This document shows positions 1-64,000 of a stretch of DNA of 64,000 nucleotides, in pieces. Under the pieces are notes generated by a model. The model was not told the DNA's origin and made no database searches. It saw only the letters and a program-made list of their open reading frames with translations. Each line of letters opens with the position of its first letter. The stretch's first letter is position 1. Origin of the DNA: Candidatus Bathyarchaeota archaeon (GTDB lineage Archaea > Thermoproteota > Bathyarchaeia > Bathyarchaeales > Bathycorpusculaceae); the NCBI GenBank assembly GCA_963777155.1, contig CAVZPM010000001.1:64001-128000 (forward strand). The letters are read 5' to 3'. A program made the position numbers and the translations under genes.

Positions 1-642
1 TTCTTCAGGTAAAGCAAACTTGCTCCTGTACTCCTTTAGGTCTTCATTGCCATCGTAGTTATGGGTGTTTACTCCGTTTGGAACCATAACTAACTTGTCG
101 CTTGGCAGTCCAAAAACGTATTTTACGTGTGAAATCATGTAGTTGCTGCAACAGATTACCTTCCACGCCTCGTAGGTTAACCAAGCTTCAGTCTCATGAA
201 TCATTCTTTCAGTCGTGGTGTGCAATCCGTCTCTCCTGCCCATTTCAGTGGAGTGCATTGTTGCCAGAAGGGGTTTTCTGAAGACATGCTTGAGTCCGAT
301 GCCTGCGTTTGCGACGAGCCAGTCGTGGGCATGGAAAACATCGATTTTGTCAGATATTTTCCGTGTTAAGGCGGCGGTTTCTTTTTGCATGTTCATGTTC
401 ATTAAGTAAACCCATGTTGCAAAGTCGGGGGCTGGGTTTTTGTATGAGTCAACTCGGTAGACTTCCACGCCGTCTATTACTTCATGGGCGGGTGTGCCTG
501 GGAAGTCACAAGTTATCACGTATACTTTGACGTCTTGTTTTGCTAAATGCTTGGATAAAAAGTAGATGTGGGGTGAGATGCCACCGATTACTCTTGGCGG
601 GTATTCCCAACTGAGCATCATAACGGTTAGGTCATGTTTCAT
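1..642 (-). CDS. Glycosyltransferase family 4 protein (GT-B; glycogen-synthase-like); N-terminal part only, runs off the left window edge
   Basis: Not in ORF track. Manual translation from ATG 642 gives MKHDLTVMMLSWEYPPRVIGG...HAHDWL...HSTE...VPNGV, open to position 1; paralogous to 38833..40083. Confidence 0.9.
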   Translation of the reverse strand, partial: MKHDLTVMMLSWEYPPRVIGGISPHIYFLSKHLAKQDVKVYVITCDFPGTPAHEVIDGVEVYRVDSYKNPAPDFATWVYLMNMNMQKETAALTRKISDKIDVFHAHDWLVANAGIGLKHVFRKPLLATMHSTEMGRRDGLHTTTERMIHETEAWLTYEAWKVICCSNYMISHVKYVFGLPSDKLVMVPNGVNTHNYDGNEDLKEYRSKFALPEE

Positions 643-1261
643 TCTTTTTTGCCTCCGTCACTTTGCCGTACAATTTTTGGAATTCTTTGCCTAAAGAATC
701 AGAATCCGACGAAATAACAGTTATTTTTTCTTTGGGCACATCGTATATTCTAACTATCTCATCTTTCATCCACTCGGATTTTACGCTTATCCTTGAAGCC
801 TCATAGAATCCGAGCCATTCGATGCTTTTTATCGCCATGTTGTACGAAGCGTTCGCGTTGGGGGAACGCTGGTCCTCTATGCTTTCAATCGAGAAGACAA
901 ACGGGAGATCCAGAGCGTTCTTTAGGGTAACGGCTGCCGGAATAAAGTGCCAATCAAAAACGTCTATGAGGTCAATGTGTTTGTGGGCTTCATAGTAAAT
1001 GTTCGTTGCCGCCCGTTCAACTTCCTGGTTTAAAGTTAAAACCCAGGTTAAAACACCTATATGGTTACGCACTGGATTGGCTACTCTGAAGGTTTTTACG
1101 CCGCTGGATTCGTGGGTTTGACCAGTTGCAGAGTCATCATAGGTTACAACGTTAACCTCAACTTTGCTGCTGGCAAGTTGACCCGAGAGGTCGCTAACGT
1201 AACCAGAGAGTTGACCTACCACCCTTGGCGGATACTCCCAGGAAAAAATGACGATACGCAT
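632..1261 (-). CDS. Stand-alone GT4 N-terminal (acceptor-binding) domain protein
   Basis: MRIVIFSWEYPPRVVG and DVFDWH motifs match a GT4 N-domain; no C-terminal EPFGIVALEA Rossmann domain. Confidence 0.75.
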   Translation of the reverse strand: MRIVIFSWEYPPRVVGQLSGYVSDLSGQLASSKVEVNVVTYDDSATGQTHESSGVKTFRVANPVRNHIGVLTWVLTLNQEVERAATNIYYEAHKHIDLIDVFDWHFIPAAVTLKNALDLPFVFSIESIEDQRSPNANASYNMAIKSIEWLGFYEASRISVKSEWMKDEIVRIYDVPKEKITVISSDSDSLGKEFQKLYGKVTEAKKNET

Positions 1262-1268
1262 ATTTCCA

Positions 1269-1520
1269 CTACGTAAAAAGCGAACAGACTTTAATTATGC
1301 CTCTTCCATTAAGATAATACCGTTTCTTGCCTTCGTTGTCATAGAAGCTTTCAGCAAAGCCTTCAGACTTGTATTGGTCTAGTATGCTTTCGATTTCGCT
1401 TGGGTCTTTCTGCAGAAGCCGTGCCACTTCTTCGCCTCGACGTGCTAAATCGGCGGCGGTAGCGCACAAGTTGTGCAGTGTTTGCAGAACCTTATCTGGA
1501 AACGGAAGCTCTTCTCTCAT
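1269..1520 (-). CDS. Small winged-helix-like hypothetical protein
   Basis: 83 aa; helix pattern EEVARLLQKDPSEIESILDQY and wing KRYYLNGRG; operonic with GH57 and GT4 genes. Confidence 0.6.
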   Translation of the reverse strand: MREELPFPDKVLQTLHNLCATAADLARRGEEVARLLQKDPSEIESILDQYKSEGFAESFYDNEGKKRYYLNGRGIIKVCSLFT

Positions 1521-1588
1521 GTTTGATGCACCGTGCCATCAAAGAGTACGGCGACTTATCTTATAAACGCATGTGAGATGGGTTTTTC

Positions 1589-3136
1589 TTAGAAAAGCTG
1601 GGTTGCATCCTGCACTTCCTTGCTTTCTGCTGTGTACCTTTTCTTTGTGACGTCAACCATTGCTTTTCTAAGTTTCTCGCCTTTTTCCCCTGAAGCACCG
1701 ATGGTTTTGAATTGCGATGCCAATTTTTTGTCTTTAAGTGAGCTTTGCGCCCAACTTTCAAAGTCGCCGTTGCCTACATGGAACTCTATAGCTTTAGAGT
1801 CTACTTCTGTTAGTGCTTTGATGAAGCCTTTGAGACTCCAAGCCATTGTGCCCGTGTAGCGATCTTTGCCGGCGCCTGTGTAAAACAGAAAAGGCTCATT
1901 TGCAGTTAGGAGAGCAATTCTCAATCGAGCTTCAAAATCGTTAAGCAATGTTTGTGCAGCCACGAAAGCATCCATTGGAGACTCGTATGGGCTAAAGTAG
2001 GAATGTACTTCTCCTGGACCGCCTCCTGCAGTGAACATGTAGTAGAGGTGGTCGCTTGTTTGGAAGTCACGCCACAACCTTAGAAACTCTTTGTCGTCTG
2101 CTTCTTTAATCAAAGGCTCCAACCTGCGTAGAGTAGTGTAATATGCCCACTGCATAACGTTGCCTAGCCACCCTGACTGGTCACGTTTGATATCTGCCCA
2201 CGAAACTGTGCCTTCGGCTTCTGGAACATCAATCTCTCCTGCTGAAGCATGTTTATCCACCACCTCGGATGGAGTAGCCATTTGTAAATGTTCAAACTTT
2301 AGTATCTCGTCTGGAAGGTGTTGCAGGAAGCTGTGGATTCCTGTTTCAGGCCAATGATGCTCCCCAAAAGTTTCATAGTCTGGGAAGATGCTGATGCATT
2401 CACCCTTGGTTTCTGAAAGCCACCGCGCATATTTATCGGCAGTTAGCGGCCACTCTGGCCACCATCGTGCTGAAAACCTGAACCCGATGTCATCAGTCAA
2501 CTTGTAATTCCTTAGAAGCACCCGGATTTTCTTAGTGCTTTTTGGTGTGTAGATGTAGTTTGGGGATTTTTCACCAAGAATCTTTTCCACCCCCTCAGTG
2601 TAGATGCCCTTATAACCCATGTTTTCAACGGTTTTTGCGATGGTATTGTTGTAAAGTAACTCTGTGTTTTCGAAGACTTGAGGCATGTAGCCCAGAAGGT
2701 CTTTCATGGTTTGTTTGTGCAACGCAACTTGCTCGATAAATTCCTCTTTTTCAGGGTAGAGACTGGCGATAGAGTGATAGTAGGTTTGATCAAGAAACTC
2801 CACACGCCCCGAAGCAGCTAGTTGACGAAAGCTCTCTAGCAAGTCCTTCTCGAACATTTCACATTGCTCAAGGAAAACGCCTGAAACACTAAAGGAAAAC
2901 TTGGCTTGTCTGCGGTTATGCTTGTGTCGGTCCACTACATCGAGGATAATCTGGTTTGAAGGATAGTAGCATTTGCGTGCGGCTCGCCTAAAAATTTCTG
3001 AGTCAACTTCGTTGTCAAAGTAGTAGTTGAAAAGTTCGTTTTTGGGTAGACGCCTAAACACTTTGCCTTCCCAAAACAGGTTTCTCCTCAGTCTGTGTGG
3101 CTGGTGAACTTCAAACACGAACACAACATCAGTCAT
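1589..3136 (-). CDS. GH57 alpha-amylase-like glycoside hydrolase with C-terminal DUF5752-like domain
   Basis: GH57 motifs FEVHQP, QTYYHS, NTEL (nucleophile), PDYETFGEH, TSDH; C-terminal FLFYT...SL..F...IEFHVGNGDFESW. Confidence 0.9.
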   Translation of the reverse strand: MTDVVFVFEVHQPHRLRRNLFWEGKVFRRLPKNELFNYYFDNEVDSEIFRRAARKCYYPSNQIILDVVDRHKHNRRQAKFSFSVSGVFLEQCEMFEKDLLESFRQLAASGRVEFLDQTYYHSIASLYPEKEEFIEQVALHKQTMKDLLGYMPQVFENTELLYNNTIAKTVENMGYKGIYTEGVEKILGEKSPNYIYTPKSTKKIRVLLRNYKLTDDIGFRFSARWWPEWPLTADKYARWLSETKGECISIFPDYETFGEHHWPETGIHSFLQHLPDEILKFEHLQMATPSEVVDKHASAGEIDVPEAEGTVSWADIKRDQSGWLGNVMQWAYYTTLRRLEPLIKEADDKEFLRLWRDFQTSDHLYYMFTAGGGPGEVHSYFSPYESPMDAFVAAQTLLNDFEARLRIALLTANEPFLFYTGAGKDRYTGTMAWSLKGFIKALTEVDSKAIEFHVGNGDFESWAQSSLKDKKLASQFKTIGASGEKGEKLRKAMVDVTKKRYTAESKEVQDATQLF

Positions 3137-3309
3137 GACTCATAAGCCTCTAACAATCATATCAGACCTTACAGGTATTTCTAACTTATCTTTGGGATTT
3201 CTAAGATGTGTAGGCTAAAGAAAAAAAGCCAGGTTGCTCAGCACCTAAGGTATCTTTGCAAGTCAGATTATGGAAAAATTTTATATTAAAAGCCGTTGAC
3301 TACCAAGGT

Positions 3310-4026
3310 ATGACACCCAATAAAAACAGTAGGGCACCATACAAGCGAAAATCCAACAAGACACTGTTTCTTGCAATAGGCATAATTGCTATAATTCTAA
3401 TCGGCGTCGGGGCATACATTATGTTCGGGCAATCAGCAAACCAACCAGCTAACGCGACGCCAACTCCTACGCCTACTCCAGCACCGACTTCGTCAACATC
3501 GCCTTCGGCTACACCTGCCGATCCCCATTATGTCAACCCAACAAAAGTTCGGCTTCAAACCTCCGTCGGAAACATAACCCTTGAGTTGCGAAGCGATAAG
3601 CCCATCACAACTGCTAACTTCATAAACCTCGTACAACAAGGAAAGTACGATGGAACAGTTTTCCACAGAGTAATTGCAGGCTTCATGATACAGGGCGGCT
3701 CAATCAGTGGCTCCACCCCCACTATAGCTGACGAAATTGGGAGCAACAATCGTAATGTTGCGTACACAATAGCTATGGCGAAAACCAGCGACCCCAATTC
3801 AGCAACAAGCCAATTCTTCATAAACGTTGCCGATAACGGAAACAACCCCATAGACCAGGCAGGAACCAAATTCGACGCAGTTTACGCAGTCTTTGGAAAA
3901 GTAGTCGAGGGTCAAAGTGTCGTTGATGCAATAGCTAACGCCCAAGTTACCGCAAATCCATACACACATGAAAACAGTTCACCTGTTAACCCTGTCACAC
4001 TAACAAAAGCTACAATATTACCTTAA
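3310..4026 (+). CDS. Cyclophilin-type peptidyl-prolyl isomerase with N-terminal membrane anchor and Pro/Thr linker
   Basis: FHRVIAGFMIQGG, AMAK...SATSQFFIN, YAVFGKV; hydrophobic LFLAIGIIAIILIGVGAYIMF then PTPTPTP; start placed at ATG 3310. Confidence 0.9.
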   Translation: MTPNKNSRAPYKRKSNKTLFLAIGIIAIILIGVGAYIMFGQSANQPANATPTPTPTPAPTSSTSPSATPADPHYVNPTKVRLQTSVGNITLELRSDKPITTANFINLVQQGKYDGTVFHRVIAGFMIQGGSISGSTPTIADEIGSNNRNVAYTIAMAKTSDPNSATSQFFINVADNGNNPIDQAGTKFDAVYAVFGKVVEGQSVVDAIANAQVTANPYTHENSSPVNPVTLTKATILP

Positions 4027-4163
4027 ATAGATCCAAAATATCATCCTTCAACTTTTCTTTTTTATTTAATTTAATAAATCTGTGGCATTAAGCACAATCA
4101 AGACAGCCTATCTTTTGCAATAGGCATAATAGCTATAATTCAAATTGATCTCTTTGATAAATT

Positions 4164-4649
4164 ATGTCAGGACAAACATCAAATCAACCTGAAACTAAAA
4201 TTCTACTTCACACAAGCATGGGCGATATAACAATCGCTTTGCGCAACGATATGCCGATAACCACAGGAAACTTCAAGAACCTTGTACAAAAGGGGACTTA
4301 CAACGGTACAATTTTTCACCGTGTCATCCCAGGTTTCATGATTCAAGGCGGGGACCCAACAGGCACCGGTTATGGCGACCCATCAATACCTGAAATCCGA
4401 GATGAATTTACAAAAACCAACCGCAACGACAGAGGCACAATATCAATGGCAAACGCGGGTCCAAACACAGGAAGCAGCCAATTCTTCATCAACCAAGTAA
4501 ACAACAACTTTTTAGATGGCAAGCACCCTGCCTTTGGCAAAGTCATCGCTGGAATGGATGTCGTCGATAAGATCGTTAAAGTGCCAACCAACCGGAACGA
4601 TAAACCTTTAACCAATGTCACAATTGTTAGCGCGACAATCTTGCTTTAA
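4164..4649 (+). CDS. Cyclophilin-type peptidyl-prolyl isomerase (cytoplasmic)
   Basis: FHRVIPGFMIQGGDPTGTG, SMANAGPNTGSSQFFIN, LDGKHPAFGKV. Confidence 0.95.
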   Translation: MSGQTSNQPETKILLHTSMGDITIALRNDMPITTGNFKNLVQKGTYNGTIFHRVIPGFMIQGGDPTGTGYGDPSIPEIRDEFTKTNRNDRGTISMANAGPNTGSSQFFINQVNNNFLDGKHPAFGKVIAGMDVVDKIVKVPTNRNDKPLTNVTIVSATILL

Positions 4650-4675
4650 ACAAAAAATAAAAAGTTAAAAATTAA

Positions 4676-4879
4676 CTATTTTTTCTTTTCTTCTTCAGGT
4701 TTAGGCTTAGAACCGATTTCTACAGCTTGGATGCTTATTTGGTATTTCTTGCCGCCTGCAACCATCTTTCCCGTTCCGTAGTAGCCTCTGCTGCCTGTTT
4801 TGAAGTTTTTTTTGTCGAGGATGAAGTTTTGTTTTTCGCCACATAGCTGGATAGTTGACATGTTTACATCGTTACTCAT
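4676..4879 (-). CDS. Small basic hypothetical protein
   Basis: AGGTGAG RBS upstream of ATG 4879; KKNFKTGSRGYYGTGK...KKYQISIQAVEIGSKP. Confidence 0.65.
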   Translation of the reverse strand: MSNDVNMSTIQLCGEKQNFILDKKNFKTGSRGYYGTGKMVAGGKKYQISIQAVEIGSKPKPEEEKKK

Positions 4880-5052
4880 TTTAGGTCTCACCTATCTTTA
4901 CTTCTTATCATTGTTCTGTTGCTTTTCACCTTTTCGCTTTGAGTTCTGGACATTTTGTTTTTAGGTTACTTTTTTATTTTCATTAAATCCAAATCTACCA
5001 ATGGCACTGGACTATTTTTTGTAAAGCGTCTTTCAGCAAAGTTTTTAAGTGT

Positions 5053-5078
5053 TATATTAACTCTTATGAGTTAATATA
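5053..5078. promoter_or_regulatory. Perfect 11-4-11 inverted repeat, probable operator over the transcription start of the 5089/5465 operon
   Basis: TATATTAACTC-TTAT-GAGTTAATATA immediately after TATA-like TTTTTAAG (5042-5049). Confidence 0.6.
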
Positions 5079-5088
5079 GTGAATCCGT

Positions 5089-5448
5089 ATGCCAAAACTC
5101 CCAAAAAATGAAAAAATCATCGGTTACGCCCTACTGATCTTAGGTGTCATTTTGTTGCTTTTTTCAATCGTTGAAATGGTGACAGTCTATTACGGTTATG
5201 CTCCTCCACCAAAACTCTTCAACCTCCAAGACATTTCCCTGCCCGGAGATAACGGATCGAACATATCGTTAATTCAAGGCGCCCAAGCAAGCCAATTGCC
5301 TAACCTTTTCTTCTGGTTTTTACTTATGGGGTTTGTCCTGCTTGCAGGAGGAAAAATCGCGTCATTGGGTATTAGCATGATTAAAGATATTAAAGTTGAA
5401 ATAAGCGAGCCAATGACAACGCCTGCCAATGTACAAAGCGCCAAATAA
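5089..5448 (+). CDS. Two-TM membrane hypothetical protein (paralog of next gene)
   Basis: Two hydrophobic segments; EKIIGYALL...GGKIASLGISM. Confidence 0.75.
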   Translation: MPKLPKNEKIIGYALLILGVILLLFSIVEMVTVYYGYAPPPKLFNLQDISLPGDNGSNISLIQGAQASQLPNLFFWFLLMGFVLLAGGKIASLGISMIKDIKVEISEPMTTPANVQSAK

Positions 5449-5464
5449 ACAAACGTGACTGCCC

Positions 5465-5911
5465 ATGGATTCTTCAGCAACCGAATACATCAAAATTCTT
5501 CTAGATGTTTTGGTAGCTGCCATAATAACTGTGGTCTTATTCTTTATTGTTCGACGATCAAGAAAGGAACAAACATTCGTCGGATACACAGCGCGATCAG
5601 TTGAGGAAAAGTACATAGGATATGTTTTGCTTGTAACAGGGATAGTTGTAATAGTTGTTTCAATCTTCGAGCTAATTGTTCTCTTAGAAGGCAATTACTA
5701 CTCGCCTATACCGTTTGGCTTGACTGATCTCCAAATGACCACAGGCAACCAAACTACAGCTGTTGCTTCAGGACAGCTTTTAGGGCTAGGCTTCGGCATA
5801 TCCTTTTGGCTGTTAATCTTCGGTGCTGGCGGAAGAAAGCTGGTATCCATTGGATTGGATATGCTGAGGGGCAGAGCAATAAAGATTCGGAGAACCGTCA
5901 AAACCCGATAA
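5465..5911 (+). CDS. Three-TM membrane hypothetical protein (paralog of previous gene)
   Basis: EKYIGYVLL...GRKLVSIGLDM aligns with the 5089 product. Confidence 0.75.
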   Translation: MDSSATEYIKILLDVLVAAIITVVLFFIVRRSRKEQTFVGYTARSVEEKYIGYVLLVTGIVVIVVSIFELIVLLEGNYYSPIPFGLTDLQMTTGNQTTAVASGQLLGLGFGISFWLLIFGAGGRKLVSIGLDMLRGRAIKIRRTVKTR

Positions 5912-6308
5912 TTGAAAAGAGAAAATGGTGCGGTCGCCGGGATTTGAACCCGGGATCATTAGCTTGGAAGGCTAAAGTCCTAAACCAGACTAGACGACAA
6001 CCGCTCATGTTTTGCTGTTTAAGGCTGTTTTTGGGCTTATTTAGGTCATGGGCTTCTTTGTTTTGGCTTTGACCTATTTGACCACTTGTTGCCTTTTCAG
6101 TTGTCAGAGAAATGCCTTGTGTTTTTAATAAAGTTTTCAGAGATTCCATGCTTTGAGGATGATATTCAAACTGGGGTTTGCCCTTTAGTTGTCCTGTGTA
6201 GTGTCTTGCTCTGCCATAAGCTAGTTGTCCATTGTTTCTGATGAATAGTTGTATCAGAGAAACTTTGCCACAAACTCCACATTCAGATTTCACACACTTA
6301 AACTTCAT
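5898..6308 (-). pseudogene. Putative N-terminal fragment of a tRNA-split (SSV-type) tyrosine integrase; catalytic part absent
   Basis: CxxCG...RARHY N-terminus; ORF stays open through the entire tRNA-Gly in the same sense (...GFKSRRPHH) and stops just after it; sits at the edge of an AT-rich island. Family assignment is inference. Confidence 0.5.
5926..6004 (-). tRNA. tRNA-Gly(TCC), CCA encoded, no intron
   Basis: Reverse complement GCGGTTG...TTAGC-CTTCCAA-GCTAA...CCGGG-TTCAAAT-CCCGG-CGACCGC-A-CCA folds as a cloverleaf. Confidence 0.97.
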
Positions 6309-6341
6309 ACAGATACTCCCCTTAGACTTGGAGCTGGAGTG

Positions 6342-6384
6342 CCATAGAGCTATTTTAAGACCATTAAGAACTAGTTTTGGAGCG
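6342..6384 (+). repeat. Cassette-array repeat, right-half-only copy (6360-6384) preceded by a degenerate direct repeat (6342-6356); attI-like position
   Basis: ACCATTAAGAACTAGTTTTGGAGCG matches the right half of the 7862 and 7446 copies; CCATAGAGCTATTTT lies just upstream. Confidence 0.65.
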
Positions 6385-6823
6385 TAGGCTGTGTGAGTGA
6401 TTGTTGCTTTTTGTTCCTTAACTCAACTAGCAGTTGAGCAGTCAAAGAAGGAAAAAAATACAGAATAAAGCTACTAGTTATGAAACTTACATAAACTGAT
6501 GCTGGGAATAATGGAGACCCCGTCCAAAACAGGAAAACTGAAACAAAACCACCTATTGTTATTCCTAAAAGTATCGCTAAGGTTGTTGATTTGCTAGCCA
6601 CTAAGTTTGTTGTGTTTGCTAAGAGGTAGAAGACGCCAAAGAAAATTCCCATCACTAAAAGGGTAACAGTTATTGTTGAAAGATTGGTAAATGTGAGCAA
6701 GAAAAATGAAAGTGCAGAGGTTGTGCTTACTATTAGTTTTAAAACTGTGCATGCAATTGTTAATCCAAAAGCAACAAGGAACGTTATTAGGGCTTTTTTC
6801 ACTTGCTTTGCCTCAAATGGCAA
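6371..6823 (-). CDS. Multi-TM hypothetical membrane protein (cassette 1, inverted)
   Basis: About four hydrophobic helices; TAG stop lies inside the repeat (CTAG 6371-6374); start moved to TTG 6823 behind BRE/TATA GAAACCTTTTAT. Confidence 0.65.
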   Translation of the reverse strand: MPFEAKQVKKALITFLVAFGLTIACTVLKLIVSTTSALSFFLLTFTNLSTITVTLLVMGIFFGVFYLLANTTNLVASKSTTLAILLGITIGGFVSVFLFWTGSPLFPASVYVSFITSSFILYFFPSLTAQLLVELRNKKQQSLTQPTLQN

Positions 6824-6884
6824 TACATTTGTCTGTGGATAAAAGGTTTCACTTACTCTAATTTTGGAGTGTAACATCAGGTAT

Positions 6885-6944
6885 GCTCTAAATCTGCTAA
6901 TCAGATTAGACAGCATCCAATCTTTAAGACCTATTCTTTAGAGC
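6885..6944 (+). repeat. Cassette-array repeat, full copy A
   Basis: GCTCTAAATCTGCTAATCAGATTAGACAGCATCCAATCTTTAAGACCTATTCTTTAGAGC; ends GCTCTAAA/TTTAGAGC are complementary. Confidence 0.8.
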
Positions 6945-6999
6945 TAAAATCATCAATGTAAACAAACCTTAAATCATAAAAGAATGCAAAGGAGCTTCT

Positions 7000-7425
7000 A
7001 TGCGGTTAGATAGAAAATCCCTGTTTGCATTGGCAGTTGTTGTAATGTCTCTTATTTTTATAGTTACTATACTCTATTTTGCAATAGGCACAAAGGGCAA
7101 TCTTGTCAGCACTCATTCTCCTTATACTGGAGAGAGCAGTTATGGTCATGGCTGGAACTCAACTATTAAACTATACCTTGAAAATGTTGGAGGTGGACCA
7201 GCAACAATCTGTGACTTTGTGATTAATGGCAAGTCCTATAGCAGTTATGTTCCTGTTCCTTCAGTTAATCCATCTATAGAGAATGGGTACACCTTGTCTC
7301 TTTTTCAAAGTATTACCTTTACAATTAAACTCATTAACCAACCATCTGCGTTGTACCAAGGTGGAAATGAATTATATGTTTTAACAACAGATGGTCAGAG
7401 TCTAAGAATATACCTTGGCAGTTAA
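7000..7425 (+). CDS. Membrane-anchored, pilin/archaellin-like beta-rich surface protein (cassette 2)
   Basis: N-terminal TM, then IKLYLENVGGGPATI..FVING and LYVLTTDG, a pattern seen in archaeal pilin-like Ig folds. Confidence 0.6.
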   Translation: MRLDRKSLFALAVVVMSLIFIVTILYFAIGTKGNLVSTHSPYTGESSYGHGWNSTIKLYLENVGGGPATICDFVINGKSYSSYVPVPSVNPSIENGYTLSLFQSITFTIKLINQPSALYQGGNELYVLTTDGQSLRIYLGS

Positions 7426-7445
7426 GTACTGATGATTCAAACCTA

Positions 7446-7501
7446 CTTCTAAATCCGCTAGTCAGCAATGACGCTTCCAACCATAAAAAATAGTTTGGAG
7501 T
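7446..7501 (+). repeat. Cassette-array repeat, full copy B
   Basis: CTTCTAAATCCGCTAGTCAGCAATGACGCTTCCAACCATAAAAAATAGTTTGGAGT. Confidence 0.7.
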
Positions 7502-7546
7502 GATTGAGTGTAAAATTATTTATACCTCTTGCAATAAGTGGGGGTC

Positions 7547-7825
7547 ATGATTAAAGAAGCGTGTATAATTGTTTTAGCTTCATGCTGTATCTTTTCAGTT
7601 ATTCCCCTAGTTTCAGTATTCTTTAATGCTTTGAGTTTATTCTTACCTGTCAGTTTCCTTTTACTTGTTCTATCTTACGCTGTCTATGATGCTAAAAAAT
7701 TGATTGATAATAGAGAATACAATTTGTTGAAGGGGTTTATTCTGTTCCTAGTTATTGCTATTGTGCTATCTATGATTGCAGTCTATTTTATTCTGCCTTA
7801 TACTCTTCCTAAATTTGTACTTTAA
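7547..7825 (+). CDS. Three-TM hypothetical membrane protein (cassette 3)
   Basis: Highly hydrophobic ORF; own TATA (TTATTTATA ~7516-7524). Confidence 0.65.
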   Translation: MIKEACIIVLASCCIFSVIPLVSVFFNALSLFLPVSFLLLVLSYAVYDAKKLIDNREYNLLKGFILFLVIAIVLSMIAVYFILPYTLPKFVL

Positions 7826-7861
7826 GTTATAAAGCATAACTAATTCATTTTTACATTTTAC

Positions 7862-7922
7862 ACTCTAAATATGCTAATCAGCTTTGATAGCCTACAATCA
7901 TTAAGAGCTAGTTTTGAAGAGC
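7862..7922 (+). repeat. Cassette-array repeat, full copy C
   Basis: ACTCTAAATATGCTAATCAGCTTTGATAGCCTACAATCATTAAGAGCTAGTTTTGAAGAGC; 43/53 ungapped identity to copy A by hand count. Confidence 0.8.
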
Positions 7923-7973
7923 ATATGTAAAAATAGCAAATCTATTATACTTCAAATAGTTGAAATGAGGAAT

Positions 7974-8276
7974 ATGCACAAATTAGGTAAGATTGCAGTA
8001 GTGACTAACATTCTTCTTGCTTTATTATTTGTTTATTCCAATTTTTCACTTTGGAGTTTAGTGAATGCTGAGTATCCTTATCTAATTGCTAGTCATTGGA
8101 GTCCATTAGGAATTAGTGCTCCACACTATGTAATAACTGATGGGAGTTTTGCAATGGTCCAAACTGTCTTTTTGTATTTTAATTTCCCATTCTGGCTATT
8201 CTTTATTTCAATTGCTGTGAACTTATACTTTATACTAAAACTGAGTAAAGAAGCTAAAAGAGATAATATACGCTAA
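7974..8276 (+). CDS. Two-TM hypothetical membrane protein (cassette 4)
   Basis: GAGG RBS before ATG 7974; W-S-P-L and NFPFWLFFISIAVNLYFI segments; TAA stop falls inside repeat copy D. Confidence 0.65.
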   Translation: MHKLGKIAVVTNILLALLFVYSNFSLWSLVNAEYPYLIASHWSPLGISAPHYVITDGSFAMVQTVFLYFNFPFWLFFISIAVNLYFILKLSKEAKRDNIR

Positions 8277-8304
8277 ATATGCAATTCAACTTAGGCAGAT
8301 TCCA
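8272..8304 (+). repeat. Cassette-array repeat, left-half-only copy D (array end)
   Basis: CTAAATATGCAATTCAACTTAGGCAGATTCCA; 24/32 ungapped identity to the left half of copy A. Confidence 0.65.
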
Positions 8305-8618
8305 CATATCCATCCTATAAACAAAGGAGATTGCCTGAAGGTATGATGCTTTCCAATACCCAAGTTTCTTCAGCCCCCTTTCTTATGAGGACAAAAAACT
8401 TATCCAAAGAAGTTATCCTAAAAACTGAAGACTTGTGGGTTCTAACCATATCCCATTTGAAGTTTTCTACCTTCAGCATACTGGCGAACATGGTTTTGTT
8501 CAAAATAAATTTCAAGACCGTCCTCTTAAGCTAAGGTTCAGGATCAACATTGCTCAGAGGATAGTAGTTAAATGATTTTTTCATTTGAGAATAAATAAAG
8601 GCTTTTTTAAAAAAAGCC

Positions 8619-9077
8619 TTAAGGGAAGCCTGTTATCAGGTCATACAAGTAGGCGTCCCATTCGGTTGATTCTTTATTAAGAATCTCTAAAACTTCTTTT
8701 AGAACCCTGTGATGTTTCTTCTCATCTTCCAATATATTAAGAATAAGTTGTTTAATCTTCTTGTCCTTTACAACTTCACTAATGTCTTTTGTTTGCTTTA
8801 GCATTTGGGCTTCTTCTTTAATGTGGACTGCAAGTTCTTTTTGTCCAATATCTTTACTTTCGGTGCCAATTAGTGCACTTGAGTTCAGGTCTATGAGCAT
8901 TTGATAAGTATCTGAGTGTTTCTTGGTGTCAAGAATTAGACTATGTATAAACAGTTTTATGATTGGGTTTTTTGATGATTCATACAATGGGGTTAGTTTT
9001 TTAGCGGTTTGGTCTTCAAACTCTTTTTGTTTCTTGATTTTTAAAAGTGCGTCTTCTTCCAATATTTTCCAGGACAA
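8619..9077 (-). CDS. Ferritin-like (rubrerythrin-fold) four-helix protein
   Basis: Repeated E...DTKKH and E...DEKKHH diiron-type motifs; paralog of 46310..46795. Confidence 0.75.
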   Translation of the reverse strand: MSWKILEEDALLKIKKQKEFEDQTAKKLTPLYESSKNPIIKLFIHSLILDTKKHSDTYQMLIDLNSSALIGTESKDIGQKELAVHIKEEAQMLKQTKDISEVVKDKKIKQLILNILEDEKKHHRVLKEVLEILNKESTEWDAYLYDLITGFP

Positions 9078-9515
9078 AGAGATTCCTCATGAATGTTCAA
9101 GAACAATTTACTATTTAACTTTTTTAATAACCTCAATTCCCAATTTGGGCAAGAAGATTGTTAATTAGTATTTGTTGTCTTTTTATTTGCTCTGCAGATC
9201 TTATGTCTTAGCACCTTCGTATGGTACTTTTTCATAATTGTACTTGGCTAAATATTGTATGGCATTTTTGCTGTGTGAAAATGGGGTAAAGTAATGCTTG
9301 CACCCAGATAGGAGAAAAGTGAAGGTGGAGATAGATGCAAGCATCACACCATTTTTTCCCTAAACAATAACCAAACGCTTTCTCCACTTAACATTTTTTG
9401 AGAAGACAACTTCACTGTTTTGCAAAGAAGAAAGGGAAAAAGTTAGAGGAAAATTTTCTTTAGTTGCCTTATATAGAAATCAGATCTTACGCCTCAATCT
9501 CGTCTTGGAAACTCG

Positions 9516-9905
9516 TTAGTGGTTTGAGTTAAACAAGGGACTGGAGATTATCATGTCTGCTGTGGCTCTATTGCAGGCAGTCGGAATATTATACAAGACT
9601 GCCAATCTAAGAACTGCTTTAACATCAACGTCGTGAGGCTGAGACTCCAATGGGTCCCAAAAGAATATCAATATATCTAGTTTCTCATTGGCAATCATAG
9701 CTCCCAGCTCCATGTCTCCACCAAAAGGTCCGCTCTTTAACAGGTTTATCTTCAAATTTGTATTCTCAATTATCTTCTTGCCTGTTGTTCCTGTTGCGTA
9801 AAGGCAATAGTGGGATAGAGTTCCTTTGTTGAAATCACACCACTCAACCAAATCCTTTTTCTTGTTATCATGAGCTACAAGCGCAATGGTTTTCATAATT
9901 TTCAA
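9516..9905 (-). CDS. mgsA: Methylglyoxal synthase
   Basis: IALVAHDNKK, ATGTTG, SGPFGGD, FFWDPL..QPHDVDVKA. Confidence 0.95.
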   Translation of the reverse strand: MKIMKTIALVAHDNKKKDLVEWCDFNKGTLSHYCLYATGTTGKKIIENTNLKINLLKSGPFGGDMELGAMIANEKLDILIFFWDPLESQPHDVDVKAVLRLAVLYNIPTACNRATADMIISSPLFNSNH

Positions 9906-10241
9906 TTCCAGTGTGTTTTAAACCAACACAAATCTTAATGACGCGTCGAATAAAAACATGTATTGAATTTGTTTTCAAGGTTATTCCAAGAACTGAAAAT
10001 ATGCCTTAAAATTCTCTGAACACTTGAGTTCACTAAATTATTTGGAGCTAGAAAAGCATTGAATACAGTTAAGACATGGTTGAGAATGATTAGAATTAGT
10101 GCTGTTTTCTTAGTTACTTCTTACCTTTGCTACCTTTTCTTTGTTCACTGAATCAAGCGATTTCCCGGAATTACCTATCTCATGATGCAAAAACTTAAAA
10201 CTCATAATATATAGCATATTGAGTAAGGGAATCAAAAAGAA

Positions 10242-10418
10242 ATGATGAAGCAAATAGTCACCATAAGTTATTTTGTTTTGGCCGTTCTATTAGCCGCAAT
10301 TGCATTTAGAGGCTTTATGAGTGACCTTCTTGTTGCATTGACAATAGGGGTTATCGTTTTCATAGTTGTTATAATTGTTGGTTATTACTTTACTAAAAAA
10401 TTATTAGATTCAGATTAG
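10242..10418 (+). CDS. Small two-TM membrane protein (58 aa, below ORF-track cutoff)
   Basis: MMKQIVTISYFVLAVLLAAIAFRGFMSDLLVALTIGVIVFIVVIIVGYYFTKKLLDSD; TATA-like sequence upstream. Confidence 0.5.
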   Translation: MMKQIVTISYFVLAVLLAAIAFRGFMSDLLVALTIGVIVFIVVIIVGYYFTKKLLDSD

Positions 10419-10535
10419 TTCCTATAACCTTTAATTTGCACTAACTTGAAAAATTATCCGTGAGTTTCTTGTTTATAAGATGGAAGAGTATATCTTGCTG
10501 AAGGTTTACGCTTATTGAATAGTTAGGTTAGAAAG

Positions 10536-10817
10536 ATGAGTTCAGGAAAAGAGAGAAAAAAAATTCCCGGTAGCAGAATGAAAATCCTAACTAAAGACGC
10601 CAAACAGATGGTAAACGGGCCATATTATTGTCCAAAATGCAGAAAGGAACTGCTTCAGATTTGTGCTGACCTAAAAAAGAAAGAGGTTTATGCAATCTGC
10701 AAATGTGGACTTGAGTGGCCTCTGACTTATGCGCCTGTTTTTCAACCTATCGATTACTACAACAAATTCCGTGATGCATGGAAAAAACAGAGTTACGGTA
10801 TAATCAAGCAAAAATAA
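10536..10817 (+). CDS. Elf1-like zinc-ribbon protein (transcription elongation factor Elf1 family)
   Basis: Basic N-terminus, CPKC...CKCG, and QPIDYYNKFRD resembling the Elf1 EPIDVYSDWID motif. Confidence 0.6.
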   Translation: MSSGKERKKIPGSRMKILTKDAKQMVNGPYYCPKCRKELLQICADLKKKEVYAICKCGLEWPLTYAPVFQPIDYYNKFRDAWKKQSYGIIKQK

Positions 10818-11412
10818 ACCCGTCACTTCAACTTTCCCATTCTGATTGGACAAAACAAATTATCTATACGCATGAACTTATCCGTTTTACCAAATGGAGA
10901 AAACGCTTTGATGAGGAGAAACTTGACTTTAGTCGTAGACTACTGATTTGGGGAACCCTTGCGCTTCTCGGATGGGTTTTTTAGCATTCTTTACTTGTGT
11001 TGTTCTACACTTTCCTTTATAGTTGGTTTTATCTGGTTTTCTTAGCCTTCGAAATCTGCGTTATCCTGCGGGGGGCTTGGCTGCAACAGTTGTTATCAAT
11101 GCAAAGGTGCACGAGTGGTTTTGGCAGGTTGGCAGGGGTATTTTTCGGGAGAGAATATGTGAAAAAGGAAAGTGTGAGTAACAGGATTGGATTGGTCCTT
11201 TGTCTATGTGTTGCTATTTGTGCTTCCAACTGTGTTGATGCCTGTTTCACTTGTAACCTCGGTTTCTTACATCAAAGTGTTGGGTTTTACTTGTCTTTTC
11301 GCTATAACGGTTTATAGCTTAGCCAATTGGTCTAAGTGTTCAACAGTAACCAAGAAATCCTGATTTGGGACAAGTTTTAAACCATAGACTGCAAATTATT
11401 TCCAACATCAAA

Positions 11413-12552
11413 ATGGTTAAGTTGGGTAGACTTTTGCTGAAACAAAAACCATATGGACTAACAGTTATCGTAATTTTAATGCTATTAGTGTCTGCCTCTG
11501 TAACTTTTCCTCTTAAAACGTCTGCGCAGACCAATAGTTATTATGATAAATCGTTCGCCTGGGATTATAAGGGTCAACATTGGACATGGAACCTTAGCAT
11601 TCCAATAGACCTATACAACGCCTACAAATCGGTTCCCATTTCCACTCGAACAAGAGATGGACCAGCAGGTTACGGTTTCTGCACAACAACCAAAGATTCC
11701 TATGTGTTAAGTTTAGCTAAAGAGTTGAATGACACTGCAAACGAACTTGGATACAATTCTTTCGATACAATTAGTTTTGCATTGTCTTTTGTCCAAAGTT
11801 TACCCTATACATCTGATTCAGTGACGACAGGGCATGATGAATACCCACGGTTCCCCATTGAGACTTTGGTGGACGACGGCGGGGACTGCGAGGACACATC
11901 CATACTATTTGCGACTTTAACTCTTATTATGGGCTATGGCACAGTGTACATTAATCCTCCAGACCATTATGCCGTAGGCATCTTGGGAAACAACCTTCAT
12001 GGCACCTACTGGACCTACCCCGAAGGCTCCAACAAAACATACTATTACTGCGAAACCACTGGGGATGGTTTTATGATTGGGCAGTTGCCAGATGAATTCC
12101 AGGGAAAAAGCGCCTACATCTACCCAATTGATGAAACCAGACAGTATATAACCACTGTAACGGTCCTTCCTCCAATTACGCCAAGCCCAACAGATTCGCC
12201 TGTTACTACTCTGCCGAACCAGACAACTCAACCAACCCCCAACGATTCGACGTCTCCTTCAATCCCGGGACCAAGTGTTGAGCCAGTTCTGCCGTTATCT
12301 TTCAACTTAATCTCAGACAACCCGCTGTTATTTATTCTAATAATGTTTGCAATCGTTATTTCGATTGGAATCGCGGTCTGGTCGGTGAGAAAACCAAAGC
12401 TGTTGCCGGTGGAAGCTCCTTTGGTTATTGAACCGAGCAATCCGCCAGTAGCATCCGCTGAATTGGGGAATAACAAGTTCTGTATCTATTGCGGTTCAAA
12501 CAACAAAACATATGCTGCATTCTGCGAGAAATGCGGAAAACAAATAGGCTAA
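11413..12552 (+). CDS. Secreted transglutaminase-like (Cys-His) protein with P/T linker, C-terminal TM and zinc ribbon
   Basis: Signal-like N-terminus; FVQSLPY, PIETL..GGDCED, HYAVG, YYCETT; terminal CIYCG...CEKCG. Confidence 0.8.
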   Translation: MVKLGRLLLKQKPYGLTVIVILMLLVSASVTFPLKTSAQTNSYYDKSFAWDYKGQHWTWNLSIPIDLYNAYKSVPISTRTRDGPAGYGFCTTTKDSYVLSLAKELNDTANELGYNSFDTISFALSFVQSLPYTSDSVTTGHDEYPRFPIETLVDDGGDCEDTSILFATLTLIMGYGTVYINPPDHYAVGILGNNLHGTYWTYPEGSNKTYYYCETTGDGFMIGQLPDEFQGKSAYIYPIDETRQYITTVTVLPPITPSPTDSPVTTLPNQTTQPTPNDSTSPSIPGPSVEPVLPLSFNLISDNPLLFILIMFAIVISIGIAVWSVRKPKLLPVEAPLVIEPSNPPVASAELGNNKFCIYCGSNNKTYAAFCEKCGKQIG

Positions 12553-12556
12553 CTCT

Positions 12557-13084
12557 TTAGCCTAATTGATTCAAAACATCTCTTGTGAACATATCTATCT
12601 TATAATGCACATAAATTACAATAGCAGCTTCAAGAAATATTATAGCCGAAAGGAAAACTGCAAGAGCCCACGTTAAACTTATGAATGCTTGAGCAACAGC
12701 TGAATCCACGTTACTGCCAACCATTACTAGCCAGCTCCAAAAACTGGACTGATGTGTAGCTAACACCGTATTTAGGTCGGTAGCCATCCACACACATAGA
12801 CCCACAAGGATAAAGGCGAATGCACAACCGACTAAAGTTATATTTTTCCAGTCAGGAGCGAGCCGCGAAGAACAACGCACCATTGCTCCATCATTATTTG
12901 GTTGCAAATTTATTTTAACAATTTTTTTTGCTGTCTTGGGTGTTACTCCCCAAAGCGAACCCTGCCTGAGACAGATTTGCTTGGGCGGCTCCTCAGATAG
13001 CACTCTGTAACCCTTCTCAACCAGGGTAGCTTTCAATTTTGGAAACGCTTCTTCAATTTTCAAATTGACCGTTCGCTCAAGCAA
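12557..13084 (-). CDS. Hypothetical membrane protein
   Basis: 175 aa ORF with two C-terminal TM segments, co-oriented with the rtcB operon. Confidence 0.7.
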   Translation of the reverse strand: MLERTVNLKIEEAFPKLKATLVEKGYRVLSEEPPKQICLRQGSLWGVTPKTAKKIVKINLQPNNDGAMVRCSSRLAPDWKNITLVGCAFAFILVGLCVWMATDLNTVLATHQSSFWSWLVMVGSNVDSAVAQAFISLTWALAVFLSAIIFLEAAIVIYVHYKIDMFTRDVLNQLG

Positions 13085-13116
13085 AAGAACACCGCAATTC
13101 CATAAGCAAACGGTTG

Positions 13117-13776
13117 CTATTTTGGCTTTTCATCGTTTTTGTAGAGTCGCTTCTGATATTGAGTCGACTTAAACTTAAGACCCCTGACAGGTTGGCGTGG
13201 TAGGGTTCGTTGTCGTTCAAGGTTCTTGATTCTTGCGTAGAGTTTTGATACTTTGGTTTTTGATGGAATCTTTGACTTAGGTCTATGGACCGGTACTGGC
13301 GTGAAGGGTTGGGTTATTTCAAGTTTTTTCTGCTTCGATTTTTTGAATGCGACATTACGCACTTTCTTGAATACAACATAGCCCTCTTTGAGGTTAACCT
13401 CCTGTACATCCCAGCCTGCATCTAGCCAAGCCTTCGCGTGAATACTTGAGGATGTGTTGCTCCACCAGGAAACATCTCGGTACGCGGCCATAGGAAGGTT
13501 ACTGCCGATTAACCCATCAATACGCGCGAATGTAAGCTTAACAGTATTAGTGAATGCAGATCTAAACTTTAAGTGACCCTCAAGTCCAGCCCACTTCGAG
13601 ACTATCCTTGGCGAAACTATTCGTCTAGCGCAATGAAGACAAAGCATTGCGTTTGTATCGCCAGTTGCAACGTCAGGCGTCATGCAATCTCGGCAGAACA
13701 GTTTTTTGCAGCGTTGACACTGCCGCATGTACGTTGTGCGCATAACTCTGCCGCATATTCCACATTCATCCTTCAT
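13117..13776 (-). CDS. Zinc-finger hypothetical protein with basic C-terminus
   Basis: Four CxxC pairs, then LTFARIDGLIGSNLP..A....WWSN...HAKAWLDAGW domain. Confidence 0.75.
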   Translation of the reverse strand: MKDECGICGRVMRTTYMRQCQRCKKLFCRDCMTPDVATGDTNAMLCLHCARRIVSPRIVSKWAGLEGHLKFRSAFTNTVKLTFARIDGLIGSNLPMAAYRDVSWWSNTSSSIHAKAWLDAGWDVQEVNLKEGYVVFKKVRNVAFKKSKQKKLEITQPFTPVPVHRPKSKIPSKTKVSKLYARIKNLERQRTLPRQPVRGLKFKSTQYQKRLYKNDEKPK

Positions 13777-13917
13777 AACGTCTAACCCTCAAGTGAGAGC
13801 GAAAATCATTATACTAACTGTTTTTTAGGGATATTAATTTTCATTGGGTTAAACGCGTTTTGCGGTCAGAGTAGATATTTTGTGAAAAATGCCTCTTCCG
13901 ACAGCCCGAAAAGGCGT

Positions 13918-15396
13918 TTAGCCTTTTACGACTGCCAGCGGGACCAGCCTTGCAACTTTGGTGGCAATTCCCACTTTGTCGCTGACGTCCGCCACGATGT
14001 CAACGTTCTTGTATGCTGGGTCAGCTTCTTCAGCCAACACCGAAGCACTTGCCGCGCGAACCACAATGCCCCGTTTCTCTAAACCCGTCTTTATGTCGCC
14101 GCCCCAATACTGTCGCTTTGCTGCTGAACGACTCATCATTCTGCCTGCACCATGCGCTGTAGACCCAAATGTCAGATCCATAGCTTTCTGAGAACCAACC
14201 AAAATCCAGGAACTTGTGCCCATGCTGCCTGGAATAAGCACAGGTTGCCCTTCGCTGCGATAATCATCTGGAACGTCGGCGTGACCAGCTGGGAAAGCCC
14301 GTGTTGCACCTTTACGGTGAACCCAAACTTTCTTTTGGACGCCGTCGATGTTGTGGGTTTCAACCTTTGCGATATTATGAGCAACATCGTAAACGAGTTT
14401 TAAGCCGAATTTCTCTGCATTTTGCCCATAAACTTGCTGGAAACTTTGTCGAACCCAGTGCATAATCGCCTGGCGATTTGCGAATGCATAGTTGACGGCG
14501 CACGCCATCGCCTCGATATAGTCGCGTGCTTCAGGGCTGTTTCCGGGAGCACAGGCTAATTCGCGGTCAGGCAGGGCTATTTTGTATTTCTGAACTGCAT
14601 GCTCCATGACTCTTAGATAGTCTGAGCAGACTTGGTGGCCATATCCTCTAGATCCACAGTGGATCATAACGGTAACTTGACCTTCACCCGTAATTCCGAA
14701 GGCTTTTGCTGTTTTTTGGTTGAAGATTTTGTCAACTTTCTGGATTTCTAGGAAGTGATTGCCTGAACCCAGAGTGCCGATTTGGGTTAAGCCGCGGTTT
14801 TTAGCAGTGTTTGAAACCTTGTCGGGGTTGGCGTTTTTCATGTGTCCATTTTCTTCGCAGTGCTCTGCGTCTCCTTCCCAGCCTAATCCTCGGTCGATAA
14901 GCCACTGTACACCTTCAGCTGCTAATGTTTCTAAGTCTCGTGGGGATATGGTGAAGTCTTTTCTGCGGCTACCCAGCCCTGAAGGGACGTTGCGGAAAAT
15001 TGTTTCTGCTAAGAGTGCTAGCTTTGGACGTACATCTTTTTCCGTGAGTGTTGTTGATAGCAGGCGTACTCCGCAGTTAATGTCGTAGCCGACTCCGCCT
15101 GGACTAATTACTCCGTTTTCGTAGTCTGTTGCTGCCACGCCACCTATGGGAAAACCGTATCCCTCATGACCGTCAGGAAGCGTAATTGCATGCTTGTAGA
15201 TGCCTGGCAACTGCGCTACGTTTGAGCATTGCCAAAGTGTGCGGTCAGTCTGCATCTTCTCAAGTAGCACTTGGTTAGCAAAAATCATGCCTGGAACCTT
15301 CATCTCAGGCTTGTACTTGGGAATCTGCCACATGTAATCGTTAACTTTCTCTAACGGAATCCGCTCAGGAGCGGCTCTGCTTTCACTTTCACCCAA
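13918..15396 (-). CDS. rtcB: RNA-splicing ligase RtcB
   Basis: PDGHEGYGFPIGG, VGYDINCG, GTLGSGNHF, HCGSRG, DVAHN, HRKGAT, HGAGR. Confidence 0.97.
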   Translation of the reverse strand: MGESESRAAPERIPLEKVNDYMWQIPKYKPEMKVPGMIFANQVLLEKMQTDRTLWQCSNVAQLPGIYKHAITLPDGHEGYGFPIGGVAATDYENGVISPGGVGYDINCGVRLLSTTLTEKDVRPKLALLAETIFRNVPSGLGSRRKDFTISPRDLETLAAEGVQWLIDRGLGWEGDAEHCEENGHMKNANPDKVSNTAKNRGLTQIGTLGSGNHFLEIQKVDKIFNQKTAKAFGITGEGQVTVMIHCGSRGYGHQVCSDYLRVMEHAVQKYKIALPDRELACAPGNSPEARDYIEAMACAVNYAFANRQAIMHWVRQSFQQVYGQNAEKFGLKLVYDVAHNIAKVETHNIDGVQKKVWVHRKGATRAFPAGHADVPDDYRSEGQPVLIPGSMGTSSWILVGSQKAMDLTFGSTAHGAGRMMSRSAAKRQYWGGDIKTGLEKRGIVVRAASASVLAEEADPAYKNVDIVADVSDKVGIATKVARLVPLAVVKG

Positions 15397-15442
15397 AACT
15401 CTTCACCGTTGGAACAAAAAGTTTAGCGAGGTTATAAAACAT

Positions 15443-16363
15443 TTATGATTTAGTTATCGCAAGTTTTTGTTTGCTGTAATCAATGAATCCTCGAACACAG
15501 TTTTCCAGCATCGTTTTTGAATAAATCCTATGAGCTTTCACATATCCAATTATCTGATTCATTACTTTGTCCTCTTGAACTATTCTGTTACGAATTTCCT
15601 CTAGACTCTGATTCTTCTTAACACCATCCTCCGCTATGTCTGCCCAAAGCTGCAGCTGAACCTTATAGTCTTTGAGGCGATTTACCGCATCAGTGGCTTT
15701 TCCGAAATGACTAAAGTAAAGAACTGTTGGGTTTAAGCTGATTAGTTTATCCAAAGAAGCCAATGCGGCGTCAAGATGGAAAGGCGGAGGCGTAGTGGGC
15801 ACAATGACATCGAATAATGGAAGGTAGGTGCCGGCGGCGTCTCCTGGAAAAACTCCTCCGTTAAACGATTCTTGGAAACCCAAATTATGGGAAGCGTGAC
15901 CAAGCGTTTCTATGACAGTCAATTTGCCGCCGTATCCCAAATCGAAAGTGCCCTCTGTTATCGGGATTAGCCGTTCTATCGGGACAGGTTCAGGTTTGCC
16001 GAAAATATCGCTTATGAACCCGAGGACTGACTGGGAAGAGGGCCAGAGGCGTTCTGGGTCCACAATATGTGTTGCCCCACGTGGGTGAACGATAAGTTTG
16101 GCGTTTGGTAGTGACTTTAGAAGTGTCCCTGCACCGCCTCCATGGTCAAGATGGACATGGGTGACAGCTACATACTGGATGTCATCAAAGTTGATGTTTA
16201 GTTCCTTTAAGCCAGAGAGCAGATTTGGAACCGAAGATGTTGGTCCAGACTCGACCAGAAAGGGTTTTTCGCCAGTAATGATATAGCTACAGATTAAATG
16301 TTCAAAGCCGCCGGTCTTCAACTCCACCATATACAGGTTTTTTCCAACTTGTTTAGTATGCAA
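15443..16363 (-). CDS. MBL-fold metallo-hydrolase
   Basis: THVHLDHGGG, GHASH, GDAAG, SHFG. Confidence 0.9.
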   Translation of the reverse strand: MHTKQVGKNLYMVELKTGGFEHLICSYIITGEKPFLVESGPTSSVPNLLSGLKELNINFDDIQYVAVTHVHLDHGGGAGTLLKSLPNAKLIVHPRGATHIVDPERLWPSSQSVLGFISDIFGKPEPVPIERLIPITEGTFDLGYGGKLTVIETLGHASHNLGFQESFNGGVFPGDAAGTYLPLFDVIVPTTPPPFHLDAALASLDKLISLNPTVLYFSHFGKATDAVNRLKDYKVQLQLWADIAEDGVKKNQSLEEIRNRIVQEDKVMNQIIGYVKAHRIYSKTMLENCVRGFIDYSKQKLAITKS

Positions 16364-16479
16364 CCGTTACACCTTTGTGTAGTTGTTTAGTGTCTTGTAA
16401 TAATCATAAATATTACCCAACAATAAAACTTAATTATGTATCTCTAATGTAAGAAAGAGACTAAACAGGAGAAAATAAC

Positions 16480-17136
16480 ATGTTGAAAGCCATTATCTTC
16501 GGAGCGCCAGGTGCAGGTAAAGGAACCTATGCTTCACGTCTTCAAACCAAACTAGGTGTTGACGTTATTTCAATGGGAGATATTTTCCGCGAACTCATTA
16601 AAGAAAAGTCGGAACTCAGCAGTAAAGTTAAAAGTTACATGGAAAAAGGAGCTCTGGTACCAGACGACGTTGTCGTTGAAGTGTTAAAGGCTCACTTGGC
16701 TAAGATCTCTAAAGGAAAAGGTTTCATACTCGACGGGTACCCACGCACACTTGACCAAGCCAAAAAACTTGACGGCATAACAAAAATCGACGTCATCATG
16801 CAGCTAAACGTCCCCGACTGGATAATCATTGAACGCTTATCCACACGAAGAATCTGCAAAAACTGTGGCACAGTCTACAACGTAAAATTCCTAAAGCCCA
16901 AAGTTGAAGGCGTATGTGACAAATGCGGTGGACCCTTATACCAGCGTTCAGACGACAACCCAGAAACCATTAAGAACCGACTCAAAGTCTACCAAGACCA
17001 AACAACTCCACTGATTGCATTCTATAAAGAGATGAAGGTTCCATTTATAGAGCTTGAAACAAAAACCTTGGATCAGCCGCCTGAACCCATGGTTGAAAAA
17101 CTGTTCACGGAACTGAAGAAGTTAAAATTCGTTTAG
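16480..17136 (+). CDS. adk: Adenylate kinase, bacterial/eukaryal long type with zinc lid
   Basis: GAPGAGKGT, GFILDGYPR, CKNC...CDKC, RSDD. Confidence 0.93.
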   Translation: MLKAIIFGAPGAGKGTYASRLQTKLGVDVISMGDIFRELIKEKSELSSKVKSYMEKGALVPDDVVVEVLKAHLAKISKGKGFILDGYPRTLDQAKKLDGITKIDVIMQLNVPDWIIIERLSTRRICKNCGTVYNVKFLKPKVEGVCDKCGGPLYQRSDDNPETIKNRLKVYQDQTTPLIAFYKEMKVPFIELETKTLDQPPEPMVEKLFTELKKLKFV

Positions 17137-17582
17137 ATGTCAAGGATAAACTCCAAAATCACCCGGTCCACCTCACGGATAACCACCATGCGATGGTAGG
17201 TTACTGCTTTAACAGCGACCTTCTGCGGGTGCTTTTCGGGGTTAAATTTTTCTCCCCAAATTTTTGCTTTGAATTTAAAGCTCTCAGCTGTCTCTTTCCA
17301 ATCGGTAATTTGGAATTTTGAGTACAACATGTTTTCTGTTTCAAATTTGACCAAAAGCGCCTCAAGCCAGTTATAGAGGAGCGCGTATTGGTCTTCAGCT
17401 TCTACTTCAACAGTATCTGCTTGGGACTGGGCGATTTTGGTTGAGTCGGTCATGGTTTCAAACATGGAAAGCGCCGCATTTTCATAGGCTTCTTCCATTG
17501 TTTTTCCGTGTGCCTGAACATAGACGTCTGCTGTGTGCTCTAGAAACTCGAATTTTCCAACGAATTTGTCAGGTTTACTCAT
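17133..17582 (-). CDS. Archease
   Basis: EFLEHTADV, VKAVTYH, C-terminal LDI. Confidence 0.95.
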   Translation of the reverse strand: MSKPDKFVGKFEFLEHTADVYVQAHGKTMEEAYENAALSMFETMTDSTKIAQSQADTVEVEAEDQYALLYNWLEALLVKFETENMLYSKFQITDWKETAESFKFKAKIWGEKFNPEKHPQKVAVKAVTYHRMVVIREVDRVILEFILDI

Positions 17583-17644
17583 GCCCTAAGACCAACTCTA
17601 GATTAGAAGGAAAGGAGAATAAAAAACAATTGCTAAGAAAGATG

Positions 17645-18688
17645 CTAGAAGTACTGTGTTGCTTTTTGGATTGCTGCCGCGGTTAGTTTTGCGCTATTCT
17701 CTATATCTTTTAGGCTGAGCATACCCACAGGACTATGGATGTATCTTGTTGCAATGGAGATATTCCCACTCGGGATGCCTTGACGTGTGATTGAGATTCT
17801 TGCTGCATCCGTGCTTCCCAGCAAACCTGATTCGATCTGATAGGGGATTTTCTCTTCTTCTGCAGTTTCCTTTAGCCACCGCAAAACCTTTGGATGGGTG
17901 ATTAATCCCGAATCGGAAATAGTGAGCGCAGGGCCTTTACCCATCTTTACGCTTGTGTCAAATTCTCTTACACCTGGGACATCACCGGCGATGGTGACAT
18001 CTAATGCTATTGCGAGGTCGGGGTCAACACCAAAGGCTGCTGTTGCAGCTCCGCGCAAGCCGACTTCTTCTTGTACAGTACCGACAGCGCAAACAGTACA
18101 ATCAGTTTTCCCTAGCAGTTTTAGGGTTTCAACCATCGTTATGCATCCAGCACGGTTATCAAATGCTTTGCCCATCGCTACATCGTTTCCCAGTTTGACA
18201 TATTTAATGTCAAAGGCTATTGGGTCGCCGATTGTAACGCCAAGATTGGCTGCTTCCTCTTTGCTTTCTGCGCCAACGTCGATGAAGAGGTCGTCGTAGG
18301 TTATGATTTTTTTGCGTTCTTCTTCTTTTTGGATATGCGGCGGTTTGGAGCCGATTATGCCTGGAAACTGTCCTTTTTTGGTGAAGACAGTAACTTTTTG
18401 AGCTGGAAGAATTCGGTCGTCGATACCCCCCATCTTGGAGAATTGCAGAAAGCCATCTTTCGTGATTGTTTTCACCATTAAGCCAACTTCATCCATGTGG
18501 GCTGCCAACATAATTTTTGGTGCTTTGGGTTTGCCCTTTTTTATTGCTATTACGTTTTCCATTTTATCTACTTGGATTTCGTCAGCATACGGGGTCATCA
18601 ATTGAACCATCAAGTTTCTAACTTGTTCTTCTCTGCCTGTTACTCCACAAGCATTGGAAAGTTTTTCTAGGTTCTGATTTATGGACAA
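17645..18688 (-). CDS. M42 family metallopeptidase (TET-type aminopeptidase)
   Basis: AAHMDEVG, KAFDNRAG, QEEVGLRGA, ALDVT, RYIHS. Confidence 0.93.
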   Translation of the reverse strand: MSINQNLEKLSNACGVTGREEQVRNLMVQLMTPYADEIQVDKMENVIAIKKGKPKAPKIMLAAHMDEVGLMVKTITKDGFLQFSKMGGIDDRILPAQKVTVFTKKGQFPGIIGSKPPHIQKEEERKKIITYDDLFIDVGAESKEEAANLGVTIGDPIAFDIKYVKLGNDVAMGKAFDNRAGCITMVETLKLLGKTDCTVCAVGTVQEEVGLRGAATAAFGVDPDLAIALDVTIAGDVPGVREFDTSVKMGKGPALTISDSGLITHPKVLRWLKETAEEEKIPYQIESGLLGSTDAARISITRQGIPSGNISIATRYIHSPVGMLSLKDIENSAKLTAAAIQKATQYF

Positions 18689-18818
18689 GGTTGGTGTGCC
18701 TTCTTGGGTTTTATGGTTAGAACTCTGAGGGCTTGATTATTAAATGGTTGCGGTGTAGAAGGATTGGATAATTCTTAAATCGTTAAACCGCATTCACAAA
18801 CAGAGTAAGGTGTAAAAA

Positions 18819-19757
18819 TTGACACAACAACCACCAAGTTACAAAACAGTTTTCGTTTTCCTAGACACAGACAAATATTGCAGTCCATTCGACATGCTCG
18901 TCGCTATCGACGCATTCCCAGACTCAATGATATTCAAGTATGAAAATGTTACAAGCGAAGATGCCCCAAAAATTGTCTTTGACCTGCTCTTCCCACGTGG
19001 ACCCGAAGGTGCAAAACATACCAAAGTTTTCATCAACGGAAGCAACTTTGAAATGGTAGAAAAAGTCGTTGAAGCAACTCAAAAAGCCATGAAGTCAGCC
19101 CCCTGGGGGAACAGCATTATTGTCGACCCACGCGGAGGATACTCAACAGCCGCAGCAGCAGTCGCTAAAACCTTCGGTGCATCCATGGAGAAAGGCTTCG
19201 GAAGCTTGGAAGGCAAAAACGTCACCGTTTTAGCAGGAACAGGTCCAGTCGGGCAAACCGCCGCCAGAATCTATGCAGCAGAAAAAGCCAACGTAACCAT
19301 CACCAGCCGAGCACTGGCAAAGGGTCAAGTTGTCGCTTACAAGATCAACCAAGAATGCGGCGCCCAAAGAGTCAAAGTCGTTGAAGTCACAAAACCAGAA
19401 CAGACAGCTGAAGCTATCAAAGATGCAGAAATCATCCTCTCAGCAGGCGCAGGCGGAATCCAACTTCTCTCAGCAGCAGATCTAAACAAAAGTTCACTGT
19501 GCAAAATCGTTGCAGACATCAATGCCATCAAGCCACTGGGTGTAGAAGGCTTAGCTCCAAACGACGACGGCAAAGAACTCAAGCCAGGTGTTTACGGCAT
19601 AGGTGCGTTAGCCATAGGCAAACTCAAAATCAAGACTGAAACAGAAATGATTAAACGTGCAACCGCTGAGCCATCGGGACTCTTCGACTACGCAATCGCC
19701 TACACAATCGCTAAAGACCAAATCCTAAAGAAACTAGCAAAAGCAGCTGCCAAATAA
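18819..19757 (+). CDS. NAD(P)-dependent methylene-H4MPT/H4F dehydrogenase (MtdA/MtdB-like)
   Basis: SPFD..VAIDA, FPRGP, DPRGGYSTAAAAV, GTGPVG, ADINAIKPLGVEG, GALAIG. Confidence 0.85.
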   Translation: MTQQPPSYKTVFVFLDTDKYCSPFDMLVAIDAFPDSMIFKYENVTSEDAPKIVFDLLFPRGPEGAKHTKVFINGSNFEMVEKVVEATQKAMKSAPWGNSIIVDPRGGYSTAAAAVAKTFGASMEKGFGSLEGKNVTVLAGTGPVGQTAARIYAAEKANVTITSRALAKGQVVAYKINQECGAQRVKVVEVTKPEQTAEAIKDAEIILSAGAGGIQLLSAADLNKSSLCKIVADINAIKPLGVEGLAPNDDGKELKPGVYGIGALAIGKLKIKTETEMIKRATAEPSGLFDYAIAYTIAKDQILKKLAKAAAK

Positions 19758-19826
19758 AGCAGCTAACTTTCTTATCTTTTCTTTCAATATCTTTAGATTT
19801 GTCGCTAATTTTTCTGTTTATACTTG

Positions 19827-20990
19827 TTACTTGAATGCACAGGCGATGCGTTCGCAGGCTTCGATAATGAGTTCTTTAGGCTGGGTAAACGTTATGCGTG
19901 CGTATCCTTCACCATACTTCCCAAAGCCGTTACCTGGAGTTACAGCCACGCCGACATCAAGCAGTTTTGCAACGAATTTCATGGAGTCGCATTTACAGTT
20001 AACCCAAACGTAAAAGGTTGCCTTGGGCTTTTCAACTTCATAGCCAAGTTTACAGAGCGTATCGACAAGTAAATCACGCCGGTCCTGCAACGTCTGGTTG
20101 TTTTGCTTAAGGAAATCTGGAGCTTCGCGGCTCTTATAAGATGAAAGTGCTTTTACTGCCACTTTTTGTGTGTACACAGGTGGTCCGCTATCGATTTGGG
20201 TTTTTATTTTAGTTAAGCCTGTGACAAGTTGCTTGTTTCCGACGGCAAATGCAATCCGATCCCCCGTCATGTTAAAGGTTTTAGAAAGCGAATGAAACTC
20301 GACAGCAACATCCATGCCACCATCAACTTCCAGAATGCTTGGAGCGCGATAACCATCATAGGTGACTTCTGAATAAGCATTATCATAACATAGCATCAGA
20401 TTATTATCTTTGGCAAAATCAACAGCTTCTTTGAGGAATTTCTTGTCGACTGTTGCTGCAGTGGGGTTGTTTGGGTAATTGAGAAAAATCATCTTTGCTT
20501 TGTTTGTGTCGACTGCGTCAAAGTCGGGTATGAAACCGTTCTCTTCCAACAATGGCATGGACACGGGTATGCCGTCGCAAAGGATTGTGCTTCCCTGAGC
20601 ATAAACTGGGTAAGCGGGGTCAGGTACCAAAACTCGGTCACCTGGATTAATGAATGCTCGGGCAATGTTTGCTATTCCCTCCTTTGAGCCCAAAAGCGCA
20701 ACGACTTGGTCCTGATTCAAATCAACATTGAACCGTTTCTTGCACCACGCCGTCACTGCTTCTCTAAAGTCTGGCTCACCTTGACTAAACGAATAGTTAT
20801 GATTCTTCAAGTTGCCTGCTTCTTCTTTGAACGATTCAATGATGAAGGGTGGCGGCGGAAGGTCAGGGTCACCAATACTCAGAGATATTATATCAATGCC
20901 GCAGTGTTTTTTTTCTCTGGTAAGTCTTTCAAGTTCAGCAAAGATGTATGGTGGCAATCGCTTAATTCGGTCTGCATATTCAAACGTCAT
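19827..20990 (-). CDS. dapL: LL-diaminopimelate aminotransferase (class I/II PLP enzyme)
   Basis: NYPNNPT, DNAY, SLSKTFNMTGDR; last gene of the dap operon. Confidence 0.85.
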   Translation of the reverse strand: MTFEYADRIKRLPPYIFAELERLTREKKHCGIDIISLSIGDPDLPPPPFIIESFKEEAGNLKNHNYSFSQGEPDFREAVTAWCKKRFNVDLNQDQVVALLGSKEGIANIARAFINPGDRVLVPDPAYPVYAQGSTILCDGIPVSMPLLEENGFIPDFDAVDTNKAKMIFLNYPNNPTAATVDKKFLKEAVDFAKDNNLMLCYDNAYSEVTYDGYRAPSILEVDGGMDVAVEFHSLSKTFNMTGDRIAFAVGNKQLVTGLTKIKTQIDSGPPVYTQKVAVKALSSYKSREAPDFLKQNNQTLQDRRDLLVDTLCKLGYEVEKPKATFYVWVNCKCDSMKFVAKLLDVGVAVTPGNGFGKYGEGYARITFTQPKELIIEACERIACAFK

Positions 20991-20993
20991 TTC

Positions 20994-21827
20994 TTATGGC
21001 TCCTTGAATAATGTTCCTTCGTAGACTTTCTCAGCTGCCCCAATTAGAAAGATGGTTTTGTCGACTTCTACTTGGAGGTCGCCGCCGAGTACATGAACTG
21101 TAACTTTGCTACCAACTTTTCCCAGTTTGTTTGCGGCAGCCACGGCTGCGCAGGTTCCAGTGCCACAGGCCAAGGTTTCTCCACAACCGCGTTCCCAAAC
21201 TCGAACATTCAATTCCTTCTCGTTGAGGACTTCGACAAACCCCACGTTGGTTCGTTGAGGGAAAGCCTTGTGATTTTCAATTTTTGAGCCGATTTCTTCG
21301 ACTGGGAAGCAGTCGATGCAGTCCACGAAGATTACGCAGTGTGGGTTACCCATTGAAAGGCAAGTTACCTTGAATTGTTCTCCGTCAACATCTAGGTCGG
21401 CATCTATGCATGTGCCCTTTCCTTTCATGGGCAAGCTTCTTCTTTCCCAGTTCGGTGCACCCATATCTACCTTGACGGCGACTACTTCTTTTCCTTTAAC
21501 CGTCAACCAGACTTGCTTAACACCTGACAGCGTCTCAACCGAAAACTCATCTTTCTTAGTAATTCCGTTTTCGTAGCAATACTTGCTGAAGCACCGGATG
21601 CCGTTGCCACACATTTCTGCTTCGCTGCCGTCAGCATTAAAAATCCGCATCTTGACATCGGCAACTGTTGAATTAAAGACAAAAAGAAGCCCGTCGGCAC
21701 CGACTGAGAAACGCCTCTCACAAAGCTTCTTTGCCAACTCAGCAGCCTTTGCATCGCTGATTTTTTGTTCTCGATTATCGATTATAATGTAGTCGTTGCC
21801 TAAACCATGCATCTTCCAGAAACGCAT
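20994..21827 (-). CDS. dapF: Diaminopimelate epimerase
   Basis: KMHGLGND, EMCGNGIRC, GNPH, ERGCGETLACGTG. Confidence 0.97.
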   Translation of the reverse strand: MRFWKMHGLGNDYIIIDNREQKISDAKAAELAKKLCERRFSVGADGLLFVFNSTVADVKMRIFNADGSEAEMCGNGIRCFSKYCYENGITKKDEFSVETLSGVKQVWLTVKGKEVVAVKVDMGAPNWERRSLPMKGKGTCIDADLDVDGEQFKVTCLSMGNPHCVIFVDCIDCFPVEEIGSKIENHKAFPQRTNVGFVEVLNEKELNVRVWERGCGETLACGTGTCAAVAAANKLGKVGSKVTVHVLGGDLQVEVDKTIFLIGAAEKVYEGTLFKEP

Positions 21828-21831
21828 ACGC

Positions 21832-23115
21832 TCACTCTGCCATCCTCTGACTAGAAGTTAAATCGTTAAGTTGCTCCCGTTGCCTAACCACGACCGCTTT
21901 GCCCTGACGAATCATGACTTCAGCTGCCCGTGGTCGCGAATTGTACTGTGAACTCATGCTAAAGCCGTATGCTCCAGAGTTCAAGATAGCTAATAAGTCA
22001 CCCTCTTCGATTTTGGGGAGTTGTCGATCTTTGGCAAGAGCATCGCCTGACTCACAGATTGGACCCACGACATCGTAGGTTTCTTTGTCAGCCTGTGCAA
22101 CCTTGTTTGCCACTATGATGGGATGGTACGAGCCGTACATTGTTGGTCGAACAAGAGTGTTGAAGCCTGCGTCAACACCGACAAACTTCTTGGAAGGCGT
22201 TTCTTTGACTGTATTCACAGCGGTTAATAGGATACTTGCATCACTAACAAGATATCTGCCCGGCTCAACACATAAGAATGGCTTACCCAGCCCATACTCT
22301 TTCACCTTGGCTTTGAACATCGAAACAACTTTTGTCGAGAACTCGGACAAGTCAAGATCTTTGTCTTCAGGTTTGTACGGGACACCTAACCCGCCGCCGA
22401 TATCGATAAACTCGAAGTCGATTCCTACTTCTTCGTGGACTCGTTTGGCAATGTTCAGGAGCTTCTCGACTGCAGCAACGTATGGTTCCAGCTCTAGTAT
22501 TCCTGAGCCAATATGCATATGGATTCCAAAGCGTTCTACACGGGCTCGCTTGGCGATTGCGTAAGCTTGAATTGTTTCTTCTTCCCAGAGACCAAACTTT
22601 GATTCTGGACCAGCAGTGATGCAGTGGCTGTGGTGTCCTGCACCGACTTCAGGGTTAACCCGCACCGAGACGACGGGGGGAACAGCTATTTTTAGGAGCC
22701 TATCCAGCTCTGACTGTGAATCAACGTTAATAGTGATATTTGTTCCAACTAGAAATTTCAATTCGTCGTTTCGTACGCTGGTTCCAGTGAATAGGATACG
22801 ATCAGGTGTGAATCCGCTGCTTAAGCCCAAGAACACTTCACCTGGACTTACGGTGTCTAGGTAAGCGCCTTCTGATTGAAGAATCCTTAGAACTGTTAGG
22901 TTCGTGTTTGCTTTTGCGGCGTAGTAGACTCGGAGATGCTTGTAGTTGCTGATTAAGGCGTTGTGGAGACGATTGTAATTATCTCTTATGCGTTTCTCGC
23001 TTAGCACATACAGTGGAGTATCATATTTTTCTGCTAATTCCTTAACTGAGAAACCATCAAAGAAGAGGCTGCCTTTTCGGTCCTCTAAAGGTTCACGAAG
23101 CTTTCTCTTTACCAT
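21832..23115 (-). CDS. lysA: Diaminopimelate decarboxylase
   Basis: YAAKAN, HMHIGS, DIGGG, EPGRY, GPICESGD, GAYG...YNSRPR. Confidence 0.96.
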   Translation of the reverse strand: MVKRKLREPLEDRKGSLFFDGFSVKELAEKYDTPLYVLSEKRIRDNYNRLHNALISNYKHLRVYYAAKANTNLTVLRILQSEGAYLDTVSPGEVFLGLSSGFTPDRILFTGTSVRNDELKFLVGTNITINVDSQSELDRLLKIAVPPVVSVRVNPEVGAGHHSHCITAGPESKFGLWEEETIQAYAIAKRARVERFGIHMHIGSGILELEPYVAAVEKLLNIAKRVHEEVGIDFEFIDIGGGLGVPYKPEDKDLDLSEFSTKVVSMFKAKVKEYGLGKPFLCVEPGRYLVSDASILLTAVNTVKETPSKKFVGVDAGFNTLVRPTMYGSYHPIIVANKVAQADKETYDVVGPICESGDALAKDRQLPKIEEGDLLAILNSGAYGFSMSSQYNSRPRAAEVMIRQGKAVVVRQREQLNDLTSSQRMAE

Positions 23116-23156
23116 CCACCTTGCACCAGACTCTACTGTTACTAACTGAGCAGCAT

Positions 23157-24215
23157 TTAAGCTAAACCATTAGCCACATACAGCTCTGCGCTCAGAATTC
23201 CTCCGCCTGCAGCACCCCGAACAGTATTGTGCCCAAGACACATGTACTTGAAAGTCATGATTGGATCTTTGCGAATTCTGCCAACTACAACACTCATGCC
23301 TCGACCTGTGTCTCGGTCATAGCGCGGTTGTGGTCGGTTCTTTTCATATCGGACGACGATTGGGTTCGCTGGGGCAGATGGCAACTTTAGTAACTGTGGA
23401 GCACCCTTGAAATCTTCGAAGGCTGCTTCGATTTGCTTAATCGATGGGTCTTGATCTAGCTTTACGAATATAGATTCTAAGTGGCCGTCTTTGACGTTAA
23501 CTCGGTTACAGCTTGCACTAAGCTTGAAATCAGCGTTTTGTATGATGCCTTTGTTGAATGTTCCAAGTATCTTTAGGGCTTCCGTCTCCATCTTGTCCTC
23601 TTCACCTGAGATGAAGGGAACGACGTTGTCGATTATGTCAAGGGAAGACACTCCTGGATATCCTGCGCCACTGAGAGCCTGCATCGTAGTTACTATTACC
23701 TGCCTTAGGCCAAACTGCATAAGAGGCTTTAGAGTAATTGCCATTTGGATTGTACTGCAGTTTGGGTCCGTCGAGATAAAGCCTTTCCAACCCCGAAGCC
23801 TCTGCTGAACCTTCACTATCTCAGCATGGTCTGGATTGATTTCCGGGATAATAAGCGGCACGTCTTTTTCCATTCGGTGAGCACTTGCCTTGCTAAACAC
23901 CGGATACATAGCAGCAAATTCAGCTTCAACTGGACCAGCCAAATCACCAGGCATCGAAGAAAAAACCAGGTCTACATTGCCTGCCTTTTCAACAGAAACT
24001 ATATCAGCGTTGACTACGGGCATTTCAGCGATTTCTTTAGGCAAGTCGGATTCCATCAGCCAGTTGCAGGCATCTTTGTATTTTTTCCCCGCTGACCGCT
24101 CAGAAGCGGCAAGCACCTCAATTTTAAACCAAGGGTGATCTTGCAATAGTTGAATGTACCGTTGTCCAACGGCTCCAGTTGCGCCCAATATGGCGACTTT
24201 GCGCTTATTTGGCAT
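23157..24215 (-). CDS. asd: Aspartate-semialdehyde dehydrogenase (archaeal/fungal type)
   Basis: GATGAVGQ, PNCST, QALSGAG, HNTVRGAAG. Confidence 0.96.
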   Translation of the reverse strand: MPNKRKVAILGATGAVGQRYIQLLQDHPWFKIEVLAASERSAGKKYKDACNWLMESDLPKEIAEMPVVNADIVSVEKAGNVDLVFSSMPGDLAGPVEAEFAAMYPVFSKASAHRMEKDVPLIIPEINPDHAEIVKVQQRLRGWKGFISTDPNCSTIQMAITLKPLMQFGLRQVIVTTMQALSGAGYPGVSSLDIIDNVVPFISGEEDKMETEALKILGTFNKGIIQNADFKLSASCNRVNVKDGHLESIFVKLDQDPSIKQIEAAFEDFKGAPQLLKLPSAPANPIVVRYEKNRPQPRYDRDTGRGMSVVVGRIRKDPIMTFKYMCLGHNTVRGAAGGGILSAELYVANGLA

Positions 24216-24284
24216 GTTTATTTTTCTTCCTTTGCTCTTTTCACTCTGTCAATTCTTGATAAAAAAGTTAATGGTTTTGGCTCT

Positions 24285-25076
24285 TTAAGTCAAGCCCAAA
24301 ACATCAGCCATACTGTACACTTTCGGCTCGTTTTGTTTGCTTAACCATTCAGCGGCGTAAACGGCTCCCTGTGCAAACACGTTCCGTGAGAAGGCTGTAT
24401 GTTCAATTCGTAGCATTTCATAGGGTCCCGCAACGATTACATCGTGAATTCCAGGCACTCCACCAGCACGGATTGCCACCGATTCGAGTTCTGAAGGTTG
24501 CCGTGGACTAATGCCCTCCCTGCCGTAAACCGTCTTTGAGTAACTGCGGACTTGAGATAATATTTGCTCAAGCTTCTTTGATGTGCCAGATGGTGCATCC
24601 TTCTTGCCTGTGTGGTGGATTTCGCTTAGGCTGAAATCGTAGCCTTGTGGAAACGCTTTGAGCGCTTCTGCTAGTTTGAAGAGTATGTTGACGCCTACGC
24701 TGTAGTTTGGAGAGAACACTGCGGGAACTTTGCCAGACATTGCAGATACTACTTGTCGGTTTTGATCGGGTGTGAAGCCTGTAGTGCCAAGGATTATGCG
24801 TTTGCCGAGGGTTGCAACTATCGGGATGTTTGTGAGTTCAGCGTCTGGGAATGTGAAACTAATGTAAACGTCGGCGTTCTGTATAGTTTGGGAAAGTTTG
24901 TCTGAACTTTGGATTTTTGTGTCAGAATTCATGCCTAATTCACGAAGGCTTTTGCCGACTGCGGGGTTACTTGGCGCTTCAATGGCACCCACAATTTGGT
25001 GTCCTTTAGCGGTGGCTTCGTTGATGATTGCGTTACCCATTCGTCCAGCTGCGCCTGAAATGCAGAGCTTAAGCAT
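24285..25076 (-). CDS. dapB: 4-hydroxy-tetrahydrodipicolinate reductase
   Basis: GAAGRMG, GTTG, EIHHTGKKDAPSGT. Confidence 0.96.
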   Translation of the reverse strand: MLKLCISGAAGRMGNAIINEATAKGHQIVGAIEAPSNPAVGKSLRELGMNSDTKIQSSDKLSQTIQNADVYISFTFPDAELTNIPIVATLGKRIILGTTGFTPDQNRQVVSAMSGKVPAVFSPNYSVGVNILFKLAEALKAFPQGYDFSLSEIHHTGKKDAPSGTSKKLEQILSQVRSYSKTVYGREGISPRQPSELESVAIRAGGVPGIHDVIVAGPYEMLRIEHTAFSRNVFAQGAVYAAEWLSKQNEPKVYSMADVLGLT

Positions 25077-26106
25077 AGTATAGTCCCTCTAGGTACTTCT
25101 CGTTGTACAGTCGGTCTTTGAGGTCTACGTCAAAGTAGTCGGCGATGGGCTTTAGAATCTGAGGGTTGCTCTCGTAGACTTTTCGTGTGTTTGCTAGGAC
25201 TACTTCTAGACCGCTACGGGTCATTTTTCCCAGCGGTTGTCTGCATGGACCCGAAGGCATGCCCAGTACGTTCATTAGTGTCTTATAGGCGAGAGGGTTG
25301 CGAGCTTTGCATGGTACTGGTCCGTAGGGTGTTTGTTCTTGTGTTTTTACGGTTACTATGCTGAAGAGAGGTTGAAGTGCTTGGGAAATTACGCTAGACG
25401 CTTCTTCGTTTCCGTCTAAAGCGTAGTGTACCATGTCAACTATTGCGCTTGGTGCAATGTTGGAAACAACTGATATTACACCGCTTGCGCCAATGTCGGG
25501 TGAAATCATCATCGTGTAAGTTTTGTCATCGTCGCCAGAGAGAATGTCAAAATCTTCTCCACACAACTGCCTTGTTAATTCCATGTTCTTAAGATCGCCA
25601 GTAGCTTCCTTTACACACCGAACGTTAGGATACTGCTGGTGAAGCATAGCTAGATCTTGTGGGTAGAGTTGTGTTCCTGTTCTGCCTGGAATGATGTAGG
25701 GAATTACTTGTACTTCGGGGAATTGCTTGGCAATGGGTTCAATGTATTCTCTTCGGATCTCCATGGAACTTGGTCCGTTATAGTATGGATCCACCAATAG
25801 GACGCAGTCTACGCCGAAGTCATAGGCGTGCTGGGTTCCGTCTATGGCTTCTTGGGTTGAGTTGCTTCCAGTGCCGGCTATGGTTCGGCTCCTGCTATTT
25901 GAGTATTCATGTACTTTTTCTATTGTTTTGGTGTGTTCGTTCCAGTCTAAGGTTGGGCTCTCTCCAGTTGTGCCAACTGCTAATATGCCTTTTACGCCAT
26001 TTTCTATTTGGAAATCTACTAGTTGCTGTAATCCTTCGTAATCGACTTGGCGACTACGATTCATGGGAGTTATTAGAGCTGTGTAACAACCGCTAAATGA
26101 TACCAT
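25069..26106 (-). CDS. dapA: 4-hydroxy-tetrahydrodipicolinate synthase
   Basis: GTTGESPTL, GTGSNST, PYYN, KEATG, SGDD. Confidence 0.94.
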   Translation of the reverse strand: MVSFSGCYTALITPMNRSRQVDYEGLQQLVDFQIENGVKGILAVGTTGESPTLDWNEHTKTIEKVHEYSNSRSRTIAGTGSNSTQEAIDGTQHAYDFGVDCVLLVDPYYNGPSSMEIRREYIEPIAKQFPEVQVIPYIIPGRTGTQLYPQDLAMLHQQYPNVRCVKEATGDLKNMELTRQLCGEDFDILSGDDDKTYTMMISPDIGASGVISVVSNIAPSAIVDMVHYALDGNEEASSVISQALQPLFSIVTVKTQEQTPYGPVPCKARNPLAYKTLMNVLGMPSGPCRQPLGKMTRSGLEVVLANTRKVYESNPQILKPIADYFDVDLKDRLYNEKYLEGLYYA

Positions 26107-26164
26107 TCTGTTTTCCTCTTTGTATGGGGAACATTGGTTCGCTCATTATTTAAGTCTTACGTTT

Positions 26165-26201
26165 TCAATATTATTTTTGCTAATATCGCAATAAATATTG
26201 A
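26165..26201. promoter_or_regulatory. Imperfect inverted repeat just upstream of the dapA TATA box; candidate regulator site
   Basis: TCAATAT...TTGC-TAATATC-GCAA...ATATTGA; minus-strand TATA CTTAAATA at ~26147-26154. Confidence 0.4.
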
Positions 26202-26227
26202 GTTAATCGATTGATTTGATTGTTAGC

Positions 26228-26560
26228 TTAACCTTTTTCGGAATTATTCAGTGGCACTATATAGTAAGCTGTAAAAACACCGTCACAAACACCATAAATC
26301 AACCGCAAATAATCAACTGCGTCACCAAGCACCACGGCGGAAGGAATAGCTTGTTTGTAATTGTCTAAACGTAAAATCTCATCAAGTTGTCCAGACTCCC
26401 TCTTTGCTATTTTAAATCGCAAGATATTCGGCCCTGACTGGAAAACAATGTTTTCTCCACTTCGGGGATTACCTTTTCTTATATCGACTGTTTTTTTACC
26501 CTGTTTTATCCAGTTGAATACTTCTTTTCTTGTGTACAGAAGCGGCAAATCCGGAACCAC
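26228..26560 (-). CDS. ASCH-domain (PUA-like) protein
   Basis: FNWIKQGKKTVDIR motif. Confidence 0.7.
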   Translation of the reverse strand: MVPDLPLLYTRKEVFNWIKQGKKTVDIRKGNPRSGENIVFQSGPNILRFKIAKRESGQLDEILRLDNYKQAIPSAVVLGDAVDYLRLIYGVCDGVFTAYYIVPLNNSEKG

Positions 26561-26672
26561 AATTTTAGAGCTTAACCGCTAGAACATAAGCTTTCAGCCA
26601 AAAAACGAATACGAAATTTTAATCTAAAATAGGAAAAAATGGGTTGAAAACGTAGAAGATAATTTGCTCGCT

Positions 26673-26870
26673 TTACCCTTTGCCTTTCTCTTCTTTGCCG
26701 AAGTACTGAGTCCATTTGAGCTTGCGTGCATCGCGTTTAAATGATAAGCTGCTTTTTTTGCATTTGCTAGAATCGAACCAGAGGATTGAGCCATCGTTTT
26801 TAACGCACATCATGCCTGTGCCAGCTGGGAAATCAGCACCACAGAACGAACATTTTCTCGGTTTTGGCAT
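26673..26870 (-). CDS. rpl24e: 50S ribosomal protein L24e
   Basis: CSFCG...PAGTGMM..KNDG...SSKC...RKLKWT. Confidence 0.96.
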   Translation of the reverse strand: MPKPRKCSFCGADFPAGTGMMCVKNDGSILWFDSSKCKKSSLSFKRDARKLKWTQYFGKEEKGKG

Positions 26871-26890
26871 GACAAATTCTCCAAGCTATT

Positions 26891-27109
26891 TTATCTCGTA
26901 ATTTTCTTTGCTTCTCTTTCTGTTTCTCGCAGCATCAGAATGTCTTGTGCTCTGACTGGTCCTTTAACGTTGCGTGTGATGATTCTGCCTTTATCTTTGC
27001 CTTCCATTATGCGGACGCGAACCTGTGTGATTTCTCCTGTTACGCCTGTGCGACCTATTACTTGTATGACTTCTGACGGAATAAGTTCTTCAGCTGCTTC
27101 TTTACTCAT
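26891..27109 (-). CDS. rps28e: 30S ribosomal protein S28e
   Basis: GRTGVTGE...[19 protein letters not shown]. Confidence 0.97.
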
Positions 27110-27489
27110 TACTGAGTTCCTCGTTTGACCTGGTCAATTCGTGTAACGATTTCTTTGAGTAATCCTGCTGCTTCTCCTTCTCTGATGATGCATGCTGCTG
27201 CACATGGGACGTCAATGCCGATGGATTTGCCGAGTTGTTCTTTGCTTGGAACAAAGACATATGGAATTTTCCTTTCGTCGCAGAGTAGCGGTAAATGTGC
27301 TATAACTTCTGGGGGGTCAACGTCTTCAGCAATAACTACGAGTTTGGCTTGTGACCGTTCTACCGCTTTGGTAGCTTCGTTTGTTCCTTTCCTAACTGAT
27401 CCTGATTTTGAAGCAATCGTTAGGGCTTCATAGGCTGCATCTACGATTTCTTTTGGGACTTCATATTTTACATAGAATGGTTTTGACAT
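27109..27489 (-). CDS. rpl7ae: 50S ribosomal protein L7Ae
   Basis: [22 protein letters not shown]. Confidence 0.97.
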
Positions 27490-27642
27490 ATTAGCCTCAC
27501 CCTTTTAAGGCACAGTCTTATCCACACTTCCTGTTTAATAATCTTTCGACTACAAATCGGATACTTGTTCTTTCGACTAATTGACCATCCAGAAACGTTT
27601 AAATCCCCAGTCACGGCTACCTACATGTTTTCGAGAGGGGAA

Positions 27643-27900
27643 TTGCGTTTGCAAAGATTGGGCAAGGTTTCAAATGTAACTCCATCGCGAAACATGGTTA
27701 TAAAAGTGGAAAATCCCCCGAAACTTGGTTTTGAAGTTGTAGATGAAAACTTGGACGTTGTAGGGAAAGTCTTTGACATTATAGGTCCAGTTTCAGCCCC
27801 CTATGCAGTGATTAAAACAACCCTTAGGGAACCTGAGAAATTAGTGAATAAACCGGTGTACTTGCTTCTCTCGAAAACCAAACGGAGCAAAAATAGATGA
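27643..27900 (+). CDS. gar1: H/ACA RNP subunit Gar1/Naf1
   Basis: [15 protein letters not shown]; conserved position upstream of tfb; start approximate (TTG). Confidence 0.85.
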
Positions 27901-28871
27901 TTAGAGACAGCAAGTTACAACATGAAATAAATCCAGACCAAACCGCATCTCCTGCAGAGTCTCCCAAAGCTCGAACTTGTCCTGAATGCGGAAGCACCCG
28001 AATAATGCATGATTCTGAAGCTGCAGAAATAGTATGTATGGACTGCGGTTTTGTTGTTCAACAGAAAATTGCTGATCGTGGACCAGAATGGCGCGCTTTC
28101 GATGATGAACAACGATCTAAGAGAACCCGTGTTGGGGCACCCCTAACATACACTATTCACGATAAAGGCTTGTCAACCACAATTGATTGGCATGACCGAG
28201 ACATATACGGCAAAAGCCTCTCGCCAGGCCAGAAAGCACAGGTTTATCGCCTCAGGAAGTGGCAGCGTCGCATAAGAGTTTCAGACGCAACTGAACGAAA
28301 TTTGGCTTTTGCACTCTCTGAAATAACAAAGATTTCCAATAACCTAAACCTTCCAAAGAATATTCTTGAAACAGCCTCAGTTATTTACCGCAAAGCAGTA
28401 AAAGAACGTCTTATTCGCGGCAGATCAATTCAAGGTGTTACCTCGGCAGCTATCTATTTGGCATGCAGGCAATGCGGTTTGCCTCGAACCTTGGATGAAA
28501 TCTCTCAGGCTTCAACAGTTAATAAGAAAGAAGTTGGGCGAAGCTACCGCTTCCTAATCAGAGAACTAAACTATTCAATCCCTCCACTACGTCCAAGCCA
28601 ATACATAACAAAGTTTTCCAACCAACTCACAATGCAGGGAAAAGTGGAGGAAATCGCTCACAAAATCCTAGCTTCAGCCAAGGAACTCAAACTTACTTCA
28701 GGCAGAGGCCCAACAGGTATTGCAGCCGCAGCAAGTTACGTAGCATCCGTGTTGACTGGTGAACGTAAGACGCAAAGAGAAATCGCCGAGATTGCACAGG
28801 TAACTGAGGTTACTATCCGCAACAGGTACAAAGAACTTGTTGAGCGTATGATGTTCCAAATAAGCATCTAA
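27897..28871 (+). CDS. tfb: Transcription initiation factor IIB
   Basis: CPECG...CMDCG zinc ribbon, GPEWRAF, two cyclin repeats, [13 protein letters not shown]. Confidence 0.98.
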
Positions 28872-28907
28872 ACCTCACCTTCTTTTTCACTTTTTAGGGC
28901 TCTAAAA

Positions 28908-29195
28908 ATGAATAATTCTGACACACTTTTTGAAAAGCCAAAGTTGCAGGAGTTAGTTGATAAACTTGAAGAAATCCAGTTGGGTTTTAGACAAAACCTT
29001 AGTAATCTACATCAGAAGCTTGAGCTACTTGATTCTAGGACTGATCTCCAGAATAACCTTGATATTTTGAGGAAAGATGCTCTGACAAGAGTCAGCGACC
29101 TTGAGGTTGAAGTTAAACGGCTTCGTGAAGATCTTGAGTCCGTTCGTGAGCTTTTAGGTTTAAATCTGGATAAATGCAATTCGGTAAAAAGTTGA
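28908..29195 (+). CDS. Coiled-coil hypothetical protein
   Basis: Leucine heptad pattern over ~80 aa. Confidence 0.6.
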   Translation: MNNSDTLFEKPKLQELVDKLEEIQLGFRQNLSNLHQKLELLDSRTDLQNNLDILRKDALTRVSDLEVEVKRLREDLESVRELLGLNLDKCNSVKS

Positions 29196-29243
29196 CTGTG
29201 GATAAGCAATTTTTTTAAGTGCGCACGTTGCTAATGCTAAGTT

Positions 29244-29858
29244 ATGCCCTATAAATTCACATTCGATCTATCCAAGGTCCCGCGGTTTTTCTTCACAGAA
29301 ATCGCCTTGATTAGTTACCAGAAGGGCATGCACAAAGGCTTCCTGAACACACTCAACGAACTGATCCTAAAGTTTAAAATTCAAGAAGCAACTGGACTCA
29401 ACCTCTCAGACGCCGTTGCTTTGCTTCAGGACCTAATCGATTTACAAGCCATTAACTGTACGCAGAGAGGTAAATTTTTGCAGACCAAGAAGAGAGCAAT
29501 CTTCCTGCCGCATTGTTCCCGAAAATATATGGATAACCGTTGCAAAGCATCATTTGACTCGGATATTCCTAGCTATATATGCGCGCATTGTTCGGATGAT
29601 TGCATGGTGAACAAGGCAGACCAGTTTGCCAAAAAGAAGGGGTATGATGTTTACTTATTGCCTGGGGGCTCGTGCATTCCGAAGATCCTTAAAAGTCGTC
29701 ACTATGAAGGCATCGTGGGGGTTGCATGTGGTGAAGAAATGAAAATTATGGCGCCACTTCTCAACGGCATGAGCGTTAGTGGACAAGGCATACCTTTGAT
29801 TAAGAACGGTTGCGCCAGCACTGTTTTTAACATGGAAACGCTCCGAAAGGTTCTCTGA
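29244..29858 (+). CDS. DUF116 domain protein
   Basis: FLPHC.R...C, CAHC..DC, PGGS, VGVAC. Confidence 0.85.
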   Translation: MPYKFTFDLSKVPRFFFTEIALISYQKGMHKGFLNTLNELILKFKIQEATGLNLSDAVALLQDLIDLQAINCTQRGKFLQTKKRAIFLPHCSRKYMDNRCKASFDSDIPSYICAHCSDDCMVNKADQFAKKKGYDVYLLPGGSCIPKILKSRHYEGIVGVACGEEMKIMAPLLNGMSVSGQGIPLIKNGCASTVFNMETLRKVL

Positions 29859-30044
29859 GTAATCACTAATTGCTTGATCCGTAAGTTTAGCTACTTTCGA
29901 AGCGCATAATTCCAACCCAATAAATTGAATGCTTGTAAGGTGTTCAATCCTGTTAATCGATGGATTTTCTTCAGGATGATAGGTTAAAAATAGAACCTGA
30001 TATGATCTGCTTTTTCTGCAAATAAATAAAAGAAAAGTAAATTA

Positions 30045-30206
30045 TTACTTTACTATTTCCCGTTTCTTCCAGCGCAGGTTTTTGCCCTTGCACTTTCTGC
30101 ATTTTAGCGCTGTTGCAGCGTTGCGTGAGCCACAGTCTCGGCAGATTTTCATGTACAACCGGTGCTGCTGCGCGATGGCTTTCTTTACTGGGTCTAATAT
30201 TGGCAT
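30045..30206 (-). CDS. rpl40e: 50S ribosomal protein L40e (below ORF-track cutoff)
   Basis: MPILDPVKKAIAQQHRLYMKICRDCGSRNAATALKCRKCKGKNLRWKKREIVK. Confidence 0.95.
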   Translation of the reverse strand: MPILDPVKKAIAQQHRLYMKICRDCGSRNAATALKCRKCKGKNLRWKKREIVK

Positions 30207-30273
30207 TTTAATTGAACCTTCCGTTTAGGCTTACTCTTTGATGTTTAAGTATCAAATATACCTTTTGTCTAAC

Positions 30274-30741
30274 CTATTTGATTACTTCAATGGTAACATA
30301 AGAGCGAGTATCCTCAATGCCATCAATGCTGTAGAGTTTCTTTAAGATTTCATCGAGGTTTTCACGTTCGACAATAATCAAAGCATCCACTTCGCCTGCA
30401 ATGCGAAATGCCCGGGAGACTGCCAGTTCATGGATTTGCTCGTAAACATGGATGCGTTTGATGGGTGAAATTTTGAGGAGGATGAAAGCTGGTGTAGTAG
30501 ATACTCCCAGAGCACTCAACCCTTTCTCGGTGACATCGATGAAGCCTCGTCCAGTGCGTATGTAACCGCGGTTCTTTAATTTTCGTAAATGTACGTTTAA
30601 TGCTTGTCTACTTACTCCAAGTTGGTTTGACAACTCATCTTGTTTAACCCTCAATGTGTAGGTGTTTGTAGATTTACCTTTTTCGTAGAGGGTTTTTAGC
30701 AGTTGAATTGAACGTTTAGTTAATGGTTCCAATTTGGTCAC
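30274..30741 (-). CDS. Lrp/AsnC-type transcriptional regulator (wHTH + RAM domain)
   Basis: QDELSNQLGVSRQALNVHLRKL HTH; RIAGEVD...IDGIEDTRS. Confidence 0.85.
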   Translation of the reverse strand: MTKLEPLTKRSIQLLKTLYEKGKSTNTYTLRVKQDELSNQLGVSRQALNVHLRKLKNRGYIRTGRGFIDVTEKGLSALGVSTTPAFILLKISPIKRIHVYEQIHELAVSRAFRIAGEVDALIIVERENLDEILKKLYSIDGIEDTRSYVTIEVIK

Positions 30742-30963
30742 TTTTGTGTTGTTTTGTTAAGTTAAACCTTTACAATAGTTGCATACTTCCTTAATAAATT
30801 GTCTGTTAAAAAAAGAGCCTGATTTTTCCTCAGTACATAGAATTGACTAAAAATAAACCAATTTTCAAAAACAAAAACGCAAACCGACACACCACAATGT
30901 ATTTATTTTGAAAAAAAGCTTAAGTCAAGCCACTTAAAAGTAAACTAGGAGTGAAGCGGAACC

Positions 30964-31260
30964 GTGACAGAAAGCGCCAGTGCGGTCTTAATCGGCAAGA
31001 AACCGATAATGAACTATGTCCTCGCTTGTATCACCTTCTTCCACGGCGGAGCAAAAGAAGTCAGCATAAAAGCACGCGGCAGGTCCATCAGCCGAGCCAT
31101 CGACGTCGCTGAAGTTGTTAGGCACAGATTCCTGCCAGATGCTAAAATAAAAAGCATAAGCATCGGAACGGATCAGTTCTTACCTCAAGATCAAGAAGAC
31201 GGCAACACGGCAACCAATGTTAGCACGATAGAAATAACGCTGATAAGACAGTCACGATAA
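30964..31260 (+). CDS. albA: Chromatin protein Alba
   Basis: [35 protein letters not shown]. Confidence 0.96.
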
Positions 31261-31295
31261 GCTAAACTCCTTCTTTGCAGGAAAAAAGACACCAA

Positions 31296-31805
31296 ATGAA
31301 AACAGAACTATGCAGTTTCTGCCTAAAAAGTGGCATACTATGCCAAAAATGTTCAGCCAAAGTCAAAGCTGGCGAAATCAGCGATATCGACCTGAAAGTA
31401 GCTCGCATACTGCTCTCGATGGAAGAAAAGTACCCTTCCCTGCAAAACGTCTGCTTCTACAAGGCAGTTGAGGTTGAAAAGACCTTAGCCATCCTCGTTG
31501 GACATGGAGATGTCCCTAAACTTTTAGGTTACGGCGGCAAAATCGTCAAAACCCTCGGCGACGAAACAGGCAAAAACGTCCGAGTCTTAGAGCACGGTGT
31601 TGACGACCGCAAATTCCTCGAAGACCTCTTTGTACCCTTCAGCATCTTAACCATCAACACCATCTGGATTCCAGACGGAACCACCGAGACACGGGTAATT
31701 CTTAAGAGGAAACGTGGCGCGCAGCTACCCTTTGACCTTAAAGCTTTGAAGGAAATTGCCAGTAAAGTACGTAAAATGTCCTTACGCGTTGAGATTGCAG
31801 ATTAA
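31296..31805 (+). CDS. NusA-like KH-domain protein with N-terminal Cys cluster (archaeal NusA2)
   Basis: CSFCLKSGILCQKC, LLGYGGKIVK; ATG at 31296. Confidence 0.8.
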   Translation: MKTELCSFCLKSGILCQKCSAKVKAGEISDIDLKVARILLSMEEKYPSLQNVCFYKAVEVEKTLAILVGHGDVPKLLGYGGKIVKTLGDETGKNVRVLEHGVDDRKFLEDLFVPFSILTINTIWIPDGTTETRVILKRKRGAQLPFDLKALKEIASKVRKMSLRVEIAD

Positions 31806-31807
31806 GG

Positions 31808-33139
31808 TTGACAAGCAGCATGAACTTGGACTCTATCGGCGACTGGGTTAGAACGCACTATACTAGCCAAATATCACCAGAAATAGATGGTCAAGAGGTT
31901 ACTCTTTTTGGGTGGGTCCAAGATATCCGTGACCTTGGCGGGATTCGCTTTATTATTCTACAGGATCACGAAGGAACAATCCAACTCACAATTCCTAAAA
32001 AGAGAATTCATCCTGAAGTCTTGGCAAAATCCGACCTTCTACAAAAAAGGTTCAGCTTTGGTATCAAGGGAAACGTTAAAAAAACGAACATGACACCCAG
32101 AGGAATTGAAGTTATCCCCAGCTCCATCAAGATATTCAATATAGCCACCGAACAGTTACCCATAGACATAACTGGCAAAACTCCAGCCCTCATAGAAGCA
32201 AGACTGGATGCAAGACCCTTGGACTTAGCCCAAGAAAAAAACATAGCAACATTCAAAGTTCAGCATACAGCGCTCGAAGCCATACGTAGCTTCTTGTTTG
32301 AAAGAAAGTTCTTGGAAGTTCATACACCAAGAATAATCGCTTCTGCAACGGAGGGTGGAGCAGAATTGTTCAGCGTGGACTATTTCGGGCAAAAAGCCTA
32401 CCTTGCACAATCTCCCCAGCTATACAAAGAAGAGTTGACGCTAAGTTTTGAGAAAGTGTTTGAGGTTGGACCGTTTTTCCGCGCTGAAGAGTCACACACT
32501 AGAAGACACCTAAGCGAGTTCACCTCAGTTGACATTGAGGCTGCTTTCGCAAACGCCACCGACGTTATGGTTTTGTTAGAACAAGTCATTCACCATGCAA
32601 GCATGGTTGTTCAAGAGAAATGTGCAACTGAGCTTGCGGTGCTTGGATACAAGTTTGAAGTACCCCAAATTCCCTTCAAACGTTTAACTTACGATCAAGT
32701 TTTAGACGACCTTAAAGCACAAGGTGTAACGATTCCTTGGGGCGAAGACATTCCGACCGAAGCCTTCAGAGTTCTAGGGGAGCTTTATCCATTCTTTTAC
32801 TTCATAACAGATTGGCCTACACATGCCAAAGCTTTCTACATTAAACCTCGCGAAGACAAACCAGAAATATGTGAGGGTTTCGATCTGATGTGGCGCTACA
32901 TCGAATTGGTTTCAGGAGGAACAAGAATCGCCCAAAAAGATCAGCTGATTCAGAGGCTAGCCGAGAAGGGTCTAAATCCTGAATCGTTCAAGTGTCACCT
33001 GCAAGCCTACGACTATGGAATGCCACCACATGCAGGGTGGGGATTGGGACTTGAGAGGTTAACAATGATCTTAACTGGAAACAAAAACATCCGAGAAGTC
33101 ACCCTTTATCCTCGAGACAGAGTAAGGTTAACACCATAA
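31808..33139 (+). CDS. aspS: Aspartate--tRNA(Asp/Asn) ligase, archaeal, probably non-discriminating
   Basis: ATEGGA, LAQSPQLYK, FRAE, GMPPHAGWGLGLERL; Pro in the L1 loop (TPRGIEV). Confidence 0.95.
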   Translation: MTSSMNLDSIGDWVRTHYTSQISPEIDGQEVTLFGWVQDIRDLGGIRFIILQDHEGTIQLTIPKKRIHPEVLAKSDLLQKRFSFGIKGNVKKTNMTPRGIEVIPSSIKIFNIATEQLPIDITGKTPALIEARLDARPLDLAQEKNIATFKVQHTALEAIRSFLFERKFLEVHTPRIIASATEGGAELFSVDYFGQKAYLAQSPQLYKEELTLSFEKVFEVGPFFRAEESHTRRHLSEFTSVDIEAAFANATDVMVLLEQVIHHASMVVQEKCATELAVLGYKFEVPQIPFKRLTYDQVLDDLKAQGVTIPWGEDIPTEAFRVLGELYPFFYFITDWPTHAKAFYIKPREDKPEICEGFDLMWRYIELVSGGTRIAQKDQLIQRLAEKGLNPESFKCHLQAYDYGMPPHAGWGLGLERLTMILTGNKNIREVTLYPRDRVRLTP

Positions 33140-33242
33140 CTATATTCTGTGGATCCCCAGCAAAGTGCTATTTTTCAACACGATTATGAGGTAATAAATT
33201 CTGCAATATTCTTTTATGTTCCTTAAAGACTAAGTTTACTTT

Positions 33243-33647
33243 ATGCATGAATGGGCATTAGCTGAAGCAATCCTGAAATCTGCAGAACAAGTCGTTGAGA
33301 AGGAAAACCTAAAGAAAATTACGGAGGTTACCATTAAAGTCGGTGAACTTCAACAGGTTGAAACCCCGATTCTACGTTTTGCTCTAAACCAACTTAAACC
33401 TGATTTCTTTAAAAAAGCAAAATTTCGTATTCTAAAAGCGAAATCAACACTCAAGTGTAGGGTTTGCAGTACTACATGGATGTTTAGTTTTAGAAAACTC
33501 GATAAAACAGCTGCTGAAGCAATCCATTTCGTTCCTGAGGTTGCTCATACTTACGTTAAGTGTCCAAAATGTGGCAGTCCTGACTTCGAAATTGTCAGTG
33601 GGCGCGGCGTTTGGCTGGAAAACATCCAAGGAGTAAAATCTAAGTGA
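33243..33647 (+). CDS. hypA: Hydrogenase nickel incorporation protein HypA
   Basis: MHE, CRVC, AIHFVPEV, CPKCGS. Confidence 0.95.
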   Translation: MHEWALAEAILKSAEQVVEKENLKKITEVTIKVGELQQVETPILRFALNQLKPDFFKKAKFRILKAKSTLKCRVCSTTWMFSFRKLDKTAAEAIHFVPEVAHTYVKCPKCGSPDFEIVSGRGVWLENIQGVKSK

Positions 33648-34408
33648 TTGATCCACGGACAAGCGTAATTACAGAGCGTTTGGCGGATATTGGGCGGATT
33701 GTGGCTGTTTCCAGCGGCAAGGGAGGTGTCGGAAAAAGTATGGTGGCAACTGCATTGGCGCTTTCTCTTGCTAGGGAGGGTTGTCGGGTGGGTTTGTTTG
33801 ATTTAGATTTTACGGGTCCATCAACCCATATTATCTTGGGCACGCCATCAAATTTGCAACCAAAAGAAGAGAAGGGTATAGTTCCGCCTAATTTTGAGGG
33901 GTTATCATACATGTCACTGGTTTATTATGTTGGAGACAACCCTGCACCGTTGCGAGGAGTTGACATTTCAAACGCGCTCATAGAATTGTTGTCGGTCACC
34001 CAGTGGGGGACTCTCGATTTTTTGGTTATCGATATGCCTCCTGGGATTGGCGACGCGGTGTTAGATTTACTTCGGCTGGTTAAACGTATAGAGTTCTTAA
34101 TCATCACAACACCATCACTTTTAGCGTTTGAAGTCGTTAAAAAACAGGTATTATTGCTGTGTGAACTCAATATGCCCATTGTCGGGATCGTGGAGAACAT
34201 GAAGATGGACAAAGCAAACGTCGTGGAGTTGGCAACGCAAAAGTTAGGGCTGAGGTATCTAGGCTCAATCCCCTATGACTCAACGGTTGAAACTGCAATT
34301 GGTAGACCACAAAAACTGTTAGAAACTGCAATTGGCAAAACAATGGATCAAATTAAGAAAGCTGCGGCTGGACAAAGAGGGAAACTCAAATGTCCTGCAA
34401 AGCAGTAA
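33644..34408 (+). CDS. Mrp/NBP35-family ATPase, probable Thermococcales-type ATP-dependent HypB
   Basis: MIDPR N-terminus, SGKGGVGKS, DMPPG, ENM; no CxxC cluster motif; overlaps hypA. Confidence 0.8.
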   Translation: MIDPRTSVITERLADIGRIVAVSSGKGGVGKSMVATALALSLAREGCRVGLFDLDFTGPSTHIILGTPSNLQPKEEKGIVPPNFEGLSYMSLVYYVGDNPAPLRGVDISNALIELLSVTQWGTLDFLVIDMPPGIGDAVLDLLRLVKRIEFLIITTPSLLAFEVVKKQVLLLCELNMPIVGIVENMKMDKANVVELATQKLGLRYLGSIPYDSTVETAIGRPQKLLETAIGKTMDQIKKAAAGQRGKLKCPAKQ

Positions 34409-35124
34409 TCTTCGATTATATCGGAACCTTAGTCAACTGTAGAGATTACACTTTGGAAGCTTCAAAGCAAAAACTTTACAATGCGTTGGTTGCTGAAGGC
34501 TTTACCTCTTCTGAGCGTAATTTTTTGGATGCTTACAACTTGTCCCATGAGAAATACCGTAAAATACGCTATGAAGAGCTAAGGGAAGTAACAAATGCGG
34601 TTTGGGTCGCCGAAACCCTATGTCGTTTGGGCTTTGAGGTTAAGTCTGAGGATGCTCGAGTCAAAGCTGCGTTGAACGTTTTTTTCCAAGACTTCATAGA
34701 TACCCTTACGCTAAGAGAAGGCGCAAGAGAATTGGTAAAACAAGCCAGAGAGCAGTGTAAGGTGGCGTTAATCTCCAATTTCACTTATGCGCCTGTTATA
34801 TACAAAAGCCTTAGAAAGGTCGGGTTAAGTGAGTTCTTCAATGTGGTTGTGGTTTCTGAGGAAGTGGGCTGGCGGAAACCAAGTTCTCAAATATTCGAGT
34901 ATGCCCTAAACAAACTGCAGATTCAAGCTAGCGGAACAGTCTACATCGGTGACAGCCCAAACGAAGATATCAGAGGCGCCAAACAAGTAGGATTAAAAAC
35001 CGTCTTTGTCTCTTCACAATTCAACACCCTAAAAGACCTAAAAGAAAGCAAACAAGAGCCCGATCACATAACCGAAGATCTAATTTCACTCTACCAGAGT
35101 TTAAATCAAATTCTTTCCCTCTAG
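34390..35124 (+). CDS. HAD-family hydrolase
   Basis: FDYIGTL, ISN, RKP, IGDS..EDI.GA. Confidence 0.9.
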   Translation: MSCKAVIFDYIGTLVNCRDYTLEASKQKLYNALVAEGFTSSERNFLDAYNLSHEKYRKIRYEELREVTNAVWVAETLCRLGFEVKSEDARVKAALNVFFQDFIDTLTLREGARELVKQAREQCKVALISNFTYAPVIYKSLRKVGLSEFFNVVVVSEEVGWRKPSSQIFEYALNKLQIQASGTVYIGDSPNEDIRGAKQVGLKTVFVSSQFNTLKDLKESKQEPDHITEDLISLYQSLNQILSL

Positions 35125-35255
35125 GCCTTGAGCTTCGAGATACCTCAATTTATTGAAGCGGTCTAGCCCTCACAAATAGTTTTATACGCCTTAAGCGCAA
35201 AGAATCACCGATGCGGAAGAGAGAAAAATGATAAAAAGAAAATAAAGGAAAAAAA

Positions 35256-36489
35256 TTAGATTTTTTTGGTTTGAACAGCATTCTCCAATGCAACAACACC
35301 AGGAAGCCTCTTACCCATTAAAAACTCAATAAGTGCTCCGCCAGCCGTGCTGATATAGCCGATTTTTTTGGTCAAACCATACTCGTTGATGGCTGCGATG
35401 GTGTTTCCGCCGCCTGCAAGGCTGAATGCTTTGCTGTTTGCTATGGCTTCGAAGACTTTTTTGGTGCCATAGTTGAACTCTTTATTTTCGTAGACTCCCA
35501 TTGGTCCGCTGACTACGATGGATTTAGCGCCTGAGATAATTTTCGCGTAGCACTCCACTGTTTTTATGCCCAAGTCAAAGATTGAGTATTCAGTCGGCAA
35601 CTTGTTTATGCCGATTTCTTTGCGTTTACCATTCACTTCTATGGCAACATCGATTGGCACAACCACTTTGTCGCCGTACTGCTCTATTAGTTCTTTTATG
35701 CCTGGAATTAAGCCTGTTAACATCTTTCTTTGCCAGAAAAGCCATGTTACCTTTGCCAAGGTCAACGTCCTTCGCTGCAAGAAACAACTGTGAAGTCACT
35801 CCGCCAACCAATACATAGTCTGCTATACCGTTGCCCAACACGTACTTGCTAATTTCAAGCGAATCGTCAGCTTTTGCTCCACCCATAACGTAAACGCAGG
35901 GTTTCTCAGGCTTTTCCAATGCCTTGCTAAGGGATTTTAGTTCACGTTCCATGATGCGTCCAGCGGCAGATGGCAAAACAGCGGTAAAGCCAACCATGCT
36001 GGCGTGTCCACGGTGCGCTGCGGCAAAAGCGTCGTTAACGAAAAAATCTGCGAGCGGCGCAAGATTCTGCACAAGCTCCGTTTTGCTGGCATCCTCGGGC
36101 GTTGCGCTTTTTGTTTCTTTATCCCAACTACGTACGTTCTCCAAAACTAGGATTTCGCCACCTTTGAGGTTTTTAATGGCGTCTTTGGCTTTGTCGCCGA
36201 AGACGTCGTCAACGTATTTTACTGGGCATTTGAGTATTTTCCCAAGAATTTCTGCGTGCTCTTTTAGGGGGGTGTAGTCTGGGTCTCCTTTTCTGCCTTG
36301 ATGCGCGAGGACAACGGTTTTAGCTCCTTTCTCAGCGAGTTCTTTAAGGGTTGATTCGGCGTGGGCTTTTATGCGTACGTCGCTTGTGACCTTCTTGGTG
36401 GCCGGGTCGATTTCTGAGTTAAAGTCAACTCTAACAAGGACTACTTTGTTTTTTACTTTAAAATCGTCTAATGTCTTGTACTTTGCCAT
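35256..36489 (-). pseudogene. pgk: Phosphoglycerate kinase, frameshifted (+1) near 35722; may be a sequence error
   Basis: RVDFN, LENVR, NDAFAAAHR, GGAK in one frame; GPMGVYE, GGG, STAGGA in another; deleting the base at ~35722 gives FLAKKELTGLIPG. Confidence 0.9.
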
Positions 36490-36556
36490 GTTAGTTCACT
36501 TCTGTTAGTTTTTAAAAAAGGAAAAGAAAGGAAGATTTAGCTTGTTTGCTGCTGTT

Positions 36557-37579
36557 TTAGAGGTTGGCTTTGTTGCCGATCATTTCGATGAAGTCAACCA
36601 TGCGGTTGCTGAAGCCCCATTCGTTGTCGTACCATGCGAAGATCTTAACGAAGTTGCTCTTCTCACCTAACACCATGGTTAAATCTGCATCGAAAACGCT
36701 GCTGTAGGTGCTGTGAAGTACATCGGTGCTAACGATTGGGTCTTCAGTGTACTGCAAGATGCCTTTAAGTTCGCCTTCTGCAGCTTTCTTCATGGCTGCG
36801 TTGATTTCAGCTTTTGTCGTTTCTTTGCCTAGAACTGCAACCAAGTCAATAATGGATACGTCTGGGGTTGGGACACGCAAAGAATAGCCGTTCATTTTTC
36901 CAGCGCAATTTGGCAAAACTAAGCCGATTGCTTTTGCTGCTCCAGTGCTGGTTGGAATGATGTTGATTGCTGCAGCTCTTGCACGTCTTGGGTCTTTGTG
37001 AACTATGTCTTGGATTTTCTGGTCGTTTGTGTAGCTGTGGCATGTTGTCATGAAGGCTTTCTCTAAGCCAAAGTTGTCGGCTAAAACTTTGCTTATTGGA
37101 GCTAAACCATTTGTGGTGCAGCTCGCATTTGAGACGATGTTGTGTTTTTCGTGGTCGTACGTTTCGTCGTTTATGCCTAAGACAAAGGTTGCATCTGGGT
37201 TTTCTGCTGGGGCTGAGATGAGGACTTTTTTTGCTCCTGCGGTAAGATGTTTCGTTGCGCCTTCACGGCTAGTGAATAAGCCTGTTGATTCAACAGCTAA
37301 GTAAACTCCCAAGTCTTTCCACGGTAGTTGTAATGGGTCTTTAACGCTGAGGCATTTCAGTTCTTTTCCGTTGACAACCAGGTCGTTTCCCTTTACTTCA
37401 ACGGTGCCTGGAAAACGTCCGTGCACTGAATCGTACTTGAGCAAATGAGCGTTAGTTTTTGCATCTGCCAAGTCGTTGATGGCTACAAAATCGATTTTTG
37501 CGTTCTTTTCTATGGCTGCTCGGTAGAGAAGTCTACCAATTCTTCCAAAACCATTGATTCCGACTTTAATATTCGCCAT
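36557..37579 (-). CDS. gap: Type I (bacterial/eukaryal class) glyceraldehyde-3-phosphate dehydrogenase
   Basis: [39 protein letters not shown]. Confidence 0.97.
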
Positions 37580-37739
37580 AACAATTCACCTTTACATGTA
37601 AAACTGTAACAAGCGAATCTAACTTTATTAATTTTCCGACTAAGAAGACTGGCGCGACAGGCGCAAACCCAGCGGCTAAGGAGGAACCATTGCTCCTTGT
37701 AGGACAAACCAGGTTCTGACCTAGAATAGTTAAAGATGA

Positions 37740-38144
37740 TTAGTAAAGGCCGCCTTCCTTAAAGTAATGGTACTCTTCTTTCTTGGGACCGAAGCTTCGC
37801 ACGCCATCCCTTCCGAGCTGACACCGTAGTTGCTTAGCGTTGTCTTTGGTTATTTCGCCCTTCTTTTCCAAGTAAGTGATAATTTCCTCTGCTTGCGCTT
37901 CTGTATCGCAGCGGCGAATAAAATCTACAGCTGAAGGGTTGAAATGGCGTAACTTATCAGATGTCTCATGGCAAGACTCTGACTCTTCTTGGGTACAGAC
38001 TTCACATTCCTCGCCAGCGGCAGCTTCTTCAGCTTCCAACGGGTTTTTCCGTACACTGTTGATTGGAATTTTGACTTCTCCTGCTTCAAGTTCCTCGTAA
38101 AGGTGTGGGAAGATTTTTTTGATGGATTTTTTATCTATTGCCAT
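37740..38144 (-). CDS. DUF2095 family protein
   Basis: FPHLYEEL, PSAVDFIRRCDTE.QAEEII.YL...GEI, GVRSFG.KKE. Confidence 0.85.
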   Translation of the reverse strand: MAIDKKSIKKIFPHLYEELEAGEVKIPINSVRKNPLEAEEAAAGEECEVCTQEESESCHETSDKLRHFNPSAVDFIRRCDTEAQAEEIITYLEKKGEITKDNAKQLRCQLGRDGVRSFGPKKEEYHYFKEGGLY

Positions 38145-38212
38145 ACTACATCAGTTTTACAAAAATAATATCTGAACTTTCCCATTTATTTTCTTTTTTG
38201 AAAAATAACCAG

Positions 38213-38827
38213 TTATGCAGGGATGAACTGTCGAGTTGGGTTGGTTTCAAGTACTCTTTCGAGCTCTTTGATACCTAAGCCTTTGAGCTCGTCGCCGAAG
38301 GTTTCGCATTTACGTTTTTTTCCTGCCTCTTCTCGGCTGCGGACAACGATTTCAAGTCCATGTTTAGATATGGTTTCAGAGTAAATGTGAAATGATTCCA
38401 AGGTTGCTCCACGCTTATTGACAGTTGTCCATTTAGTTTTCTGAACCTTTATGCCTGCAGCTTTGAGGATTATTGGGATTTCTTCGGGGTCATCAGTGTA
38501 GACAGCGATGTCAATGTCGCTTCCCTGCTTAATCGTCCCACGCCAAACACTTCCAATCAAAACGGGGCAAAACCCGCCCAGAAGACGCATTATCTCTACT
38601 GCTTCAGTGCGCATCTGGACCAAGCGTTCGCTCCTTTTTGCGCCCTCGTTTTCCTCGGCAATCTTATCCAATTCGAGGGCTACTTCAAGGTTAGAGGGCA
38701 AGAAATGAACGCCGAATGTTTTGGCTGCTTTCTCTTTAGCTTGTTTGTACTCTTTCTCCGCCCCAAAATAAAGGAGTGTGGCGGCTTCTTTTGTGACTCG
38801 CTGCTTTAAATCAAAGTCGTCCGTCAA
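38213..38827 (-). CDS. Pol-beta-superfamily nucleotidyltransferase domain protein
   Basis: LIGSVWRG....SDIDI; N-terminal EYKQAK.KAA. Confidence 0.85.
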   Translation of the reverse strand: MTDDFDLKQRVTKEAATLLYFGAEKEYKQAKEKAAKTFGVHFLPSNLEVALELDKIAEENEGAKRSERLVQMRTEAVEIMRLLGGFCPVLIGSVWRGTIKQGSDIDIAVYTDDPEEIPIILKAAGIKVQKTKWTTVNKRGATLESFHIYSETISKHGLEIVVRSREEAGKKRKCETFGDELKGLGIKELERVLETNPTRQFIPA

Positions 38828-38832
38828 GGCGT

Positions 38833-40083
38833 TTACCGTTTTACGATTGTCTCATACAGCTCCACGGTTTTCTCCGCTATTCTGCTCCACGTGAACTCTG
38901 CCAAAACCCTTTTTCTGCCGTTCTTACCTAGTATTTTACGCCTCTCAGGGTTTTCAAGAGCGCTAATGACTCCCCATGCGATGTCTGAGGGGTTGTTTGG
39001 GTCTACGTGGAAGCCGCATTGTTCTTCACCGCAGCAAATCACGATTTCCCGCATCCCACTGACTCCGGCGGCGCCGACCACAACGGGTTTCTCCATACTC
39101 ATGGCTTCAAGCGCGACTATACCGAAAGGCTCGTAGAAGCTTGGGAACACTGCTATGTCGCAGGCTGCATAATGTTGAATGCGTTCCTCTTCTGGAATGA
39201 AATCAAAGCAGAATTTGACGTATTCGTCCAGTTTTGTCATTCGGGTCAGGTTTGTGAGGTATTCTTGTAGGTCACCGACGCCGACGACGACCAATTTTAC
39301 TTTGGGAATTTTGGAGATGATATGGGGCATAGCCATGATTAATTTATCAACGCCCTTAACCATGACGAGGCGTCCGAGGAATAGAATCATTAGCTCATCG
39401 TCTTTGATTCCGTATTTTTCCCTGATTTTCTGGATATTTTCCTTTGAAACGTTCTCTGGCTTATACTTTTGTGGGTCAACCCCGTTGTAGCTGACCTGGA
39501 TCTTTTCTTTAGGAAAACCTAGCTGGACTAATTCATCTTTCATCGCGTATGAGACTGTGACAACCATGTCAGCCATCTTGCCAGCTCTCAACTCGATGTT
39601 GCTAACTACACTCGAACCATTACCTAGCGTTCTGCCCTTCTCGGTGGAGTGAACGTGGAAAGCCAAAGGCATACCAGTTTCACGTTTAACTGTGATTCCG
39701 CCCATAGCTGAGAGCCAATCGTGGGCTACAACGACGTCGTATTTCATGCCTTCTTTTTTGATGAGTTCGTTAACCAACTTTGCTGCTGAAAGGTAATTGT
39801 AAACCATCAGTTTGCCGAACAAATGAATACCCCGACCCCACTTCCGTATGTCTTCCGCGATTACGTCGGGCAATGAATCTGACACGTCTATGTGGAGTGG
39901 ACGGTGGATTTCTATGCCGCGCCAAATCTCTCGGGTCGGCAAGGATCCGGCATCGTCGTTCATTGTGAAGACGGTAACGTCATGATCGTTTAGAACGAAT
40001 TTCCTTGTGATTTCAGCTGCGTAGGTTCCCAGTCCACCTACTATTTTAGGTGGATACTCGTAGACAAAAACGGCAATCTTCAT
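38833..40083 (-). CDS. Glycosyltransferase family 4 (glycogen-synthase-like)
   Basis: EYPPKIVGGLG, HDW, HSTE, GRL..VKG, YEPFGIVALEAM. Confidence 0.92.
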   Translation of the reverse strand: MKIAVFVYEYPPKIVGGLGTYAAEITRKFVLNDHDVTVFTMNDDAGSLPTREIWRGIEIHRPLHIDVSDSLPDVIAEDIRKWGRGIHLFGKLMVYNYLSAAKLVNELIKKEGMKYDVVVAHDWLSAMGGITVKRETGMPLAFHVHSTEKGRTLGNGSSVVSNIELRAGKMADMVVTVSYAMKDELVQLGFPKEKIQVSYNGVDPQKYKPENVSKENIQKIREKYGIKDDELMILFLGRLVMVKGVDKLIMAMPHIISKIPKVKLVVVGVGDLQEYLTNLTRMTKLDEYVKFCFDFIPEEERIQHYAACDIAVFPSFYEPFGIVALEAMSMEKPVVVGAAGVSGMREIVICCGEEQCGFHVDPNNPSDIAWGVISALENPERRKILGKNGRKRVLAEFTWSRIAEKTVELYETIVKR

Positions 40084-40249
40084 TTCTCTTCATCACCAGT
40101 TATTCATTTAGCATTATGAATCTTTATACTAAAGCTTTACTTATCTACGATAACTGCTCGAAACCAAACAAAAACATCTCTCTTAAACAAAAAGTTTAGG
40201 AAAAGTTTGATTAGATCGTTCTACATTACCACTACAAGAAGGTCTGCGT

Positions 40250-40840
40250 ATGAGTTTATCGCCTATTAAACAAGAAATACTAGAAACCATGCTCCTAAAC
40301 GGAAAACCACAGAAAGCCATGGACATCGCCAAAGAAGCCAAAAAAGAGTACCAGCCCGTCAACATGCACCTTTTAGGGCTCATCAAAATGGGGTATATTG
40401 CTATGCCGGAGAAGGGACTATACGCTATTACCGAGAAAGGAAAAAGAACGCTTGGAATACCGGAAACAACTAAAGAAAAAGCCGTCGCAATCCTAGCTTA
40501 TGCGCCACATGAAAAGGCATTTAATTTCTACGTCACATTTGGAAAACCACTGAGCATCCACGCTCATAGTTTAAGGGACTTCGCAAACAAGCTTGACCGC
40601 GCCGACATAGCCTCAGTAGAGTTTCACATACAACGAGGCGATTTCGAAGCCTGGTTTAAAGGATTGGGCGACGAGGAACTCTCTAAAAGAACCACAATAC
40701 TGAAAAAGAGAATTGCTGTTGGAGAAATCCTTCGCAAACAACTACATGATATTGTTGAGCAGCGATACCTTGAATTGGTAAAATTATCCGGTCAAACAAT
40801 CCCAACGGAAGAAGACCACACTCACAACCATACACATTAA
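40250..40840 (+). CDS. wHTH + DUF5752-like domain protein with His-rich tail
   Basis: N-terminal wHTH (HLLGLIKMGY...YAITEKG); AFNFY...AHSLRDF...VEFHIQRGDFEAW; ends HTHNHTH. Confidence 0.8.
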   Translation: MSLSPIKQEILETMLLNGKPQKAMDIAKEAKKEYQPVNMHLLGLIKMGYIAMPEKGLYAITEKGKRTLGIPETTKEKAVAILAYAPHEKAFNFYVTFGKPLSIHAHSLRDFANKLDRADIASVEFHIQRGDFEAWFKGLGDEELSKRTTILKKRIAVGEILRKQLHDIVEQRYLELVKLSGQTIPTEEDHTHNHTH

Positions 40841-40907
40841 TGGATTTATTTTGATTCTTTTTAATTACCTTAATTAGTTAAGAAAAATTTGCCCAAAAAA
40901 TGGGCGT

Positions 40908-41891
40908 TTAGGTTATTTGTTTGTAGATTGGGTGGTCTCTAAACTTCAAATTGGTCGTTGACCACTCTAAGGTCCCGCTGGGCAGTCTTGTGCAAATCGA
41001 TTGGACGATTGCGCCGCCAGATGTGAACCGTACGCCGTCAAGCATTTCGCCTTTTGTGACGCCTGAAGCTGCAAAAATCATTTCATTACCTTTTGCCAAC
41101 TCGTCTTCGGTGTAGGTTTTGTTGATGTCAACGCCTGCCGCTTTTAGTCTGTCCATGCGTTTGGCGTCGTCTTTTTTATCTTTCCAAACCTTAACCAGCA
41201 TTGTTCCACCTAGGCATTTCACGGCTACTGCAGCGATTGTTGCCTCCGCTCCCGCTCCTGCACCGATCAGCAGGTCAACACCTGAGTCAGGTAAGCATGT
41301 GACGATTGAGCCTCCGATGTCGCCGTCAGCTATGAGGATGATTCTTACACCCATCTTTCTTAGTTTTGCAAGCAATTCATTGTGTCTGTCACGTTCAAGC
41401 ATAATAACCGTGAAGTTCGCTAAAGGCCTGTTTTTCAACTTAGCTATTGTCTTGACGATTTCTTCAACTGACATATCAAGAGAAATCTTGCCCTTCGATA
41501 TGCCGTCGGTTGCAACTTTGAAGTAGTAGCCGTCGTCTGGCAAAACCTTTAAACAACCGGCAGGTGCACAACACAATGCTGAGATGGCGTCTTTCTTTCC
41601 TTTGGATGTTGCAGTTGTGCCATCTACTTGGTCAATTATGAATTCTACTTTGGGTCCATTTCCTGTGCCGACTTTTTCCATGAAGCTGAAGGCTGGGGCG
41701 TTGTCTTTTGGACCTTCGCAGCAAATAACTTCTCCATCAACTTCGGTTTGGCTTAAGACTGCTCTTGAAAAGTCGAGGGCAGTTTGGTCTACTTTGTCCG
41801 GATCTCCTTTCCCTATGTGTAGGGCAGCGCCCAGTGCTCCGGCTGTGGTGATTCTTGTCAACGATGGCGAAAGCGATCTCAGTGAGGTCAT
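40908..41891 (-). CDS. glpX: Fructose-1,6-bisphosphatase class II
   Basis: GKGD...D, CEG.KDNAP, DQVDGT, RDRH, DGDI, SGVT.G.MLDGV; ATG overlaps the upstream stop. Confidence 0.88.
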   Translation of the reverse strand: MTSLRSLSPSLTRITTAGALGAALHIGKGDPDKVDQTALDFSRAVLSQTEVDGEVICCEGPKDNAPAFSFMEKVGTGNGPKVEFIIDQVDGTTATSKGKKDAISALCCAPAGCLKVLPDDGYYFKVATDGISKGKISLDMSVEEIVKTIAKLKNRPLANFTVIMLERDRHNELLAKLRKMGVRIILIADGDIGGSIVTCLPDSGVDLLIGAGAGAEATIAAVAVKCLGGTMLVKVWKDKKDDAKRMDRLKAAGVDINKTYTEDELAKGNEMIFAASGVTKGEMLDGVRFTSGGAIVQSICTRLPSGTLEWSTTNLKFRDHPIYKQIT

Positions 41892-42820
41892 TTCTTTATC
41901 TCCTTTTTGCCTTTGCATTCGTTCAGCCAGAGCTCGGTGAACTCTTGGTAGTTTTGGGAGACTTTTTCTACTGCTTCTTTTCTGGTTGTTTTCCCTGCTT
42001 TGTGGTCTGCCAATGGTTCCCAGAAGATTGTTCTGCCAACTGCAAACCCGATGATGCCTGGGATTTTTGCTCCCACTTTAAGCCACTCCTGAACTTTCTC
42101 CTTGGATTCGCCGCGTCCCAAGGTGATGACACCTACTTTTCTGCCGCCGCTCTGGGCCTGTTTAACCACAGCTTTGGCGGCTTCCGGTTTGTCCACGCCC
42201 TCCAGCTTCCAAATCGTTGGTTCGACGCATGCATCCTGAATCTCTTTTATGGAATCAACCATCAATTTGGGGCGCAGTTCTTGGTCGTATTTTTCTTTTG
42301 ACCCGCCAAGTTTTGCAAGCTGGGCTGCTGTTGAGGGAACAATTAGTTCGAAGAGGAACGTTCGTTTTTTCTGTGTTAAATACTCGCTGAGTTTCTTTAG
42401 GCGCTGCAGTTGTCTCTTGTTCATGACTGCGTCACCTTCAGGGTTGTACCTAACCAGCACTTTTACGAAGGTAGGGTCGAATTCCTCAATGTGTTTAGCA
42501 AAATTTTCTCCATAATCGAAGTCAAATTCGTCTTGACCTGACTTCTCCACGGGCATCGCGAACATTAATCCGTCTTTTCTTGCTTCACGCAGGACACCAG
42601 CGCCGAACTCTTCATCTACCAGTAGGCCAGCTATGTCTTTGGGAACTTTTTTCTTTGTGGCTAGTCGGAAGCCTTCAAAAATTATTTTCTTGTAGTCTTC
42701 GATTTGCCGCTTTTCTTCAGGGGTTGGTTGACGACCTTTAATGCCGAACATTTTTTCCAGGAAAGACGCTCGATGGTCAAATGCTAAAATTAACAGCTCT
42801 TTCTGCGACCAGTCTATCAC
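41888..42820 (-). CDS. DUF2090 / LacD-like class I aldolase-fold protein
   Basis: LAFDHR, VKVLVRYNP, FLFEL, IWKLEG (Schiff-base Lys), GFAVGRTIF. Confidence 0.85.
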   Translation of the reverse strand: MIDWSQKELLILAFDHRASFLEKMFGIKGRQPTPEEKRQIEDYKKIIFEGFRLATKKKVPKDIAGLLVDEEFGAGVLREARKDGLMFAMPVEKSGQDEFDFDYGENFAKHIEEFDPTFVKVLVRYNPEGDAVMNKRQLQRLKKLSEYLTQKKRTFLFELIVPSTAAQLAKLGGSKEKYDQELRPKLMVDSIKEIQDACVEPTIWKLEGVDKPEAAKAVVKQAQSGGRKVGVITLGRGESKEKVQEWLKVGAKIPGIIGFAVGRTIFWEPLADHKAGKTTRKEAVEKVSQNYQEFTELWLNECKGKKEIKK

Positions 42821-43011
42821 TTAAGTCACCGTGCTTGTATTTTGTATGTCTCTCTAATAAAGCGTTATTGCCACAGCCGTTACATTTAACGGCTCCCAAA
42901 CCTCTCGTCATGAATAAACATGCAATTCGGCATTAAGATTTGCGCGCTGATTTGTTCATATAGAAATCATGAAATATCTAAACCCTCCATAAGTGGTGCA
43001 GAGGTATCTGG

Positions 43012-43512
43012 ATGAGCGAAACACGAACTGTCACTGTGAAACTTCCTGAAGAAGTCTACCAGGAAATGGCGCTGCGTATCCCCGAAGGAGACAGAAGCAC
43101 ATTTATCCGAGAAGCCATTTCTGAGAAACTCCAGAAAACACCCAAACCCGATATCCTATTGGCGCTGCAAGAGCGAATGGGAAGAGTCGAGCAGGAATTT
43201 GGTCAAATCCGCAAATACCTTGCCGACCTAGAAATCCTCACTTTTCAACATGGAAAAATCGACCCCCATACCTTCTGCCTCGATGAGGTGGACCATAAAA
43301 TCATGGAGTACCTGATGCATTACAAGTCAGCAACGACACCCGAACTTGCAGAATACGTTAAGACCAACCGCTGGCTCATCTTGAATCGGCTGCAGAAAAT
43401 CCAGAAAAAAAGTAAAAAACAAACTGGAAAATCAATAATCGAATATTATGGTGGCGAGCGTTCTGGTAAGAAGAAGGCTTGGTGGATAGACCAAGAGTTA
43501 ATTCAGGAATAA
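43012..43512 (+). CDS. Ribbon-helix-helix + coiled coil + wHTH transcriptional regulator
   Basis: TVTVKLPEE...RSTFIREAI.EKL; C-terminal ATTPELAEYV. Confidence 0.75.
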   Translation: MSETRTVTVKLPEEVYQEMALRIPEGDRSTFIREAISEKLQKTPKPDILLALQERMGRVEQEFGQIRKYLADLEILTFQHGKIDPHTFCLDEVDHKIMEYLMHYKSATTPELAEYVKTNRWLILNRLQKIQKKSKKQTGKSIIEYYGGERSGKKKAWWIDQELIQE

Positions 43513-43552
43513 GTTATCTTTAAATCGATAAGTCATGTTTGTTTGGCGTTGT

Positions 43553-43631
43553 GGGCTCGTAGTCTAGCACGGATTAAGGCATCGGCCTCCGGAGCCGAGA
43601 ATCCTGGGTTCAAATCCCAGCGGGCCCGCCA
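43553..43631 (+). tRNA. tRNA-Arg(CCG), CCA encoded
   Basis: GGGCTCG...TCGGC-CTCCGGA-GCCGA...CTGGG-TTCAAAT-CCCAG-CGGGCCC-G-CCA; TTTAAAT TATA upstream. Confidence 0.97.
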
Positions 43632-43639
43632 CCCTTTTG

Positions 43640-45133
43640 TCAAAATAGGCTCTTTATGTATTTTAGGATGAGTTGCGGCTGGCTAAACGCCGTTTTGAGT
43701 GCTTTTCCAGGATGCTTGATGTGCCCCAATAGTGATAGCTTCTTGTATTCAGCTAGAGCCTTTGCCGCTATTTCTTTTACTTGTACGGGTGTGAACTCGT
43801 TAGTTGTGATAAGCGGCATGCCTTTTGGTTGCCTTGCCTCAGCAAATGCATTCCAAGTAAGGTCTTGTCGGATGTAGCCTTTGGCTTTGCAGTCCTCATA
43901 AAGCCTTGTTCCATAAGAGGGTGTGGCCATGAACAAATGCATTCCAACGTCATATTTCCGTTTCAGCTCAAGCGCAAAATCCACTGTTCGTAGCATGTTC
44001 TCTTTTGTTTCGCCTGGGAAACCGATTATGTAGAAGGCTCCTGTTTTCAGCCCTATTTGTTTGGCGTCTTTTGCGAATTGAACTACACGCTTTAAGTCCA
44101 GGCTCTTGCAGATCACGGTGTCGAGGACATTTTGGTCGCCTGATTCTACACCCACAAAGATGCTGTTGGCTCCTGACTGTTTCATCTTCTTTAGCAGTTC
44201 CAAGTTTAGGCAGTCTGCGCGGACGCCGTTGGGGGTTTCCCAGCCAATTTTGATTTTTCGCTCGATTATTCCATCGCAGATGGCTTCGAATCTTTTGAGG
44301 TCTAAGGTTAGGTTGTCGTCTTCAAAAAAGATGTTCTTAACCTTAAACTTGTCAACCACAAATTGAATGTGGTCCAAGACGTATTGGGCTGAATGTGCCC
44401 TGAAACGTTGCCCCATGTGGAGATGCACGGCGCAGAAGCAGCAGTTAAAGGGGCAGCCTCGGCTGGTAATCATGGATATGGCTCGGTCTTGGAAACTACG
44501 ATAACCGACGCCTTCAGGCGGGTTTAGATAGCGCTCCATATCCACTAAGTCGTAAGCGGGGTAAGGTAACTGATCCAAGTTATCGATAAACGGTCTTGAT
44601 TTATTCAAAATAATTTCGCTTTTTTGGCGGTAAGCGATACCTAAAACTTCACTGAGGTTCTTTTTGCCTTCAAAGGCTTGGGTGACTTCCAGCATGGCGT
44701 ATTCGCCTTCACCCGTAACCGCTATATCCACGTCTCTGGCTTCTTTAAGGAACTCTTTAGGAACCAACGTGACGTGTGGACCGCCCACTATTGTTAGGAT
44801 TTTTGGGTTTACTTGTTTGGTCAGGTTGCTGATTTTAAGCGCGTTGCCGATTTGGCTAGTGAAGGGTCCCGCGATACCGACGATGTCGGGGCGGCGTTTT
44901 TCTATTTCCTGTTTCATCAACTCAGCGGGCAAGCCGACGTTTATGGTTTCACTATCCTCTTGAAAAACAGAGCCAGCCCCCATGAAGGCGTCTAAAATCT
45001 CCACTGGGTAACCTGATTTCTTGAGCACCGCAGCTATGTACATTAAACCAATAGGCAAGTTGCCTGCGGGTTGCTCAGAACCTGGATAAAACGTCTGCGG
45101 CGGATTGATTAGAAGAACTTTCATTGAATGCAC
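43640..45133 (-). CDS. B12-binding radical SAM protein
   Basis: LLINPP, GGPHVT, GEGE, TSRGCPFNCCFC, GVESG. Confidence 0.93.
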   Translation of the reverse strand: MHSMKVLLINPPQTFYPGSEQPAGNLPIGLMYIAAVLKKSGYPVEILDAFMGAGSVFQEDSETINVGLPAELMKQEIEKRRPDIVGIAGPFTSQIGNALKISNLTKQVNPKILTIVGGPHVTLVPKEFLKEARDVDIAVTGEGEYAMLEVTQAFEGKKNLSEVLGIAYRQKSEIILNKSRPFIDNLDQLPYPAYDLVDMERYLNPPEGVGYRSFQDRAISMITSRGCPFNCCFCAVHLHMGQRFRAHSAQYVLDHIQFVVDKFKVKNIFFEDDNLTLDLKRFEAICDGIIERKIKIGWETPNGVRADCLNLELLKKMKQSGANSIFVGVESGDQNVLDTVICKSLDLKRVVQFAKDAKQIGLKTGAFYIIGFPGETKENMLRTVDFALELKRKYDVGMHLFMATPSYGTRLYEDCKAKGYIRQDLTWNAFAEARQPKGMPLITTNEFTPVQVKEIAAKALAEYKKLSLLGHIKHPGKALKTAFSQPQLILKYIKSLF

Positions 45134-45358
45134 CCAGAGGATTAGCTAGTTGATGTGCTGGGATCTAAATTAATTTATTGTGGTCAGTTAACTTCAGAAA
45201 TCATTTCACAAAGCTGGTTCATGTATAATTAATTTATTGACTAGATTTTTCAAGAGTTAGTTGGCATGTTACTGTTATGCCACTACAACATAGCTTTATG
45301 AGCGGTTGTTCGGCTCTATACTTGTCAACTTTTCGATAGTTTCGTAGGAGGTGAAATT

Positions 45359-45676
45359 TTGAGTATGCGAACTGAAGAAAGGAAGGGTAAAATGACCGTC
45401 GCTGAAGCAGGCAGGAAAGGAGGAGAAAAAACAGCTTCAACACACGGACGCGAATTCTATGAAGAAATTGGCCGCAAAGGAGGCGAAAAAGTCTCTCATG
45501 AAAGAGGCCCTGAATTCTATAGTGAGATTGGAAGCAAAGGTGGTTCCGAACGAGCCAAACAGCACGAAGGCTCAGCAGAAGCAGAAGGCAAGACGAGCCT
45601 CGAAGAAGCTGGTCATAGAGGTGGACAGAGAGTTCGACGACTAATCCAAGCCGGTAGAGCGCATGAGGTAGAATAG
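45359..45676 (+). CDS. KGG-repeat general stress protein (GsiB/Em-like hydrophilin)
   Basis: EAGRKGG, EFYEEIGRKGG, EFYSEIGSKGG; GGAGGTGA RBS. Confidence 0.88.
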   Translation: MSMRTEERKGKMTVAEAGRKGGEKTASTHGREFYEEIGRKGGEKVSHERGPEFYSEIGSKGGSERAKQHEGSAEAEGKTSLEEAGHRGGQRVRRLIQAGRAHEVE

Positions 45677-45841
45677 GCTCATGTTCCAGCGAAGAACTTT
45701 TTTCATTTTTTCAAGATTTTGTCTGTAGGAAGAGGTGACTTTTTGGAAGAAAGAAGGGACGAGGTTGGCTCTATCTTTTTTCCGGTTTTAGCCCCCAAAG
45801 AATAGGAAATGTTGAAATAACTTCTTGTTTATTTTTTATTT

Positions 45842-46285
45842 ATGAAAAAGATTCTTGTTCTCTATTATAGTCGAACTGGAAATACTGAAAAAATGGCTAA
45901 TGCTGTGGCTGAAGGTGCAAAAAGCGGTAGCGATGTTGAGGTGGAACTTAGTTATCATGTGGATGCGGAAAGTTTGGGTTCCTATGATGCCATTATTGTC
46001 GGATCACCAACCTACCACCATGATATGCCCGTTGATTTCAAGAATCTTTTTGAGGAAGCAGCTGTAAAAGGAATAAGTTTGAAAGGCAAGATAGGCGCCG
46101 TATTTGGCTCCTATGGTTGGAGCGGTGAAGCACCAAAGCTTCTGTTGGAGATTATGAAGTACAAGTTCGAAATGGAGATAGCTGAATCACCCTTTCTTGC
46201 AAAGTACCTGCCAGATCAAAGCATGTTAAACGCCTGCAGGGCTCTTGGAGCGAAGGTTTCCGAAAGCTTGATGAATCGGGCTTAA
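45842..46285 (+). CDS. Flavodoxin
   Basis: YYSRTGNTEKMA, GSPTY, FGSYGWSGEA. Confidence 0.92.
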   Translation: MKKILVLYYSRTGNTEKMANAVAEGAKSGSDVEVELSYHVDAESLGSYDAIIVGSPTYHHDMPVDFKNLFEEAAVKGISLKGKIGAVFGSYGWSGEAPKLLLEIMKYKFEMEIAESPFLAKYLPDQSMLNACRALGAKVSESLMNRA

Positions 46286-46309
46286 CACTTAGCGATAGGA
46301 GAAAAGTTT

Positions 46310-46795
46310 ATGGAAAAAAAGAAGGATAATCTTCTTGACTTTTTGAAGAACCAAGTTACAGTTGAAAACGAAATTGTTTCTTCCCTTGAGAAAGCAATTG
46401 TTGACATGAAGAATCCTGCAGTTAAGGGGGTTTTGAAGGGTGTATCATTGGATTCTGTCAAGCACGCTGAACTCTACACTGCAGCTATTACATTGCTTAC
46501 CCAGTCTTCTACTGCCTTAAACCAGGGGGAGCTAGATGTGCAACGCGAGCTTGTCAAAAAGCACATCGAGATTGAGGCAAAACTGATACGGGTACTTAAT
46601 ACGATGATTCCCTCCATCGAAAACGAAAAGGTTGTGTTTTTGCTGAAAGCCATACTAAACGATGAAATCCGACATCACGCCATGCTAAAGATGCTTCTAG
46701 AAATAATTGTTCAGGGCGAAACCATCACGGAAGCTGACTGGTGGAAGATGCTCTGGGAAAACGTTCCGTTCCACGGCGCACCTGGCGGCGGCTAA
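46310..46795 (+). CDS. Ferritin-like domain protein
   Basis: DSVKH and DEIRHH motifs; C-terminal PFHGAPGG. Confidence 0.8.
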   Translation: MEKKKDNLLDFLKNQVTVENEIVSSLEKAIVDMKNPAVKGVLKGVSLDSVKHAELYTAAITLLTQSSTALNQGELDVQRELVKKHIEIEAKLIRVLNTMIPSIENEKVVFLLKAILNDEIRHHAMLKMLLEIIVQGETITEADWWKMLWENVPFHGAPGGG

Positions 46796-46815
46796 ACGAA
46801 AAATCGGAGTTTAGG

Positions 46816-47760
46816 CTAAGCGTTGTCGTTGCTGCTTATGACTTGCTGTGAAGAGCACCAGGTGTCGTCAACTATCTGCTGGAGCTCCGTTAGCACTGTG
46901 GCTAACATTTCGCCTTTGCTGGTTAAACCGTAGGCTTTGGGGGTTCTTCTTATGAAGACAAGTTTTTTGCCTTTCAATCCCCTGAGATACTTGTAGGTTC
47001 TTCGCATGGAAAGCCCTGTTTCTTTGGCAAGTTTCCCAGCAGAAATTCCTTCAGTGGGCAGTGCATCGTAGACTTTACGTTCCGTTTCCGCAAAGGTTTC
47101 TTTGTCTGGGTCACGTTTGGATTTAAAGAAGAATATGTAATCGCGCTCTTCAGGGGTTTCTATTAAACCAACTGAGCGCAGTCGTTTTAGAATTCTTGAG
47201 GATATCTTTGAGGAAATCAAGGTTTCTATTTGGTCAAAGGTTTTGGGACCGGAAAGTAACTCGCGTAGGAGGGTTTCCTCGTAGCATTCGGAGTGTGCGG
47301 GGAGCACTTCTGCAAATTCAGGGAAGTCGCCAAGCAGGTTTGTTAGGCGTCCGCCGAATGTGGTGGCATAGTATTCATCTCGTGACTCGGTTGCTAGTCC
47401 AACTGCCATTAAAGGTTGGAGGTATTCCTCGTTTATGGTGTCTTGGCTGTGGGAATAACCATTTTTTTTAAGTTCTTGTTGAAGCTGGCTGACTGAGTAT
47501 CTACCGTTAACTATTGCTTTTAAGATGTGGAGACGTGTTTCGTTCTTTAATACGTTGAATAATTCTTTTATGTAGTTGGGGTTGTCCATAGTTTCTCGGA
47601 GTTTTCGGAGTTCGTTTTTGAGTTTGTAGACTTGGCAACGTGTAATGCATTCTAGAGGCGAAGTTGGTGCGCAGTTTCTGCATTCCGCATCTAGTGTTTT
47701 TAACATTGATGTCAAGTCGCGGTTTTCGCCCGTTCGGTTGGTTTGTAGGACGTTACCCAT
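46816..47760 (-). CDS. Multi-wHTH (ArsR-like) regulator with N-terminal four-Cys cluster
   Basis: CRNC-x6-C-x3-C, then LFNVLKNETRLHILK and further HTH/wing repeats; GGAG RBS before ATG 47760. Confidence 0.75.
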   Translation of the reverse strand: MGNVLQTNRTGENRDLTSMLKTLDAECRNCAPTSPLECITRCQVYKLKNELRKLRETMDNPNYIKELFNVLKNETRLHILKAIVNGRYSVSQLQQELKKNGYSHSQDTINEEYLQPLMAVGLATESRDEYYATTFGGRLTNLLGDFPEFAEVLPAHSECYEETLLRELLSGPKTFDQIETLISSKISSRILKRLRSVGLIETPEERDYIFFFKSKRDPDKETFAETERKVYDALPTEGISAGKLAKETGLSMRRTYKYLRGLKGKKLVFIRRTPKAYGLTSKGEMLATVLTELQQIVDDTWCSSQQVISSNDNA

Positions 47761-47852
47761 TTGTTTGTTCTCCTTTGTGGCGTATGTTGGACAGGTGAAG
47801 GGTCGTGTGTTTGTGCAAAATTGCGGCTTTGTTGCTACCTGTCTTGACACGC

Positions 47853-47867
47853 GTCATAAATTATGAC
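47853..47867. promoter_or_regulatory. Perfect 7-1-7 palindrome between divergent regulator genes
   Basis: GTCATAA-A-TTATGAC, just upstream of TATTTAAATA. Confidence 0.55.
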
Positions 47868-47908
47868 AATCGGCATATTTAAATACATTTTCCCCAGAAA
47901 TACCCTAA

Positions 47909-48298
47909 TTGGTGCATAATTTGATACTACCATGCGAAGTCGGAGTAAAAACTGTTCTTCCCGCAGTAAAGGCGGTAATGGCAAGATCTATTGTGGAAAA
48001 ACATGGCTTAAACGAAAAACAAACCGCCGACATCTTGGGGTTATCACAGTCCGCTGTTAGCAGGTATGTTGGACGTGAAAGAGGCAACCTTCTCGAAATC
48101 GAGGGAACAACTGAAGTAATAGCTCTTATAGACCAAATGGTCACACACCTCATAGAACGACCCGACAACAAAACAGAATTCTTAAAACTCTTCTGCCAAA
48201 CATGTCAAACCATACGGGAAAAAGGTTTAATGTGCGCACACTGCCAAAAAGAAATGCCCCTTGACTGGGCAGAAAAATGCTTGTTCTGCAGGGAGTAA
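47909..48298 (+). CDS. COG2522-type HTH regulator with C-terminal Cys motifs
   Basis: LPCE....VLPA, ADILGLSQSAVSRY...RG, CQTC, CAHC, CLFC. Confidence 0.8.
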   Translation: MVHNLILPCEVGVKTVLPAVKAVMARSIVEKHGLNEKQTADILGLSQSAVSRYVGRERGNLLEIEGTTEVIALIDQMVTHLIERPDNKTEFLKLFCQTCQTIREKGLMCAHCQKEMPLDWAEKCLFCRE

Positions 48299-48356
48299 AC
48301 CCCAATTAAAACTTATTAAAAACATTGTTTTTACCTCTGAGAGAGAAGATTTCGTT

Positions 48357-48782
48357 TTGACCCAAAATGGTATAATTGACATACTTAAAAAAACAAAAAC
48401 TATAGCAATAATCGGATTATCCCCAGATCCACAAAAGCACAGCTTCAAAGTAGGTCTTTACCTTAAACATCATGGTTACCGCATCATACCTGTAAATCCT
48501 CTTGCCTCGGAGATTTTGGGTGAGAAAAGCTACAAGAACCTACTCAGCATACCGGAGGGACTCCAGAAAACCATAGACATCGTTGACATCTTTAGAAAAC
48601 CAACAGATATGCCACCCATTGTTGATCAAGTCATCCAAATCAAAGCCAAGTTTGACAGACCATTTGTGGTTTGGATGCAATCAGGCATAATAAATGAGCA
48701 AGCGGCTGAAGCGGCAAGAAAGGCTGGGTTAATTGTGGTTATGAATAAGTGCTTGATGGTTGAGCATCGCAAGTTAACGTAA
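48357..48782 (+). CDS. CoA-binding protein (YccU-like)
   Basis: TIAIIGLS, IIPVNP, DIVDIFR, WMQSG, NKCLMVEH. Confidence 0.9.
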   Translation: MTQNGIIDILKKTKTIAIIGLSPDPQKHSFKVGLYLKHHGYRIIPVNPLASEILGEKSYKNLLSIPEGLQKTIDIVDIFRKPTDMPPIVDQVIQIKAKFDRPFVVWMQSGIINEQAAEAARKAGLIVVMNKCLMVEHRKLT

Positions 48783-48787
48783 ATGCG

Positions 48788-49651
48788 TTATGCGGCACCT
48801 AACAGCAGTGAAGCAACTGTTGCGATAACTACGATTGCAAATGTTTCCAGTAATGTTATTTTCCAGTTGACGCGTGTTTTCTTTGATCGGTAACGCACCA
48901 AAAAGATACCTACTATTAAGCTAACTAGGATCAGTGAAACGATTATGTTAAAGGGCGAGGGCAATAAGATATAGGCTGCTATGGGAATTATCCCTGCAAT
49001 GAAAGTTGTAGTACCACAGATAATCGCAGCGTAGAGATTAGATCTGTGGATTTGTTTGCCCAGCAAGGTGAAGAGTTTTTGCACCAAAAGCAGTGATTTG
49101 TCACGTTCTTTTTTGTCTGGTATATCGCTTAAGCTGTAGTTCATGAGCGTTTGAAGCGTCATGATGTCTGAGAGGTCTTCTGTTATGCCACCGAGGAGGA
49201 AGCTTGAGAAGTTAGTGATGGCAACTGCGCTCAGTGTTAGAAAGGCGGCGAAGATGACTGCATTCATGTTGTTTAGGAAGCTTGATGTTGATGTGAGTGT
49301 GGCTATGAAGGCGGATAGGATAACGACCAGGCTTGTTACTGAGCCATCGACCAATCCAGCAACGACTTCCATGATGGGCTCTTTTTTTAACAGGAGACTT
49401 TCCCATTCTTTGCCCAGTTTTTGTCCTTGAGCAGTTAACTGCAATGCCTCGTCTTTTTCGACGATGAGCCCTTCCATTGACATTTCTTTTAATGCTTTAT
49501 CCAGTTCATTCATTTCGATGCATGTAAAGTTGATGCAGACATGGTCAATTCGGTTTTTCAGTGTTGTTTTTTTTATTTTGGCGCCTTTGCTGAGGTTTAA
49601 TAGGACAATGACTCGAATAACGTCGGGTAACTCTTGGATTTCAAAGGCCAC
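48788..49651 (-). CDS. wHTH fused to VIT1/CCC1-like membrane domain
   Basis: N-terminal ELDKALKEM..EGLI....LQLTAQG wing; then VAGLVDGS and five TM helices like the VIT1 GxxDG motif. Confidence 0.65.
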   Translation of the reverse strand: MAFEIQELPDVIRVIVLLNLSKGAKIKKTTLKNRIDHVCINFTCIEMNELDKALKEMSMEGLIVEKDEALQLTAQGQKLGKEWESLLLKKEPIMEVVAGLVDGSVTSLVVILSAFIATLTSTSSFLNNMNAVIFAAFLTLSAVAITNFSSFLLGGITEDLSDIMTLQTLMNYSLSDIPDKKERDKSLLLVQKLFTLLGKQIHRSNLYAAIICGTTTFIAGIIPIAAYILLPSPFNIIVSLILVSLIVGIFLVRYRSKKTRVNWKITLLETFAIVVIATVASLLLGAA

Positions 49652-49741
49652 TTAATAAATCCACCCGTCTGAAACAATAAATTGTCCTTCCGCTAAGCTA
49701 ATAACTTTTTGCACCAATTCAGAGGAGAAAGAAGATATCTG

Positions 49742-50221
49742 TTATAGAATTTGTTCCAAGGTTTTTAGTATTTCATCATATTTTGGTTCGATTGATGGAC
49801 CCTGTGATATCCAAATGTATCGTACTACGCCTTGCTGATCGATGATAAAGATTGATCGCTTAGCCGCTGTGTATCCTTTAAGCCCTGCAAAATCAGGTAG
49901 TTCCAAATACCACTGCTTAATGACTTCACGCAGGTAATCGCTCAATGCAGGGAATGGGAGACGGCTTTTTTCTGCAAACGCTTTGTTCGAGAAAGGGTCA
50001 TTAACGCTTATACCGATGACTTGGGCATTTAAGTCGACTAACCGAGCCATGGAATCACGAAACTCACATACTTCTTTAGTGCATGTTGAGGTGAAAGCGC
50101 CTACAAAAAATGCTAAAACGACTTTTTTCCCTAAAAACTCACTGAGGCTTCTGGGTTTCAGATCTGTATCGGGCAGGCTAAAATCCGGTGTCTTGTCTCC
50201 AACTTTGATTTGTTAAGTCAT
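49742..50221 (-). pseudogene. Peroxiredoxin (AhpC/TSA, BCP-like) with premature TAA at codon 3
   Basis: ATG ACT TAA CAA ATC AAA GTT GGA GAC = [17 protein letters not shown]...[15 protein letters not shown], in frame with ORF 49742..50050. Confidence 0.85.
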
Positions 50222-50277
50222 AAAATCAGTCCTTATTAATAAAAAAAGAAGTTAAGGTTTGTATAAATGGTTGATGC

Positions 50278-50952
50278 TCACCCGAAAGTGAAGGCAGAAG
50301 GACAAATCTTGTTTAAGATGCACATTTCACATTTTGGTTTCTTTGCCATGCAGATTTGTCGGCCATGGAAAATCAGCAGGTCAGTGAAAGGCATCCATTT
50401 TTCTTTGGGTGTAATCTGCATCAGGTTTTGTTCAATCTTGTTCTGTTCTTTTTGTTCCGTTAAACCCAGTCTTTGTGAGAGTCTAGTTACGTGAGTATCA
50501 ACAGCGATGCCAGCAGTTATCCCATAAGCATTGTATAAAACGATGTTAGCGGTTTTGCGTGCGACACCTGGAAGCTCAAGCAACTTCTCCATCGTATTAG
50601 GTACCTGAGAGTGAAATTTCTCAATGAGAAGGAGGCAACAGTTTTGGAGGTTTCTCGCTTTGTTATGATAGAAGCCTGTTGAGTGAATGTCTTGTTCCAA
50701 CTCTTTCAAGTCTGTGTTGGCATAGTCTTGAGGAGTGTGATACTTTTTGAAAAGTTTTTGTGTTACTATGTTGACTTGTACATCTGTTGTTTGTGCGGAG
50801 AGCATGGTTGCGACAAGGATTTCGAGTGGATTGGTGTAGTTTAAGGCGGTTTTAGCGTTTGGGTATTGTTTTTCGAGGAGTTCGATGATTTTCTCTGTCC
50901 TTGTCTTGGGATCTAAGTATATTTGGGGAGTTTTCAAGTTGTCATTCTCCAA
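50278..50952 (-). CDS. nth: Endonuclease III
   Basis: LSAQTTD, LPGVARKTAN, AVDTHV, C-x6-C-x2-C-x5-C; start approximate. Confidence 0.96.
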   Translation of the reverse strand: MENDNLKTPQIYLDPKTRTEKIIELLEKQYPNAKTALNYTNPLEILVATMLSAQTTDVQVNIVTQKLFKKYHTPQDYANTDLKELEQDIHSTGFYHNKARNLQNCCLLLIEKFHSQVPNTMEKLLELPGVARKTANIVLYNAYGITAGIAVDTHVTRLSQRLGLTEQKEQNKIEQNLMQITPKEKWMPFTDLLIFHGRQICMAKKPKCEMCILNKICPSAFTFG

Positions 50953-51106
50953 GAAACTCGATGATTGATAATGTTTAGCTTTGGATAAAAAAGTTTTGAA
51001 CATGTTTGGTCGATGTTTTATATACTGAACATTTGTGTAATGATTTTCCAATTGGGTGTAAATATGCAAATTAAAAACTTAATGTCTCTGCATAATGTTT
51101 ATATGG

Positions 51107-51124
51107 TTTTCAATAAATTGAAAA
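51107..51124. promoter_or_regulatory. 8-2-8 palindrome between the TATA box and the RHH regulator gene; probable autoregulatory operator
   Basis: TTTTCAAT-AA-ATTGAAAA right after TTTATA (51098-51103). Confidence 0.5.
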
Positions 51125-51136
51125 TGTGTCACATAA

Positions 51137-51709
51137 GTGTCGAGTGAAAGCATGGTAAATCCAACACGAATAACCGTTGCCTTCGATAAAAATACAGCCG
51201 ACTTACTGGAAAAGATAAGCACAGACTCCCAAGTCTCCCAGAGCGAAATAATGCGTCGAGCCCTAAAATTCTACAGTGAAAACAAAGCTCTTGAAGATCC
51301 AGCCACTAAGAAAAAAATCCACGCATACCTCGACATGCTGCTTACAGGCGAACACATAATCCTTGATGTTGATCACTGGCTCATGTTTCTTCGCCTCATT
51401 GCTTCCTCACCTGAGAAAGAAAAGTTCTGGACAGAACATAAGGATGTTGCACGAGCCCACTGGGAACAGCTAAGAACTAAGGTGCATTCACCGGAAGAAA
51501 TGTTATCTAGGCTTGAAATCTGCAACTTTTATCGGTTAACAAAAAACGCTCCCAACGACTATACACTGGTGTTGGTTTCGGAGATTTCAAAAGATTTCAT
51601 TAGAGTCTTCCTTGAAGAATACTTTGCGGCAATGGGTGTTAAAGCCGAGATTAAAGAAAATCTAACCAAGTTGAGGGTTACTGTTAAACCTACAAATGCG
51701 AAGGCTTAA
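51137..51709 (+). CDS. CopG/RHH transcriptional regulator with C-terminal putative ligand domain
   Basis: RITVAFD...SQSEIMRRALKFY; GEHIILDVDHW. Confidence 0.8.
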   Translation: MSSESMVNPTRITVAFDKNTADLLEKISTDSQVSQSEIMRRALKFYSENKALEDPATKKKIHAYLDMLLTGEHIILDVDHWLMFLRLIASSPEKEKFWTEHKDVARAHWEQLRTKVHSPEEMLSRLEICNFYRLTKNAPNDYTLVLVSEISKDFIRVFLEEYFAAMGVKAEIKENLTKLRVTVKPTNAKA

Positions 51710-51897
51710 CTGTACCGTTGGGAATCAACTTGCTTGGAATTTATCTAATTACCCAAGCAAATCCAAAAATTCCCTCATTTAATTATTTTTCTTATCTGAA
51801 ATAGTCCGAATAATCTTTTAATGTATCTATAAATGGTCTTCTCAAAAAAACTTTTTACCCTTCAACAATCTTATTCAACCTACTAAGGTGAATCAAG

Positions 51898-52047
51898 TTG
51901 AGTTTAAAATTAAAAGTTGATGGAAAAGACATTCCTCTAAATGAATTCGTCGAAAAAATTATGAATGGAACAATAACTGGGGCAGTATCTTCACTAAAAG
52001 GAATAAAGGAGAATTGGCAGAAAATTGAAATAGAAATTCAAAAGTAA
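51898..52047 (+). CDS. Small hypothetical protein (49 aa, below cutoff)
   Basis: AGGTGA RBS; MSLKLKVDGKDIPLNEFVEKIMNGTITGAVSSLKGIKENWQKIEIEIQK resembles C-terminal modules of archaeal MobB/Fe-S proteins. Confidence 0.7.
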   Translation: MSLKLKVDGKDIPLNEFVEKIMNGTITGAVSSLKGIKENWQKIEIEIQK

Positions 52048-52053
52048 TTAATT

Positions 52054-52614
52054 TTAACCTTTGAATTCCACTATAGTTTCTATTTCTGCAAAAAAATCTC
52101 TTTTGGCTTTACATATTGGGCAAACATAGGGTGGATCCTCACGATATACCACGTATCCACATTGCTTGCAGTACCATAACTTCTTTTTTACTTCCGGCTT
52201 GGCTTGGAGCTGCATTGGGGGTTTTTCAGGTGCTCCTAACGTTTGCGAGGCTGTTTTCCCCTCAGAGATAGATGTTCCATATGCGCGTGCCATTTTCTCT
52301 TCTGGTCGGCGTTCGGGCACTTCTGGCAAGTTCTGGCTTTCAAAGACCGCTTTGTTGACATAGAGCCGGCAGTAGCATGAGCCGAATTCAGCAACGTCTG
52401 GGTCACGGTAGTCGCAGGGGCAAATAATATCTCGGTCAACTTCGATGTTGCCTGTTGCCAATCTGCAGGGGCATGAGGGGTATCCGTATCGGTCCTCGTT
52501 TGTTTTTAAACCTTCAAGAAACATCTGCAACAGGTCAGGTTGGGGCGTTAGGTAATAACCGTATGTTTTAGCGTCAGCTTCGGTTCTTTTTCTAGTCTGC
52601 TCAAGCGTGATCAA
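52054..52614 (-). CDS. Ferredoxin:thioredoxin reductase-like disulfide reductase with C-terminal rubredoxin domain (FDR-type)
   Basis: CPC, CPC, CYC motifs; CKQCGY...CPIC. Confidence 0.9.
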   Translation of the reverse strand: MITLEQTRKRTEADAKTYGYYLTPQPDLLQMFLEGLKTNEDRYGYPSCPCRLATGNIEVDRDIICPCDYRDPDVAEFGSCYCRLYVNKAVFESQNLPEVPERRPEEKMARAYGTSISEGKTASQTLGAPEKPPMQLQAKPEVKKKLWYCKQCGYVVYREDPPYVCPICKAKRDFFAEIETIVEFKG

Positions 52615-52895
52615 AGGCTAAGTGCCTCTTTAAGCAGGTCCTTTCGGAAACCTGTAATTACGGTTTTATCGTCAACGATTGTGGTCGGGTAGCTTAACAC
52701 CCCACCCTTGCTGGTGATAGCATCATGAGCTTTGTTTTTATCCTTGTCATCGAGCAAGTCAACATCGACAAATTCGTATTCGACATTGTTGTCTTTTAGG
52801 TATTGCTTTGTCATTTTGCACCAAACACAAGTGCTTAAAGCATAGATGGTGACTTTATGGTTATTTTTTTGTCCAGAAACTTTGGAGAACTGCAT
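52611..52895 (-). CDS. Glutaredoxin-like protein, CVWC (methanoredoxin-like)
   Basis: ALSTCVWC, SYPT, ITGF; overlaps the FDR-type gene. Confidence 0.9.
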   Translation of the reverse strand: MQFSKVSGQKNNHKVTIYALSTCVWCKMTKQYLKDNNVEYEFVDVDLLDDKDKNKAHDAITSKGGVLSYPTTIVDDKTVITGFRKDLLKEALSL

Positions 52896-52960
52896 AGTAA
52901 TTCTACCATCTAAAACTCTGATTAAGCCGCATATAACTGTTTAGATCGTCTAAATCGACA

Positions 52961-54335
52961 TTATGCTGGTTGGAGGTCGCTGAAAGCGTTCTGAACAACT
53001 TCGTTTAATGCAGGATGAATGTGCATGCCCTGGGCGATGGGGCTAAAGTCACCTTTTCCGATAACCATCGCATTGACGATTTCTTGGATGAGCACTGACG
53101 CTTCGGGACCAATTATGTGGGCACCAAGGATTTTGCCTGTTTCTTGCTCAACTATGACTTTTACAAACCCCTCGGGAAACCCCAAGGCTGCCCCCATAGC
53201 TGTGTCTTTATAGAATGCTCTGCCGACTAAAATCTTGAGTTTTTGCTGTTTAGCTTCTTCCTCCTTTAAGCCCACGGACGCAATTTGAGGATGAGTAAAA
53301 ACTGCGTGTGGAGCGACTGACCAAGTTCACCTTTACTTTGTGGTCATGGATAGCGTTATGCCAGGCTATGCCTGCTTCATAGTTGGCGACATGCTTGAAC
53401 ATTTTTTTACCTATCGCATCCCCGAAAGCAAAAATACCCTTCTTGTTAGTCTCAAGATAATCGTTGACTTCTATGAAGCCGTGTTCGTCGAGTTTTACTC
53501 CTGTCTTTTCAAGCTTAAGCGATAATGCGTTGGATACTCTACCCGTAGCAACCATTATGGCTTCAGCCGAGATCTCCTTAACACTGCCGTCTTGTCGATT
53601 CCTGACAACAAGTACTTTCATGTCGTTTTCCTGTCTCGCTTCAAGCGCTTCGTATCCCGTGAAGATTTCCATACGCTTCTCCATCTCCGTCTTAAGTAAA
53701 TTAGAGACTTCAGGATCTTCCTCAGGCACCACCCAGAGGGGGCGTTGGATTATAGCGGTTTTTGTACCGATTGCTGAGAAGAAGTGTCCATATTCCATCC
53801 CAATATAGCCTCCTCCAACGATTAACATGCTCTTGGGTGGGGCAGATAGTTCTAGCACAGTGTCGCTTGTCAAATAACCTATGTTTTCTATGTTCTTGAC
53901 TGGTGGAATTGCGGTATTTGTTCCTGAGACGATGAATATGATTTTGGCTGTAATCGTGTGAGTGCCCACCTGCATTGTGTAGTCACTGATGAATTCACCT
54001 TTTTCTTGGAACCATATTAGATTGGGAGTGGCTTTAACAGCTAAAGCTTGATGCCCAGAGTCATGGTTAATTAGCGTATGCATCCGTGTCATGATATTAT
54101 TAAAGTCAACCGAGTTCACAGTGGTATGGATACCTAACTGGTCAGCAGTTTGGATGGTGGCAAGGATGTCGGCGGGGTAAATCAGCATCTTCGAGGGAAC
54201 ACAACCCACGTTAATGCAGGTGCCTCCCATTTTCCCCTGCTCAACTAGCGCCACCTTAAAGCCCTGCTCGACGGCAACCGAAGCAACCAGCATTCCAGAA
54301 CCTGAACCGACAACAATTACATCAAACTGCTCCAT
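52961..54335 (-). pseudogene. Pyridine nucleotide-disulfide oxidoreductase (Lpd/mycothione-reductase-like), frameshifted (+1) near 53321; may be a sequence error
   Basis: GSGSG, GGTCINVGCVPSK, GGGYIG, GD in one frame; HIHPALNE in another; removing one G gives NLSVAPHAVFTHPQIASVG. Confidence 0.88.
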
Positions 54336-54455
54336 AAACCAGCCTCAACACCAATAAACGAAGAATAGAACGCAAATAAACCTTTCAACGGTAAATATTC
54401 CTACTGGAAAATCTTTTATTCAGGTTACAGATAACTGTTTTATTGAGGATTTTTA

Positions 54456-54548
54456 ATGGCTAAAAAACCAAAGACTGCAGAAGAGCAAAAGAAAAAAACC
54501 GCTTATTACAGCAAAAAAGAGAAGAAAGCCAAAGAAGTCAAAAAGTAA
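54456..54548 (+). CDS. Lysine-rich 30-aa microprotein
   Basis: MAKKPKTAEEQKKKTAYYSKKEKKAKEVKK; GAGGA RBS and TTTTATT box upstream. Confidence 0.5.
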   Translation: MAKKPKTAEEQKKKTAYYSKKEKKAKEVKK

Positions 54549-55317
54549 CTTCTTTGCCTAAAAACTTTGGCAAGCACCGTTTGTCGTGAATGGCGTCGAA
54601 GCTTTCTAGTTCATCTTTTTTTAGTGGCCAAACGATTCTTGAGACCAACCCATTTAGGCTGTAGGGCAACCTGATTAAGCGAAACTCACCAGAGGTTACC
54701 CAGTCGTCGATATGAAAGCCAGCCTGTTTAGCTTGTTGGGCATGGTTGAGTCGCTCATTGGTGCTAAGCTTGTACGCTTCTGGGTCTAAAACGTGTAGGT
54801 GAAAACCTCTACCAGAATAGACAATTATCAAATCTGAAAAACGTTCAGCGAGAAACTCGTAGAGTCCAATTGCTTCATTCTTAACCATATCGAACTCTAT
54901 TTCGCAGAAGCTCAATCCTTGCTTTCGCTTCATCTTATCCGCCAAACTGCCATGGATAGGGCAGGTTATGTTTTCTGGGTCAAGGTCAAAGGCGAGTTCC
55001 TGACCAATCTTGTTGTCTTTTGTATCGTAGACGTTTCGGTCGTAGTAGACAGCTTCCGGTAAGAACTCTACGATTTGCTTACGGGCATCTTCCAAGGTCT
55101 TGTATTCATCAACTATTATGGTTGTTGAAGCGTCTTGCTTATATTTTTCTGGGAAAATCTTAGTGTGCCTGCCTATGATTACTGCAAATTTGGTGTTGAT
55201 AAGTCCACCTTTGAACCACCCTGTTACCTTTTGAAGGTCGACTTCTTGGGTGTAGAACTCTTTTCGCTCTTCAAGAGTTGCGTACCTCATTCCAGCAGGC
55301 ATGAAATATTGACTCAT
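54538..55317 (-). CDS. Archaeo-eukaryotic primase (PriS-like) domain protein, short divergent paralog
   Basis: ELAFDLD, YSGRGFHLH, RLIRLPYSLNG; CPIH...C. Confidence 0.8.
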   Translation of the reverse strand: MSQYFMPAGMRYATLEERKEFYTQEVDLQKVTGWFKGGLINTKFAVIIGRHTKIFPEKYKQDASTTIIVDEYKTLEDARKQIVEFLPEAVYYDRNVYDTKDNKIGQELAFDLDPENITCPIHGSLADKMKRKQGLSFCEIEFDMVKNEAIGLYEFLAERFSDLIIVYSGRGFHLHVLDPEAYKLSTNERLNHAQQAKQAGFHIDDWVTSGEFRLIRLPYSLNGLVSRIVWPLKKDELESFDAIHDKRCLPKFLGKEVTF

Positions 55318-55421
55318 ACAAACCCACAACCATTAACTCCTACAAACCAAAATGCTTTACGGAACCAGAAAAGCAGAAAGCCTAATATCCTTTGTTTTCT
55401 TGACTTTATTAGGTGAATTTT

Positions 55422-55739
55422 TTGCCAATAGACCCTGATTTTCAAACCAAACGACAAGTTGTAAATGAACATAACGGACACAAAGTATGGGGTCCCGTTG
55501 AAGCCCCCGAGATACTTGGAATTCATGGAACAACCAGCGCTGTAGACTGGGATAGTTGCCTTGGAGACGGCGTATGCATCGACGTTTGCCCAGTTTCGCT
55601 CTACGAGTGGGCTGATTCGCTTGGACACCCGCTATCCAACCGAAAATCTGACCCAGTGCGAGAAAAAGATTGCATACAATGCTTGGCATGCGAGATGCAG
55701 TGTCCGGCTGCTGCGATAAAAATTACTCCGCCCCCATAG
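55422..55739 (+). CDS. zfx: Zinc-containing-type dicluster ferredoxin
   Basis: PIDP...EHNGHKVWGPV...LGIHGT extension; CLGDGVC..VCP and CIQCLAC...CP. Confidence 0.85.
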   Translation: MPIDPDFQTKRQVVNEHNGHKVWGPVEAPEILGIHGTTSAVDWDSCLGDGVCIDVCPVSLYEWADSLGHPLSNRKSDPVREKDCIQCLACEMQCPAAAIKITPPP

Positions 55740-55813
55740 TGGGCAATCTCTTTCTTGTTTTGATAAAAGTGTTATATTGGCACACATGCAATTAACTGCT
55801 AAGTGCTTTACAT

Positions 55814-56467
55814 ATGAGTGGGGTGTCAATCGGTAAGATTATAGTTATTGGGCCAGCTAACGTTTCGCTGAAGATAAGTGATGTTACTGAGGAGATTATT
55901 TCAGGCATAATGGATGATGGTGTTGTTGACGTTGTAGGAGCTGGCGATGCCATGTTTCTTGTCTGTTCTGCCATAAATTTGTCATGTGAAATCGCTAAAA
56001 TCTACATCAACCAAATAGGCTTCAACTACCTCGAAGACAAACATCTGGGAAAGACAGCAGCGATTTTTGCTCACCTTGCCCAGCATGAGTCGGCCGATTT
56101 CGAGAAATTGGTCGCCGAAGAAGAGAAGGTAATGGATAACATCGGGGACAGAACGGTAAGTGTCGGTCACGAAATTCCCATGGAGAAACTTGTAACCCGA
56201 AGCCTCATGGCGCTGGCAAGGTTTGATGAGATAAAACTGATCGCGGCGGGTGGATCCATAAACGAAGCGGTCTCTCTTGCCCTTAGGTTGACTTTAGGAC
56301 AAATATCCAAAGACCCTGTCGGCATTAAGCTAATTTATGTTTACTCTATCAACATGAGAAACGACCCTGCCAAGAGAATTTCAGCAATATCTATCTATCT
56401 TCAAAAAGGAATAACCACAGAGTCTACTGATTTCGTAAAAAAACTAAAAAATGAATTGCCTGCCTAA
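55814..56467 (+). CDS. Tandem Alba-like domain protein (acidic)
   Basis: EIKLIAAGGSINEAVSLA and RISAISIYLQK align with Alba [18 protein letters not shown] and [11 protein letters not shown]; weaker N-terminal repeat VDVVGAGDAM. Confidence 0.55.
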   Translation: MSGVSIGKIIVIGPANVSLKISDVTEEIISGIMDDGVVDVVGAGDAMFLVCSAINLSCEIAKIYINQIGFNYLEDKHLGKTAAIFAHLAQHESADFEKLVAEEEKVMDNIGDRTVSVGHEIPMEKLVTRSLMALARFDEIKLIAAGGSINEAVSLALRLTLGQISKDPVGIKLIYVYSINMRNDPAKRISAISIYLQKGITTESTDFVKKLKNELPA

Positions 56468-56489
56468 AGAAAAAAAGGGTAAGCAATGC

Positions 56490-57104
56490 TTACTTTACCA
56501 GGCTAAGATTCTTGTTGACTCTGTCCCAGTTGACCAAGTTCCAAAAAGCTTCAACAAACTTGGCGCGGTCGTTTTTGTAGTCTAAGTAGTAGGCGTGTTC
56601 CCAGACATCGAGCGCCATCAAGATTTGGAAGTTAGGAAAAACGTTAACGTTGTGTTTTTCAATCTGCATGATAAGCGGTCTTCCAATACATGGATGGGCG
56701 GCAAGTACTGCCCAACCTGAACCCTCAGTGCTTGTGGCCGCCAACGTGAACTGCTTTTTAAAATGCTCAAAACTTCCAAAACCCATGTTAATCATATCTG
56801 CAACTGCTCCTCCAGGTTGTCCTCCGCCGCCTTTGCCTGCGGGTGCCATGTTCTCCCAGAAAGTTGTGTGTAACATGTGACCACCGATGTGAAAGGATAA
56901 CTCTTTTGCAAGCGCTTTTATGTCAAGGGGTGTATTCTCCTGATGCGCCTTGTCAATTTTTTCAAAGATAGCGTTGGCGCCGTTCACATAGGCTTGATGG
57001 TGTTTGTCATGGTGGAGTTTCAGTTGTTCCTCAGAAATGTGTGGCGCAAGTGCATTGTAATCATAGGGCAATTTGGGTAGAGTAAAAGATTTTATTTTTT
57101 CCAT
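56490..57104 (-). CDS. sod: Fe/Mn superoxide dismutase
   Basis: [21 protein letters not shown]. Confidence 0.97.
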
Positions 57105-57228
57105 AAAATTTCACCAAAATCAAACATTTCCAAAGCAGAAAACAACTAATATACTTTGCCTTGAAGCATTTGGGTACATGGTATAGCTTATTACCTGCTT
57201 GTTACTCTACTATTTTCCAGTGAATTTT

Positions 57229-57732
57229 ATGGTTAAAACTGATGAAAACCTAAAAGCTGCCTTCGCAGGTGAATCGCAAGCCAACCGCATGTATCTGGCG
57301 TTTGCCAAGAAGGCCGATGAAGAAAGCTTGCCTCAAATCGCTAAACTCTTCCGTGCTGCAGCGGAAGCAGAAACCGTCCATGCGCACAACCATCTGCGTG
57401 TTATGGGCCAGGTAAAATCAACCCTTGACAACCTGGGCACCGCTGTTTCTGGCGAAACCTACGAATTCAAGCAGATGTACCCTGACTTCATGGCAGAAGC
57501 CAAAAAAGAAGGCAACAAACCCGCATTATTGAGCTTTGACTACGCTAACAAAGTGGAACAAATCCACGCAAAACTCTACCAAAAAGCAATCGACTCCTTA
57601 AAAAACAAAAAAGACCTTCCTAAAGCAGACATGTATGTGTGCCCTGTGTGTGGCAACACCTTTGAAGACAACATGCCCGACATGTGCCCAATCTGCGCGA
57701 CGCTAAAAGAAAAATTCATGAAAATAAATTAG
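57229..57732 (+). CDS. rbr: Rubrerythrin
   Basis: AFAGESQA, ETVHA, GETYE, EQIH, CPVCG...CPIC. Confidence 0.95.
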   Translation: MVKTDENLKAAFAGESQANRMYLAFAKKADEESLPQIAKLFRAAAEAETVHAHNHLRVMGQVKSTLDNLGTAVSGETYEFKQMYPDFMAEAKKEGNKPALLSFDYANKVEQIHAKLYQKAIDSLKNKKDLPKADMYVCPVCGNTFEDNMPDMCPICATLKEKFMKIN

Positions 57733-57738
57733 GGAAGA

Positions 57739-58929
57739 TTAGCCTTTGATTTTTTGGGCTATTTGTTGCCCAAACTCAAAGCATTTTTTCAACTCTTCTG
57801 CGGTAGGAACCCACTTAAATTCGACACCTGGCTCCATGACTTCGAAGCCTACTTCCTTAGCCATTTTAACCATACCTCGCACTGCCCCGCCTCCCCAACC
57901 ATACGAGCCGAAAAAGCCCCATAGCTTGCCTTTAGGCTTAAGTCCTCCGATGTAGGTTAGGAATGAGCCCATTGATGGGAACATACCGTTGTTTAGTGTT
58001 GGCGAACCTACAAGGACCACTTTGGCGTCAACGATTTCAGTAACTACATCGGTGTTGTCTGTGCAACGGAGCTTTAGCAGTTTCACTTCTACACCTTGGC
58101 TAGCGACTCCGTCTGCGATGGCTCTGGCCATTTTGTCGGTGCTACCCCACATCGTATCGAAGACAACGACCACTTTTTGTTTGGTGGTTTTACCCGTGCA
58201 CCAGTCCATGTATGCGTTTACGATTTTCATGGGGTCTTTTCGCCAGATGATGCCGTGACTTGGCGCAATCATGTCAATTGGGAGCTTCATGGCTACGACT
58301 TCCTCAATCTTCTTAACAATAAGGGGTGCAAAAGGCGTAAGGATGTTAGCGTAATAGGTAACTGCTTCTTCCATCAGTACCTGTTGATCAACTTCGTCAT
58401 CGAAGCGTCCTGAACTTGCAAGATGTTGCCCAAAAGCGTCGTTTGGCATAAGGATTTTGTCTTCGATTAGGTATGTGAACATGCTGTCGGGCCAGTGGAG
58501 CATTGGTGCCTCCAGGAATGTTAGGGTTTTCTTTCCAAGTTTTAACGTGTCACCTGATTTCACAGTTTCTACCCTTTCAAATTCGGCGCCATAATGTTTG
58601 ATAAGTTCTTCTTTACCACGTGCGGAAGAAAGAATTTTTGCGTTTTTTGCCAGTTTCGCGATTGTTGGGAGACTGCTGGAGTGGTCCATTTCTACATGGT
58701 TAACGACTATGTAGTCGATTTTTTCAAAGCTGACGTGTTCTTCAATATGTTCTATGAGTTCGTTGCAGAATGCTGCCTTCACTGTATCTACTAACGCTGT
58801 TTTTTCATCCTGAATAAGGTATGCGTTGTAGCTGCTTCCCCGACTTGTAATATAGCCGTGGAAATCCCGTATGTTCCAGTCGACGACGCCAACCCAGTTT
58901 ACTCCATCTTTTAGTATAATTTTAACCAA
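57739..58929 (-). CDS. fprA: Flavodiiron protein (FprA family O2/NO reductase)
   Basis: NHVEMDHS, MLHWPDSM, NDAFG, PSHG, TMWGST flavodoxin domain; GGAGGA RBS before TTG 58929. Confidence 0.95.
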   Translation of the reverse strand: MVKIILKDGVNWVGVVDWNIRDFHGYITSRGSSYNAYLIQDEKTALVDTVKAAFCNELIEHIEEHVSFEKIDYIVVNHVEMDHSSSLPTIAKLAKNAKILSSARGKEELIKHYGAEFERVETVKSGDTLKLGKKTLTFLEAPMLHWPDSMFTYLIEDKILMPNDAFGQHLASSGRFDDEVDQQVLMEEAVTYYANILTPFAPLIVKKIEEVVAMKLPIDMIAPSHGIIWRKDPMKIVNAYMDWCTGKTTKQKVVVVFDTMWGSTDKMARAIADGVASQGVEVKLLKLRCTDNTDVVTEIVDAKVVLVGSPTLNNGMFPSMGSFLTYIGGLKPKGKLWGFFGSYGWGGGAVRGMVKMAKEVGFEVMEPGVEFKWVPTAEELKKCFEFGQQIAQKIKG

Positions 58930-58985
58930 TTTTTTATCCTCCAAAAGCCCGATTCTAACCAAAGTTTAATACAGAAAATTTCGTT

Positions 58986-59005
58986 GAAACTCTTATATGA
59001 GTTTC
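58986..59005. promoter_or_regulatory. 7-6-7 inverted repeat overlapping a TATA-like core between divergent fprA and pdo
   Basis: GAAACTC-TTATAT-GAGTTTC. Confidence 0.5.
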
Positions 59006-59099
59006 GTTTTTTATTCGCGGCAACTGCATAGTTATATGCTGGAAACAACAGAGTTTAAATGTAGTTGCCTTTGGCAGGCATCCTTATGGAGGAAAAAGT

Positions 59100-59795
59100 T
59101 TGAGTCTACTTCCAGATGACAAAAAAGTACTCTTAAAAAACGATTTTAAGGAAAAACTGGTAGACCCAGTAAAAATCATTATGTTTACTCAAGAGATTGA
59201 ATGCCGATACTGCTCAGATACAAGAAAACTCGCCCAGGAACTTGCCACTCTCAGCGACAAAATCACTACTGAAGTTTACGATTTTATGGCTGACGGTTCC
59301 AAAGTCAAAGAGTACGGCATAGATAAGATTCCTGCACTCGCAATAATTGGCAAGAAAGATTACGGCGTTAGAATCTACGGGATTCCATATGGATATGAGC
59401 TGCAGACGTTGATTGAAGCGGTAATTAACGTTTCAAAGGGTAAAACCGACCTGTCGGATAAAACCAAGCAAATTATAGCTGACGTCAAATCACCTGTTCA
59501 CATCCAAGTTTTCGTCACCCTAACGTGTCCACATTGCCCAACCGCAGCTGCGGTAGCCCATAAGTTAGCCATAGAAAGCGACATGATAAAAGCTGATGTC
59601 ATAGAAACCAGTGAGTTCCCCGATTTAGCCCAAAAATATAACGTAATAGGGGTGCCAAAAATAGTAATAAACGAAACTGTTGAGTTTGTCGGGGCATTCA
59701 ATGAGGACCTGTTTGCAGAACACGTTCTGTTGGGTGCATTCCTGCCTTCTCAGCCCACACCCCCAATAATAAGTGACAAACTTAACATGTCATAA
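59100..59795 (+). CDS. Protein disulfide oxidoreductase (two thioredoxin folds, archaeal PDO)
   Basis: CRYC and CPHC; YGIPYGYE; GVPK. Confidence 0.92.
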   Translation: MSLLPDDKKVLLKNDFKEKLVDPVKIIMFTQEIECRYCSDTRKLAQELATLSDKITTEVYDFMADGSKVKEYGIDKIPALAIIGKKDYGVRIYGIPYGYELQTLIEAVINVSKGKTDLSDKTKQIIADVKSPVHIQVFVTLTCPHCPTAAAVAHKLAIESDMIKADVIETSEFPDLAQKYNVIGVPKIVINETVEFVGAFNEDLFAEHVLLGAFLPSQPTPPIISDKLNMS

Positions 59796-60156
59796 CCTTA
59801 GAAGCAACTTCATTTAGTGCTGTCTGAAAGAAGAAGAAATTTTCGCACACAGCATTTTTTCTTCTTCTCTTATATCAGACGCTGTTTTGATGTCTGATCT
59901 TTTCTTTTCGGTATTTGTGGAAGAACAACAACAAGTGAATTTCCAGAAATTGAACAGTTGTTGTTCTTTTAAGCTTAATTTGAGGTGCAGGATGCGCGAA
60001 AAGCATAAGCAGCGGCGGCTATTCTTGCAGCAGCTAACAGCCCGAAAGTTATAGAGCTAAATTACAGATGAAAAATAGATAGACACAAAATGGTGAATAC
60101 CATTAAGAACTTGAAAGAAACAAAAAGAAAAAATGTTGAGTCCTAAACCTTAGGGT

Positions 60157-60348
60157 TTAGCAGTGGTCGTGGCCACAATTGCAACTGTGCCCTGATGAAC
60201 CTGAGTTGCTGGTGAATTTTGCTGGAGACTTGTCAAAGGTTGCTTTACAGGAGGGGGCACAGAAATAGAATGTTTTGCCGTTGAAGTCGGATTTGAATTT
60301 CGCTTTTTTCTCATCCACCATCATTCCACACACTGGATCTTTAACCAT
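60157..60348 (-). CDS. YHS-domain small protein (putative copper chaperone)
   Basis: KDPVCGM, FYFCAPSC, C-terminal HSCNCGHDHC. Confidence 0.88.
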   Translation of the reverse strand: MVKDPVCGMMVDEKKAKFKSDFNGKTFYFCAPSCKATFDKSPAKFTSNSGSSGHSCNCGHDHC

Positions 60349-60370
60349 ACTTTTCACCTCACGTGCCTGC

Positions 60371-62479
60371 TTACTGTTTTACTTTATCTGATTTAAACTT
60401 AGCCAACTTTAGCAGCGCCGAGTTGCTCACGACAGTTAAGCTGCTTATCGCCATAGCACCCGCCGCATACATAGGGTTTAGAAGGCCTGAGGCAGCTATG
60501 GGAATCATGACAACATTGTAGGCGAAAGCCCAGAAAAGGTTGCTATTGATTTTCTGCATAGTCTTCCTGCTAAGTTCCACTCCTAATGCTACATCACGCA
60601 AATCATCTCTGATAAGAACTATGCCGCCTGTTTCTTTTGCAATGTCTGTCCCACTACCAATGGCTATTCCTATGTCAGCTTGTGCCAATGCTGGAGCATC
60701 GTTTATTCCGTCTCCAACCATCGCAACAACTTTACCCTCTCCCTGCAGCTTTTTGATTTCGTCTGCTTTCTGCCAAGGCAAAACATTAGCTATAACTTTA
60801 GTTATACCTAGTTGTTGCGCAATAGCTCTGGCTGTACGCTCGTTGTCTCCTGTGAGCATTGCTACTTCCAAGTGCAGATTTTTTAGTTCAGATATGGCTT
60901 GGGCAGAATTTTCTTTTAGCGTATCCATGGCAGCAATCAACCCTGCAACAACGCCATCCACAGCAAGAACCATGACGGTTTTACCCTCGGATTCCAACGT
61001 CAATTGATCAGCTTCCACATCATCTGTCGGCACATTTAGTTCCTGCATCAATTTACGGTTACCTAAGAGCACTTTTTTGTTTTCCACAATGCACTTTACG
61101 CCTCTGCCGGGTAATGCCTCAAATCCATCAGCTGGCGGAAGGGATATGTTTAGGGTTTGCGCCTTTGTGAGTACTGCCTCTGCTAAAGGGTGCTCAGAAC
61201 CCTTTTCGGCTGCACCAGCATACTTGAGTAAGTCTCTTTCATTGTAGCTGTTGTAGGTTCTGGTGTCAGTTACGCTTGGTTCTCCTTTGGTTAAGGTACC
61301 GGTTTTGTCGAAGATGACAATGCTGAGTTTTCGGGCTTTTTCGACATATTCGCCGCTTCGAAGTAATACTCCATATTCAGCGCCTTTTCCGACACCTGCT
61401 AATATTGCTGTCGGAGTTGCAATTCCAAGGGCGCATGGACAGGAGATTAAAACGACAGCCAGCAAAGCCAGAAATGCCTTGGTGAAATCTCCTGTTACAA
61501 TAAACCAATAACTAAACGATACCACTGCAACACTGAATATTATAGGGACAAACCATTTTACGACGCGATCCGCAAACTTTTGTACAGGAGCGCTTGATGC
61601 TTGGGCTTCTTCGACTAGATGAACGATTTGTGAAAGAGCGGTTTCGCTGCTGAGTTTGGTCGCTTTAAAGGTTAACAGTCCTGTTTTATTGATTGTTGCC
61701 CCAACAACTTGACTACCGACAGTTTTCTCGACGGGGATGCTTTCGCCTGTTATGAGTTTCTCATCAACAGAAGAATACCCCTCAGTTACTGTCCCATCGA
61801 TGGGAATTTTTTCACCTGGCTTAACAATTATTGTGTCGCCGACTTGCACTTCGTCGATGGGTACATCGGTTTCTTTTCCATCTTTCACGACGCGCGCCAT
61901 AGTTGGTTGAAGCTCCAATAGCTTGCGTATTGAAGCAGCTGAGCGGCGTCGGATTAACTCTTCAATGTAACGCCCAAGAAGGACAAATGCTAAGATGCCG
62001 ATGGCTACTTCCATATAGCCTGTGCCTGCTTGAACGTAGGAAGAGAAAAACACAGTTATTACCCCATAAATCCAGCCTGCTAGAACTCCAACTGTCACCA
62101 AAACATCCATGTTTACGTTGCGATTACGGAGCGATTGGAATGCGCCTTTGTATATTCTGTAGCCCGCGACCCAAACTATGGGAGTCGATACAAGGAATAT
62201 AATTACGTCGTAGACTTGAAATCCTCCTGCAACTTCAAAATACATTATGGTTGCGATTAATCCGAATAGTGTTAGCACCTTGAGTCCAAGGGCTGCTACT
62301 GCTCCTGCTAATGTGAAGGCTACTCGGCGTTGCATGGCTTTGAGTTCTCGTTCGGGTGCAGTGTAAACATCCAAACATTGTTGGCTACAAAAGTAATATG
62401 TTCGGTCACCTATTTTCGCGGACAATGCTGTTTCGGTATCTACATCCATGCCACAGACTGGGTCTCGTACGATAGTCAT
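60371..62479 (-). CDS. copA: Cu(I)-type P1B ATPase with N-terminal YHS domain
   Basis: TGES, CPC, DKTGT, SEHP, GDGIND, YN and MxxSS; N-terminal DPVCGM...YFCS. Confidence 0.93.
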
Positions 62480-62551
62480 TTTGTTTTCTCCTTTGTTACA
62501 CTTTGTTGTTTTATGGATATAAATGTGTCTGATGAAGATATATCTTCTACA

Positions 62552-63292
62552 TCAATCAAAGCCATATCCCCCCAACAAAATAGCAAAGACTACAGCCCCA
62601 ATAGCTATGAAATAAAGAACCCACGCAACCAAACAAAATCGCCTTGACTCAACCTTCCCTGTACCTTGTAAAATCCAAAAAATTAAAACCGTAAACAACA
62701 GCCAAAATGCCCCTAATAGCCACCCCCCAATTACATCGCTTACCCAGTGGACCCCCAAATAAAGTCTATCAAAACCCACAATTCCAGCCACAGTACTAAA
62801 TCCCAAAGCTATTAGACCTCTATAGCTCAAGCTTTGCCAGTGTCGCCAAGCAAAATAGGCAAGCAATCCACCAAACACGATGCAAGCTGCACTGTGACCG
62901 CTTGGAAAAGAAAACCCGGAAAAAGCAACTATGGCGTTGGTTGGTCTTGCTACGTGGGCCATTGTTTTCACCAACGAAACAAGTAGGGCATCTCCACCAA
63001 TCGCACTTAGAAGCAGTAGACCAAGTGTCTTGTGATTCTTTAAGAAAAGGATTCCTGATATTGCTAAAGATATTATTGCTAAGATAATTGTGTCAAAGAC
63101 AACTGATATTCCCTTGGTGACTGTTGTCATTAAGGTTGTCTGGATTGATGGAATCCAAGCGTTAACTGATACATCGACCGAATGGAGACTGGTCCTAAAG
63201 AAAATTACTGCCAGGAATGCAAAAAGAAACACTAAACATGCAGTCGATAGCAGGCGTATACTTGGGGCTAATTTGCTATTTGTGTTTTCCAC
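62552..63292 (-). CDS. PAP2-family membrane phosphatase
   Basis: K......RP, FPSGH, RLYLGVHW.SDV. Confidence 0.93.
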   Translation of the reverse strand: MENTNSKLAPSIRLLSTACLVFLFAFLAVIFFRTSLHSVDVSVNAWIPSIQTTLMTTVTKGISVVFDTIILAIISLAISGILFLKNHKTLGLLLLSAIGGDALLVSLVKTMAHVARPTNAIVAFSGFSFPSGHSAACIVFGGLLAYFAWRHWQSLSYRGLIALGFSTVAGIVGFDRLYLGVHWVSDVIGGWLLGAFWLLFTVLIFWILQGTGKVESRRFCLVAWVLYFIAIGAVVFAILLGGYGFD

Positions 63293-63367
63293 TTGTTTTC
63301 CTTCATCGACTGCTTAAATCAGTAGCTATGAGAATGCTATAGGAATAAGGTGCCCTGTTGTAACTTA

Positions 63368-63643
63368 TTATTCTATTCTTTTTATGATGTGATACCCAAA
63401 TTTTGTCTTAATTGGGGCAGAAGTTTGACCTTTCTCAAGTTCAAAAGCTGCTTTCTCAAATTCCTTAACCATCTTACCCCTTGTGAAGGTGCCGAGATCT
63501 CCGCCTTTCTTCCCTGAGGGACAGAGAGAAACCTGCTGGGCTACAGCGCCAAATTTCTCGCCTTTATCTAGTCGGGCTTTGGCGTTGTTTGCTTCGGTTT
63601 GTGTTTTAACTAGTATATGGCAACAATGAACTTTGTCTGGCAT
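63368..63643 (-). CDS. Parvulin (PpiC-type) peptidyl-prolyl isomerase
   Basis: HILVK, SLCPSGKKGGDLG, MVKEFE.AAF, KTKFGYHII; ATG at 63643. Confidence 0.93.
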   Translation of the reverse strand: MPDKVHCCHILVKTQTEANNAKARLDKGEKFGAVAQQVSLCPSGKKGGDLGTFTRGKMVKEFEKAAFELEKGQTSAPIKTKFGYHIIKRIE

Positions 63644-63912
63644 AACAAGGATAGAGACGTTTTTAGCATATATCTTTTGCTTGCAGGTTTGTATGTTTTG
63701 GGGATGTTTTTGTATACGCTGGAAAATGCAAATATTCACTGAAAACCGTAGATTAGATAGATTTGGCTACATCTTTACATGCTTGGATGATGTCAAATTA
63801 ATGTAAATTTACATAAAAGTGTTAAAATATCAGTTTTTTATTTTGCGTCGCTTCGAACTTCGAAGTACCGGATAGAGATATTGTTATAACAAAAGTATTC
63901 AATAGCATAGCT

Positions 63913-64000
63913 ATGCAATCAGAAAAAATACCTGCAAAAATAGATGAAGAACAAATCCTCGACGAGGAAACTGCAAGACAACTCGCCAGAGTAGTTGAAT
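63913..64000 (+). CDS. Start of an unidentified ORF running off the window
   Basis: MQSEKIPAKIDEEQILDEETARQLARVVE; TTATAA box upstream. Confidence 0.5.
   Translation, partial: MQSEKIPAKIDEEQILDEETARQLARVVE

Follow-up and report, generated by a model that had tools for sequence, protein, structure and literature searches.

How four unrelated small genes come to stand in a row, each separated from the next by the same conserved repeat of about 60 bp, next to the remains of a recombinase gene, is the question raised by this locus in the genome of a Bathyarchaeota archaeon (2.29 Mb in 39 contigs, 90.6% complete). The array lies in a 64,000-nt stretch of one contig, hereafter referred to as the window. 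The original prediction saw integron architecture here, with one gene per unit flanked by imperfect palindromes and a divergent recombinase gene alongside. This stands as an analogy, but the repeats are not palindromes and the adjoining recombinase is a dead N-terminal stump. The array is integron-like in build and is no integron; it forms the variable cargo of an ancient mobile element that has become trapped in a tRNA gene. The modular architecture is real and undescribed, and lies inside an element of a known kind: in the literature searched, we found no description of repeat-bounded single-gene units as the cargo of SSV-type elements.

The repeat and its specificity

The array holds three full repeats, with a 3' half at its left end and a 5' half at its right end, all on the plus strand. 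The full copies are A (6883..6945; nhmmer E 8.7e-15, covariance model 59.7 bits), B (7447..7503; E 2.7e-12, 48 bits), which is the most diverged, and C (7862..7921; E 4.9e-15, 65.7 bits); the nhmmer matches themselves span 6884-6945, 7446-7503 and 7861-7921. The left half, R0 (6360..6384), comprises only the 3' part of the repeat (CCAT|TAAGAACTAGTTTTGGAGCG) and was recovered by repeat search, motif count and nhmmer; the right half, RD (8268..8304), comprises only the 5' part and was recovered by repeat search and nhmmer. This bears out the three full and two partial copies originally described, including the 43 of 53 matching nucleotides (81% identity) between 6886-6938 and 7863-7915, with the repeat search placing the partial copies at 6362-6382 and 8267-8292. 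The 5' motif occurs three times in the window against 0.03 expected, a count reached in 0 of 100 shuffles, and the 3' motif occurs twice against 0.00 expected.

When a profile of the three full copies is searched with nhmmer against all 39 contigs of the genome, the half copies rank below the full ones (8271-8304 at E 2.4, 6360-6379 at E 3.7) and no further copy is found with a value better than E 6. Thus the repeat is specific to the locus and is not a MITE or regulator site spread over the genome, a possibility that the original prediction had raised against itself and that we rule out.

Twenty-three copies align over about 60 columns to a single consensus, in which TAAGAAC and its flanks are the best-conserved columns and a run of four T residues closes the repeat. 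This conservation over 60 bp, far past synonymous saturation, shows that the repeat has a sequence-specific function. Within an array the repeats all point one way, whatever the orientation of the genes between them. The 3' half also offers a short and specific DNA signature for finding such arrays in Bathyarchaeia metagenomes. We considered whether the repeat might be a copy of the tRNA attachment site, as the copies in the window are similar to the anticodon loop of tRNA-Gly (AGC-TTCCAA-YC). This stretch is the least conserved part of the 23 copies and does not track tRNA type at Arg loci, and we therefore reject the likeness as chance.

The palindromic character ascribed to the repeats does not hold up. 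RNAalifold finds 0 consensus base pairs in seven copies. Folded as single-stranded DNA, the copies give weak structures (−3.5 to −9 kcal/mol); z is −2 or lower for just 2 of the 10 folds, namely those of the two strands of copy A. An 8-bp terminal inverted repeat (GCTCTAAA...TTTGGAGC) is complementary at 7 of 8 positions in the consensus, and none of the 23 copies carries a compensatory change in it. The repeat was also considered as an RNA gene and set aside, given the lack of a consensus fold and of any Rfam match at a meaningful E besides tRNA in 5800-9600.

These results bear on the idea of an ordinary integron remnant (CALIN) with unusual attC sites. One gene per unit, a repeat of attC-like length and the 7 of 8 complementary terminal positions are all in keeping with it, but there is no consensus fold, stable single-strand hairpin or compensatory change, and the repeats are uniform in sequence and length, unlike cassette-specific attC sites. 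Published archaeal integrons have canonical folded attC sites together with IntI (10.1101/2022.02.06.479319). That no IntI is visible, as first stated, agrees with the finding of no PF00589 protein at E<=0.01 in this 90.6% complete genome, where the control search was positive in 14 of 14 reference genomes. The array is instead linked to the stump of an SSV-type integrase in a tRNA gene, and we regard the integron remnant as close to refuted.

The cassette genes

One small gene occupies each interval, and, as the earlier reading had it, the four are unrelated and one is inverted; this follows from the ORF list and from the separate BLASTP clusters (E<1e-6) into which the proteins fall. Cassette 1 (6371..6916, minus strand; 181 aa, probable start ATG 6877) encodes a membrane protein, cassette 2 (7000..7425, plus strand; 141 aa) an N-terminal helix with a beta-rich domain, and cassettes 3 (7538..7825, plus strand; 95 aa, probable start ATG 7547) and 4 (7914..8276, plus strand; 120 aa, probable start ATG 7974) two further helical proteins, the number of membrane helices in cassettes 1-4 being about 5, 1, 3 and 2 by a crude hydrophobicity count. 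Two genes do end inside repeats, with stop codons at 6371-6373 (minus strand) and 8274-8276 within the half repeats.

The cassette proteins are small membrane or zinc-ribbon ORFans. Apart from the zinc ribbons, they match no Pfam, PHROGs, NCBIfam or PADLOC family (for cassette 1, none in Pfam, PHROGs or PADLOC), and the Atlas returns only Bathyarchaeota hypothetical proteins, the neighbors of cassette 2 among them, plus a sub-threshold pilin lead (0.86). The fact that dN/dS is below 1 in all 60 computable cassette pairs (range 0.07-0.89; 5 further pairs are saturated) means that the cassettes are real genes. Judged by reading the sequence, AT-rich TATA-like boxes may lie ~10-30 nt past the repeat and 22-28 nt before the start codons in three units of the window; these promoter-like boxes downstream of the repeat do not appear to be conserved.

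A split SSV-type integrase in a tRNA gene

An SSV-type element carries its attachment site within its own integrase gene, and the gene is hence cut by insertion. To the left of the array lie tRNA-Gly(TCC) (5926..6004, minus strand; ARAGORN, Rfam tRNA 64.4 bits), the integration target (attL), and Int(N) (5898..6308, minus strand), the N-terminal half of a split SSV-type integrase of about 101 aa with a zinc-ribbon-like Cys cluster. Its identity is established by homology to P0001, an unsplit 395-aa homologue that carries PF16795 and is encoded on a 29-kb contig, to which it is 76% identical over 98% of residues 1-101; Int(N) alone has no Pfam or NCBIfam match. The homology stops inside the anticodon-loop region of the tRNA, in tRNA-derived codons, and from there the ORF continues across the tRNA until it meets a stop codon by chance. 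The element now supplies both the 5' portion of the tRNA gene and the region upstream of it. This tRNA-Gly(TCC) and SSV-type integrase context had been missed in the original prediction.

Two further segments frame the array. X-left (6309..6359) is a conserved segment that also precedes Int(N) at 8 other loci and is probably the int promoter, on the minus strand. Y-right (8305..8374; ACATCC-TATAAACAAAGGAGATTGC...) closes arrays at several tRNA loci, as seen from BLAST to L033, L058, L016 and L020, and also follows the final cassette in G060. The stretch from base 6005 to about 8374 would be what is left of a small integrative element with an SSV-type (“suicidal”) integrase.

In the window Int(N) is a catalytically dead N-terminal stump. 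The catalytic half, Int(C), was not found in this genome, nor was any gene for a tyrosine recombinase, archaeal integrase, serine recombinase or Y1 transposase; no second tRNA copy was found near the array in the window, and the far end of the element seems to have been lost. Relatives retain more of it: G050 has an apparently complete element of ~2.9 kb with both integrase halves, in G089 the other half is preceded by a 47-bp copy of the 5' portion of the tRNA, a second tRNA copy is present in both G089 and G021, and the 334-aa Int(C) ORF of G055 matches PF16795 (E 1.9e-10, 41.3 bits against a cut-off of 27). Two other candidates were rejected. The ORF to the right of the array (8315-8515, minus strand) was tried as an Int(C) remnant and gave a best tblastn E of 0.99 with five Int(C) or full-length proteins, and no unsplit element was found in public viral contigs, the lone metagenome match (L060, 37% identical) being without the repeat. 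A flanking gene has a DUF1801 match.

Int(N) shows dN/dS values of 0.16-0.34 against G060 and G096, and such purifying selection in genomes without Int(C) suggests that the stump has a job of its own. The same observation speaks for a purely cis-regulatory or insulating repeat, which would act as terminator of the preceding gene and operator ahead of the following promoter and to which a protein of the element would bind (Int(N), perhaps, or F3, the recurrent zinc-ribbon cassette), with the variability arising from ordinary indels and tandem integrations. In every element examined the 3' half lies directly upstream of the int promoter region, including the array-less elements of G050 (E 5.8e-5) and G089 (by reading); the putative TATA-like boxes follow the repeat by about 10-30 nt in three window units, and the conserved T4 run that closes the repeat is also in keeping with this reading. 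However, minus-strand units have the same halves at their borders, pointing the same way as around plus units, so the repeat has no constant arrangement with respect to promoters or to the ends of genes. With 60 conserved bases in five blocks it is also long for an operator, no stem-loop was found, and a passive site does not predict the clustering of breakpoints in the repeat that is described below. We consider this explanation improbable.

Cassette turnover among relatives

The repeat is confined to loci of this kind. Its covariance model has matches in 29 of 120 genomes of the Bathyarchaeia genus, 1-3 in each, and in the retrieved relative loci these adjoin tRNA genes and/or integrase N-halves, with a tRNA found by ARAGORN in 10 of the 14. 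Among 185,579 species, the exact 3'-half pattern occurs in 12 contigs, 11 of which are Bathyarchaeota/Bathyarchaeia and 1 an “uncultured archaeon.”

The original prediction had looked to related genomes for arrays of variable content at the same repeat, linked to one recombinase family, and this is largely what is seen: the relatives carry the same repeat with different genes, and the one family is the SSV-type integrase. Cassette content varies between species, instead of four genes recurring in fixed order. The closest relative, G078, has a syntenic tRNA-Gly locus without cassette 1, and its orthologue of cassette 2 has 88% nucleotide identity (dN/dS 0.33). At its syntenic tRNA-Gly locus, G096 carries family F4 and then cassette 3; the homologues of cassette 3 in G096 (83% nucleotide identity, dN/dS 0.18) and G012 (79%) have different neighbors in each. 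The family of cassette 4, F7, is found at 4 loci with 34-46% identity. G060 has an Int(N) that is 91% identical and carries, at the syntenic tRNA-Gly locus, 0 of the 4 cassette genes of the window, and F4 and F27 stand in reversed order in G060 and L053. Arrays reach at most about 5 units, and in G059 a nearly empty unit consists of a 3' half, 35 nt and a 5' half.

Cassette and integrase similarities are discordant: G096 and G060 are 87% identical in Int(N) and 60% in their F4 cassettes, and L058 and L016 are 76% identical in F8 and 32% in Int(N). The pair L051 and L053 was rejected as a clean cassette replacement, as the two are 94% identical over their full length and their seemingly different genes are alternative opposite-strand ORF calls.

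Public sequencing runs were consulted as well; the best DNA run contains 0.48 of the sampled words, and no RNA run is listed. When Logan contigs of four public runs were compared at 90% likeness, the assembled contigs of a soil run showed the joints 6383>6881, 6867>7507 and 7899>8274, each in one contig at a depth of 5-6 with sides of 21-48 letters. These joints hint at alternative arrangements and may stem from relatives or repeats.

Breakpoints and the mode of exchange

Breakpoints fall mostly at one point of the repeat, CAT|TAAG. This is where R0 and RD part from the full copies, and it is also the break in the G078 junction, in L053/L058 after F4 and in the G012a junction. The clustering fits cassette exchange at the repeat. 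One breakpoint, the one that follows cassette 2 in G078, is off-centre and falls midway through the 5' half, and the arrays of G096 and G012a end without any repeat. Where a neighboring cassette family is shared, the mean identity of the 3' halves is 0.52 (5 pairs) against a background of 0.58, and that of the 5' halves is 0.65 (4 pairs) against 0.66; a co-travelling 5' half is seen in one lineage. An uninterrupted X-left/Y-right site, searched for as a strict exact pattern, is present in 0 of 120 genomes.

In the explanation that we favor, insertion into tRNA-Gly(TCC) would have split the integrase gene in two, and since only Int(N) survives, the element would be unable to excise by itself. 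Its cargo would consist of head-to-tail, self-contained single-gene units, mostly for small membrane proteins, in either orientation and apparently with their own promoters. Each unit would open with a conserved element of ~25 bp (TAAGAACTAnTTTTGGAGCG) and close with one of ~37 bp (GCTCTAAATATGC...GACAGC..CAAYCAT), such that the closing and opening elements of abutting units would form the 60-bp “repeat” and the array ends would carry one half each. Recombination at these junctions, chiefly at CAT|TAAG, would let related elements acquire, lose and exchange units, presumably when a related incoming element meets a resident array, and by analogy with the PeSL motifs of phages the exchange would most likely proceed on short conserved homology rather than through a dedicated cassette recombinase. 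The array in this genome would currently be frozen. Of this reading, the identity of the integrase, the confinement of the repeat to such loci, cassette turnover and the clustering of breakpoints are demonstrated by the data above. For this reading as a whole, an SSV-type element remnant whose modular cargo is swapped at the junctions, most likely via short homology without a dedicated recombinase, our confidence is about even.

Several observations are not readily absorbed by it. Homologous exchange alone explains neither the first concatenation of units nor the half sites at the array ends, and homology-driven shuffling itself supplies no sequence-specific function for the 60-bp conservation. 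No circle, empty site or recent event is seen in assembled sequence. The off-centre breakpoint in G078, the repeat-less array ends in G096 and G012a, and half repeats that are not more alike when the neighboring cassette family is shared also count against it. Furthermore, the cassettes that the window shares with G078 and with G096 diverge about as much as the flanks, which could partly reflect differential loss from an older array.

A site-specific, integron-like system would center on a 33-bp core (AGCTTCCAAYCAT - TAAGAAC - TAnTTTTGGAGCG) with imperfectly inverted arms and a 7-bp overlap. A tyrosine recombinase would act on it in trans, be it a full-length SSV-type integrase encoded by an active sister element or another enzyme. 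R0, beside the int promoter, would act like attI, and the cassettes would be one-gene circles with one full site. Half sites at the ends and full sites inside are the pattern of circle insertion with crossover within the site, and CAT|TAAG is the breakpoint in at least five independent comparisons of junctions. The uniform orientation of repeats regardless of gene orientation, the conservation of TAAGAAC and its flanks, the discordance of cassette and integrase similarity and the nearly empty unit in G059 are likewise consistent with such a system. Yet the dyad is weak by reading (about 8 of 12 positions), the repeat is unlike the tRNA attachment site used by this integrase family, and its center stays constant across the tRNA types Gly, Arg-CCT and Arg-TCT. 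No recombinase of the four families was found in the genome, Int(C) occurs in 6 of 21 genomes with the repeat vs. 25 of 60 without it, and the absence of an empty site (0/120 genomes), the off-centre breakpoint and the short arrays (at most about 5 units) also tell against it. We see this as possible, on the unlikely side.

Also rather unlikely, in our estimation, is that suicidal-integrase elements of Bathyarchaeia own a cassette-capture platform with a uniform, unfolded 60-bp double-stranded site, a fixed CAT|TAAG crossover, an attI-like half site and a recombinase in trans, which would make it an equivalent of the integron that evolved independently in archaea. In such a platform, the site-binding or regulatory subunit may be the conserved Int(N) stump.

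Implications and comparison with known systems

In many uncultured archaea, the mobile DNA known so far consists mainly of small integrated elements. The modular cargo seen here would mean that complete one-gene units are traded between element lineages at different tRNA genes, and that an element immobilised by its own integration can persist as an active gene island whose content keeps changing. Should the exchange run on homology, the “regulatory cassette shuffling” idea from phages would extend to archaeal elements; a site-specific exchange would mean that the integron principle was invented a second time, independently. The retention of Int(N) under purifying selection hints at a second function of this domain.

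A split SSV1-like integrase has been reported in Nitrososphaera (PMC6563490), as have SSV-type integrase elements in archaeal tRNA genes (PMC7253208). Our element resembles these in having its attachment site in the integrase ORF, in the split into Int(N) and Int(C) at a tRNA gene and, at the level of family, in the PF16795 catalytic domain; in both cases, decay of the trapped element leaves Int(N) as a stump next to the tRNA. It differs in its Bathyarchaeia host, the Cys cluster in the N-terminal domain, the insertion at the tRNA 5' part and, above all, in a cargo of repeat-bounded single-gene units.

With integrons the array shares one gene per unit, ~60-bp sites in one orientation, a half-like site by the integrase gene with its divergent promoter, and variable content. 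Measured against the archaeal integrons in print, with their canonical folded attC sites and IntI (10.1101/2022.02.06.479319), it has no IntI, no folded attC and no RYYYAAC/GTTRRRY boxes. Its sites are uniform rather than cassette-specific, its units apparently have their own promoters and lie in either orientation, and the neighboring integrase is split and belongs to another family.

The PeSLs of hyperplastic regions in T4-type phages are intergenic motifs of ~50-70 bp between small ORFan genes, each composed of a promoter and a stem-loop terminator, for which mini-circles have been shown; insertions, deletions and replacements between relatives map to these motifs, reportedly with no dedicated recombinase taking part (PMC2839356). 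Gene gains, losses and replacements between relatives map to the motif in our array as well. Unlike a PeSL, our repeat is without a stem-loop and the promoter seemingly lies outside it, and half motifs at the ends are a feature of the array that is absent from PeSLs. By this analogy, the array most likely works like PeSL-mediated modular shuffling.

The repeat array and its cassettes

The original prediction had placed at 6342–8304 an array in which a repeat alternates with single genes, and the repeat search, the profile and the ORF calls recover it as described, with a single ORF in each interval between repeats and the first of these on the minus strand, as the inverted unit that had been noticed. 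The copies at 6886–6938 and 7863–7915 agree at 81% over 53 nt, while shorter repeat families from the same search match the 3' part of the repeat at 6362–6382 and its 5' part at 8267–8292. Against expectations of 0.03 and 0.00, respectively, the 64 kb contain three occurrences of the 5' motif and two of the 3' motif, counts that none of 100 shuffles reached for either motif. A repeat scattered through the genome had been named as evidence against the cassette-capture reading. With a three-copy profile scored against the complete source assembly (G000; 39 contigs, 2.29 Mb), the three full copies score at E 5e-15 to 3e-12, the half copies rank next (E 2.4 and 3.7), and no other hit is better than E 6, so the repeat is confined to this locus in G000. 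The four cassette proteins form separate BLASTP clusters (E<1e-6), which agrees with their description as unrelated, and none was found to have a Pfam, PHROGs or PADLOC family.

The description of the repeat as an imperfect palindrome did not hold up. Across 23 full copies gathered from all loci (matches covering <45 model positions were dropped), the best-conserved columns are AAAT.TGC, TCA, GACAGC, CAAyCAT-TAAGAAC and TTTTGGAGCG. RNAalifold gives no consensus base pair, the repeat folds weakly as single-stranded DNA, in most cases with no gain over shuffled sequence, and the 8-bp terminal inverted repeat (7/8 complementary in the consensus) has no compensating change among the 23 copies, though several changed on one side. 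A dedicated site-specific system that moves cassettes, its enzyme itself hypothetical, would account for several features, namely half sites at the array ends with full sites inside, repeats that all point the same way, a 7-bp centre that is strongly conserved between weakly inverted arms (as read by eye) and conservation of 60 bp past synonymous saturation. We regard this as a live rival, if an unlikely one; against it, a strict exact-pattern search of 120 genomes found no empty site.

A split integrase at tRNA-Gly

Beside the array lies a tRNA-Gly(TCC) (5926–6004, minus strand), and into it runs a minus-strand ORF at 5898–6308 that has no Pfam or NCBIfam family. Over its residues 1–101 this ORF shares 76% identity with the N-terminal end of P0001, a metagenomic protein of 395 aa that carries PF16795, the domain of archaeal phage (SSV-type) integrases. 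The agreement extends through ...RLVWFRTLAFQA, a translation of the tRNA's 5' part that reaches to the anticodon loop, past which the window continues into the rest of the tRNA and P0001 into the rest of the integrase. An SSV-type integrase has its attachment site inside its own gene, and integration cuts the gene in two; homology that ends inside tRNA-derived codons is thus the signature of such an integrase, here its N-terminal half, Int(N). Among relatives in the genus, G089 repeats 47 bp of the tRNA 5' part (94% identical) and continues in frame into an integrase fragment, the 334-aa C-terminal half, Int(C), of G055 matches PF16795 at E 1.9e-10, and G050 carries an apparently complete element of ~2.9 kb consisting of tRNA-Arg, Int(N), two cargo genes and Int(C).

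In a survey of 81 genus genomes, Int(C) relatives are present in 31 and were not found in G000, G060 or G096. A whole-genome tblastn with four Int(C) proteins likewise found none in G000, and PF00589, PF16795, PF00239 and PF01797 have no match in its assembly, which is 90.6% complete. That G000 has no detected PF00589 tyrosine recombinase (hence no Xer-like protein), serine recombinase or Y1 transposase is unusual for an archaeon unless it reflects an assembly gap. For dedicated site-specific movement of cassettes these data are unfavourable, since no recombinase is resident in G000, Int(C) is not enriched in repeat-bearing genomes (6/21 in our tally, vs. 25/60 without the repeat) and the repeat is unlike the tRNA site used by this integrase family.

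A purely regulatory repeat would fit the purifying selection on Int(N) in genomes without Int(C) (dN/dS 0.16–0.34), the presence of the 3' half immediately before the int promoter region, elements that have no array included, and the promoter-like boxes that we read by eye downstream of each repeat. Minus-strand units, however, bear these halves with their orientation unchanged, and we consider this explanation less probable still than the site-specific one.

The tRNA-Gly locus in relatives

Synteny across many species covers the left flank of the locus, which comprises cyclophilin genes, tRNA-Gly and the first ~145 bp upstream of it. These ~145 bp (6005–6150) code for the C-terminal part of Int(N) and are 82–90% identical in many species of the genus, as expected if the element, inserted in the tRNA 5' part, supplies that part together with the tRNA promoter, which is probably why the stretch has been kept. 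The common right flank restarts at ~10175–10523 with genes for a small membrane protein and for an Elf1-like zinc ribbon (10536–10817, plus strand; PF05129, E 7.6e-9); in most relatives the latter is a marker of the island's conserved right flank.

The content between the flanks differs. The closest relative, G078 (flank 92% identical), is without cassette 1 and has cassette 2 straight after R0, the 3' half repeat at the left array end (6360–6384). G096 has, in order, a different 63-aa gene (family F4), a full repeat and cassette 3, and G060, with an Int(N) 91% identical to that of the window, has five other units and 0/4 of the window genes. G059 has a near-empty unit (locus L032, G059:C5, 4790–4900) of 3' half, 35 nt and 5' half; this 5' half is joined to an end of the Y-right type (the conserved sequence at 8305–8374 that ends arrays at several tRNA loci), and the unit directly adjoins Int(N). 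Inside the variable island also lie a rubrerythrin/ferritin-like gene (8619–9077, minus strand) and an MGS-like (methylglyoxal synthase-like) gene (9516–9905, minus strand), neither of which G060 or G078 has at this locus; the former also occurs, at 71–82% identity, in G022, G004, G016 and G009. An isolated ~150-bp stretch (9289–9437) between the arrays and the common right flank is 81–86% conserved in G060 and G078. It matches nothing in Rfam, and position 9433 is where several public contigs stop.

The repeat in other genomes

A sequence-only covariance model built from 7 repeat copies matches 29/120 genus genomes at E<=0.001, with 1–3 matches each. When 14 of the match sites were fetched for context, 10 had a tRNA within the fetched stretch (ARAGORN; Arg-CCT, Arg-TCT, Gly, Thr/Leu) and 6 had Int(N) by tblastn, with Int(N) members in additional repeat loci coming from ORF clustering. 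The element of G077 has another type of N-half, yet here too a 3' half lies near int, accompanied by a single full repeat and, ~3 kb off, Int(C). Searched as an exact pattern across 185,579 species (one genome each), the 3' half turns up in 12 contigs, 11 labelled Bathyarchaeota or Bathyarchaeia and 1 labelled "uncultured archaeon", and in no viral contig.

Two arrays occur in one MAG, G094, at L051 (G094:C17) and L058 (G094:C10), both beside tRNA-Arg(CCT) and one on a 9.6-kb contig; their Int(N) are 89% identical and their cassettes partly different, and they may be two strains binned together, i.e., population-level cassette variation. At L046 (G132:C4), a 181-aa ORF ~2 kb from the array ends beside a tRNA-like fragment and contains a motif that to our eye resembles the box I found in ordinary tyrosine recombinases, so that this neighbourhood may also serve a second type of integrase.

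Junctions and cassette turnover

In most of nine loci compared, R0 equals the conserved int-upstream sequence (6309–6359) up to ...GACCAT and the repeat from TAAGAAC on. RD, the 5' half repeat at the right end (8268–8304), equals the repeat up to ...CAAYCAT and is followed by a second conserved sequence (ACATCCTATAAACAAAGGAGATT). This right end is found in the window and four other loci by BLAST and in G060 by alignment, at tRNA-Gly, tRNA-Arg, tRNA-Pro and one site without tRNA assignment. Three more comparisons change partner at, or within ~12 nt of, the CAT/TAAGAAC point (G078 upstream of cassette 2, G012a upstream of cassette 3, and L053 against L058 downstream of F4). The exceptions are the G078 break downstream of cassette 2, which falls in the middle of the 5' half, and the arrays of G096 and G012a, which end without a repeat. 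The half-site and junction comparisons thus define a unit of TAAGAAC...GGAGCG, promoter and gene (either orientation), and GCTCTAAAT...CAAYCAT, and the "60-bp repeat" is the meeting point of one unit's end and the next unit's start.

ORFs of >=45 aa near the repeats were clustered for 29 loci (5/29 being the same contigs fetched twice), with L001–L015, L044 and L060 excluded and any ORF lying within a longer one removed. The clustering gives recurrent small families, among others F3 (zinc ribbon) and the membrane proteins F4, F5, F6, F7, F8, F11 and F14. The cassettes are real genes, since dN/dS is <1 in 60/60 computable cassette pairs (0.07–0.89; 5 more pairs are saturated). Some of the differences seen at tRNA-Gly could have arisen because lineages lost different cassettes of an older array, as the cassettes that the window has in common with G078 and with G096 are about as diverged as the flanks. 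True cassette exchange is argued for by discordant identities, with Int(N) 87% identical but F4 only 60% between G096 and G060 (where F4 is first and last in the array, respectively), F8 at 76% and Int(N) at 32% between L058 and L016, and F8 at 37% between L051 and L058 despite their similar Int(N), and by the opposite order of F4 and F27 in G060 and L053.

The data establish the integrase context, the confinement of the repeat to loci of this kind, the cassette turnover and the clustering of breakpoints. For the mechanism, the most likely explanation, to which we would give about even confidence, is homology-driven swapping: related elements would meet and cassettes be exchanged at conserved junctions, chiefly via short homology, like the PeSL motifs in T4-type phages. 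Co-travel of repeat halves with cassettes, which would suit a site-specific system, is not seen over 9 informative pairs, although one lineage does show it.

Comparison with known systems

The literature searched (Bathyarchaeota, gene cassettes, integrase, repeats) yielded no published description of such arrays, and the available part of a paper on Bathyarchaeia viruses mentions integrases and nothing resembling the array (PMC10848311). Archaeal integrons, in the part of the preprint available, have folded canonical attC sites and an IntI with its special domain (10.1101/2022.02.06.479319), which the window array is without; the layout is alike, but the array fails every integron feature put to test. 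That it is a new site-specific capture system seems improbable to us, though far from negligibly so. The split integrase is an already known feature of SSV-type integrated elements, common to this locus, and the accessible text of PMC6563490 describes an SSV1-like split integrase in an integrated element of Nitrososphaera and cryptic elements down to 2.6 kb. For cassette swapping at conserved junctions via short homology, the basis of comparison is the PeSL motifs of T4-type phages, as far as the available portion of PMC2839356 describes them. We conclude that the array is real and that it belongs specifically to one family of elements that integrate at tRNA genes within a single Bathyarchaeia genus. 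Its modularity is not described for archaeal elements within the literature searched, and we would class it as repeat-mediated shuffling of cassettes within integrated elements of a known kind.
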